A DNA stretch of 63,992 nt, the filler included, from Conidiobolus incongruus B7586 (lineage: Eukaryota), in the NCBI GenBank assembly GCA_000697335.1. It is 6 parts of 6 records of this genome, joined end to end, with 100 filler letters (N's around TTAATTAATTAA, not from the genome) between each part and the next. Parts side by side here need not be neighbours in the genome. Positions count along the whole stretch, not along the records: positions 1 to 21,083 come from JNEM01006106.1; 5 more parts are not named here. One strand, 5' to 3'. Below the pieces are notes generated by a model. That model did no database searches, had not been told where the DNA came from, and was given only the letters and a program-made list of their open reading frames with translations. The translations under genes and the position numbers were made by a program. Positions 1 to 63,992 of the stretch are shown in pieces. The first letter of the stretch is position 1; each line of letters begins with the position of its first letter.

Positions 1-1240
1 ATATTTAAATGATTTCTTTAATTTACTTATATATCATTTAATAATTATATAATTATATAAATATTTAATAATGTATATCAATCTATAATAATATAATATT
101 GATATAAAACATATTTTATCATTATCTTAATAAAAAAGATATTTTTAATAATAATTTAAATCAAAAATTAAGCATTAATTTATCCCATTTTACCTATAAT
201 TATAATAATATATAGACTATAATAATAAATAATTTAATAAGCTCTATAAATTACTAATATTATATTAAAAATTTTGAAATATTAATTGATAATATTAAAA
301 TTATATTAAGGAAGCTTTAAATTTTTTTAAATAATAGTGATTATTGATGGTATAAAATAATAATAAAATTCAAATCAAAGAAAAATGATTTAAATTGATT
401 TAATCAAGGATATTTAATAAAATCAAATTGGATTGTAACATAAATTTTAGCATATAAAATACATAATTAAATATTATAAAGAATTAGATATTTAATCTCA
501 ATAAAACTTGTTCTTATAATTGAAGTCAAAACAAAAACATAAATATTTTTAATAAACTAAAGAAGATAATAATATATTTAGTTTTGTATTGTTTGAAACT
601 AAATACTAGAGTGAAATAATATCCAAGTATCTGTATTACAAGTGATATATATAAGCCATGATTTAATATTAATATAGGCATTCTCTGAACTTGCGGAAAA
701 TCCAGGAAAGACTTTGCATTAATTTCATCTTTCTATATAACCAATCATAATTATAATTAATACTCGATTGATCCAATAATTGGTTACATTATTATTAAAA
801 AAATAAATCAATGAATCAGATTAACAATCATTATCATAGATCATTAAATTGCCCATAATTGACATCTGCAAATATAGTAATGAAAAATTATTATCAAAAT
901 AAAGTATTAAGTTCAAAATTGTATTTATATTATAAGCTTGATGATTTGAAATAGATAAATTCTAAAAGTTAATATTTGTCATATAATTCATAAAATAATT
1001 AAAAAGAAAATAATTCAAAAAATTTGAAAAAAAATGAGGTAAATTAATTCAAATTAAGGAGAAAATCATAAGAAATTCTACTTGCAAAAATGAGAAAAAA
1101 TTAAATCATTTTTAATCAATTCAAAATCATCATCAATCCAAAAATTATAAATTTAAAAAATAAAGGAAGATTTGAATAATATTAATTCTTTACTTTATTA
1201 AATATCAAAAAATTATATAGTTTAATAAATAAGGTTCAAA

Positions 1241-2277
1241 ATGTCGAGTGCTTCTAACAATACTAATTCATCAAGCGCTGCTAACTCCCCTAACCCTACT
1301 GTTAATAATAATGCGAAAAATACTATTCAAGTTAAATTGGTTTTATTAGGTATTAATAATGAATTTTCAATCCTAAATTACTTTTATTAATAATTATTTG
1401 AATTTTAGGAGAAGCTGCGGTTGGTAAATCTAGTGTAGCTTTACGTTTCGTTAATAAAGAATTTCAAGAGAATAAAGAACCTACTATTGGAGGTAAATTA
1501 TTTTTGAAAATTTTAATTTTTTTTTAATTCTAATTTTAAATTTATTTTAGCTGCCTTTTTAACTCAAAAATCTCCAGTTGGCGATAAAACTATTAAATAT
1601 GAAATTTGGGATACTGCCGGTCAAGAACGTTTTCACTCTTTAGCTCCTATGTACTATCGTAACGCTCAAGCCGCTGTAGTCGTTTATGATATTACTAAAA
1701 AGGTAGGGATGATGAATTTTTTTATTATTTAGATTTTTAAAGTTAATTATCAATTTAGGCTACTTTGGACAAGGCTATCGCTTGGATAAAGGAATTACAA
1801 CGTCAAGCTAATGGAAATATTGTGATTGCCTTATGTGGTAACAAATTAGATTTGGCAGATGAAATACAAGAAAATGAAGGTGAAGTTGAAGAAGGCCAAG
1901 AAGGAGGCGAAACAACTACCGCTCGCCAAGTCGCCACACAGGTTGGTGAGGAATGTGCCCGCGAATTTGGACTTTTATTCTTTGAAACTAGTGCCAAGAG
2001 TGGTCAAGGCATCAATGAAATGTTTACTGAAATAGGTAAATATAACTGTGACTTTGGTTCTTTTCTAGTATGAACTAACTTTACTTTTGTAGCCAAAAAA
2101 TTGCCCTTAGACTCCATTATTTCTTCCAGAAACCCATACCGCCCCAACCAACTCAACAGTGGTAACGGAAGAATTGATTTGTTGCGTGAATCGGGAGGTG
2201 CCGATTCCTTGAACGGATCTCGCGGCGATCGCGCCAACACCAGCAATGGTGGATTCAACCGTGGCGGATGCTGTTAA
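1241..2277 (+). CDS. VPS21: Rab5-family small GTPase (Vps21/Ypt5-like), 5 exons: 1241-1349, 1409-1492, 1551-1702, 1759-2035, 2093-2277
   Basis: Spliced translation gives [56 protein letters not shown] and a C-terminal GGCC prenylation motif. All four introns are GT-AG. Confidence 0.93.
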
Positions 2278-2764
2278 AGCTTTGGACCAACTCTCCAATC
2301 ACCATACTAATCTTCTCTATTTGTTAAAATCTTTTAATATCAACAAGTTTTGATTGACAACATTGAAGTGTTGAATATATGCCTTCATTTGTGATTTTTA
2401 CTACTAATATAACTACCCCAATTTCAACACATATATATCTATTATCTAAGTTTTTGCATATATCTTTTTATTTCGTCAATATTAGATATATATCAACATT
2501 TCTATATCATTTTTTATAAAAATGATAATATTTCCTTTTAGTTTATATACAATAAATTTTCAAATTAATTTACAAAATTTACATCATTTATTCAAATATT
2601 TGTATGATGTTTGGCCATGTATATAAAATAAATATTTAAATTCCAAAATTTACATATTTATCGCCACTGTTATTCTTTACATTTTTATTTTTGATTTTGA
2701 TAGTAATTATTCATCATTGATCAGATCAACTTTTGAATTATCCAATTTATTATTAGTATAACAA

Positions 2765-2911
2765 AGCGCTCGGTTTGGTCTTCTTCATCCATGCGCTTAC
2801 AATTAAACTTGTCCAAAGTTGATCAAATATGATCACTCTTATTCAAGTCCTGGATAAAGTTCAGAGATCCCGAGGGGTAAGCTCCAACAGCAATCCTGGA
2901 AGACTGGCTCA
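2765..2911 (-). ncRNA. Putative omegaRNA / right-end region of a Fanzor2 element
   Basis: GC-elevated segment directly after the Fanzor2 stop codon, with stems CAGTCT/GGATTG, GGAT/ATCC, GATCA-TATT-TGATC and AAGCGC...GCGCTT. The position matches the known TnpB/Fanzor guide-RNA location. Boundaries are inferred. Confidence 0.55.
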
Positions 2912-4640
2912 ACTGACTGTTAGATAGCGAAGGAGTATATTTCTAGCGATATTGATATCTTGATCTATCTCTACATGGCATTAAGAATACTTGAAAGTCC
3001 TACTTGATCCAAGTTATATAAACAAATATCCGCAATTACAGCATGCTTTATTTGTGTGATTCTTGTTACAAATAATTATCTTTTACCAAAAAGGTATTCT
3101 CTTGCTTTGCTGAGTAAGCTTTAATTTAATTTTGAATAACCTCACTTTAACCTTACTCTCATGCATTCACTCCAAATATATTTAATAATTTTTCTCACTA
3201 TCTTTTCAGTCTCAAATTCAGGATTCAAACCAATGTGATATTTTTAGGCAATTGATTTGGTAAGTTACTTATGAGCCTTATTAAAATGTTTTTAATTTTC
3301 TTTTTGATTCCTTTAGTTGTTCTGGTTATTTTATAGTGCTATTTATAATAATTTTCCTTCTAAAACTATTTGAATTATAATTTATTAGAAATATAATACA
3401 CTTAATAAATTTTATTAATATATCTTTTTCTTTATTAAATAAACAAACCAAAAAAGAGTAACTTATCATAAAATTTAATTAATGGGATAATAAGCCAAAA
3501 TTCTTTCTTTCATTGTACTTTACTTATAAGCTTGGTTATTCCTTTTAATTCATTAGCATTAAAATAAAATGATAGGATACACTGTGTAATAAGGACAAGG
3601 TATTATTATTGTTTAATTTATTAGTAGGGAAAGCTAGTATTGATTAACATTATTTAAATTTTCTTTTTATCCAAATATTGAGTAATTATATAATTTATAA
3701 AAACTATTTTTTATGTTTATTAAAGATTTTTATAAAAGAATAACCAAGTTTATTAAAATGAACATAGGATTTAATAATAAATTAAAGATAGTATTAAAGG
3801 TTTAAATATTTGATAGTGAATACATCAAACTAAGGATACAAGGCGTTATAATAATTGAATAGAGTATAATTGAGATAAATAAATTGAATATATTACAATT
3901 AACATTTACACCAAGCCTTGTCCTATGAAGGAGGCAAATATAATCATATTTTTCTGGAAATGGTTCTGCTACTTAGATTAGGTTATTATTAAGAAAAATA
4001 ACATGGAAAATATTTGATTTCTTTCAATATATTAGAGTGAATAATTATTAATTTTGATATCCTACTTTCTTTTTGTATTTAATTTTGACTGCTTTTATAC
4101 AATAAAATTAATTTTATATATTTTTGATAAATTATTAAAACTTGATCTGAAATATCAGAGGAAGTTAATATATATATTCGTTAATATTATAGATATAATT
4201 TGAAGTTAAATATTATCTTATCATTCTTATGAAATGTGAAATATAATATTTTTTATTTTTAATAAGAGATAGATAATGTTTTTCTTTTTGTCCCAAACAA
4301 TTATATCAATATTTTTCTTTTTTAACAGTTTAATAAAATTTAGATTCACTTTGTTCTTTTAATATTAATTATTAATTGTGTATTATATGCTTTATTTATT
4401 ACTTAGTTTTACCTAATATTGCCTCCCTTTGGTTGTCATAAAACAATTCTAATTTATAAAAAATTATTTTTTGGTTCATTTATTAAGTTATGTATGTAAT
4501 GTTTTGATTAAATATAATAATTCCATATTATTTTTTGAAGATCAATCCAGAGAGCTTAATTAATAATAGAAAACTAGTTTTTATCGGTAATGACAATATC
4601 AGAGATAATTTATTTGTATACCCAATATAATAATATTCAA
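2909..4640 (-). pseudogene. Decayed Fanzor2 (IS607 TnpB-like RuvC nuclease) gene with a ~330-bp interruption at ~3582-3909
   Basis: Collinear minus-strand motifs across frameshifts: KRTK*I*IL, I*LFGTKR, TSSDISDQ.FNNLSKIYKINF, IIIHS, AEPFPEKYDYICLLHRTRLG, ILAYYPIN*..FMISY (RuvC-I), KKKIKNI..KAHK*LTK, YHIGLNPEFETEKIVRK (RuvC-II), K*GYSKLN*SLLSKAREY, IIICNKNHTNKACCNCGY..LGSSRTFKYS*CHVEIDQDINIARNILLRYLT (Zn finger + RuvC-III). Confidence 0.88.
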
Positions 4641-4649
4641 AATATATAA

Positions 4650-5110
4650 TATTTGTTATTTAGTTTTAATTTGATATTTATGAATATTTTTAAGCAGAAT
4701 TAAATTTAAATTTCCCAGTCTTGTTTTTAGCATTTGAAATGACTCTTGCTTAATATGTCTCGTTTTTTTTTCGTAAATTGAATCAAGTGTTATATAATAT
4801 GAAAAATAAAACAAAGCCAAAATCCAGCTAAAGTTCATAGGACTTTAATATTTTCAGCTTTATCCCAATATCTAAGATTTTTATTAATATTCATATTTGG
4901 GGTTATATTTTGGATGCAGAAACATCGTCAGAATTATTTTATACAAATAATAGTGATATTGTGATTAGTGTTATAAAGTTTGTAATTAAATACTTGATAA
5001 AATGATATTTGAATATCTGTATTACAAATGAAATTTTGCCTAAACCCTTATTAAATATTGATAGGTATACTTAAACTCAAAGAGAATTCTGAAAATATTC
5101 CAGGTCAAAT
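4650..5110 (-). pseudogene. Decayed fragment of an unidentified multi-copy sequence, paralogous to ~570-720
   Basis: Shares TAAATACT.GA...TATCTGTATTACAA.TGA...GAAAAT..CCAGG with 570-720. The minus frame reads ...FICNTDIQI...NKNLRYWDKAENIKVL* with scattered stops. Confidence 0.35.
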
Positions 5111-6668
5111 TTAATAAATTTTTGACAATACTATTATACTTCCTGAGTAATATCTTTAGTTAATTTTTATAGATTTTCATTTGAGTAATATACATATTAT
5201 TGAAATTCAATTATTTATTATATACAAACTAGGTATAAATTAAATATAATTACTGATGTAATTGAATCATTATTTAAAATTAATTGATTTTGATATATTT
5301 GTTGATATTACATTTAATATAATAATTAATTATTATTCTTTCTAATTATAATTATTTACTCTTTTTTATATTTGACAAACAACATATCTATGTTTAATAT
5401 ATTTTGACATTGATCAATTATACTATATATTCAGTGGAGTTAATCAAATATGCATGTTTAGAAATAATTATGTAAAATGCTATTTATCAGTTGATTTAAT
5501 ACAAACATGTAATATGTAATAATTATCATTTATAGTTATAATCGATAATAAAATTTGATAGTTAAAAATCTATACGTCTACAAGTATTACAACATTTAAA
5601 AAGTTTATTCAAATACTAAAATAGTTAGAAATCTTTCATTGTTATATGTATAAAGCTAATGTTATTTAAAACTCTTTAGTTATATTTGAATGGGGCTATG
5701 ATATGATTTGGTTGGAAAAAAAGTCAAATAGTATTATAGAATCAAATATATTAAATTACAATAATCATAAATTTATTATAATATATTTATATACGCAAAA
5801 ATTTCAATATATTTATGATTTTGTTATTCATCATAGCTTCAATTCAAATAAAACTGTCTTATAAATTAGTTTGAAGGGTGTGGCTCTTGTTCTATGTAGC
5901 TACTATCCTTAAATCTCGTAATAGGCAAAATATATTTAAATTTTTTGATTTTTGAAGTATTATGGATTTGATATTTAGCTTGAAATAAAATATGATCCAT
6001 ATTCTTTTCTATATGTTTCTTAACAATTGTCATATTTGTTTTTAAAAGTTCATCCAAAATCAACATGTATAAGGTTATATAAATCTGAAAATTTTTGAAC
6101 TAAAAATTTATTTGATTACATTTAGAATTAATTATAATTTCAAAGATAACGAAATTATTTTTATAACCGAATTAGGTAATGGTATCATTTACATTAAAAT
6201 TGAATCAATCGACTATTTTAAATATATGAATCAGCAGTATTAAAATCTATAATGTTATAAATAGAAAAGATTAATAAAATATTTTAAAGTCTATATAAAT
6301 TCCGAGAATCAAATAGAAAAATATAATGTTTTAATGAATTGATAAAACGATTTTAAAAGCATGATAAATTATTAATATATCAAGCTTCAAAAATCAAAAT
6401 TTACTAAATTTACAACTCATCAACTAAATTAAGATCAATAGCCAATCATCGGGAAGAGTTACACTGATTTAAACTAAATGGATGATTTAAATTGATTGGT
6501 TCATTGTTCCCAATTCCTTAAAATATAAATTAAAGGGTATCCAGTCTTTATTTTCAAAATTGTGACATTATTAAAAATTTTTATTAACACAATTTTTAAT
6601 TATACAACTTACTAAAGACTGTTAAAGTACTTTAATATCCATTTTTGAACTTGAATTTGTTTTGAAAG

Positions 6669-8947
6669 ATGCCACCTAAAATTTCTAAATTGACCGATTT
6701 TTTACCAAATCAGAAGAAAACTATTGTAATTTCATAAAAAATTGAGTTTTGATAAAATTTTAATGCGATTGATAATTAGGTCAATGATAAATTAAAGAAT
6801 ACCTGCGATAACGAAATATCAAAAATTGGAGTGCCTATTAATTTAGATCATAAGGTAATCCTTTCAACTTTGTTTGGTTATATTTATCTCATGTTTTTTT
6901 CTCAGATTACTTCAACCGAAACTCTTGAAACTAACACCGTCGAAAAGCATAAAAATCAGTTAGAACTTCCAGTGTTGAGTCCAAAAAGAATTAGAACGTA
7001 ATGATATTATTCACTTTATTAAGCTTTTGCTAATAATTGTTAGTACTAGAACTCCTATTCCATTGAAAGCTAATGATAATGATCAGTTGAAACAAACCAG
7101 AATGAATGAGTATATTTTGAAAACGCCACAAAAGCAACCAATTAGTCCCAATCAAGTTAAAGTAAATGAGAATATTGTGGGTGATTCTCAAGAATCGGAA
7201 CTTAAGGTCAATGATAAGATCAATACTCAAGATAATCAGTAATTATATTTTTATTTATCATTCGTGATATATTTCTTATATAATATTATAGATCAACCGA
7301 TTCCGACTTTAATGAAACTGCTGAAGTCAAGTAAGTTGAATTATAAATATTTGATAATTAATCAAACTAATTCATATTCTAGACCTATTCCTGCATATAT
7401 CAAATATGCTCATTTATTAAATGATAAACCAATTCATAGAAGATATGAAGAGTAATTAACTCAAGATCATTTATATTCAAATACACTAACTAATAATTAG
7501 TGATGCATCACTCAGCAAAGTGACACCACCCCAACTTATCAGCGAAGGACCGAGAACCTTTTCAAGCACAATGCCAACCAAAAACACATTGCCAACCTTT
7601 CTAAAGTACAAGCATTTGACCAATTTAAAAGAAAAGAAAAGCTTGCCCAAACCATTCGAAATCCTCAAGCAAAATTTTAGTGCACTCAGCAATATTATCA
7701 TGTTCAATCAATCTAAGAATCAGAATGTCATTTTCCACAAAATTCAGAAAAGTGTTGAAATGATTTCTAAACACTCTTTCTCCGTGCTGCAGTTGGGTCA
7801 GCTCAAGTGGCTATTGGGAGATCATCTCATTTGCAAGCGTGTTGAGATTATTTATAAGGGTGAGAAAATCACCAGTTGGGAATTGAGTTTATTGGATCAT
7901 GCCAGTCAATCTGGAAACACTTGGACATCTAACCAGCCCTTTACTTCGCAAGTATCTACTGGACCTACTACAGGTCAATCTTTAGAATATTATTTAAAAG
8001 ATCGACTATTTAGCATCGTTAATGAATCTTATCAGGTATACTGTGAATACATTAGTATATCTTTCATATACTTATTAGAATTAATTAGGCTTTTTTAAAG
8101 AAAAATAATTTAACAGTTGAAAATGATAATGAATGGCATCCCAAATTTGATATCAATTCAGTGGATACTACCATTCCATCGCATCCAGAAATCAGTGGAA
8201 AGAAAGAAATCAACCCAACTATTCAGCCAAAGGTAATTCAACTATTCCTATTCTTTACTCTTTATTTAATCGAACTATTATTTGTTTAGGCTGAGGATTC
8301 GCCCTCCGATTTCCAAAAATTATTAAATTTAGCCAAATCATCTTCCAAATCCCAAATCAACTTAACTAGTAACGAAAATAAAAGCATGGCAACCAGTATT
8401 AAAGACAGGAAAGCAGCTTTATTGGAAAAAGTAATTCAAATCAATATTTATTTAATTACTAAATACTCATTAATTATGATAGATTCGAGCTAAACAAGCC
8501 AACAAGCAAAAAATACAAGAGAATTCATCAGGTGGTCTAAGTTCCAAAAAGATCATGATGATTGATCAATTATTAAATTTGATAAATTCTATTTATCTGT
8601 AAGTGTACCTTATTTGGTTTAATTGACTGAATATTAATAATATATTTAGTATTTTCCAAAATACTAAAGGAAGTCCTATCATGTTGGATAAGGTCGTCGA
8701 CAAATTGGTATCCACTCAGAATTGTAGACTGAACCAAGGTAAATTATATCATTCACCAAATTTAAACACTCATTAACCTTATTTAGTTGAAATGGTTGAA
8801 CATCTACGACTCTTGAAGGAATTGGTACCCGATTTCTGTACCATTGAACCTGTAATTCACTCCAATTCGGAAATTATGAAATTGAATTTAACTGTTGAGT
8901 TGAAGAAAGTTAAATTCACATTAAGTAACTATAAATCTAATTTTTAA
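6669..8947 (+). CDS. CDT1: DNA replication licensing factor Cdt1, multi-exon (5' exon structure approximate)
   Basis: LPKPFEILKQNFSALSNIIMFNQSKNQNVIFHKIQKSVEMISKHSFSVLQLGQLK resembles the Cdt1 middle winged-helix domain. A spliced RKAALLEK|IRAKQ matches the conserved LLERIRAKE motif. Ends ...TLSNYKSNF*. Confidence 0.8.
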
Positions 8948-9475
8948 TTAATTATATATATTTGACAATAAACGGTATAAGTATCATATGTTATTTAAAT
9001 TTACCAAATAATTTGGTTAATTTTAGCATTATATAAAATTATGTGATTCAATTATTATTGATTATTCTTAAATGATGAGCAATAACCAAAATTAAAATTA
9101 CTTGAGATTTTATAATTCAAATGTTAAAATCATATTATTATCATGCTTTTTTTAGTGTAATAATATTTAAATAAACTATGAAAATTAATCACAATATTAT
9201 TCTATGTATGAAGTGATATATTAATTTGATCTAATTATTAACTAACTAACAAAGTTTATAATATTATGCTTAATAATAAATCTACAAAAGTATACAATGA
9301 TTCCTTTTAATAAACACCATTTGATAAATTGTGAAATTGTTGACCTTATAATAAAATTAATTAAAAGACATGCCAAATATTGAATAGTATATAATAGAAA
9401 ATCAAACTAAACATATAAAGGTTAAAAATGTGCATTTTATAATGATTCAAATGATATTAATATAATATTGAAAAT

Positions 9476-10928
9476 TTAATTAATTTTAGCATGGATACTT
9501 TTAGGTCCCAACTTATTATAGTCGAATTTGTTAACGTAATTTTTATAATCGTTAAAAGTTCCCTAATCCTAAATGAATCACTGATAATATAAATACATAA
9601 ATTAAGAATTACCTTAGCAGCTATCATCCCACCCAGCAGAGCCATCAAATGTCTCTGACCCTTGTAGTTCGAAAAATATTCCGGCATTTTGACGAATGCT
9701 ACTTTATTAATCTGTGTATATCCAGCATTTGCACTCAAATTCAAGAATGGTTGAAGATTCTGTTCCAATTGCTCTGCAAATCCTAAATATTGAATTAATA
9801 AATAACATGAAATTGGTGAGAATTAGTAAAGTACCTGGTAAATTGGACAAAACACCACTGAAAGTGATATTATCCGTTAATAGGGATCTTCTCTCATGAT
9901 CCAACTTTTGTAAACAGTTGTAAATGGAATGCTGAAGGGTTAATGATCTCTCTGGATGAATTCCATCCTTGAACAGAACATCCCAGAGATGATTCATAAT
10001 CTCTTCATTGAGAGTAAACTTGACCCCCTCATACTCGAATTCTTTCGGCTTGTCCTTGGCCCCTTCCTCCTCAGTTTCGGTATCATTGAAACTGGGTAGG
10101 ACAGTATCTCTAAAATATTCTATAAATTGGGCATTTAATTTGTCCCCTAAGAGATTCTTCAAATCTGCATCGGATTGAAGCAAATTGAGCCAGTAAGCTT
10201 CAATATCGCGAGTTCCTACATCCAAATCAACGATATTATGCTCGGGTAAGGTATTATCCATAATGGGATTGATATGGGTAGTTTTTTCGCCAACATCGAT
10301 GACCAAACCACTGACGCACCCGTGGCCGTACAGTGTCGACAGGGGTCTGTTAATAACGTAGAGTCCTGGAGTATTGAGAGATTCGAAACAGAATTGGGTA
10401 ATGTATTCCAATTGATCTTTCGAAAGTTTGGGAGGTAATAATAACATCATTGCACTGATATTATTTGCTAAATTAATTTTCATTAATTTGACAACTATTA
10501 AATATCTAATCAAATATCATCAGTTAAAATATCAATTATAAAGGTTAAAACAGTTACAGAAATAGTTTGAATTCTTCCAAATGGGACAATTTGTTAAATT
10601 CCAAAGGATTAATTAACTTATATTTCGTTTGGTCGATTGTCTTCAATGCATCTCCGATCACTCCCATATCGTAAGTTGTTAAATCTTCATAATTAACTAA
10701 TCCGATCTCGCCATCAGTTTGATTATCATTGTTAGGTACTGCTACGCAACATGGAATACTCTACAAATAGAATAATATTAAATATATTTATATAGATGAC
10801 TATTAACAATATAAAATTACATAGTTGGGTAATACATTCACATCGTTAATCCCCAATTTAATTCTAACTAAATTTGTGTCAAAATCGATAACTAAAACTT
10901 GTTCATCGTTAATTAAATTGGACGACAT
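9476..10928 (-). CDS. ARP9: Nuclear actin-related protein, Arp9-like (SWI/SNF, RSC), multi-exon
   Basis: Actin-fold motifs VLVIDFD, FESLNTPGLY, YGHGCVSGLVIDVG and NITFSG. Arp9-type C-terminus KMPEYFSNYK...LLGGMIAAK, with last exon ...DYNKLGPKSIHAKIN*. Confidence 0.8.
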
Positions 10929-11948
10929 AATTGCTTGGACAATTTAATTATTGTTATTTGATTTATTAGATGTGACGATTTCGCAAAGCAATTGATTGTT
11001 ATTTATGTTCTAATAGTTTAGAATTGGATTTATGGGATAATTCTCACATATTAATATTCATTATTTCAATGATATTAGAAAGTTAAATTTCGTTTTTATA
11101 TATTATTATAATTTATAATCTGCTTATTTTAAATATTATAACTATATGTTATCTTCACAAAAGTAATATATATTTATTCTTTCTATTTTTTATAAATGAT
11201 TTTACCATATTCTACCTAACTTGATAATTCTTTTAACTGATAACAAAGTCAATTTAATCGGTTTAATAATTTATACCCACCATTAACACATTTATTTCAC
11301 TATATTATAAAGAATATGTCATATTAATATATATGTATCAAGCAAAGCAATAAATTAAATTATGTATAACTATTAAATAATATTAATTAATATAAATAAT
11401 CAATAATTGGATTATAGGTTAAATCATTAAATATTTCAATTCAATTTGAATTATTTAGATATTGGGCAAAATATTTCCAAAAGTTAATATCTAATCATAT
11501 TTAATATATATTAAATTAATCCATTACTTACAAAAATTCAATTGATATTAATAATATTATTTCCATTCAATATTAATTACTAGTAATCATTTTCCCAACT
11601 TAACACTAATCAAACCAATTTTCAGGTTACAAATAATATAAAATTAGGTATTAATTATTGAAACGTAGTTTATATCAATTAACTAACTCAATTAACCTAA
11701 AAATGAAAAATATTAAAAGATTTAGCCAAATTCAATTAAGTAAAATCAAAGTTTGCAATTTAATTTTAAAATTTTTAGTTGAACATTTAGTACATTGTTT
11801 GAAATTTTGTCAAACATTTTAATTGCATGAAATCCTATTTAAAGTTTTTATAGATATATATACGTGATATATACTGATAGTAATGATTTCAATAATTGTA
11901 TATTTCGTTTCTTTAGAATTATTTTAATTAATATTTAGATTCGCTAGA

Positions 11949-13241
11949 ATGGGTGTTTGGATTAAATCCAGTGTATTATTGTTATTAGTTCAGTTTTGTA
12001 GAGGTACTGTGACTGCTTATTCACCTCTCATTGATCGTCCAAAAGCCAGCCCAGCTCAAGAGCGTTACATTGTTCAATTTAAGGAAGATGCCAATATTAC
12101 TCACTTTTACGGTGAAGCCCTTCAGCGTATGCTCGATCCTTCTGCGACTGAAGTTATCACACATATTTATCAGACCGAAGGATTTAAAGGTTTCGCAGCC
12201 CATTTATCGTCCAAAACCGCTCTTTCTTTAGCTCAAAATAGTAATGTTGCACATATTGAACAAGATCAAATTTACACTATTGCTGCTACTTCTCAATCAT
12301 CTCCACCCAATTGGGGACTTGCAAGAATTTGCAACCGAGAGAGACCCAATGGCTTTTTTGATGTGAATTACAATTATGATAGTAAAGCTGGAGAAGGTGT
12401 CGATGTCTATGTCGTTGATACTGGTATCAATGTAGCACATCCCGAATTTCGAAATAGAGCTAGGATGATTGGTAATTTCATCCAAGACAGTCCCAATATC
12501 GATGAAAACGGCCATGGAACTCATGTTGCTGGAATTATCGGATCAACTAGTTTTGGTGTCGCTAAAAAGGCCAATTTGTTAGGCGTCAAAGTGTTAGATG
12601 CTGGAGGTAGCGGAAGTACTTCAGGCATTATTGCCGCACTGGACTTCATTGTTCAGGCGGTCTTAAAGCAAAAGGCCAATCCAGCAACTGCTAGACCAGC
12701 TGTCATTAATATGTCTCTCGGAGGAAGTCCATCCAGAGCTTTGGATAATGCTGTGTCATCAGCATTTAGAGCAAATATTCCAGTTATTGTCGCTGCTGGT
12801 AACGAAGCACAAGATGCATGTGGCGTATCTCCAGCTGGAGGTCCCCAAGCGTTCGCAGTAGGAAACTCTAACATTGATGATGTTCGTCATCGTTCAAGTA
12901 ATTATGGAAAATGTGTGAGATTATTTGCTCCAGGAACTAACATTCTATCCACATATAAAAATGATGTTGCCAAATTGACAGGAACAAGTATGGCATCCCC
13001 CCACGTTGCCGGCGTTGCAGCCCTTTTCCTTTCCAACAATCCCACAATGTCATCCGGTGAAGTTTACGATACTCTGATGAGCTCAGCTACTCCCGGACAG
13101 TTATCTAACATTGGACCCAATTCACCTAATTATTTACTGTATAATATCCCTAGAGGTTCCTCAGACTTTGTTGAATATTCTCCACGTCCTGAAGGCCAGT
13201 CGGTTGATACCACTCCTAGTTGGTTAAATGTTCCTCTATAA
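11949..13241 (+). CDS. Secreted subtilisin-like serine protease (S8A, proteinase K type) with I9 propeptide
   Basis: Hydrophobic signal peptide, YIVQFK propeptide, catalytic motifs VDTG, HGTHVAG and GTSMASPHVAG, oxyanion AAGN. Single exon. Confidence 0.96.
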   Translation: MGVWIKSSVLLLLVQFCRGTVTAYSPLIDRPKASPAQERYIVQFKEDANITHFYGEALQRMLDPSATEVITHIYQTEGFKGFAAHLSSKTALSLAQNSNVAHIEQDQIYTIAATSQSSPPNWGLARICNRERPNGFFDVNYNYDSKAGEGVDVYVVDTGINVAHPEFRNRARMIGNFIQDSPNIDENGHGTHVAGIIGSTSFGVAKKANLLGVKVLDAGGSGSTSGIIAALDFIVQAVLKQKANPATARPAVINMSLGGSPSRALDNAVSSAFRANIPVIVAAGNEAQDACGVSPAGGPQAFAVGNSNIDDVRHRSSNYGKCVRLFAPGTNILSTYKNDVAKLTGTSMASPHVAGVAALFLSNNPTMSSGEVYDTLMSSATPGQLSNIGPNSPNYLLYNIPRGSSDFVEYSPRPEGQSVDTTPSWLNVPL

Positions 13242-13755
13242 TCATTTTAAATATTTGTGTTTTTTATCTTCATTTAAGTTAGATGAATTATTGTTGATAA
13301 TTCATTTTTTACATTTATGAATTTAATGGTTCAAGCATTAATTAAATCTTACTTTAAATTTTTCATTTATCAGAATTATAATATTCTGATCTCATATTAT
13401 CGAATCCTTATTTACAACTTAACTATTTCTTTAATTATATAATAGAAAGAATACTGTTCAAAAAAGCTAATATTTTATCTTGAACGAACAACAAAGTGAC
13501 AATTATTTAAAATCAAATAATGTTTCAATATGAAATTTTCGATTAAATTCTATCAATCGATTTTGGTAAATTTGTAGTAAATATGTTTTTTACAATTGAA
13601 AATTCACTTAATGATTTAAAATATGATTTATAGTTTGATAGCCATATTTAAAAATATCAAGTATTGAAATATTTTCATTAGATTTATTATATAACAAGTA
13701 TATACATTCAAAATACTAGGATATAATCACATATCTTTTTTCACATGCATAGAGA

Positions 13756-14070
13756 TCATTTGGCTATATCCAGATTAGTCTGACCTTTTTCAATTTCACC
13801 TTCTCCTTGACTTTGTAAAGATTCACTATTGACTAAACTACCCAAACCTTGTTTTAAGCTACCCTTAACACTATGATAAATGCCCAGTCCCCTATTGATA
13901 CTAGGATTAGTCGAATGTTTTCCTTCATCAGTTTGAAAATGAACTGTTTTATCATTTTGAATTCGTTCTAAATGATCTTCAGTAGTAGCACTTTGGTGAT
14001 CATTTGATGAATTCTTTTTTGGTGAGGATGAATTGGTTAATTTGGAAGGATTATTATTAAAATTTGACAT
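13756..14070 (-). CDS. Small hydrophilic CsbD-like stress protein (~104 aa)
   Basis: Likely start AAAATG at 14070 (MSNFNNN). C-terminal GIYHSVKGSLKQGLGSLVNSESLQSQGEGE resembles CsbD-like repeats. Confidence 0.6.
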   Translation of the reverse strand: MSNFNNNPSKLTNSSSPKKNSSNDHQSATTEDHLERIQNDKTVHFQTDEGKHSTNPSINRGLGIYHSVKGSLKQGLGSLVNSESLQSQGEGEIEKGQTNLDIAK

Positions 14071-15403
14071 TTTTATCTTTGAAAATAACAGAAGTGTTCC
14101 ATTCATTTGAGACTGAAATCTACTTAAATACACTTGAAATGAATTGGAATGACCTAGAATTGGATCATTATGATATCATTACAAAATTTAATAACTAGTC
14201 ACTCTTTATTTTTTAAACTATTTTTTTCTAAGAGTATCAACAATTATCAAAGGTTTGTTAATTTATCAAAAAAAATTATGTATATTAAAATGAATTGGCA
14301 TTGTTCTAAATTAATTTGTTTTGTATACTTTAAAGTAAATATATTCAAATGAATTTATAAATTGAGTTTCTGGTGATTTTATGTAAAATTGTTAAATATT
14401 TTACATATATAGTTTTATATCGTTTATTAAATCCACCAATTGTCGAATGTTTTCTGAAAATCGTTAAAGAAAGATTCAAAAGTATACACTTATAACTTCA
14501 AAAATTAAACAATGTTTGAATGCTAAAGAAATCTCAATTTGTTTAATCAACATAATGAAATTTGCTGGCTTATAATTGGATTAATGCAATTAGTTTTTCA
14601 AAAGAGCGGCTCAGCGGTATTAATTTGTTTTTTATATTGAATTAATTAAATATATTTGGATAATGGTACTCTTGAAACAATATAGGAGGTTAAGTAGAGC
14701 AGAATTTCCAATAGTAGTGATAGTAATTAGTACTAGGATTATGCTTAAGTCAACCCTTGTTGCTAATTAATCCAGTTAATCAATTATTGTAATAGATTAG
14801 CAATAATAAATTAGAATATTTCTTTAAGACATTCAAGCAGCCAGTACTATTGTTCGGTTAATTACTGTATAAGGAAGGAAACCAATCACAGGCATTGCGT
14901 AAAGTCAGTTGATTAATGTATTTGGAAATTCTTCCAATCTCTTGAATCCTTAATTATAAGATCATTGGGAAATTAACTATTTGAGTTGTTTGTATTATTA
15001 AAATTGTATAATATTGAATAAGATTCACCGTTTTAACAAAATATCTTCCAATCTAATTATTTTAATTTGGTCAGTTCGATAGTTTTTTAATTTATTCTAC
15101 ATTATTGTATCAATTCTGATATTATATTTCATTATACTATTTCAAGTCAACTTGGGTTAAATAGCTATTATTCACTATACACATTAATACACCTTTTTCT
15201 CAGTTATTAACCCAGTACTCCAGCTCTTGTTGCTCTAATTTCATTTAATGAATCGAGTTTCATATATCCAATCATCTCCGACAGAACCTCAATTACTAAA
15301 ACCGATTCCTACACACTCAACTTTAACTGCAACAGAACAATTTTCAAATTCTAGCGACTCTAAACAACCTATTGGCCGAATGATTTCATCCTATTTTGCC
15401 CGA

Positions 15404-16920
15404 ATGGGAATTTGTTTAAGCTCAGAAGAAAAAGAATTAAAAGAAAGAAGTACTCAAATTGACCGCCTTATTGAAGAAGATTCTAGGCGGCTGAGTAAAG
15501 AATGCAAAATACTATTATTAGGTATATACAATATTGATATATACCAATATTATCCTCATACTGACCTCAAATATGTTATAGGCAGTGGAGAGAGTGGCAA
15601 GTCCACTATTGTCAAACAAATGAAAATCATTCATCAAAATGGCTACAGTCCAGAAGAATTACATCTATTTCGTCCAATTATTTACAAAAATATATTAGAC
15701 TGTGTCAAAGACTTGGTATTAGGTTTTAAAACTTTAAATATGAAACCTGATAATCCTGCTTGCCAAGTAATTTTTATATTTTTTGGAATAATAATTAAAA
15801 ATTTTTACTTATGTTTTTTATTAATAGGAATTTATACTTAATTATCCTCAATATTTAACCGACTTTGCATTTTCTGGAAACTTTTCACCAGAGTTCGTTA
15901 ATGGTGTTAATGAACTTTACCAAAATCAAAAAACTCAAGAAGTTTTAGATTGTACTAGTGAATTCTATATTCTTGATTCTTGTCATTAGTAATTACTGTA
16001 ATTATTTAGTTTTATTAATACAAAACTAACTATCATTTTATTAGTTTTTTTGAAAATATTTTGAGAATTGGTGACCCAAATTATATCCCAACCGTCGCTG
16101 ATGTTCTAAGAGCTCGTGCTAAAACCACCGGTATCATAGAAACCCGATTTACAATGGGTCAAATGCATATTCAGTAAGATTCATATAGTTTTACAAATAT
16201 TTTTAATTTGTTATTTACGATATTTTTAAGTATGTTTGACGTCGGAGGCCAGAGATCTGAAAGGAAAAAATGGATCCATTGCTTTGAAGCTGTTACTTCT
16301 ATTATATTTTGTGTAGCTCTCAGTGAATATGACCAAGTCCTTTTAGAAGAAAAAGGCCAAGTAAATTTTCAGTATTTTTTCATTAATTAACATTGAATAT
16401 TTATAATATCAACTAGAATCGTCTAATGGAAAGCCTGGTGCTTTTTGAATCCATTACCAATAGCCGATGGTTTTTGAGAACTTCGATTATTCTATTTTTG
16501 AACAAGACAGATTTATTCCGCAAAAAGATTCCCAAGTCCCCCTTAGAGAAATACTTTACAGATTATTCAGGTAATCCTTGATATAACTAAGCATTTGAGA
16601 TCAATATTAATTTTTTCATGATTTGTAGGTGGATCAGACCCTAATAAAGCTGCTAAATACATCCTATGGAGATTCACCCAAACCAATCGTGCCAAGTTGG
16701 TCATATATCCTCAGTAAGCATAATAAATTTTTATTATGTAATCGTTTTATTAATACAATTATTAGTTTGACACAAGCCACAGATACATCTAATGTAAGTT
16801 TAACAGACCAATTTATACTTAATTTTCCATTAACATAAGGTCATTTAGATTCGATTGGTTTTTGCAGCTGTCAAAGAAACTATCCTTCAGAATGCTTTAA
16901 AAGATAGCGGAATTCTATGA
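15404..16920 (+). CDS. Heterotrimeric G-protein alpha subunit, fungal group III (Gpa2/GNA-3 type), multi-exon
   Basis: MGICLS lipidation N-terminus, [62 protein letters not shown] on a ~28-nt micro-exon, and C-terminal [11 protein letters not shown]. Confidence 0.95.
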
Positions 16921-19900
16921 TCTCTACCTAACATTAATTAATTTAGAATTTTCAATATCTTTAAAGTTTTACTAATGGAATCATTTTACTAAGCACCGGT
17001 TTGCTAAAGTGTACATAATATCCTGTACTCTACCAACATTCTTTTATCCTCCGATCTTTTTAATCTTCATCTCCCAAGTTCCTTTGATCCGCCGATATCT
17101 ATTCAACCAATGGATATTATGTAACTACATTCTCCAATCATCCATCATTTTATCATATTTCATCTATCTAGTTATACCACTCTGCTGGTATTCCTAACTT
17201 CGACTTATACAAACTTCATCTATTACATTAATATTAATTCCAAAATAACATTCAAAATTATAAAATAATATAATATGCATAAAAATAATATTTTAACTAT
17301 ATTTTTTAATGTTTATTTTTATTTATTTTAATAGATAACAATTATTATTATATTGTGACTGCTAACTTAATAGTGATATTGGAAATTGGATACCATATTA
17401 AACTATAGTTTATTGACTAGTATAGTTATTTTAATGAACATTTCATTTCTTGTTCAAAAATTACTGTAAAATTGTTTTCGATTAATGATGTAAGGGGTAT
17501 GGGGGAGGTTTTAATGATTGGATAAATACATAATCAATCAAATATTCAAGTGGAGAAAACAATTCATTTTTTGAAATTATTTCTAACTTGATTCATTTTT
17601 CTGATCTTTGATAATTGTCATAATATGTTAAATAATTGAATTAAATTAGAAATTGGACTATTGGTTACAAAAGTGGCAATTTTTGTATATTAAATTTATA
17701 ATTTAGTTAACTATTTTATATTAAAATTGATTATACAAGTTTATATTTAATACTAATATAGCTAGCCATTATTAATGTGAATTAAATGTTAAAGAAAATT
17801 CTATTAATGATTAAGAGTTTGTTGAATATAATAGTTTCCAAAAATTCTTCTAATTTTAATGATTTACAGAAATTTCTTTCTGATAAAAATTTAACTAAAT
17901 ACACTTCAATTGATTGTATATTAAATCATGTAAAATATAAATTTATATTGTTTGAGTTAATTATTCAATATGTTGTATAATATTAATTAATTTTCAGAAA
18001 TAATCAATATAATATTTGAGTAATTTTTTTATTGAAATAGAAATTTTAATAGTATATTAAACCTTGTTAATGAATACATATTATAATTTGTAAAATTTGA
18101 TATATTAAATAATAAGCATTTTCCAAAAGTTGAGATCATTTTATCAACAATATTCGATAGATATTAACTCATAAATAAATAATTTTTAATTCCACACTTA
18201 TAAAAATGAATTAAATTGATATATTATATTGTTTAACAGTTAAAATGATATAAAATCAACAATGAATGATATGTTTAATAGGGCAATTTATTTATATTGG
18301 TAAAATGCTTTTACTGAGATGATATTTATTATTAATACATTTGATAAATTATGCTAGTAAATATCGAAAATGTTATTAAATTTTGAATGATTGTATTCAT
18401 TTAAATTTTAAATATTACTGAATTGAACAATTTAAGTGATCTTCAAAACATATAGTATACAATTAAGCATGAATTTTGAAAAGGTGCTGTTATACTACGA
18501 AATATCCTTAAACTACTTTTAACAGTTGATTATGACGATAGGATACAACCAATGTTATAAATGAGTTAGTTTTGAATATCCAATCAAAATAACTATTACA
18601 TACTCTGAAAAACAAGAATAGTTATTAAACAAATACCCAAAAAATGCTTGCATCATTATCTTTCCAAAGAACAGTCCACTAGATGAGTTAAGACAAGATG
18701 AAATTAATATCGAGTTATAAATTAATTTAATTATTTTGAGCAATTACTGTGACAAAGATTTACTGCATCTCAGGGCTAAGTAGGCGCAAACTCTAGAAAT
18801 AATGAATGCAGGATATCATAACATGATTTCTGCATAGCTGATACTAATGACAATAAGGTTAGTGAAATAATTTATGTAGCTTGTATTGCAAAATTACCAT
18901 TGATTAGAGAAAAATCAATCTAATTCAATAATTCCTCATTGATTATTTTGTCCTAAAATGAATCAAATATTAAAATTTAAATATCATTGATGTTATAATA
19001 TTGAAAAATTATCACTATTATGTTCTTCATCGACGAGTAATACTTTAGTTGCCTATTCTCGAATTTATTGATGAGGGTACTTAATTTTGATATCAAAATT
19101 TAGTCTCAAAAATATTAATTCGGTCTCAAAGAGAGAATCTCTCATTGTATAAAAGGTCTATCAGTCATATAATTATCATTGATGTTGGAATCAAGTAAAG
19201 TATATAATATTACATCTCGCAACTTAAAATACTCTGAATTTGGATGTAAGGCACTAAAAGGTTAAAATATAATGAAACAATATTAGAATTACATAAATAA
19301 TCATAAACTACATTAACAGTATCTCCAGTTTCTCGATTAATATTATTAATTCTACACGTTAAATAGGTCACTGCAGGAATGGCTAACTAAACACGATTAA
19401 GGATATAAAATTTTCTATAATTCTAATTAAAATACAATTTCATAAGAATCCAAATATTTTTCAATAAATTCGTCTTTTTGAGATATAAAACGATAGTATA
19501 ATACTGAGGTATTAAAACATGCAATAAAGGGACTAAAACACTAGTGTAGTAAAAAGTTAAAAATCAAAATTAATGTGATTTTTACTTTATTACATTGTTG
19601 TAGCAACTAATGGTGAAATTTAAACCGTATCAATATAAGTTGTAAAATTTGATTTATAATCTTTTTTGTGATTGAATAATTATAAATTATTTTTAAATTT
19701 AATTCTTTTCATATAACTCTGTATTTTGAAAATATCATATAAAATTTAATTTCTTATTATGAGATTGTAATTGTGTCAATACTTCGTTGATCTTGGATTT
19801 TTTATAATAATAATAATCAACTATATATCTTTACTATTGTTCATATTCTATTTTTATATTAATATGATATAATATATAATTTTGGTACTATATTTTGTTC

Positions 19901-20199
19901 AAAATAATTATTTGATGTTTTTAAATATACCAAATGTATTTTTAAAAATTTGATATATTTTTGATCTTAATAAGTTAATAATTTATTTTCAACATAGCCA
20001 TTGTGTTAAAAACTAATGATATCTAAGTATATTTATATTTTAATTTTGATTTAAATAATCTAATATATATTAATATTCAGATTTAAAAAATTAATATCAA
20101 TATTTTAGATTTGAAAATTAGGAAATAATTTAATTTCTGATTTTTCAAATAAATTATTAATTTGAAATAAATAAAAATTTACAAAGTTAATAGGATATT

Positions 20200-21083
20200 A
20201 TATATATATATATAATAATTTTTTTAATTAAAAAATTAACTTTTTAAAATTGGTTGTTTAAATTAATTATACTTAAACTAAATAATAATCATCAAAAGTC
20301 TTTTACTTTAATATTAGTAAAACTTAACTATATGTTTTTTAAAATTATTTAAAATTTACAAGCAACTTTTAATAATAAAGCATTATATAAATTAACAATT
20401 TATTGTTAGGTAAATTACTTTAAAGATAAGAGAAAAACTATCTAAAACCTGTTAAAATTTAAAAAACTAATTTTAACTATTATTTTTTTAATTATTAATA
20501 AAATGAAAAAATATATTGAAAAGTATCTTTTTATTTCAGCTAAAGAATTATCTAAGCACTTTAATATTAGCTTTATAAGTATTTTATATATATTAAAGTT
20601 TAAACTCAAATTAATAAATAAAAATATAAAATAGATACCTTATAATTTAATTAAAACTTAAAAAAAGCTAGAGTAAATATTATTAAACAAAACTTACTAA
20701 AATATTATTAAAAGCTTAAACTTTTACAGCAAATAATTATAATTAATTAATCTTAAATCTTTATATATAATCTTTTATTAAAACATAAATCAAAATGTTA
20801 GTTTATGTTAAATTAACCCTCTATATAAACTTTTTTAAATAAATATTTTATTAATAAGTAAATATTAATTATTATAATAAATTATAATAATATATGCTAT
20901 TGGTATTTAATTTATAAAAGAAAATCAATTAATAATTAACTTTATATTGTTTTTTTAAATAAAAGTATTTTTAATTAGTGTTTTTAATATAATTTGAAAA
21001 AACCTATTATTTTATATAATAATTATAAAATACATAAATCTAAAGTTATAAAAAACTTTCTAATTAAAAATAACTAGAAAAAA
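20200..21083 (+). mobile_element. Mariner-family transposase relic, hypermutated, cut by a contig spacer
   Basis: Reads K*IPYNL..T*K.ARVNI (WVPHEL motif), QIIIIN*S*IFIYN (first catalytic D region) and ILYNNYKIHKSK (HDNARPH-like). The departures from consensus are largely explained by C>T/G>A changes. Confidence 0.72.
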
Positions 21084-21183
21084 NNNNNNNNNNNNNNNNN
21101 NNNNNNNNNNNNNNNNNNNNNNNNNNNTTAATTAATTAANNNNNNNNNNNNNNNNNNNNNNNNNNNNNNNNNNNNNNNNNNNN
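21084..21183. other. Artificial contig-joining spacer
   Basis: 44 N + TTAATTAATTAA (stops in all six frames) + 44 N. The identical structure occurs five times. Confidence 0.97.
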
Positions 21184-24100
21184 TTATAAATTATTTAATT
21201 TTATTTAATAATTTTATAATTAAATAAATCTATGTTATATGTATATATATTTAATCATTATCGAATTTTTGAAAAATTTAGTTAAAATAGTATTTTTATT
21301 AAATTTTGATATATAGTCTACTATTTGATTATATATAGAACCAAATCTAGATTATCATACTCTATATAATTAAAACTTAGTAATATTGTCTTGCAAAATC
21401 AAAAAATATAGAAATTTTAATGGTCTAAATGAAAATAATTCAATAAGATAGTATATAGTTTGATATAGTGTAAATAATAGTGGTAATGAAATGAATTATT
21501 ATATCATCTTTATTAATAATAAAAACAAATATTTGTAATAAAATCATTTATTCAAATTTGTATTGATAATTTCGATTAAATCTTGACATTTTCATAGCTA
21601 TGAATATTAGTATATTTATTACATATATCGTTTTAAATTCATAATATTATTAGAAAAGTAATTATTTCTAGGAAAAATAGTTCAATTAGTTGCAAAATAA
21701 TTTCAAAATTTTGAGAATTAAAATACATCTTGATGAATTATACTTTAAGAAAGGATCACTATATTATGGTCCAATAATATATTAAAATATTAATTTAATT
21801 TTTGGAATATAAATCAAAAATATTAATTATTCACAAAATTAACAAAATCCAGAGCACTTGTTATGATTTGAGAAATCCATAAATATTGAAAAAGATAAAT
21901 ATATTCATCATAAGTAAATTGATATTTTATATTGTTTTTTAAGCCTTTATTGGGTAATAAAATTTATAATTTTACATTTGGACAATAATGATATATATAT
22001 ATATATATGTTGAAGACAAAACCAAAAATGTTAACAAATCAGATTCATAATACAAAACTTGCGAAATTAGGATCATTTTATAGTTCTAATCTGAAATATT
22101 TAGGTTTTTAATGATAAAAAACAAAATACTTGTTAACCTGTCAATTTTGTAGATTTTAAAATGGATATAAGAATCAATTAAAATTTGAATGCATTTCCCC
22201 TCAATTTTCAAAATAACTTGCATATAACAGCATACTCATTTCAAAATAATTAACCTTAAAAATATTGTAATAAATGCTTTAATTATGATAGAAATAGTTG
22301 CATATATTACAACTTAATAAATTAAATAATATGATTTGAGAATTAGAATATTGAAATATGCCCTAAAAATTAATACCTTTAAAAAGCGCTCCCTATAAAA
22401 TACATACACACCACAATGATTGAATGAAATCATTTAATAACAACGAATATGATCAAATGCTTAATAATATAATATATAGAAATTATATTTACCAAACAAT
22501 ATTTCCAATATTGATTGTTAATATTGAATGTTATGTTACTTTGCCAATTTACTTAAATGTGAAAATGATATTGATTAATTTTCATGTAATTATGTTTATT
22601 TTTATTTGAGTATTTGTTTTTTTGTAATAGAAACATATTTTTTATGCAATCAATAACTACTAAAAATTTATTCCAGATTTCTTGTTTAATCTAATTTAAA
22701 AATAACATTTCAATATGATTAAATAAAATCACTACAATTATCAAAATAACATTCTATATGAATCAATAATAACATCTTTAACTTATACTAATTTATATAT
22801 AAAGCACAATGTTGTATAAAATTCTTAGAATTTTATATCAAGTAAAAAAATTAAATAAATCCAACTCAATTAACTCCTTTAACTAAGCCAACTCTTGTGG
22901 AATGGATGAAGTAGCATTTGATTGAACAATTTCCTTTGCTCTGAACACTGTACACATCTAAATTAATTCCGATATTAATAATTTTTGAGGGTTTGAGAAT
23001 ATGGTTTCCTGTATTCTATAATTTGATAGTGAAAAATAAAATGTTTTTAAATATTAGGTTTACCTATAAACTGTAAGCATATTCATATTTGCTTTTTGAT
23101 ATTAACCCAAAACATATTCCTTACTGTTATGAAACCTAAAAAATTTACCTGGATCCTTAAAACCCTCATATTCTATTCATTCGAAAATTGGCCAAAAAGA
23201 TTTTCACATGCTTACAAGTAGATAACAATAAATTCCCTCAGCACAAAAATATTCCATATTCATTAATATAGATAACAATATCAACTAGTACGAATGGTCT
23301 TATGACGAACGCCAACAGTTTATGATCCAGAAAATTTGGATGAATTTGATCAAGTTTCAACCTATCCTTGGGGTATTGGTGTATTTATTTTGTAAATTCT
23401 TTAATCTATAGAGCTTATTAAGAGAATTAACAGCTTGATTAGTTTTTAAAGAGGTTTTAATTTCATGACAGTATTTAACCTTTAGGAAATAGGTTTCAAG
23501 TTAATAGTTATTAAAATTTACCAATTTGCGAACTATCTATATTAAAATCAGTTAGAAAAAATTCCAATTGAAGTAAATTTTTAAGATTACATGTAATACT
23601 ATTTTTAGTCGATTACTTTCTTAATTAAGTAATAACGTCACAAAATTTATCATCAACTGCGTACATTTGGTAATAATTAAAGACTAATTTGTTTAATTTT
23701 TGTGTTAATATGCAATTTGGTTATCAAGAAATAGTGCACAATTGTAGTTTATGGAATCTGCAAAGCGTTTATGCTCAAAAATCTTTTTTAGTTATTCTTT
23801 GTAAAGTTGAAATAAATTATTTTACCTAATCAACTTATGAGATTTCATTAAATCCAATTTAAGTAAATTATTTACTAAGTTAAAATACTTTGTAATATTT
23901 TCAAAATAAACAATAGAAGGGAATGAAAATTGGAATATTCATAAGTTTTCAATCTCAGATAGAGTTACTGAAAATAACTATTCAGGAGGAATGGGAGAAA
24001 GGGGTGGTAGGGAGGATTTCTTTTATCCAATTAAAGGGGAGGATTTTTCAAAACATTGTCAAAGTAGTAATTCGCTAGGGTTTCATTTGGTCCTGTTTGG

Positions 24101-24596
24101 CTTAGCTTCGATTTGGTAATAATAACAACATTAGAAAAGTGCATAATTTCGAATTAATATGTATATAATATGTAATTTGAGGTGGTAAGATTTAAAGTCA
24201 AATAATCATCTTTGCATAATTGGCTGAGGGAAGAGTTTGGTTGAATGTTTATGCATTGGATAGCATTGTGTGAGTTATGAATTTTATTCAAGTTTGTAAA
24301 TGATTAGAGTGAAATGGTGTTCAATTAGTTTTCTCATGTTTGAACTTATTAAATTTACTTTAAAAATCATAATCAAAACATAAATATTTTCATCTTTATT
24401 ACTTTAATCATTTTTATTCAATTGTTGATATAATTATATTGTAATATAATTTATTAATTTTAATACTTTGTCAAATTATAATTAGAATTTGATTTTTATT
24501 CGCTTTATTCAACAGAGGGATTCTTATTCAAGTCCCAAACTTTCTCTCTATCACTTCAATTTATATTATCAATAAACTGAATACTTGTTATTACAT

Positions 24597-26820
24597 ATGT
24601 CTTCAACATCAACAGTCGTTCCTCACAGTTTACCTCAAAGGATTCAACCGGTTTCAGAAAAAGTTATGAATCACTCTTCTTCCAACTCTTCTCCAAATGT
24701 AACAAATATTACAACTACTCAAAGACTTATAGAAAAAGCTACTTTACAGGCTAAATTAGCTATTCAATTGGACCAAGATGACGATATTTTGGGTGCTGCT
24801 CAAGCTTATCACCTCACTTGTCTAACTCTTCGTCAAGCTCTTCACTTGGTTTCCCAACAGGATTATCCAGCTTTGGTTCAAGTGGTAAGCATTTTAATTC
24901 TGATAATTTTTGTATGGAAGGATTTTTTCGGTCAAATACCATATTCAACTAGCTACTTAATGTTCTTTACATTTAATATATGCAAAGAAATATATTCAGG
25001 ATATTTGTAACTAATTCTCCTCGTAAAAATAATTCAAAAAATTAAAAAGAAATAGATGAATATTGATCTATAATTTTATCGAAAATAAGCTATTTAGTAT
25101 TGAATATTACTATTCTCTGAGATTATTCACTAGTTATAGCACCGAATATTATTCAACTTATTATAAAACATTTAATAACCAATTTTTAAATTTAGTATCG
25201 AGCTCATTCTAAACGTTTATTATATCTTCAAGGAGTACTACAAAAAAGGAAAAACTCGGGAGGTTCTCCCACTGCAAAAACACTTCAGTGGAGTAGATCT
25301 ATGTCTTCTACACCAGATCTGAGATCCACATTAGATAAAGAAAGCGAGAATCAAGTGAATGACGCATTACAATTTACTAACGAACAACCAAAATCCAAAC
25401 CTATCAATTCTACATCAGAACAATTTCAAGATAGGGAAAATTCCCCCAAATACCAACCTTTGAACTCTCCAACAAAAATTAGGCTACAATCCAAGGCATC
25501 TTTCTCAGAGTTACCTGGCGCCCTAAATCCAATAGTCTCGCCTACCTCCAAAAAATATACGATATCCAATCGCAATCGAAGTGGGTCTTATGTGAGTCCC
25601 AATATGGACACAGCTCAAAGGCCTACACATACACTCTCTAAAAAACATTCATCGCCCGCTTTAAGTTCTTTTCAATCCGTCAGTAGCTCACATATGTCTA
25701 TAATTAATCAAAAACCTGGATCTTATCAATTTCCGACTTCCCAATCCACAACCTCCACCACATCCCTTCCATCTCTTCCTAATACAACTAATTCATTAAT
25801 ATCGCCAACCCCTCCACGAACTCTCAGAAGTAAAACAGCTTCTCATCTCCCCAAATTAGTATTGCATAGTAGCTATAATAATCTACATTCAATGTACAAT
25901 CAGGGGCCTGAGCTTTATTCCCCCAAGACACCTTTACCACAATTTACTGATACAACACGATTAATGTTTCAAAGTATTTGGAACGAAGAGATGGAAACCA
26001 AGCAGGTAATTTATCATGTATAATATTTATATGAATCCTAAATTTAACTGGAATTATAGACTTACCACCCACCACCAAGTCCCAGTCATCCCATTTACCC
26101 CTTGCTACTGCTCCAACGAGTCCAAGACACAATGACCACAGGAGGGTATCTACTCTCGCGCAAATTCTATCTCACACCGTTAACGTGGTCGCATCCCAAT
26201 CTCAAATTCGCCAACTTGGATGCCAAATCGGATGGATTGGATGTAGCCACCCAACACTTGACCAAATTTAAGGAGATTTCTCAATCTTCTACTAACACTA
26301 ACCAAATATGTAAAGAATTAGAAAGTTTAGAACTCAGTCTATATCATTTGTGCGTTGATATGAGCAAAAAGATTCCCGAAGTTAATTTAACGAAATTGGC
26401 ATCTATTCCATCGGGTAGTAATCCTAGAAAGATGTCTAATGTAAATTTTAATTCTATGTCATTTATTTCTCAAATATTCTAATCATTTTGGTTTAGTCCC
26501 AATCCAACAACACCGCAGCGCAAGCCTTTTTCAAAATGGCTTCCAGGATAACCAAATCTGTGGAAAAGGTACAAAACCAATTTAAATTCACAGACGAATC
26601 CCCTAACAAGAACTACTTGGAAAAGCTGTTCAAGTTCCTTGTCCTTTTGAACCATCTTGTCGACGTTTATGATGTTTATCACGACGACGCCCAAGTGTTC
26701 AAGCAGTTAACAAAGGTTGTACAATGGATTCACCTCGGCTTCCTCAACTTTATCCTCGCAGACTGCTCCAGAGCTATTATGAAGTTTTTGTCGCTTGGAC
26801 GTCCTCCATCTCTAGATTGA
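24597..26820 (+). CDS. MIT-domain-containing protein with a long Ser/Pro/Thr-rich linker, 4 exons
   Basis: LIEKATLQAKLAIQLDQDDDILGAAQAYHLTCLTL...V|YRAHSKRL fits an MIT helix bundle. The C-terminal region TMTTGGYL..KFYLTPLTW..PNLK resembles fungal MIT-domain proteins. Confidence 0.75.
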
Positions 26821-27731
26821 TCTACTTCATCCTCCCAATCCTCCTCCTAATTTACTTACTATCCGCCATCATAATTACATTGTTCTCGTTGTTTACTAAC
26901 CCTCACACAATTTTGGAGACTTTTCAATTTTCAGAGCTGGTAACTGAAATATAATATTTAGTATTAATAGCAGTAGTCATAGACAAACAAAACTATTTTC
27001 AAATTTTTTGATAGTTCTCTATAATTTGCAATGGTTTTAGTATCATTGATTTAATTACTAATCAATATTGATAATTTTCAATAAAAACTTTTTTTAATTT
27101 TAATCAATAATAATTACAAATTTTTAAACGATATATCATGTTATTTAATTAATTTCGTGAATAATATTAATTTAAAGTTGATATTAGATAGCACAAATGA
27201 TTTTCATAAAAATTATAATTAGAAACTTGATATTCTTTTAGCACCAAATTACCAGAATTAATTGTGTTTTTTTGCAATAATCTCATGTATTCTGATGATT
27301 ACTCTTGGATAAAAGATTCAATTTTCCAACTAATTTAAATCATGTCATGGATCAGATCACTTTGTCATCATAGTGACATGTCAATCATATCTGCTTACTT
27401 TATCTTATCTTTTTACCTACTTGATCTTATCTTGTCTTATTTTATCTTTGAACCCTCACCAACTTTTACATATAAAAAAGGGAACCATTATCAAATAACC
27501 AAGGACTTTTTCCACACTGTTCACATTGAAACAACTTGTATACATTGACTCTGTTATAAATCACCTGTTAAAATTACCAAAACTATAAAACTCTATTATT
27601 TATCAATCAATTAATATAATAAAAATTATATGCAATAAATTATTAAATTATATAATTTTTAACTTTTTTTAAATATATATATATATATATATATAAGCCT
27701 TTTTTGATACAATAATATGCTAAAAATGGTA

Positions 27732-30700
27732 TTATTGACCTTGTAAAGCTTGGTCGATACAATAATTCACGTAATCTTTGCGATAGGTCATATCCACTCC
27801 GAAAATTCGTGTCAACTCATCTCTGACTTGCTTTTTGGTGATATTCATGAGGTCAGCTTGACCTAAGATGCGCTTGACCTCGCGCTGGATTTCCGCATCA
27901 GAGGGACCGTTGGCGGGTGGGGAGAGGGGTACAAACATCATCGGAGAGGCAGATCGCGAGGGGGCTTCTGAGAAGTGGGAGATGGGACGCATGCTATGGC
28001 TTTGAAGCGGCTGCATCTGGAATGATTGGTTCATTCGGGAGTAGCGAGGTTCGGGCATGGCGATGGGGCTGCGAGTGTCCAAGAAAGATTGGTTGAGTGC
28101 CATGCGACTGCCAGCTCTCGAACTGGCTCTGGAGTCAGGACGATTGGGAGCATTGTAGCGCAATCCACTGTGCATCTGACTCAAATCATTAGCACTCAAT
28201 ATGGGCGGTGTCGTAGGTTCTTTGTACACTTGGAAAGGGTTCTTGGCATCGAACAGGGTACCTCCAGTCTTGTTGGTAGCGTGACTGCGCTTACTGCCGA
28301 AAGAATGTTCAGAGCCATTCTCCCAGATTTCTTCCTCGTATTCGGACCACTTCTTGACGGGAATACTCTTGGGATCGAATTTGCCTTCGTCAACCGCTAC
28401 AACCTTCTTCTTCTTACCATTGTCGCCAACCACGAGACGAGTGTTACCCCAACTGAAGTCATCGAAGTGCCAAAAGGAGTAGATGGGGATACAGAATGCG
28501 AACACTGGCAAGGCTAAAATATAGATGATCATCCAACCAATATGTTCCCATTTACGACGCAAAATAAACACCAGGATTTGGAGTGCATACGGGGCAACAA
28601 TCAAACAAATTGAAGTAATTGGCAGCGTGTTGGGAGATGTAGCAATTGTGTAGAATAAGAAACCTAGTACGAACAAGGTAGCAGGCATCACCACGGTTGA
28701 CAATAAATCCATAAAGACGACGAAACGCATTGAGAAGCAGCAGAAACCACACAATCTTGGTAGAAATACCAATTCTAAGAGGTTATGGACGGTAGAGTTA
28801 ATCCATCTACGTCTCTGGGACAACAAGACACTCCAAGTGTCGGGAGCAACAGTCAAACATTTGGCATCGGACGTAAAGGTCATCTTAAAGAATGGGAAGT
28901 GCTTCAACATGAGAGTGGTGAGGTAACGATCTTCACCTAAATGCAACAAGTTCTTCTTGTGCAAAGTATCTACCACATTTTCGGAATAATCTTTGACTAC
29001 TGCATTATTCACCAAGAGGGCAACATTCTTATTAGGAGCTCGAATGCGATACATACAGAAACAACCAGGTAAACAGGTGACGGTACCGAACAAGGATTCG
29101 AAAGATTTGGCCAAATGGTGAGAGATGAAATATTCGTAAACTTGGATCATAGTAGCCCAGGAATCGCGTTCGTTTTCCAGAGCGGTTTCACCACAAATAC
29201 CCATAATCTTAGTATCGTGGACCATTGCAGAGATAAGTCGGTTGAGAGAGTCAGGTAATACCAAAGTATCGGCATCCACCATTAAAATGTATTCGTACAG
29301 ATGGGGATCCACACCAATCACATTCTTGATTTGGTGGTACATTTCGAGTTCGAGAGGTGTCATGGGGTAGTCATAATGCACCTTGTTGAAAAACTTCATC
29401 AAGATCAATTGTGAATCACGCTTACCTCTGTTACCGGGTCTGGCTCTTTCGGAGGGGCGACCCACTTTGACGACGACAATGTAGGGAACAACGTGAGCTT
29501 GACACTCGTAGAGACCGGTGTACACTTTACCCATATTGTGCTGTTTCATGCCTTCGCCAAGCGAGTGGTAACTCAAGGGTTCGGGCTGCAAATTAGCATC
29601 AGAGCCCAAAATATCCAATACAATTCTGGGAGTTGGGAATTCGTTACCACCACCAACGATCATACCGTCACAAATGATGAATAAGAGCTTGCGTTTGTCG
29701 TCGTACTTCAAAGTGGTGAGAGAATCGATAGTCTTTCTCAGAGAATCTTCACCTTCGGTATAACATGGTACGTTACAGATAACGAATTGGTCGTGATCTT
29801 CGGGATCGGGCTTGGATCCAAAGTTCAAGGAAGCCAAGAATTTAGCCAGGAGGATCAGAAAGATGAAGACGGAGAGTGCGAGTAACACATAAGATGAGAA
29901 CATACATTGGAAGGAGTTACGAGTATCTAAAACACCTATGTAGAACAAATTCTTTAAGCATACTTTGGTATACCTTTCAATCTCTGAATTTTCTTTGAAC
30001 AATTTTTCGAACAGTTCCGTCAAATCTCTACCCCTATTATTCCTAACTATATTTTCAATATCTTCATGCATAAATTTCTTTGCTTCGTTATCCGGTCGAT
30101 TTTCGGGATTCCCCAAAAACTTTAGAGAGCCGTCCCAATACTTGGTCATATCGTAAACGTCGTCCTTGTAGATGAAAATATCGCGATTGCTTGATCTCGC
30201 TTTAATCACGCTGGCATCCCAAGCCACATCTGCGACCTTGAGCATCTTGTCCATCATACCAACTACTGCCCTGTAGTAATCCTTCATGTATTTTTCACCC
30301 CCCGTGTAGTAGCGATGATCGTGAAATTTAGCCCATCTCTGGTTGCCCACCAAATCAGGAGTTTGTGTAGTATTTTGGAAGTTGAGATAAGGGTCAATTT
30401 CGCTACCGTCCCACTTGTTGCAAAGTTCACTGATTTGCATAGGGAAAAGGTCCGAAATATCAGTACCTCCGCCTAACAGCTTGTGAAGTGGTTTTCCCTG
30501 TAATGCTATGTTGACAGCGGGTGGATGGAAATTGGGGTTCTTGGCGAGGTTGTAAACACGTCCAAATGCGTACATGTATTGATATTTGTTCTGGTTCGCG
30601 TTGTAGTATTCTTCGACTTCAGGAACGCTGAGCACTTCTTGCTTAGGACAAATCAATGGATTAATACCGATGATAAAGAGAACCATACCAGCACACATGA

Positions 30701-33495
30701 GGAAAATAATGGTACATAGGGCGACCTTTTCACGCCATGCCATCCTGACGTCGCGGTGCTTCATGCGGCAACAGCAGGACAGCACAAAAGAGGGGATCCA
30801 CCAGGTCAAGAGCCATGTGAAGCATACCCAAGCCTTACGAGTTTTAGTCTTTGGAGGTTTTTCATCGACTTCTTCCTCTTCCTCAGCCTCGATGACTTTC
30901 AACTGGTTTTCGGCACGTGTGAGCTGCAAATCATCTTCGGGACCTTCCGCAGTACTTTCCAAATCTACCACGCTTTGGTCGTCGCCATTACGATCATCAT
31001 CGCTGTAGTAGGACTGTGCATCGTCGGCAATAAATCCAGGCTTCGGCAAATCCCCAAGAGCACTCATGTTGTTGCGGGCATTCTCGCGCTCGGATGCTCT
31101 CAAATGATCTTCAAGATCTCTCCAAACTTCGTCGCTAAGGTAACAGAATTGGTTCCCGATTGCGACGTGTTCTGGTCCCCAGCCGAAGATGTTGACGACC
31201 GCATCGCAAATTTGACGTGGAGTGCGATTGGCATCGATACCGAGAGGCTCTAACACCTGAATGTATCTGGCAACTAACTCGTCGTGCTGGTAGCAAACCG
31301 TGTACTCAATCTCCTTACGCTGGGCCATATTTGGCAAACTGTAGCGATCGACTTGGTCCCCAATAGTGCCGGCGTCGAATTGGTCAGGAACGTTGGAAGT
31401 GTTGGCCCTCATACAAATCACGAACCAAGGTTCGGTATTGTCGAAAGTATCGAAAATTTCGTCCAAAGCCAATTGGAATTGGGTAGCTTTACAGGCGATC
31501 TTGTTCTTGGACGTCGTGGTTTCGATCTTTTCGTCGGCAGGATTGCTGGTGTCCGTTCTGTCGCGCTTCATGCTCGGTTTACGCACGGGCATCGCTGGTA
31601 CAGAGGCGGCTACGATGTTTTGAGTATTTTGGGGATGTGATTCGGTAGCGACTGCTCCACTGGTGAATAAACCAGCGACGAAGGGATTACCCACGGGAAC
31701 CCCGGCATCACCACGGAATGTGGAAACGAAATCAGTACAGATGGAATCCATATTCTTGTCCATAAAGCCGGAAGTGTTATAGGTAACGGGAGCGGCGAAG
31801 TGACGTACGGTAAACTCTCCCATATTGAGATTGGCGCTGAAGTATTCGGAGCCGGCATGATGTTTGTGAAGGGCAGCTAACATACCAGGATCGTTGTTGG
31901 GACCTCTTGGCTTGTTGGCTTGCTTGTGCAAAATGGAAATGATACCTGATCCAGATTTGCCCAATAATGAAGTAACAGGCTGGTTGTTGATGTAGGGAAT
32001 GATAGGGATAGCGACGTTATCTTCGGCGTAAGCGTCGTTACTAGCTTCGAAGATTTGGTAGCACATGTAATTGTACAGTCTTTCGTTAGCATAATTGGTG
32101 CAAAATTGTTCGAATCCGTTACCGTTGGGATTCACCTGGAAGCCTGGTAAATCTAATAAACCAATGAAGTTGGCTTGATTGTCTTTACACAAACGGATGT
32201 TCATATATTCAATAATCCAAGAGAATAGCAAGGAGTAAAGAACTTTAGCCAAATCATCTCTTTGGACAACAGACTGAGCAGCATCCAAATACACGGTACA
32301 CAATTCCTTCTTAATCAACTTGGTCTTGTAAGTGAGCAAAGATTCCAATGTACTGGGTAATAAACCCAAGAAGTCCGCAACGATATTCAACACCTCCTCA
32401 TTCTTGACACAGGCAGCTTCCTGACTCTGTCCTACCTGATTAGCGAAAGTAATATTACCCAAATGCAAAATGGCAGCTAAAACTTGGAAGATTTGACTCT
32501 GCGACTTGCGATTGAAGCCTAAATCCTTCAAATTCTTCTTAAGCTCTTGGAACTGGTGCGACAATTCGCTAGGATTGTAAGGTGTTAAAGTACCTTGAAG
32601 GTAATGGAAGTGACCAGCTTCCTGAAGTTGGAAATGAGCTTTCTCTTCGATGCTCATTCCTCCTAACATCTGGTAAAATACGAAGAAATTGGATTCGTTG
32701 CGAGGCACTGCAGTAACCCTTGTCTTTTCGAGGATGTAGTCCAAGCATTTCACACCGATGGTTCGACCCTTGGCATCGAATTGAAGTTCAATATACTTAC
32801 CGAACCTGCTGGCATTGGTGTGAGTTACAGTGGAAGCGTGGCCGAAACTCTCGAAAATGCGTTCACCATTCAAGATCTGTTGGTAAAGTTTGGCTTCCTT
32901 CTTGGATCTTGACCTCAGTGCCATCAACTGAGTCACGAAGTGACGTTGCGTTAACGTTTTACCACTTCCGCTCTCTCCCCTAAATTAGATGAATTAGTAT
33001 CATTTATATCAATTCATTCAATTATATCAATGTCTCATTTTGACAATTAAAAGAGTGGAAAAAATGGACCAATCAATATCCTTCAAATTAACCGCAATTT
33101 TTAGAAATAATAAAGACACAATTAGCTTACATAAATACAACACTCTGATCAATTCCACTACGCTTCAAATGAAAGTAAATCGTATTTACCAATCCGAAGA
33201 TATGCGCCTCCAACCTCTCTCTACCTTCCGAAATATTTCGATAATTTTCGACATATCTCAACTGGACATCTTCTTCGTGATCTCTGGTATCTTTACATGG
33301 GTTAATACTCAATAGGACACGGTCTCCAACCCTCGTATAATATTTTTCGAGCGCATATCTCTGTTGTAATAGGTTTACAACGCTTGTTTTCGTTTTTTGA
33401 TTGAGGAATATTAAATCACCGGATTGATCATTTGTTGAGGTTGAACTCAGATCTTCCGTGGATTGTAAAGGTTTGGCGACCATTCGAGTCGTCAT
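27732..33495 (-). CDS. Class V chitin synthase with myosin motor-like domain (~1870 aa); exons 33495-33131 and 32979-27732
   Basis: Spliced P-loop GESGSGKT, NASRFGKY and DLPGF switch motifs, cytochrome b5-like region, GEDRYL and QRRRW catalytic motifs, and a DEK_C-type C-terminus (DLMNITKKQVR). Confidence 0.97.
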
Positions 33496-35413
33496 TTTAT
33501 ATTAATTAATTATATTTATGTATTATAAAATATTGAGTGTATATTAACAATTTAGACAATTAAATAAATAAATAAAAATATATATATATATATTGAATAC
33601 AATAAAGTAAAAATTTTTTAAATTAGAATAATTCTACTATTCAAAAAATTAATTCTTTCTAGCATTTACTATCTACAAATATTTATATTTATATTTATTT
33701 ATTTATTTTCTGAATGAATATAACTTTATGATATTAAATTCTCAAAGATTGTGTGGATCAAGTTGCAATTATTGCTAATTTTGTCCGTGGTGGTTTATTT
33801 TCAAGGCTTGTAATAATTTAAACCAGTTACTAGTGGTAATATTACTTTCAATAATCTCAATTGATAGGTCAATTAGAATACATGGGAATTAATAAACGAA
33901 AATTTAACATTATTATAGATTTATTGATTTTATATTCAGTGACAATTTTAAATATTTTATACAGTATTATAATACTTGCCTTTACAGTATGATTTTATTC
34001 TTCTTTTAGTAGTTATACTAGGAAATCAATAATAATATTAAAGAGCTTTTTAATTGCATGATTTTCTTATTGATTGTCACTCCATGCTAATAAAAACATC
34101 ACTACAATGTCATGTTATCATTTCAATATTACTAATTTCAGATCATCCAAAATTATTTCTGATAATTAGTCACTTGTTAAAACTCTTAATTCCCAATTGA
34201 TAGTTATATTTGTTTTAATTTTAGAATTGTTTATTATGGATTTATTTATATTGTATTCCAAACCTGGTATATAAATATGTTGAAGTTACAATGCGATGAT
34301 TTAATTAAATAATAAAATTTTTATTATACTAGAATTTGGGATTTAATTATTTTTGACTTTAGGAATAGTGTGACTATTAAACATTCAATAATTTATGGAT
34401 CATATTTATAATTATAATCAAACTAATAATAATCTTAACAACTTAAGTTTCAGAATATTTTAAATTATATTTTGAAATGATTAGATTATATAAATAACAA
34501 TATTCATGTAACCTAGGATAGTTATTATAATAATAATAGCATGAGGCGGCTTTGATTACCTTACGATAACATTTTTTGTTTCTATGTTATTATTCAACCG
34601 TATAATGAATTATTAAAATGAACTTTATATATTAAATATTGTGAGTTCTTGTGTATTTTTGTAATGATCCAATTCTTGATCTCTTAATCAACCATTATCA
34701 CAGTCTATTTCCAATATCACAAACATTTTATGTACTATATATTTTTGAATTATTCTTAATCATTTTTATTTTTCACTATTATTTCATTAAGTTTGATATT
34801 TCCTTAAGGTACTTATGAATATTAGAACATTCTCATCAATATATATAAATGATCAGATATGGAAATGTTTTCTCAAACATAATTTATGATTATATATTGA
34901 TAAAATTTAATAAGTATCTTTGACCTTTATTATTATAAACAAATATAAATTCAATCATATTTGATTGAAATTTCAAACTATTGTGGTTACCTAGATGGTA
35001 AACCGTTTGAGCGTCTTTGCCTTGCCGTTTATTTCATTATGGGGATGTTATCTCAGAAGGCACATTGCTCTACTCTAAAGGTCTCATCCTCTAGAAAACC
35101 TATCTCACCTCTAAATACTATCTTTAGCTAGCAATTAAATAAAATAAGAACCAATGGCATAAGTCTAATCAGTGGAGGTCAGTAAACCTCTTACAAGATA
35201 ATTATATTATTTTATCTTCTCAATAAAGCATTTGCTCTACTATTATCGCTCAATAACAATAGCTTACTTGTTTCAGATATTTATTTTATGATTTGCTAGC
35301 TAACAATATTGTAACATTATTAAAAATCTCTATATCTTTTGAAATTTATTTATAAATCATTTATAAAAACTAAATAATAGTCTTTTTTGTTCTGAGCAGT
35401 ATAAAAAATTATA

Positions 35414-35420
<7 letters not shown>

Positions 35421-35448
<28 letters not shown>
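35421..35448. repeat. (TA)14 microsatellite; shorter or similar (AT)n runs near 20160, 21972, 27673, 33578 and 60994
   Basis: Read directly from the sequence. Confidence 0.9.
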
Positions 35449-37961
35449 ACCTACGAACCTTGAGAATTCATTTTAAGAAAAAAAATAAAATTTCGAATAA
35501 AAAATTCTCAAATGAATAACCAGTGGCAAACAATTTGTATTGAGCAATGATACCAAGCATTAATATGGTACACTAATTGCCAATACTTGGTGTAATTGGT
35601 GCAAATTTTGGTAATACAAGCTGTCACCTATTTGGGATAACCAAATTTCGAATTTAATTAGTGACGATCCATATTAATTGGGAGAATTCATTGTAATTTA
35701 TAATATATTTGAAGATTGTTATTTATTTGAAATTACATATATAGAATCATTCTAGAGTTATCATTATTTTAGTTTCAATTAAACTGTATTGAAATATTTG
35801 GGTCATAATTTGGTTGAAAATATATAATGTCTTAATATATTAAAAAATTTTGATTTTATCTTATTAATATATATATTTTTTAATTATTACCTCTCCAAAA
35901 TTACTATTTATCATTTACAAATATTCCACTTTATTTTTTGAATCGTGGTTTATTGTATTCTGATATCATTCGTTAACTATTCTTACTCTATTCATATATA
36001 TAGTTTAATAATATCATATCATCTAATTTGGAAACTAAATAAATCTAAATTAATATTAATGTAATCATTCCTTGTCTCACTGTTTATATTAATATAATAA
36101 CCTAATTTATTAATATATATTTTCAATTTTCAACCAATTATAGCATATTAAACCTTGATTATTTTGAAAAATTATATAATTTATTTGAATTTTATCTAAT
36201 ACAAGTTTAAAATTATTGATTTTTTAATATAATTATATTATATTTGAAATTCATTGATTCTATTTCAATATTATTTTGAATATAAATATTAAATTTAGCG
36301 TTTGAATGCTCATAAAATATTATCATAAGAATATATAATAAAGTCAAATGTATATTATTATAAAAGATGGCTTAATAATAAATTTAAAAATTATCATTGG
36401 TTCATAATGAATCAATGTCTTGACATAGATATTTTATTGTTAATATTCAGAAACAATCAACTGATAGAATATTACTCCCTTTTAGTTCATTACATTATGG
36501 AATACTTGATTCTTTTGCTTGTATTAATTTATATTTGTCTACCAGATATATTATTGTATTATAAAACAATACTTAATATTAAAAAAATTCAAATTAAACT
36601 CAGATCAAATCAATATCTCTATGTTTTTATCCAAATAATTGCACTTTCATAAAAATTTTCTAATTTATTTTGACTAGTTAAATTTTTTTATTTGGATATT
36701 TAGATATATAGATATCTTTTTGTATTCTTACTATTGTGAATATAATTTAATAAATAAAATATGTTCATATATTAGTTTTATTTGGGTAAATAGGTAACTA
36801 TACCAAATTTAATAATATACTCTTTTACATAAATAGTCATAAATCGCATTTTATTAGTTTTAATAATATTTAATTTATAATTACATCGGACAAAAAGTCA
36901 AAAAACAACTTATATTCAGAAAAGTTTGACAATTGAGTTTATTTATTTTCAAAGCGATATTAATTAATATGATTTTATATTATTAAAATTCATGATATGT
37001 TTTAATTTATATTTTAATACTAATTTAATTTACCTTATTCATAAAAGAATAATTTATATATAACATATCAAATATTTTTTTCACAATATCAAATACCAAT
37101 ATTTGAATGTTTTAGATAATTTATGAATTAATTTGCAAATATCATTTTTATAAATATAAAATAATTAATTAATTCACTTGATTTATCAGTTGTTAATTTA
37201 TTTTATTCAATTAATACACTAATTTCTGTTATAAATTTTTAGTTCAATTCATTATTTTTTATTAATATTTTTTACCAAACCAAATTTTATATAATTAATT
37301 ATTTTATTCAACTTAGCTTAAAATATTTTAATAATTCACGTTTGTCCTTAATTAATACTTATTAGAATATATATAATATTATAATTGAGAATTATATTAT
37401 ATATTAAATCAATTTTAATCTATTTTTAAATCATTTATTAATTTAGTTTGAATATAAAAATTGACATAATATCAAATGATATAATTAATTTTTTTAATAT
37501 TGAAAATTCAGTATTTTCATATCCTATTTCGACTTAAAGATGAAATGTGTATATTTAATTTACCCTATATTTATTTAATCACTATTTTATCAGTTATACA
37601 TTTAATAATAAAGTATTTTGTATTAATTATATCTATTCTGTTAATTGCTTAATCATTGTAATAGAATAGATGTAATTGATATAGAATAATTTAATCTTTG
37701 CTTATCACTCTATTATAGGTAATTCTAATAATATCTTAAGCTATTCGAAATAATTATTAATTCCTATAAAATCAAAAATTGTAGTTAAGAATTTAATAAA
37801 TATTGACATTAATTTATATTATTAATTATCTTAAACTTATTATTCTAATTTTATTAAGTAATAATATAAATTTTAATAACTAAATAATATTTTCATCATA
37901 GGTACCTATATTATTATTTTGATAATAAAACAAAATAAATATATTTTATAATTTAAAATTC

Positions 37962-38061
37962 NNNNNNNNNNNNNNNNNNNNNNNNNNNNNNNNNNNNNNN
38001 NNNNNTTAATTAATTAANNNNNNNNNNNNNNNNNNNNNNNNNNNNNNNNNNNNNNNNNNNN
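37962..38061. other. Artificial contig-joining spacer
   Basis: 44 N + TTAATTAATTAA + 44 N. Confidence 0.97.
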
Positions 38062-38290
38062 TATAAAAAAATTATTATATTTAGTATATTTATTAGATTA
38101 TAACCAAAATAATTATTATTGTTTTATATAATTAAAAAATATACTTATAAAAAAGAATATTTTTCCAAATAAATTTATTTGATAATAAAATATCAGATGT
38201 TAATCTTTAATTAAAAGCACTAATTAAATAATAACAACTTATGAAAAGTGTAGCAAAAAGTTATTAATAACAAACATCAATATTGATTTT
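38062..38290 (+). mobile_element. C-terminal fragment of a hypermutated mariner transposase
   Basis: KKLLYLVYLLDYNQNNYYCFI*LKN back-mutates toward KLPHPAYSPDxxPxDY.F.LKN. It ends *QKVINNKHQY, resembling the mariner RWQKVIxNxGxY terminus. Confidence 0.65.
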
Positions 38291-39070
38291 ATTTTATATA
38301 TGAATTTTTGTTAAATAGATCAAAAGTTTTATTTATATATAATTTCAAAAACTATAATTATTTAATATTTGAAATATTATTAAAATAATTATATATTGAA
38401 ATATTTATTATCACTTATAAATATTTAAAATTATTATTTTGGAAAAAAGTTTATAAATTCAATATATTAAATCTGGATTATATATAAACAAAAACAAAAC
38501 ATAATACTATTATTAATAAATAATCCATGAATTATATTTGATAAAATTAAATTATTTAAATTTATTTCAATAAAAAAAGTATCCAATCATTTTATTAAAG
38601 ATTAAATCATATGTTAATCACAAGACTAAACCTATTAAATATCAAAAAGTATATGTTTTTATCCATTGTTTACAAAATAGACTGGGTCTTTTATTCAAAT
38701 CATGAATTTTATTTTAATTCAAACAATTGAAATAAATTTGAAAATATCAAAATATTGGATCATTAGTCTTTAAAGTAATATATTGGTTTATGGCAAGAAA
38801 GTGCAATCATTTTCTCAATCATAAGGAATGATATTCTTGAATGAAATATTTATAATTAGTTTATTAATTAATTACTACATGCGATACTAAGAAATATATT
38901 AATATTTAAGCAGCTTTGATTATTATTGTTTAAATTGGTTTTTGTAATTAGATAATGCATATTAATATGATATATATGTATCAGGATATAAGCGTAAAAA
39001 GATTAGACGTCAATAAAATAAATTATAAGCCAATAATTAGTGTAAAATAGTATAACAATTAGTTAATTTA

Positions 39071-40338
39071 TCAATTAGGTTTACCCATTGGTAATTTATG
39101 AAACCCAGTCTTTTGACTTATCATTACCACGTTATGCGTATATGCAATATACCCAGCTACGTAACCTTTGGAGATAAGAGTAGAGAACACACCAACTGCC
39201 TCGTCTTCATCAGACTGAAATCCAGCGACGTTCAAAGCAACGTGAATTTGTTGAAACGTGAGTCTTTTTGGCTTGCCCAAATTGATATAGATTTTCTTAC
39301 ACAGATTCCTCAAGCATATCAGCCTCAATCTTTCGAACATCATTAATACATTCATTTTGGATAGTTGATCCTGAAATTGGTCAAGTAGTTTGTTATATTT
39401 GGGTATATCAGCTTCGTAAATAGCATTCAATAGAGGTCCGTATATCTTTTGCAAGGAGCGATGCTTTGATAACACTTTGATATGAGGAAGTATCCCTTTA
39501 TTAATGAGTAATGGGATTAAATAAACCAAAATTCTCTTTTGATTATCTCTATGAGCATAGTGGCAGAGTTTAAATGCTTTCATAAGATGCTCTTCAGCCT
39601 AAAGCTAAATGAGTATTATCCATTAATGATAAACATCATAATTTAGCTCACCTTTGGAAATCTCTCTTTGAAAAATTCCATTCTTCCATAATAATAATGA
39701 AAGGTTACTTGATCAGCTTTTGGAAATCTTTCAAGACTGACCAGATCAGGCTCCGTTTCGACAGCACCAATTAAACTCTTGCATAAGTCCAGTGTATTTA
39801 AATAGCTGTGAACTGATAACAAAATGTTAATCATTTTATAAGTTCCTAACATTATTGAAGTTTTTAAATTGGTGTCGGGATTGGTCAGACAGCTAGTGAA
39901 AGCTCGATTCATTATATGAGTCGCCTCCTCCAAATTACATCCTGAAGTTCTATCAATATTAAGGGAAACATCGGTTTGAATAGCTATCATTTTTAAATCT
40001 TTCATAAATCTATAAAGGATAGGAAGTACCCAATTATTCGAATTATCCAACTGTTGAACCAGTAATTTACAGCAATTAGATTGACTTTCCAATGCATATT
40101 TGTACTTCTGTTGAGCCAAATGATATCTAGTCTGTATGTGAGCATCTATAATATTACGCCATTCTGAAGGAATACTACGGAGTGCATTATTGGGTTGATA
40201 AGATTGTAATTGATTGAATGGAATTTCAAATTTAACAGGATGCGTTTGAAGTAGTGAGGCGATATCTTTACTACGACGTATTGTAATCAAATGACCGACT
40301 TCAGCTGTAAAATCTAATAAATGCAAATTATCACTCAT
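39071..40338 (-). CDS. PCI-domain protein, Csn12/PCID2(Thp1)-like; exons 40338-39652 and 39598-39071 (~404 aa)
   Basis: NWVLPILY, LEEATHIMNRAFTSCL, FPKADQVTFHYYYGR, NQKRILVYLIP and a winged-helix end LISKGYVAGYIAY. Confidence 0.88.
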
Positions 40339-41921
40339 TTTTCTTTATTTTGTTGATTTTTATTTTGGTCACTTGGATTTTCATAATATATAGTAATAAT
40401 TCAAATTATTCGAATTATGGTATTAGATAGAAATATCAATTAATTTGAGAATTTATTACATCAATTATTTTTTGACTCAAACTTAATCTATTGAATTTAT
40501 GATGAAAAATATATTTTGATATCAAATGAAACATTTCCCAGTAAAAATATATTACGATAAAATTATATCTCATAGCAATAATGTTTTTCATAATACCATT
40601 ATTTTCTTTTGAAGATAAAAAAATTAAAAAATTTATTTTAAACATAGATCAAATTGGATTAAAATTTGTAAACTTGGAAGTATTATATAATAAAATGAAT
40701 AATAGTTATATACTAAATCAATACAAATAGTAAAAATTTTAAATATATTCATTGATTGGATTTGATAAAAACTTTATTATATTATATTTAATAGTTCTTC
40801 AATTATTAAGAATATACATTAATTGCCACATCAGCTTTTTAGTATTGAAAACATAACATTATTTAAGATTGATAATGAGAAAATTTTGTGTGTATGGTTA
40901 AATTATGTTACTTAGAAATTTAAAAAATTTTGTATTTAATATAATAACTCTCGTCATATATTCAATTATAAGGTCATCTTTACTATTTTATAATTTGAGC
41001 TCTTTACCCTAAATTGAATTGTTAATTGTGTTATAATTTTTATAATAAAAAGTATATATACAAAATTAAAAATTAAAAATTATTAAGTAGAATACAAGAT
41101 CCTTTGATTATTTTAATATTAAAATAGTTAAATAATTTTAAAAATTTACATGAATTATAAAATTATTGTATTATTGTATAGATGGGGTTATCGGAACTAG
41201 TAATTAGATAATATTAATAATATGTCAAATCATATCAATATATAGCTTTAATTTATGTTTACTTGAGCTAATATTAATTAATACACATTTGAACTTGCAA
41301 ATAGTCGTCGTTTTTATATTATATTGCGGTTAATCAAGTTAATATCAAAAATATAATTTCCTCAAAAAATCATATTTAAAATTAAAATCAATAAGGTAAT
41401 AACTTGTAAATATATATATATTGTTGATTAATGAAATGCAAACTTTATTTAATATAAATGCCATTGATATCCGCATTAGAAGATATATTATCTTTAGTGT
41501 AAAATATATTATAAATCCAATATTATTTTAACATGTGTATATTTGTTTAATAATAATAGGATTTTGAGTTCTGTGAGGACCATTATCTTACAATTAATCA
41601 TTACATGGAATATGTAAATTAACTTTGAATCGATCGTGTTGGAAAATGGCAGTCCAAATTAACTAATCACAATATTCCTAGTCAACCAATCAAAATCCAT
41701 TGAGTGGTGAATTGGATCTTCAGAATATTGAATGTGATTGATTACCTAAATCTTATCCACATAATAATATATAAATAAAATATCTCTAATTTTAAACCCT
41801 ACAACTTAATTATTCTATCTGAAAATCATCTTTAATATATTCAATTAATTATTCTATATTATAAAATATATAACTTTTGATATATCATAATCTTAAAAAA
41901 TAATCCATCAATTTTTAGAAT

Positions 41922-44900
41922 ATGTCGGAATCGAATTTTTATAATGACCATTCCAGAAATACTGTGGATTTAAATACTACCGATATTAAGAATAACAACT
42001 TGGAATCTATTTTGGCCGATGTGAACGAAATTACTACTGTATCTTGTGACGAATGGAGAATATTTTTAAAACAACAAATTAATAGTATTATATTGCAAAT
42101 TTTATCCAATTCTAAATATAAGCCTCATAATGTACCAATATCGGCCATTTTGTTGGATTGTAATTCTACTATTAATGACTTTAGAAACAATAATCCTCTG
42201 ATCCCAAATTTAAACAAGGAAACTGTAGAAGAATCCAAAAATAATAATCTGAAATCCACTTCCAGTACCGAGGGCGATGCTAAAAAGGAGTTGACTACCC
42301 TTTCAACAGCTTCATCAAATACTCCTCGCGTTCAACTTGGTAAATTGGGGAAACTGATCAATACTCAAGTTTTTGAATTTGATGATTGGGATCAAATTGA
42401 AAGAAGTAATACTTTTAAGGTAATGATGAATCCCTTATTTAATCAAGGTCACTAGAACCAAACCATTTATTAAATATGTGTTTAGAAACCTCCTGGTGTT
42501 CTTGTCGAAATGATAGAATTAAGAAAATATATTGAGAGAGTGCCTGGTATGTAATTTAGTTTTTTAGTTATTCAAATTCCACTAATAAAGAATATCTTGA
42601 TGTTGAATAGAGAGGGGAGATCTTGATTCCCTGACGGTTTTAAGCCCATTTGTACATATCATTCAGTCAGCCGAAACTAGTGGGTCCGTAACTGGTGCCG
42701 CTCTCACTGCTGTTCATTATATTCTTGCAAATAGAGTAATAGGTAAGCGATCCATAAATACTACACTTGAATCATTCAATTAATGGTGTTTTAGCTGAAC
42801 ATTCCAACAATTTGATCACATCCATTAGAGAGCTTTCAGTTGCTGTTACTAATTGCAAATTTGAATCAAGTGACCCTAGTCAAGATGAAATCGTATTAAT
42901 GAAAATTTTGAAAGCCATGGATACAATGGTTCATTCTGATTTGATTTTCGATAGACTCGCTACAACTCACATTCATGCTATTATTGAATCTGCTCTCTCT
43001 TTATGTCATCAGATTAAAATGTCGATGGTATTCAGGCATCATGCTGAACAAGCCATTCAATCTATTATTCTTTGCGTTACTTCGAAGTTAATTAGTAATC
43101 CTCTTCGTCATTTTAACCCTGCTATAGAGGCCTTGGCAGCAAGTGATACATTAATTGTGGGAGCAGATTCTTCAACTAGACCATCAATTTCTAGATCGAA
43201 CTCTCTTTCTGATGCTCATACTGCTCCTACCTTTGTTGAAGTTTTAGAAGAAATCTTCAAGACGTTGATTTCACTCTTAGACCCCCATAGCTTGTCCCAT
43301 ACAGATTATATGAGATTAATTGGCATTTCTTTGTTGCATTCAATTTTTATCAAAGATGGGTATTTAATAATGCGTGAAGAATCTTTAAGACCACTTATAT
43401 GTGATCAATTAATGAAAAACTTATGGATGTTACAGTTTGGTGAGCATTTGAATATTGTCACCCAATCCTTGGACCTTAGTACACTGTTGTTATCACTTGG
43501 TTTGCCTTATATGAAAGCCCAGCTCCAGTTGTTGATCAACCAAGCTATTCAAATAAGTTCACCATCCTATCAATTTGGAAATATTGGTAAGCTTAAACAG
43601 GATCAAATTCAATATCTCTTCGTGAATTTCCTATTTAACCTGTTCCAATCTTCTCCTACTTTTTTCAACGAGCTTTTCATCAATTATGATTCAGATATTT
43701 ATCACCAAAATATCTTGGAAAAGCTCATTAATTTCATTGTGGATAATTGTATTAAATACACTACATCGGAATTTCCATCGCAGATATCGAACATTTGGCT
43801 TGAGCAAATTCTTAAACTTCTTGCTTCTATGCTGCTAAGATCACATTATAAGGTATAGATTTGAAATTTTCCCATTTTACTATTATTAATACTTTTTAGC
43901 CTCAAAACGCTTTACTGACCCGTCTAACTGGAATCAACTCATATTTGAATCGTATTCCTCCTCAACTTTATCAAACTGATGTTGCACCAAATCCTGACTT
44001 TTTGTATTCTACTCAAACTCCAGAGCAGATTCTATCCAACAAAGCCAAAAAGCATATTTTAGTTCAAGCAGTGGAACAATTTAATGCTAAACCTGCTAAT
44101 GGAATAGATTTTCTCGTTCAGCATGAATTTTTGCCTCCTAAGGATAGCTCAAATTTCAATCTTGAGCTTGCTAAGTTTATTAAAAATACACCTGGATTAG
44201 ACAAGAAAAAATTAGGAGAGTACCTATCCAAGTCACAAAATACTCAATTGCTTGAGTCATTTTTAAGCTTGTTTGACTTTAAAAACAAGCGTATAGATGA
44301 AGCTATCAGAGACTTCTTAACAACTTTCCGCTTGCCTGGAGAATCTCAACAAATCGACAGAATCATGGATACCTTTTCGACTTTCTACTATGATAGTGGA
44401 CCGGAAGAAATCAACCATAGAGATGCTGTATATGTTCTCTCCTTTTCCGTTGTGATGTTGAATACAGATTTGCACAATCCTCAAGTGAGAAATAAGATGG
44501 ATTTCAATAGTTATCGCAATAATTTAAGAGGAGTAAACGATGGTAAAAACTTTTCAGATGATTATTTGAGAGCTATCTTTGAAGGCATTCGAGATAATGA
44601 AATTGTGATGCCAGAAGAGCATGAGGGCCAAAAGTCATTAGACTTTATCTGGACAACTTCCCTTCAAAATGCTAAATCTTCGGGACTTTATTTCAAGCTG
44701 CATCCTGGACAATTTGATGAACAAGTTTTCATGGTAGTTTATGGTATTATTACCGATTTGTTAATTCAAGGTAACTACAGCTCAATAACTATACGATTAA
44801 TTATACTTATCATTTCGATATATAGTGTATAAGAGCAGCCTAAACGATTCATTGATTCAAAGCTGCCTGATGGGACTTTACCTTGTTGGACACCTTGCTA

Positions 44901-47431
44901 ATGAATTCAGTAACTCTCAAGCATTGGACAATTTAGTGAAAGTAGTTTCAAGTTTAATGGCTAGGCTATTCTCAGACAATGAAGATATTGATGCTGGATT
45001 CTCAGCACAGTCATCTTCCATAGTCAATCGCACTCAAATGGTTGACAATATCGTTTTATCCGATCTTGCTGTGAATTTAGGTCAATCTTATAAGGCACAA
45101 CTGGCCACTGTATTTTTATTTAATCTTTCAGGGGATTATATTGCAAACTTGGATTCAGGATGGTGGGATTTGTTGGATTTATTGAAACTCTTTGTTGATT
45201 CTTTTTTGCTACCTACAGAGTTGCTCTCTATTGATGAATATGGTTTCCATGAAGATCCTAATTCTACCACTTCTCAAGCTAAAAAAACTTCTATATTTAT
45301 TCCATTCGCTGCACCAGATGTAACTTTACATTCTTCAAACTGGAAGAATTCTGGAGAGCCCGGTTATGTTCACATGCAACAGCCTTCGATATCTACTGAA
45401 GGTTCGAATTCAGGAATATTTTCGGCTTTATCCTCTTATTTGGGATACTCGTCCACTCATCCAGATATTATTTGGGAGTTACCAGTAAATTTATTGTTCG
45501 CATATCATGACTCCACCAAAAAGATTATAGAACCTTGTAAATTTAAAGAACTTATGACTAATATTCAAAACTTGAATCAGCAAAAGTTTGAAGCTTTACT
45601 CAAAAAGTTTATGATCATGACCAGATTGCCACAAATTGATTCCAATATCAATGATAATTCTTCCAGGCCAAATGTACCTCAGTCTGAATCAGCAGAACAA
45701 GCCACTGATTCCAGCAATGAGCCTCTTCTTCAGACCAATAACACCTCAGACTCGAGTCCTATAAAGTATTATCCTTCGAGCATTTTCTTCATTCGTTGGT
45801 TAGTCAACATCGCTCTTGAATATCATAACTCTGATCGATTTTGGCCTATTGTTTTAACATTCTTTGCCGATGTTATCTACCAAGCTGAAGTATATCATCC
45901 ATATGTTATTCAAAGAGTTTTAGTTGAATTGGTGAATATTATTTTTCATCTAACTCCCAAAGCTGCTCAGTCGAATTTGTCACAGCTTAGTTTAAATAAG
46001 GCTGTCCAACTTTTGGGCAAGACTTCACCCAATTCAATCATTTCCTCTTCTGAACAACTGGTTCCCGCATTCAAGCTTTTAATTGCTACATATTCTAACT
46101 TTTTGTTTGATTCTAACTGTTGGGCTACTTGCCTTCATGTTGCTCATAATACTTTCTCGTCACCTAACCCACAAACTGTTCATAAAACTTTCAATCTTGT
46201 TCAACAGCTCATTGGATCTATCAATCGAGTTCAAGTATCTCATGGCGATTATTTACTGCTTGTGAATCTTTTAATCGAGTATAGTAATCCTGATCAGTTC
46301 ATCAGATCAAGTGATGATCCTCTACAGTTAGTTATTCAGAGAAGCTCCCTATCGCTCAGGTTAATTGGTAAATTACTTGAGCAAATACCTCATGTTGCTC
46401 AAGATCGTCAATTGAGTGGCTATTACCTTCCACCAATGATTGGATTGAGCAATCTCAGCAACCATTTAAGAAAGGAAATTAGAGGTGCTGCTTTGAGTCA
46501 ACTCAAGTATGCATTAACTTCTTCATATCTAACCAATCACTCCACATTTTCTGATTGGAGTAAAATTTTTACCAAAGTTATGTTCCCACTGATAGATCAA
46601 ACAATTTCTAATAATCACAGCAGTGGCAAGCGTTCTAGTCAACAGCATCAGCAACCACAAATGGACATGATTGAACTTGAAGAAGGTCGTACTAGAGTTT
46701 CATCAATGCTCTCACAAGTATACTTGGTTTATTTGAATTTGGTTTCTCCAATCAATTCTTCATTTGACCCACAAGAGTCGCTTGATTCGTTTACACATGT
46801 CAAAGCTATTTGGACTGAGCTCTTACCTAGGCTCTTGAGATTGATGAAGCATCCACGCCAGGATGATCAATACTTCGAAACAATTTTCGAAATATTAAAA
46901 AATCTCATATTGGTCATGCAGGCAACTCATCTCTTACTTTTGGCCTCCGATCCTGCGCTAGAAGGAATCAACTCCCCCAACTATCAAGCTAAATATCTTG
47001 AATCTCAAGATCCTATATCCCAGCTTACCATTACCACATATATCTTGATCAAGGAGAATTTCCCTCAATTGATGGAGCAAATTTTCCCAATCAGGTCATT
47101 ATCTACTTCTCCTCAGAATATGCTCAAAATCCCTACCGTTAGTAGTGAAAATATCCATAATCAAGAACAATCTAGTGTAGAAACTGGTGCAACGAATAAG
47201 GCTCACGAGCCAAATGAAAAACTAGCTGCAGAAGTGAATGAAGCTGACGTTAAAGTACCAACTCAAGAGAGTGGGCCCAATTCTTCAGAACCCAAATCTG
47301 AGCAACCTCCCTCCAAAGAAGTAAATCAACCCCAAGAAGCGCAAACACTCAAGGAAGAAAATCCTAAATCATCCGAAGATCCTAGTCAATTCCCTGATCA
47401 TTCTGCCGCATCAATTATACTATCTCTATAA
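41922..47431 (+). CDS. Large Sec7-domain Arf guanine-nucleotide exchange factor, GBF1/Gea1-2 type, multi-exon
   Basis: DCB region (LSPFVHIIQSAETSGSVTGAAL; VTNCKFESSDPSQDEIVL), HUS box LFINYDSD, Sec7 motifs FRLPGESQQIDRIM and YVLSFSVVMLNTDLHNPQV, followed by HDS-like helical regions. Confidence 0.93.
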
Positions 47432-47892
47432 ATCACATAATATACACATTTGGATCATTCAAATAATTGATCGAATTAATACTTATATTAATACACAATA
47501 TTAATATTTTGAATTTCATATAAAAAATTATATTAAATGTATTTTTTATCAAATATGTAAAGGTAAAATAAATTCATTTTAGCAATTTCCTGGCCAAACT
47601 ATATTGGTAACAATATGAAATCAGCTAGTGCAAATAAAATATATATTGATTTATCAGCTTTGAAAAATTGAATGTAGTTGATATTAAAAAGGCGATTATA
47701 ATAAAATTGATTAGAGGTGAAGATGGAAGGAAAAGTATAGAAATTGAAATTTTAACAATCTAGATCAAGTGATGGAAGATAGGTGCGTTAATCAAAAGTT
47801 GTTGAAATAAAGAAATAAAAACTTGGTTGATATTAAATGAAATTGCAAAAAATGAAAAAGATAATCAATTTATATTATTAAATTTACAAAAT

Positions 47893-48052
47893 TTATTTCT
47901 TATCGTGGTTACTAATTCTTGGAATGTCATCGAGGACACCAACACAGCCATTGTGTAGGCCAGGTTGTGAAGCATGGCGACTACCAACTGGGGTAGACTA
48001 CCGATGATTAGTTCTCTGGCTATCTGGCGATGATTACTTGTAAATGGGGCAT
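47893..48052 (-). CDS. Candidate spliced microprotein (39 aa): exons 48052-48038 and 47997-47893
   Basis: ACAATG start, 40-nt GTAATC...ACTAAT...TAG intron, GC-elevated island and an upstream TATA-like element. No recognisable homology. Confidence 0.35.
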
Positions 48053-48443
48053 TGTAAAGAGCGGTTAGACCAGTAGCAATAGTGGCGGTGTGAAGACCAG
48101 GCATGCTAAGGGAATGGAATCACAAAATAGCAATAGAAAAGAGTGTAGAGTGAATAATGGAACCTGACTCAAGTGGAGTATAGGCGGCTACGAGAGTATA
48201 CTAAGAGAGCGGGTCTGAAGTAGGAAAAGAGGCCTATTTGTAAAAGAAGGAGAGAGAAGGAAGTGCTTATTATAAATAAGTGAAATATATTGGCATAAAT
48301 ATGCATTGACTGAGTAATAGTGAGGTCACTTAGACTTGGGCTGGTAGAATGTTGATAAGGCCTAATTTATTAATCAGTGACTTAGTAATGATTTTAAGTG
48401 AGAAAAGGTATCAATCAGGTTACAATTGTCACATCTTTACCAC

Positions 48444-48528
48444 CCAACTATAACTCAATTGGTAGAGCGGGAGACTCTAGTTACGAGCTGTAATCTCCAG
48501 GTGACTGGTTCAATTCCGGTTGGTCTGA
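48444..48528 (+). tRNA. tRNA-Tyr-like gene with CTA (amber) anticodon and a 12-nt intron; possibly a pseudogene
   Basis: D-arm ACTC-AATTGGTA-GAGC; anticodon arm GGAGA-CT-CTA-G[TTACGAGCTGTA]A-TCTCC; T-arm ACTGG-TTCAATT-CCGGT; C1-G72 and A73 as in eukaryotic Tyr. There are two acceptor-stem mismatches and an A10-C25 mismatch. Confidence 0.75.
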
Positions 48529-48814
48529 TATTTATTAAACATTTTAATTTACCAATAATTCTCAAATATCACACATATTTATAACTTCAATTTTATTGAT
48601 AACAATATTAAATCAATACACTAATTTTTTATTTCAATATATCAATACAAAATTTATCTACTAATAAAATCTATCTTAGATGTTACGAAATAGTTTCTTA
48701 AGCTTTATTGGGTAATTTTATAATATAACATCAAAATTAAGCTTTATTCGATTTGGGACATTAATGAAAAACGAGTATTTGAATCAATTTTTTGATTAAT
48801 AATAAATAATTTAT

Positions 48815-50237
48815 TTAAATAAAATTAACATGAAAATAAATTAAAAATATCATCGGAATACCAAAACCTAAACCAAACCAAAATATGGCATTCGCTAACC
48901 AAGCTCGACTCTTAAAGATGGGTAAAGACATCAATAAGGTTATAGGAATTTGGCTCATTTGAAAAATAATAAAAACACAAATAAATTTTTTAAATATGAC
49001 TCCCATCGCTAATTCATGAAAAATGGAAGATATTAGGAATGTGAGAGTGAGTGCGGATACTTTGGTGAATTTCCTAGTCTTTAGCAATTCTTTATATACA
49101 AAATTTTTTAAAAATAAATGGACGGGTCTGTTCCATTTATAGCTGAATTCATAAAATGTTATACTGTTCCACCAATCTTCGTAAAAGTTGCGATCGCTGT
49201 ATCGTGTCAATTCTGCAAACCCATTGCATACGCATTCGAACATAATATAAAATATTAGCATTGTAATTACTAGAATTGGAGGACAGAGATAAAACAGAGT
49301 TTCCAATACTGATAAATTACTCTGCTCCATAATGGGATAGATGTGATGCTCTACAGAGATCAGGAGAAGTCCAACTAAAACGAAAGTTGCAAACAGTTTT
49401 TCTAATACGTAGAGCCATCGAATTTTGGGGCCTCTTGGGAATTCAATGTTGTAACAAAGGGATGGGACGAGTAAATAATCCAAATAGTTGAATAAAGTCA
49501 CATTAGCTGGATAACTCATAGAAAGGTTACTTGTGCTAAATTTAGCTCGCAATGAATGAAGCTGTTTTTGTGAATCTTTAGTCTTATTAATGGGTTTCAA
49601 TTTCAAGTATGTCTGTCTCTTTACGAGATATTCCTGGTTTTTGGCATTATAACTATGCAATTTCATAAGCATGACTAAAGAGTGGAGATAAAAACTACCT
49701 CGACTCGAAGCATACCAATCCGTATTAATAGAATACCAAGTGCAGGCGACAATAAAGCTCAATTCGTAAATTGTTTGAATTCCAATTCTGATAATTTTGG
49801 ACTTTCCCAAAAATGTATGGGCGAATAGATATTGAATAGGAAAACATAATGAAGCGAACAATACCATTATGATATCGGATACTATTAACTCTACAGAAGT
49901 CTCTGAAATAAGCCAAATTATAGCAGTTCCAATAGGCTGTCCAGTGGCTTTCAGAGTTCTGATAATAGTTTGTGAATAATAGAAAGTCATAGCCACCCAA
50001 AATAGAGTGAAGAATCCTCGAATGGGATGTCTATTTTCGAATAAATGCGTTAGTTCTAACTCAGAAGAGCGATTCGAAATAGATTTGCTCATTTTGATTG
50101 ATGATTTTTGAAAAGTGGATTTTTTGGAATCCGAAGTAGGTGTAGCATCTTTGATCAGAGATCTGGCCTAATTAATATCAGTTAAAATAAATTAATAGAA
50201 TTTATCTTTAAAATTATCTTACCAAAAAAGTTGACAT
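48815..50237 (-). CDS. MBOAT sterol O-acyltransferase (ACAT/Are1-2 type); short first exon 50237-50223
   Basis: RGFFTLFW, MKLHSY, YPANVT, FAELTRYSDRNFYEDWWNS, WNRPVH and the catalytic His in SSIFHE, with multiple hydrophobic segments. Confidence 0.9.
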
Positions 50238-50524
50238 ATCGAAGAATATTATAACATTAACAATGTATAAAACGGAATATTATAGGTATCAGTAATTGTA
50301 AACTGAATTAATTCAATTAATATTTTAATTTAAAGGGTCAAAATAAATAACTTGTACATCAATTTTAAAAAATTTAAAATTTGTAGTTGAATTTGTTTGA
50401 ATAAATTTTGACAAATGCAAAGGTAAAATAAGAAAGTTGAATAAATTTTTACAAATACCAAGTAAAAATAATAAAGTTGATTAAATTTTACAATTTGTAA
50501 AAATTAATTGGTTATCTTGATTTT

Positions 50525-50789
50525 TTAATCCATTTCCTGATCAGTGAATATCCAATTGTCAACTACCTCTAAGATCCGCCAATGAGGAGCTGAAGAATTC
50601 ACCACGAAGTCATCACATTGATGTATAAGGATTCCCCAACTCATTAGTAGACACAAACGCATTATCCAGCGATTACTTCCTGTAGTTAACCAAGTTCCTC
50701 CCCAGCTAACCATTACACATAGCAGGACAAATGTTAATTTGAATACTGATGTCTGAGGTGACTCTGCGAGGGGAACTTCTTTGAATGTT
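50525..50789 (-). CDS. 3' end of an unknown membrane-protein gene, truncated by a spacer
   Basis: Open frame from the gap to the stop: ...VFKLTFVLLCVMVSWGGTWL...RLCLLMSWGILIHQ...WIFTDQEMD*. Two hydrophobic segments and coding-like GC. Confidence 0.55.
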
Positions 50790-50889
50790 NNNNNNNNNNN
50801 NNNNNNNNNNNNNNNNNNNNNNNNNNNNNNNNNTTAATTAATTAANNNNNNNNNNNNNNNNNNNNNNNNNNNNNNNNNNNNNNNNNNNN
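50790..50889. other. Artificial contig-joining spacer
   Basis: 44 N + TTAATTAATTAA + 44 N. Confidence 0.97.
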
Positions 50890-51209
50890 TTTAAATATTA
50901 TAGCTTTATATTTATAAATATTATTTTAAAATATTATAAATTTATTTTTATTAAATTTTAAAAGAAATTAAAAAAATTAATTTTAAAAAATTTATCTTAT
51001 TTTATTATAGAATTATTAAATACTTTATTTAATATTAACTCTATGATTATAATATTTAATTTTATTATTATAAACAAAAATTAATATAAAAAACTAATTA
51101 AAAACTTTAATAATTTATAAAAATATATATTTATTTATTATTTATCCATTAATACTTCATTTATTAATTTTAATAAAATTATATCTAATGATTATTTTTT
51201 ATAAAATAT
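50890..51209 (+). mobile_element. Older, more mutated copy of the same Gypsy family (left part of the interrupted host element)
   Basis: Aligns collinearly to the inner element at ~53210-53530, ending at the shared AATAT. Confidence 0.85.
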
Positions 51210-51607
51210 TATTAAGGGACTAGTTCTCTAGATTCTTATATATACTTTTATATAATCCAATTAACTATAAATTATATGATTAATTTATACTTATATAGTT
51301 AAATTAATTGTATAAATAGTATTAAATTATCTAATAAATAAGGTTCTTCTTTTTCTTCTCAATTCTTACTATTTTTATTTTTACACTATTTCTAAAATTG
51401 AGACTATATTCTGTTGATATTGTAGGATATTAGCACTACCTAATATAAATCTTAATATATCAGTGACTCACTCTAGTTTGAAGCTTAATTAAACTTTGTT
51501 TACACTTACACACTATAGCTACATTATATTACCATATTCTATACCATACTACTTTTATATTAAGTTTTCCTCTACACTATATTAGTTTAACTACCACTAT
51601 GCTTATA
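51210..51607 (+). repeat. 5' LTR (398 bp; TG..CA ends mutated to TA..TA)
   Basis: Direct repeat of 56524-56921 with 29 substitutions and no indels by manual alignment. Confidence 0.95.
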
Positions 51608-54600
51608 TAGTAGCAATAACAAAACTGTTAAAAACCTACTAGAAATTAATAACTATTTGTATCTAACCTATCTATTACTATTTTAAATCTTATTTATAAT
51701 TTATTTCATTTAAATTTAATACTATACACTATAATACTACTAAAAAAAAAGATACCCTTATATTATTTTAATAATGATAATAGCTTAATTACTAAGTGAA
51801 TTTAAGACTTTAGTCTTTAAAAACTTACTACCCTTTAAGAAGCTTATATTAGACAACTTTTGATTGAAAAAAACATGTTTCAAAGAGCTTAAATCTAATA
51901 AACCAGTTATTTTACTATAGTTAATGCATTAAACTACCTCTTTAGTGTTTTTAAAAACAAATTAACTATTTATGATAGCTTAAAAAACCTTTACAAGCTT
52001 GAAAACTACTTTAAAAACATAAAGAATTACCTTAATTTAATTCTTGATGAAGATCTAAAGAATATCCTTAAATTAGCCACTTTTTTTGGAAAAATCTGTT
52101 TATATTTGGTAGTTAACTCATTATAAACTTAATCCTAAAGAATTTTCAAGAGGATAACCTACTATAAAGATATAAACTTTTAAATAATTGGAAAAAACCC
52201 TTAAAGAAAGGTATTACCTAAAAGATTAAGTTTAATTAACAAGAGAAAAACTTTCCCAGCTTAAATAAAAAACTTCTACAAGGTAATTGATTGAGAAATT
52301 TAATGAGATATGTTTAAATATATTAAATATCACTGAAGAAGAATAAATCCACAAACTATTATAATACCTTAATTTTTAAGTAAAGCTTTAATTAGTTAGT
52401 AAGGAACACTTTAATAATATGTCTTTTTCTAACATTTGTGATATAGCAATTATAATTCATAATATCTTTTACTTTATAATTAAATCTTTTTACCTTAAAA
52501 ATCAATTTTTTAAACTTTACTTTAACCCACTTAAGTTTCAAATGATAAATGTTTCTGCTTTAAAGCTTTATAAGAAAACCTTTAGTGAAAAAGTTAAAGC
52601 CTACTTAAAAGTAAACAAAGGTTGTTATTACTACCAAAAAACTTAAGTTAACTATAAAGCTAACAAATATCCTTTTAGGAAACAACACCAATCTAATTCT
52701 CAACAATCTTAATTTGCTAACTATAAATCAAACTTGAATAATATTAATATAACCTTAGAATCACCCTTTTTACAATTAGTTAGTAGATTCTAATTTAATC
52801 TACAAAAGTTTTAATAAACTAATAATTCCACAAATTAAACTATGTATACTAGAGAAATCCAACTAATTAAACCACTAGAAACTAAAAATATTATAGTAAC
52901 TAATCTACCTTATAATTTTTTACCTTTAACTATCACTTTATTGTTTGTGTTAACTAGTTCTTTTATAGATATACTTGTTAGTGTTTTAATTAACTCTAGT
53001 TGTTTTAGTTATATTATCTCTTCTTTTATTGTTATAAAGCTATTTTTACCTACCTAAAAAAACAACTTAATAATTAAATATACTAACAATTTAATAGAAC
53101 AAGCATCTGGTACTGTATTTAGATACTTATTATTACCCCCTAACTATTCCCAATATATTAAATTTTTAGTTAGCAACATTAGTTATAATTTTATACTAGG
53201 TTAAAATTAGTTTGAATATCACAGTTTTATAACTATAAATATTACCCTAGAAGGTTACAAATCTATTTTTTTCACATTCTAAAAAAAATTAGTAGAATTA
53301 ATCTCAAAAAATCTACATTACCCTATTATAAAACTATTAAATTCTTTACCTAACACTAATTTTACAATTGTAGCAAATAATTCTATTATTATAAGTAAAA
53401 ATCAATATAAAAAGCTAATCAAAAACTTAAATAATCTATAGGGATATATATTTGTTTATTATTCATCTATCAACACTTTATTTGTTGATTTTAATAAAGT
53501 TATATCTAATAACCACTTTCTATACAATATAGTGAGTTAATTTACTAATGTTTTTGAATCTATAAATAAATTACCACCTAAATATAATATTAAACACAAA
53601 ATTAAACTAATCCCTAGTACACAACTATACTTAAAGTTTACTTACTATTTACCTCTTAAACAATACTAAACCTTAAAAGAAGAAATTTAAAAACTACTTG
53701 AAAATAGTTATATTAAACCTTTTTCCTTACTATAAAAATCTCTAATCTTCTTTATACAAAAAGCTGATGGTGGTTAAAAACTATATATTGATAACTATAT
53801 TTTAAACTTTAAAACTATTAAGGATAAAACTCTATTATTAAACCTATATGATGTTAAAGATAAACTACTTAAATCAACTATATTTACCAAATTAAATGTT
53901 AAGAATAGATATTACAACATTAAAGTTAAAGAAAACTCTATCCTTTTAACTATTTTCAATACTTTTTTAAGCTACTATAAATTTACTGTTATGAACTTTA
54001 AATTATGTAATGCTCTTGTAACTTTTACTTAATTTATTAATTCCCTTTTTAACCTTATCTTTAATAACTTTATTATTACTTACTTTAATAATATCCTAAT
54101 CTATTCAAAAACTAAAAAAGAATATATTTAACATGTTAATTAAGTTTTATAAATTATTCAAGAATATAAATTACCTTTAAAACTATCAAAATATATCTTT
54201 AATACCTCTTCTATCTTTTTTTGTGGTTATATTATTTCCTTTTAAAAAATTAGTATTGATCTAACTAAACTTAATGGTGTTAAAGCTTTTATTATACTTA
54301 TAAACAAAGATCAATTTATGTTTATACTTAGATTATTAAATTACTTTAAAAATTTCATTGATTCTTTTACTAAACTTATTATTTTTCTTACTAATCTCTT
54401 GAAGAAAAACTCTTTTTTTGAATAAACCCTACTATATACTTTCTATATAAATGTTTTAATTTTCTATATTACCAATGCTTTTGCTTTATTTATCTTTAAT
54501 CTAAAACTACCTACCATTATTTTTACTAACTCTAGTTTTTTTATAATTGGTAGATAGTTAGCTTAGTTTAAATTTAATTTATATTTTACCCTACAGCTAT

Positions 54601-56523
54601 AAGATAAAATAATAAATAAAAGAGAATAGGTTAAGTTTAACTTTACAAATGTTACTTTAAAACCAATAATATTCTGGTTAAAAAAAATAAAACTAGCTGA
54701 ATTAAAATACCTAGTTTATAAATAAAAACTCTTTGCTTTAGTAAAAATAATCAAAAATCACTTACATTTCTTATCTTGTAATTTTTTTTTAGTACTTACA
54801 AATCACAAATCACTTATCTATTTAAATACTCAGAAATATTTATTAAGAAAATAAATTAGATAGATTAAAACTATCTAAGCTTATCTTTTCTTTATTTAAT
54901 ATCTCTTAGGTTAATAAAACTATATTGTAGATACTTTGTTAAAAAATCTTATATACCTACCCTTTTATTCTAATTGTAAAAATCTAGCAAATATTAACTT
55001 AATGATTATTAATAAAAGAAATAAAAAATTTATTAAACTACTTTAAGAAACACTGTTAAATAATAATTTCTTTATTTTAGTTAAAGAAGAACTCTTTAAA
55101 CCATTAGAAAACTAACTAAAATATGTTAAAAGATTTAAAATTATCAATAACTTACTATATTATAATAATTGTCTATATATTCCTGATATTCCTAAGATTT
55201 AACAAACAATATTTAATGAATGCTATAACTTATTTGTTAGAGGACATCAAAACTAGTTAAAGATTACTAAGAGAATTAAAACAAAGTACTACTAGCTTTC
55301 CCTAATCAAATTAGTTTAGAAATACACTAATACTTGTGATATATGCTAAAGAATTAAATATAATACTCAACTAAAATATAGTAAACTTATTCTTTTACAA
55401 GTCCCTAATAAAATTTAGCAATAAATCCAGCTTAATTTCATAGAAATCCTTAAATCAACAAATAGTTATAATAACTTACTAATTGTAATTGATTTATTTT
55501 CCAAATATGTTTATTTTATTCTTTATTTCAAAACTTTTATAGCTAAAGATGTTGCATAATTATTATTCTCTAATATTTTTACCTACTATAAAATTCCACA
55601 AACTATTATATTTGATAGAAACACACAATTCAACTTTTGATTTTAGAAGTTACTATCCTTTTCCTTTAAGATTAACCTAGCTATGTTTACTACCAATCAT
55701 CACTAAACTAATAAACTTGCTGAAAAAACTATCAAAACCTTAAAGTAAATCATTAAAGCTTATATTAACACTAATTAGTTAAATTAAGATGCTTATATCT
55801 ACTAACTCTAATATTTATTCAACACCTTTATTAATAGATCAATAGGTTTTAACCTTTATTTTATTAATTATAGTAAATATCCTAACTTAATAATTACTCT
55901 AAAACTTTAAATCAACTTATCTTTAGACATTGTTGAATTTTAATCTAATATCAAATATATCAATTCTCTTGTTAAATTTAACTTAGAAGTAAATTAAAAG
56001 ATTATAGAACAACAATACTCAAAGTTATCTAGAAACCCTCTTAAATATAAAACTAGTATGTTTGTATACTTAGAATAATTTGCCCTTAAACCTACCCTAC
56101 TTAAATCTAGCTTAAATCCCAAATACTTACCATTATATTATAGTCCCTATAAAATTTAATCTATTGATTTAAATTTTGAAAATATTACTTTAGAATTACC
56201 TCTAACTTTGAGGATTAACCCTACCTTTTATATATCTAAAATTAAACTATACTTTGAAGATTTTAACACTTTTCCTAATTAATTAAAAACCCCAAAACTA
56301 GATCCAATTATTAATTAAGATAGAGAAGAAAAATACTATGTTAATTACATAATTAAGTCTAAATTTATTAGGAATAAACTTTATTTTGATGTAAAATGGA
56401 TAGGTTATCTTATTAAAAAAGCTATATAGGAACCTCTAGAAAATATTAAGAATACTTTAGCCTATTATATATATTTGTAAAAAATTAGGGAGTGTGTCTC
56501 TTTTAAAAAACTTACTAGGGGAG

Positions 56524-56921
56524 TATTAAGAGACTAGTTCTTTAAATTCTTATATACACTTTCATAAAATCCAATTAACTATAAATTATATAATTAATTT
56601 ATACTTATATAGTTAAATTAATTGTATAAATAGTATTAAATTATCTAATAAACAAGGTTTTTCTTTTTCTTCTTAATTCTTACTATTTTTACTTTTACAT
56701 TATTTCTAAAATTGAGACTATATTCTATTAATATTATAGGATATTAGCACTACCTAATATAAATCTTAATATATTAGTGACTCACCCTAGTTTGAAGCTT
56801 AATTAAACTTTGTTTACACTTGCACACTATAGCCACATTATATTACTATGTTTTACACCACACTACTTTTATATTAAGTCTTCCTCTACACTATATTAGT
56901 TTAACTACCACTACATTTACA
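56524..56921 (+). repeat. 3' LTR (398 bp; TA..CA)
   Basis: Preceded by a polypurine tract and followed by the TSD AATAT. Confidence 0.95.
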
Positions 56922-56926
56922 AATAT

Positions 56927-57400
56927 AACAAGTTAATTTGCTAATATTTTTAAACTTATAAATAAATTAATATTCAAATATAATATTAAATATAAAATCA
57001 AATTTTTTTAATATATAATTATATTTAAAGTTTATTTATTATCTATCTCTTAAATAATATTAAATCTTAAAAGGAGAAATTTAAAAATTTATTAAAAATA
57101 AATATATTAAATTTTTTTCCTTATTATAGAAATCACTTATTTTCATTATATAAAAGGTTAATAATAGTTAAGAATTATATATCAATAACTATATTTTAAA
57201 ATTTAAAACTATTAAGATTAAAACTTTATTATTAAACTTATATGATATTAAAGATAAATTACTTAAATCAATTATATTCATTAAATTAAATATTAAAAAT
57301 AGATATTCTATTATTAAAGTTAAAGAAAATTTCTTTTAATTATTTTTAATATTTTATTAAGCTATTATAAATTTACTATTATAAATTTAGATTATATAAT
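56927..57400 (+). mobile_element. Older Gypsy copy, right part (RT region) of the interrupted host element
   Basis: Aligns to the inner element from ~53531 to ~54010, resuming where 50890-51209 stops. Confidence 0.85.
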
Positions 57401-57500
57401 NNNNNNNNNNNNNNNNNNNNNNNNNNNNNNNNNNNNNNNNNNNNTTAATTAATTAANNNNNNNNNNNNNNNNNNNNNNNNNNNNNNNNNNNNNNNNNNNN
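57401..57500. other. Artificial contig-joining spacer
   Basis: 44 N + TTAATTAATTAA + 44 N. Confidence 0.97.
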
Positions 57501-58142
57501 ACATAGAGAGGATGGTCAAAATTTAGTCAAGAATTTGAATGGAACCAATGTCAACGTTACATTCATCCCACTCTCAAACGTCTTTTCAATTATGCCGAAG
57601 ATTGACAGAGTATTAATTGGCACTAAATCAGGTATTTAGATTATCTTCTTATTGTATTTAAACCAATCAATTAATGATACTATTAAGTATTTTTAAATGA
57701 AATTATGATGACTTTCTCTGGTATTCAAAGCATCGTTCAATCCGCTAATTATTACAAAGTTCCAGTATTTGTAATTGCTGGCATTCATAAATTAAGCTGT
57801 AAGTCCTTGGACAACCCAGATGCAATCAATATTCTGTCATCTCCCAGCAATTTAATCCAGTTCAATCATGGTCAGTGAATTATTTTCAAATTTGACATTC
57901 TTATTATTAACATTTTATAATTTAGCTCACATTATACAAAATACTGAAGTCTTATCTCCTATATTCGATTTTATTCCAACTAGTCAAGTGAATTATTTTA
58001 TTACCAATAGGTAATCTAATTTATCAATTATGAATGAATTTTTAACTAATATTTATAATGTAGTGGAATCTACACTAGCAAATCTCTTAATAATTTATCT
58101 TTAGAATTATATCATCCTGATGATTTATCTCAGAGTTTATAA
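57501..58142 (+). CDS. 3' part of a translation initiation factor eIF2B beta (Gcd7)-like gene; 4 exons visible, 5' end lost at the spacer
   Basis: FIPLSNVFSIMPKIDRVLIGT, KVPVFVIAGIHKLS, VLSPIFDFIPTSQVNYFITN|SG and ELYHPDD follow the IF-2B beta C-terminal pattern. Confidence 0.75.
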
Positions 58143-58432
58143 ATATATTATTGATATTCATTAAATCATTTTAATTGCTAATTTTTAATTCTATTTCAAT
58201 TATTATTATTTTTATTAATTTAAGATATAAATATATTGGATAGCATTTTCATATAAATGTAAAATTTATTTTAATTAATTTGATAACACAAATACAGATA
58301 TGATAAAATAATTAGTACTGATAAAAATAATCACAATATTTTGTTAATTCTAATTGCAACTTCAAATAGAATAGTAAAACCATTTTCAGATATCAATGCA
58401 ATTTTTAAATTAAATAAAATTCATTCCTGAAT

Positions 58433-60040
58433 TTAAATGGAACACCAAATCTCGAACCTGCCATCAAAACCGCTTCCAGGATCGAGATGGCTAACAGTTC
58501 CATCGGAATTGGGGCAGAGGCTATCAAGAGCCATGTCAAGATCTTCCTGATCAGTGATAAGAACGAGTTCATTGTCTTCATCCTTATATCTCAGTTTGAG
58601 CCCCTCATTTACAGAAAATTTCTTTTGGATCTTATGCTGCAGCTCCTCAAAAGAGATATCTGCATTGACCATGAGAGTACGTGTGTCACCAAAATGACAT
58701 TTGACCTTCATTTTGCCTTTGGGCACTGGTGCTCTAAATTTCAGTTCGGGCTCAGAATAGGCATTAGGGCTTGGTAAAGAGGTATAGCTATTTGTGAGAC
58801 TTGGAGGTGAAGGGAACATCGTATCATCTTCAGGACTCGAGCAGAGAGGAGTGCGAGGATTATTTGTATCTTGGGATGGTAGATTAGGTGGATTGGCATT
58901 CATAATGGGCGAAAATTTGGGGATTGGAAGTAAACCAGCAGTATCAGGGGAATGGTTGGCTGGAAGCGTTGCAGACAAGGGTCCTTGATTGGGTAATGTC
59001 ATTGACCTTTTGAGAACAGTAGCTGACAAAGGTGCAGGTGTAATGTTAATAGGTTTTGCATTAGTATTGATGGGACTGGGAGTTGCATTGCCGCTAGCAC
59101 CAGCACTTTGAGTTCCTCTTTGAGAAGCAAGGGATATTTTACGAAGTAAAGACATTTGAGGAACAGGAGGAGCGTTGGAATTAAGAGTATGAATATCTCC
59201 AGCAGTACCTCTTCGCTGCAGCGGCTGACCACTTAAAGGAGAAACAGGTGTATCCTTTCTGGCCGGTTCAGGGAATTTTCTCTCAGTTTTACTTCTTTGG
59301 AGTCCAACAGTTGGAGGTGCATTATTGGCAGCAATTAATTTGGCTTGTCCCAAATAATCAATTTTTTTAGTATTACGGACCATACTCTCACAAGGGCGAA
59401 ATATTGTTCCAGTAGGTACAGTGAATAAATCACAGCCTTTGCCAGCTACTTCAAGAGCATGAGCAATGAGAGTATGTCTTTCTTCGTTTTTGTCATTAAA
59501 AGCGGCCAATAAATCATTCATAGCTTCTTCAGGCTGATTCATTTTGAAGTAACACAGTGCACGATTGTATAATACTTCACAAGAATATAATTTAAAATCC
59601 ATTCCAAGTTGGAAGTAATCAATGAATAAATTTCCCCTTAAATACTATAATAAAGTTAGTTATTATTTTTAGTATTCCAAATACAAAATATTTACCAATA
59701 GAGCATTATTAAAATCCTCAAATGCAGACTCTAAATCCTGAATTTTAAAATTACAGATTCCTCTTTCAAAATAACCGATCGCGAAATAACCATCCATTTG
59801 GATAGAGTTAGTAAAAGAAGCAATCTAAATAAAATTAATTAATTTATTCTATAAATTAAAATTCAAACTGCTTACAGCCAAGTCATAATCTCCCAACAGT
59901 GAATATATAGTACCAATATTATATTGGATTTTTGAACCACCTCCCATATCGGTGAAAATGCTCAAAGCTTCTTCATAATTCTGATTTTCGTAAGCTTTGA
60001 CAGCTAAACTCCACTGTTCTAGCCCTGCTTTGTAAGCCAT
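58433..60040 (-). CDS. noxR: NADPH oxidase regulator NoxR (p67phox-like), 3 exons
   Basis: N-terminal TPRs (SKIQYNIG; YFAIGYFERG; RGNLFIDYFQLGMDFKLYSCEVLYNRAL), TIFRP...DYLGQAKLIA, and a C-terminal PB1 domain (KMKVKCH...LRYKDEDNELVLITDQEDL). Confidence 0.93.
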
Positions 60041-61799
60041 ATTATTGAGATATAATTTGTAGTGTTAACTTTTAATATTATATTCAATATGTTGATATTT
60101 ATATGAATCAATTAATTAAAAAGAATAAAATTTAATAAAATGTAAAGTAGAAGGGTTAAAGAAGGAGGTTTTAAAGAAAAGTGGATTAAAAGCAACAATT
60201 AGGAATGAACAAAATTGCTAATATACTTGAAAACAACCTCCAATCAGGAATTGGCAAGTCTTTTACTTAATTGTCTCTTTCAAGCCAAGTAGTTATATCA
60301 TCCGAATTCAACAAACATACTAGTTCAATCTCTCAAATTTATGGTAATTGGTCATTTACTCAAAATTAGCTAGTTTGATTGGCCTGAATTCAGGAGCTAC
60401 CCTCATAAACTGTTTGATTCCAAGTTCTGAGATATTTGGCCAATCAAATAGCTTCTTAGTTCGATTAGGTGGATTTTATGTGTAAACTGATATTGACAAA
60501 ACTCCACTGATTATTTTAGTTTAGGTATTTTGGCAGGAGGCGATTTGCAATTAATAGTTAATACATTTATAAATATAATTGTATTAAATTAAACATCAAT
60601 ACTCTTTTCTATAACTGTGATAGTCCATACTTAATGCTTTACAGTTAGTTAATTTAGGTTGATTTTAAATGACTCTATGTGAATTATTCACTCAAATTTC
60701 TTTTAACAATATCTGTGTATGTTAATAAAGGCCGAACATTGCATGAAATGGGTTTTAATGCTTGAATTGTAAAATAATGTGAAAATACTATGTTAAATAA
60801 TATCTAAGGCAGTTATTACTAAATTGACATTTGATAATGAATATTAAATCCTATATATTTATTCAATATTTGATTTTCATTCAATTTTATCTAATATTCA
60901 AATATTTCTGCCAAGATTTATATTTAATTTTACCGCCCAATATAATTAAGTACAACAAAAATCAAATAATTACTAATTAAATCAATATATTAGATATATA
61001 TATATATATATATATATAATACTTCAAAATTTTAATCTATTGATATTATTATTTATTCATTAAAATAATTTGTATTTCAAAATAGCAATATCTATATATT
61101 TGTCAAAACTAAAAAAAATCATATTAAAAGTTATGATGATTTAAGTGTTGTTAACTGATAATATATTTGAGTTACACTATATTACCATTTGTGTATCTTG
61201 GAATTTTGCCACTTTATTGCTTTCCAAACATAATTAGTATTTGTATGTTCTAATAAATTGAATCACCACAAGAGATCATTATAAAAAAGGAAATTAAAAA
61301 CAATTATCCAATAGAAACTGTTCAATTTCAATGTAAAAATACCTACCTTGATAAAATCCTCAAACCCACCCATTAACAAATATCCCAATATAGTAATTGT
61401 CTAAAATAAAACATTTTATTGGTGAAAATTTATCTAATATGATTATCTGGAAAATTGTCAGATTTTCAATTTACAAATAAGAATATGAAAATTATCAAAT
61501 TCAATTTGAATTGATAAAAATCCAGATTTAAAATTGGTTTATCAAGTTAAATCAATAACCTTAAAATTTTTAATAAATCAAACTTATCAACATGAATAAA
61601 TTTAATATTAAAACTAATAATCTTATTCAAAAAATTTATAAAGCATTCAAAAATAAGTATATTACTCTTGATTTTAAATAATGGGAACTTTTTGATATTG
61701 AAAATATATAGATGTTTTAAAATATCAATTATATATATATATATAATATAAAATCAAAGCTCCTTTATAATTAATAATTCTTTTCTATATTTTTGGCAA

Positions 61800-62452
61800 G
61801 TTGTTAGTATTAAAAAATTTTTTTATTAAGAAATGAAATTTAATATTTTACTAACTAATTTAATTTTTTATAAAATTTTTTTAATAAATTCATTTTGAAT
61901 TATCTTGAACTATTATAATTAAATAGGTTATAATTTAATTAATATACTAAACTTGGTAATTTTTTTAATAATTTTAAATTAAAAATTTTTTATAGTTTTA
62001 GCTTTATATATTTAAAAATTATTAAATAATAAAATAGGTATTAAATTATATTAAGAATATTAATTAAAAATAATTTTATTTGATAAAATAATATAAATTA
62101 ATTCAAAATAATATATTTTATTATTTACTTAAATAATTAATATCTATTAAAAAATAAAATATCTGTTAATTATAATATGTATAAAAGGGATTGTTTTAGC
62201 CTAATTTAGAGTTTTAATTTGTATTTTTGAAAAAGATTATACAAAAGAATTTATAATTTATCAATTATAATAATTTTTTATAATAACCTTAGTTTTTGAT
62301 TTTATTTTATTATAATTATTTTAATTTAATTTAATTTTATTTAAACTTTGATATATAGAATATTTATATTAATATTATTATCATTTTTAATAATTTGTTA
62401 ATTAAAACAAAAAATTTATATTTAAATAAATTTTTTTAATATTATTAGTATT
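61800..62452 (-). mobile_element. Additional hypermutated mariner transposase copy
   Basis: Reverse complement aligns to 20730-21083 (KIIIIDKL*ILLYNL; ...IYKAKTIKNF) and continues into KKLPSLVY*LNYNLFNY, the YSPD-motif region also seen at 38062. Confidence 0.68.
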
Positions 62453-62552
62453 NNNNNNNNNNNNNNNNNNNNNNNNNNNNNNNNNNNNNNNNNNNNTTAA
62501 TTAATTAANNNNNNNNNNNNNNNNNNNNNNNNNNNNNNNNNNNNNNNNNNNN
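62453..62552. other. Artificial contig-joining spacer
   Basis: 44 N + TTAATTAATTAA + 44 N. Confidence 0.97.
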
Positions 62553-62609
62553 GTTATTATTTTATATAATATTTTATAGATATATTAAATTTTTTTTATT
62601 AGTATTATT

Positions 62610-63856
62610 ATACCTAAATCCCTCTCTAAAAAAATCCATTTGTATATTAATTAACTTTATAAAAAAGATAAATTAACTCATGATATTGTTAGAATTACTA
62701 GTGTTAGCTAGTCTACTATAGCTAAAGTTGTTAAGAATAACAATAAAGAAACATTTAAACTTAAACTTAAATGTATTAAAATTATAGATGAATATAATAA
62801 AAAGTATATTTATAGGTTGGTTAATATAGGTAAATATAGTACTACTGTAGAAATATAGCAGGAATTATAAAATTATATAGGAATATTAGTTAGCACTAAT
62901 ATTATTATATATATTTTATGTTAACATAGATACCACTTATATCTTAAGAAAAAATACCCCCAACTAAAGAAATCTTATTATAAAGCTAGGTGGGAGTTTA
63001 AATGTTGCTATTAATATTAAACTGAAATTAATTAGAGTAAGGTTATTTAGTCTAATAAAACAAAAATATACTTTAGTAAATCTAATAAAAAGCTAGATAC
63101 TTTAAAAAAGATGTAGAACTATTTTATAAACATTATGTTAATTTTACCTAAAAGTATAATAATAGGTTAATTATTATTTAAAGATATATATTGTTTTTAA
63201 GTGTAAGATATCTTTATAAAGTTAATAGGGGAATTAATACTAAAATATACTAAAGTATTCTAAACAATACATTAAAAAAAACCATTGAATAGTATAAGTT
63301 AAATAAATCTGATATTATTTTCCAGCAAGATAATACCTTTTACTATACTATAACTTCTATTACCAAATAGCTTAAAAATAATAAGATAACAGTTATAAAG
63401 TAGCTTTTTTAATCTTTTAACTTTAATCTAATTAAATACCTTTAGGATCAGTTAAAAAAAGTTATTAAAGTTTTCCCCCTAGTAAAAAATTTAGATCAAC
63501 TTTAAAAATACATTCAAGAAGTATAAAATAAAATTAACCTTTTCTAGTATAAGAAGTTAGTTGATTCTATACCATACAAACTTAAAGAAGTTAGAAAAGT
63601 TAAAGGTAGATACACTAGGTTTTAATTTTTTTTATCACTAAAAACCTACAAATTTATAACTCACTTTAGGTAAAATTTAAAAGTTTATATTTTAGCCAAT
63701 TAATAACTAAATATCATCATTTAATGATATATATAACTAATAAATATAATAGATTTTAATTATTTAATTTAGGTTTATTTCATTAAATATTAATCAAGTT
63801 ATTAGTAAAAATATAAGTGTTTTTGATTTTATGACTTACTTTTGCAAGTTAGTGTA
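62610..63856 (+). mobile_element. Tc1-family (DD34E-type) transposon relic, hypermutated; ORF ~62610-63625, probable right end ...AGTG|TA at ~63854
   Basis: N*SKVI*SNKTKI (WSKVIWSDETK), DIIFQQDNT, K*LF*SFNFNLIKYL*DQLK (WPxQSPDLNPIEHLW) and terminal KGRYTRF*. The ATG start appears as ATA. Confidence 0.88.
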
Positions 63857-63992
63857 TTTATATATTAAGTTATAAAATTACTAAAATTATTAAAATTACT
63901 AGTATTAATAAATTTTTAATATTTAAGATTATTAAAAGTAATGTTAAAATTATATTTAAATTTAAATTCAAGTAGTTTAAAATTATTATTAA

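Follow-up and report, generated by a model that had tools for sequence, protein, structure and literature searches.

A decayed Fanzor2 element, probably of IS607 type, with a predicted omegaRNA right end in an entomophthoralean fungus

The minus strand of a 63,992-nucleotide stretch of Conidiobolus incongruus B7586 DNA (assembly GCA_000697335.1; the window, meaning the whole of the DNA analysed) carries a decayed, collinear Fanzor2 gene at about 2909–4630. We consider it very probable that this gene belongs to an IS607-type transposon copy, now dead, with a predicted omegaRNA right end and a likely TnpA, and that the copy dates from a burst of transposition long ago in an entomophthoralean fungus. 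A collinear broken gene lacking two catalytic residues is observed together with a right end that recurs in unrelated flanks and a predicted pseudoknot whose strands covary in relatives. The original prediction had placed a Fanzor2 fossil at 2909–4640; the gene is there, but the element is larger. It occupies 2794–5063 of the minus strand and adds a right end at 2794–2915 and a likely TnpA remnant at about 4430–4940; the right end is fixed at 2794 and the left end lies at least at about 5030.

In the six-frame translation the minus-strand motifs follow the Fanzor order: LSLP-K-T (about 4590–4575), LFGT (about 4300–4289), EPFPEKYDY and RTRLG (about 3966–3910), ILAYYP (3501–3484), PEFET (3222–3208) and DQDIN (2965–2951). 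A comparison with TnpB/Fanzor domain models, which had been proposed as a check, succeeded in part: one raw frame, with stops read as X, matched Pfam PF07282 (E 1.1e-5; 25.9 bits, just below the cut-off of 26.3), but HTH_OrfB_IS605 and OrfB_IS605 found no match on the raw frames. The same frames gave no match in NCBIfam and nothing firm in the PDB. A profile of 123 homologues recovered four collinear minus-strand pieces over 2903–4095 (E 2e-22, 8e-8, 6e-4 and 0.035), the top piece in the rest of the window reaching just E 0.2. The frameshift-aware alignment that had also been suggested scored 121 bits, where the best of 30 shuffles reached 24.6, and the reading of the region as a Fanzor2 fossil is upheld, with its motifs in place and in order.

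With lenient scoring, this alignment reaches about 4620. The remnants of the HTH/REC and WED regions (3912–4400) score 54.8 bits (0/300 shuffles), and that of the N-terminal motif (4520–4630) was equalled by two of 300. In searches confined to the expected intervals, the HTH-WED and RuvC-I blocks exceeded 300/300 shuffles and the N-terminal motif 298/300. When 3340–5600 was searched freely with strict scores, WED alone of the five N-terminal blocks exceeded all 60 shuffles, the other four being equalled or exceeded by 7, 9, 26 and 48 of 60. Because these four fail the free search, the 5′ half of the relic is detectable through collinearity alone. A DNA-level comparison of the element with 238 related loci gave AT-rich noise among the matches listed.

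A protein search with the 3′ coding end of the relic returned six proteins among 18 candidates (lengths 320–1021, from a collection that may not include the proteins of this genome). The best of these, P0004, is 55% identical; it contains PF12323, PF01385 and PF07282 and has 1682 relatives at E<=1e-20. Its best solved relative is ApmFz2 (PDB 9b0l), at E 2e-23 by direct search and 8e-53 with a profile. A search for a viral locus with P0004 alone found none. In the tree, the relic groups with P0004 and its kin (SH-aLRT 95) and the cyanobacterial pro-Fanzors are separate; the row for the relic was read with a profile from the same proteins, its branch is long (1.54) and its composition odd. This places it with Fanzor2 and not with Fanzor1 or ordinary TnpB, in a tree that contains no Fanzor1 row. 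By sequence, the relic appears nearest to a large intact Fanzor2 subfamily, for which ApmFz2 is the best relative of solved structure.

The gene contains 25 stops and ten frameshifts over 374 aligned positions, in addition to a 329-nucleotide insertion, and retains 54 of 112 highly conserved columns; the better preservation of the 3′ end (21/34, against 33/78 for the rest) is too weak a contrast to build on. In the segment from RuvC-I to RuvC-II (3141–3582), the Asp of the DPG motif has become Tyr (3489–3487), as had been claimed from ILAYYP, and the motif reads Y-P followed by a frameshift (3489–3482), at about 3482, with which the Gly is gone as well. DPG is present in 123/123 intact homologues; its loss is therefore a matter of decay of this copy and not of the family. 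The predicted Pro at the canonical RuvC-II position is confirmed by the PEF at 3222–3214, which lacks the canonical Glu; the Pro-x-Phe pattern occurs in 120 of the 123 homologues.

The shifted catalytic Glu had been assigned to PEFET. This is incorrect, because in Fanzors the alternative Glu precedes the zinc finger by six residues (available sections of PMC10711439), and the corresponding site, at 3062–3064, now encodes Lys (AAG, read from 3064 to 3062), one transition away from Glu. The residue is Glu467 in ApmFz2 (available sections of PMC11832414), and as E536 it is invariant in 38/38 long homologues. The remaining part (2909–3140) comprises the end of RuvC-II, the C4 zinc finger and RuvC-III. 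The zinc finger is present as predicted, within the PF07282 match, but one of its four Cys, the third, is now Tyr (2989). The RuvC-III Asp (2959–2957) is retained within DQDIN, in agreement with the prediction, with Gln in place of the Arg of DRD. Two of the three catalytic residues are thus lost, and the description of the copy as dead holds.

The insertion (3583–3911) is AT-rich and interrupts the WED region. The original prediction does not mention it. It has intron-like ends, a GT start and a CAG end, and a branch-like ACTAAT at 3625, but it is also flanked by GTGTA direct repeats; neither intron reading yields a clean frame (computed and by eye), and no high contig depth was seen over it in the sibling data. 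A perfect nine-nucleotide inverted repeat (3592–3600 and 3916–3924) has one arm inside the insertion, close to its far end, and the other in the coding flank, and might be the mark of a template switch.

The right end, with the predicted omegaRNA scaffold (2794–2915, minus strand), has a GC content of 0.43, compared with 0.18–0.30 in the remaining element. 3′ of the gene it is arranged as in the intact relatives, where a small G-C hairpin is followed by a stem region that varies and then by a T-rich run; the run closes with GCG, as do 17 of the 22 rows aligned. Similar right ends occur in L012, L019 and L021, among other relatives that carry TnpA. The hairpin lies at 2874–2885; its innermost pair is broken in this copy and restored in most of the sibling depth (2883). 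The hairpin loop (2882–2877) would form the 5′ strand of a pseudoknot with the terminal bases of the element (2795–2800), which are its perfect six-base complement. In an alignment of 21 loci picked by eye from 35 listed, with the structure drawn from the sequence of the window, the loop and the last bases form a mean of 5.1 pairs compared with 3.4 in permuted pairs (0/10000), and all six pair here. Covariation is 0.60 compared with 0.25 (0/500), slid controls giving at most 0.21, and 36 cells are altered on both sides compared with 12 in shuffles. Taken by itself, the omegaRNA region is not significantly more stable in its fold than shuffles of it (z -1.57), and an Rfam search of it matched no family of such kind. 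A pseudoknot between a hairpin and the element end is known for TnpB and Fanzor2 omegaRNAs from the available sections of PMC11832414 and PMC10711439, and we predict that this right end is an omegaRNA-type 3′ end with a covarying pseudoknot of that sort.

Dispersal is evident from sequencing run X1, in which 31 other contigs (7 + 8 + 9 + 7) start at 2794–2797 and continue into unrelated AT-rich flanks (agreement 0.53–0.54). The summed contig depth is 1239 at position 2829, whereas the contig that carries this copy has 14.8. Run X4, from the same sample, gives the same multi-copy picture of the right end, and runs X5 and X7 gave short unrelated matches only. Of seven runs listed, four contain this DNA, all from a single sample, and no RNA run is among them; the sibling evidence comes from contigs of that sample, possibly the source of the window, with an identity floor of 80%. 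The scatter of the starts would fit decay of terminal CG sites. The claim of a once-mobile Fanzor2 family in this lineage is supported by the 31 sibling right ends in unrelated flanks. The seven sibling pieces among the matches listed differ at 22–32 positions per 117–184 bases (about 81–86% alike), on contigs at single-copy depth, and transitions make up 22 of the 25 differences from the sibling majority; the family therefore looks old. Three contigs join the right end (2835–2860) to 4832–5000 with the middle unplaced, so the upstream part is also common to siblings. Among the siblings no intact copy appeared, and no close intact protein among the 18 candidates, so that the hope of intact siblings that could be put to use finds no support. 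RIP, which is discussed for this fungal order (available sections of PMC11105155), was rejected as the cause of decay on a negative composite index (-0.38 over 2916–4940).

Upstream of the gene, a faint remnant of an IS607 TnpA is likely at 4430–4940 of the minus strand, with a MerR-type HTH at about 4876, a catalytic ARVIS at about 4760–4745 and a second motif at about 4605–4575; in intact relatives TnpA belongs to the resolvase family (PF00239). Its position and frame match those of the relatives, and the N-terminal Fanzor2 motif lies in the +1 frame relative to it. Its score was reached by one of 300 shuffles, but by 48–50 of 96 other tiles of the window, and for this reason we grade it as likely and no higher. 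A candidate left-end region (4965–5063) just upstream of the remnant has a 74% copy in the same orientation at 578–674 (E 3e-10). The copy at 578–674 of this direct repeat of about 100 nucleotides lies upstream of a Rab gene and is perhaps a lone left end; a second TnpA remnant was sought beside it and none was found, 31 of 200 shuffles scoring as high. None of the 25 longest inverted repeats listed links the right end to sequence upstream, and neither the left end nor, in consequence, a TAM was found.

The overlap of the two frames recurs in the intact relatives. Among 238 loci (L001–L238; 144 that lacked one gene by motif filters were left out), the nuclease frame is open in +1 across most of tnpA in 82 of 84 distinct two-gene loci, with a median overlap of 566–740 nucleotides; these are metagenomic, viral and cyanobacterial elements. 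No +1 stop occurs in 114 of 119 distinct TnpA cores, and among representatives below 60% identity 37 of 39 are open, compared with 4.6 expected when the synonymous codons of each gene are shuffled. One TnpA Val column uses GTG in 87/87 and reads as Trp in +1. In up to 26 of 85 loci the TnpA frame has decayed, and there the nuclease still keeps its N-terminal motif. Residues 60–91 of ApmFz2 contain motifs similar by eye, including Asn82 and Ser83, which contact the pseudoknot (available sections of PMC11832414). The correspondence of the N-terminal motif to RuvC-R is a by-eye likeness, because an N-terminal-motif profile of 35 sequences did not retrieve 9b0l at E<=10 and a long profile aligned ApmFz2 60–91 out of register.

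Three relatives that look intact and eukaryotic contain an AT-rich GT-AG intron of 65–73 nucleotides, with a TACTAAC branch, within the dual-coded stretch (L005:618–682, L008:823–895 and L059:1981–2045). Its removal opens both a TnpA frame of 282–288 residues and a nuclease frame of 532–628 residues. Introns in Fanzors as such are already known (available sections of PMC10530073); one intron serving both the tnpA and the Fanzor2 frames is new. On dual coding, the available parts of PMC10711439, PMC10432273, PMC10530073, PMC11832414 and PMC3627910, and likewise of PMC13565253, PMC10691335, PMC9956272, PMC4058570 and PMC3673617, contain only the general remark that IS607 ORFs overlap. We lean somewhat towards a fuller account in which a complete IS607/Fanzor2 element, with the nuclease N-terminus overprinted on tnpA in +1, entered an entomophthoralean nucleus, transposed at least 30 times and gained an intron; in its living relatives L005, L008 and L059 one spliceosomal intron opens both frames, and one spliced mRNA would encode transposase and nuclease. 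Dual coding and the two-frame intron, which concern the family, are of more interest than the fossil itself.

The element lies in nuclear fungal DNA. The genes on both sides of it are fungal and intron-rich, and one contig spans 2799–6658 without a difference. A Ras-family gene with introns (1241–2277, plus strand), which from its motifs we take to be Rab5-like, converges on the element, whose right end is 517 bases away. On the minus strand at 27732–32984, a single open frame of 1750 codons encodes a myosin-motor chitin synthase whose best named relatives are just 60% identical and to which two other proteins are 71–77% identical. In a tree of 29 rows drawn from 120 hits, this chitin synthase groups with these two proteins and then, with 100/100 support, with Neoconidiobolus and Massospora, which makes the host one of the Entomophthoromycotina. 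In the Fanzor supplements of PMC10432273 (bar one picture file) and PMC10711439, none of the entomophthoralean genera searched for appears and control genera are present; a Fanzor2 in Entomophthoromycotina thus represents a lineage not in the two published Fanzor tables. Our literature search found no Fanzor report for this group; bioRxiv supplements, Repbase and ISfinder lay outside it and may hold records.

Other features of the window were recorded in passing. Parts of the Rab gene (1326–1640) and of a gene at about 6880–7700 (6990–7500) are matched at about 90% by other contigs of the same sample at ordinary depth, which suggests paralogues or a duplicated block. A weak Rfam U6 match on the minus strand at 2302–2354 (21.7 bits, gathering score 44) is probably due to chance. 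Further decayed repeats may lie in two very AT-rich tracts (20001–21000 and 54100–57300; composite RIP index 0.40 and 0.61), the second of which also has a strong GC skew. Five gaps, each with 12 bases flanked on either side by 44 N, lie at 21084–21183, 37962–38061, 50790–50889, 57401–57500 and 62453–62552.

By analogy with the family of the element, TnpA would have released it in circular form; insertion would have taken place, without target duplication, at a matching dinucleotide, of which CG is the probable identity in view of the conserved terminal GCG. TnpA excision and dinucleotide insertion without duplication are described in the available sections of PMC4058570 and PMC10711439. A transcript through the right end would yield the omegaRNA, with its guide taken from the flank, and Fanzor2 would cut the empty site, so that repair restores the element, as described for such cutting in the available sections of PMC13565253. 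An old burst in the entomophthoralean fungus would then have been followed by decay, mainly by C-to-T and G-to-A changes, until this copy yields no nuclease.

How the right ends multiplied admits another reading, to which we give a clear minority of our confidence: one or a few full-length elements may have mobilised, in trans, many short, non-autonomous copies with the omegaRNA only, like the ghost loci of Saito et al. Depth is high at 2794–2997 only and near background along the ORF, and the contigs that join the right end to 4832–5000 with the middle unplaced suit such copies. Sibling pieces nevertheless extend to 2977–3008, inside the coding end, and six further joints link patches within the ORF (2948–3206 to 3091–4295), as from diverged long copies; all joints give ends only, and the 80% identity floor hides older ORF sequence. 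We also think it improbable that a non-IS607 eukaryotic transposon with TIRs and TSDs captured the gene (Fanzor2*), the TnpA-like traces being a shadow of the ancestry of the N-terminal motif. Such elements exist (available sections of PMC10711439), the TnpA remnant is weak and many relatives retain the N-terminal motif beside a decayed TnpA frame (the 26 of 85 loci cited above); against this, the TnpA-like motifs stand upstream of the N-terminal motif in correct order and spacing, the right end matches those of the TnpA-bearing relatives and the listed inverted repeats include none that pairs it with the upstream region.

It is similarly doubtful that the family still lives, with an intact Fanzor2 and omegaRNA in some other copy. 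The pseudoknot and right end are well preserved here, and the window holds one copy of many, with 177 further pieces beyond those listed; yet the siblings listed are unique as well as diverged, and the 18 candidate proteins, within the limits of their collection, include no close intact one. That the motifs are chance, or the relic of an unrelated zinc-finger gene in AT-rich spacer DNA, has a negligible probability. The sub-threshold Pfam score and the failure of most 5′ blocks in the free search would allow it, but it is refuted by the profile (E 2e-22 and further collinear pieces), by the alignment (121 bits against 24.6) and by an independent omegaRNA grammar at a multi-copy right end. The IS607-type copy from an old burst remains the best explanation.

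The relic extends the range of Fanzor2/IS607 elements to Entomophthoromycotina. This copy is inert and no enzyme will therefore come from it; the tool value lies in the intact relatives (the 1682 proteins noted above), a large subfamily from which any new editor would come and whose short omegaRNA grammar the right end defines. Compared with ApmFz2 of the IS607EU Fanzor2 elements (available sections of PMC11832414 and PMC10530073), the relic shares the domain order NTD-HTH/REC-WED-RuvC-ZnF-RuvC-III, the RuvC-II Pro-x-Phe and a predicted 3′ omegaRNA whose pseudoknot would reach the final bases of the element; it differs in being dead, in its nuclear fungal host, in a predicted omegaRNA of about 120 nucleotides compared with a scaffold of 205, and in a terminal GCG compared with a GGG TAM context. 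The Fanzor2 proteins of Rhizophagus, in Glomeromycotina (CAB5365895.1 and GET01997.1, FZ2 in PMC10432273 supplement 3; CAB4385202.1, PMC10711439 Table S2), resemble it in subfamily motifs, compared by eye, in an early-diverging fungal host and in partial decay, but belong to another subphylum; the two in the table of Saito et al. are filed there as FZ2. The pro-Fanzors of cyanobacteria, which are IS607 TnpB proteins that have both DPG and the alternative Glu (available sections of PMC10711439), share the TnpA association, the +1 overlap and the catalytic signature with the intact relatives of the relic, but form a separate clade at 35–39% to P0004. The IS607-like fragments that Gilbert and Cordaux reported from eukaryotes (2013; available sections of PMC3673617) are likewise decayed pieces in nuclear genomes, and they lack TIRs and TSDs; in those sections no Zoopagomycota are among the hosts and transposition was not demonstrable, whereas here the 31 right ends in unrelated flanks are direct evidence for many transpositions of such an element in the nucleus of a fungus.
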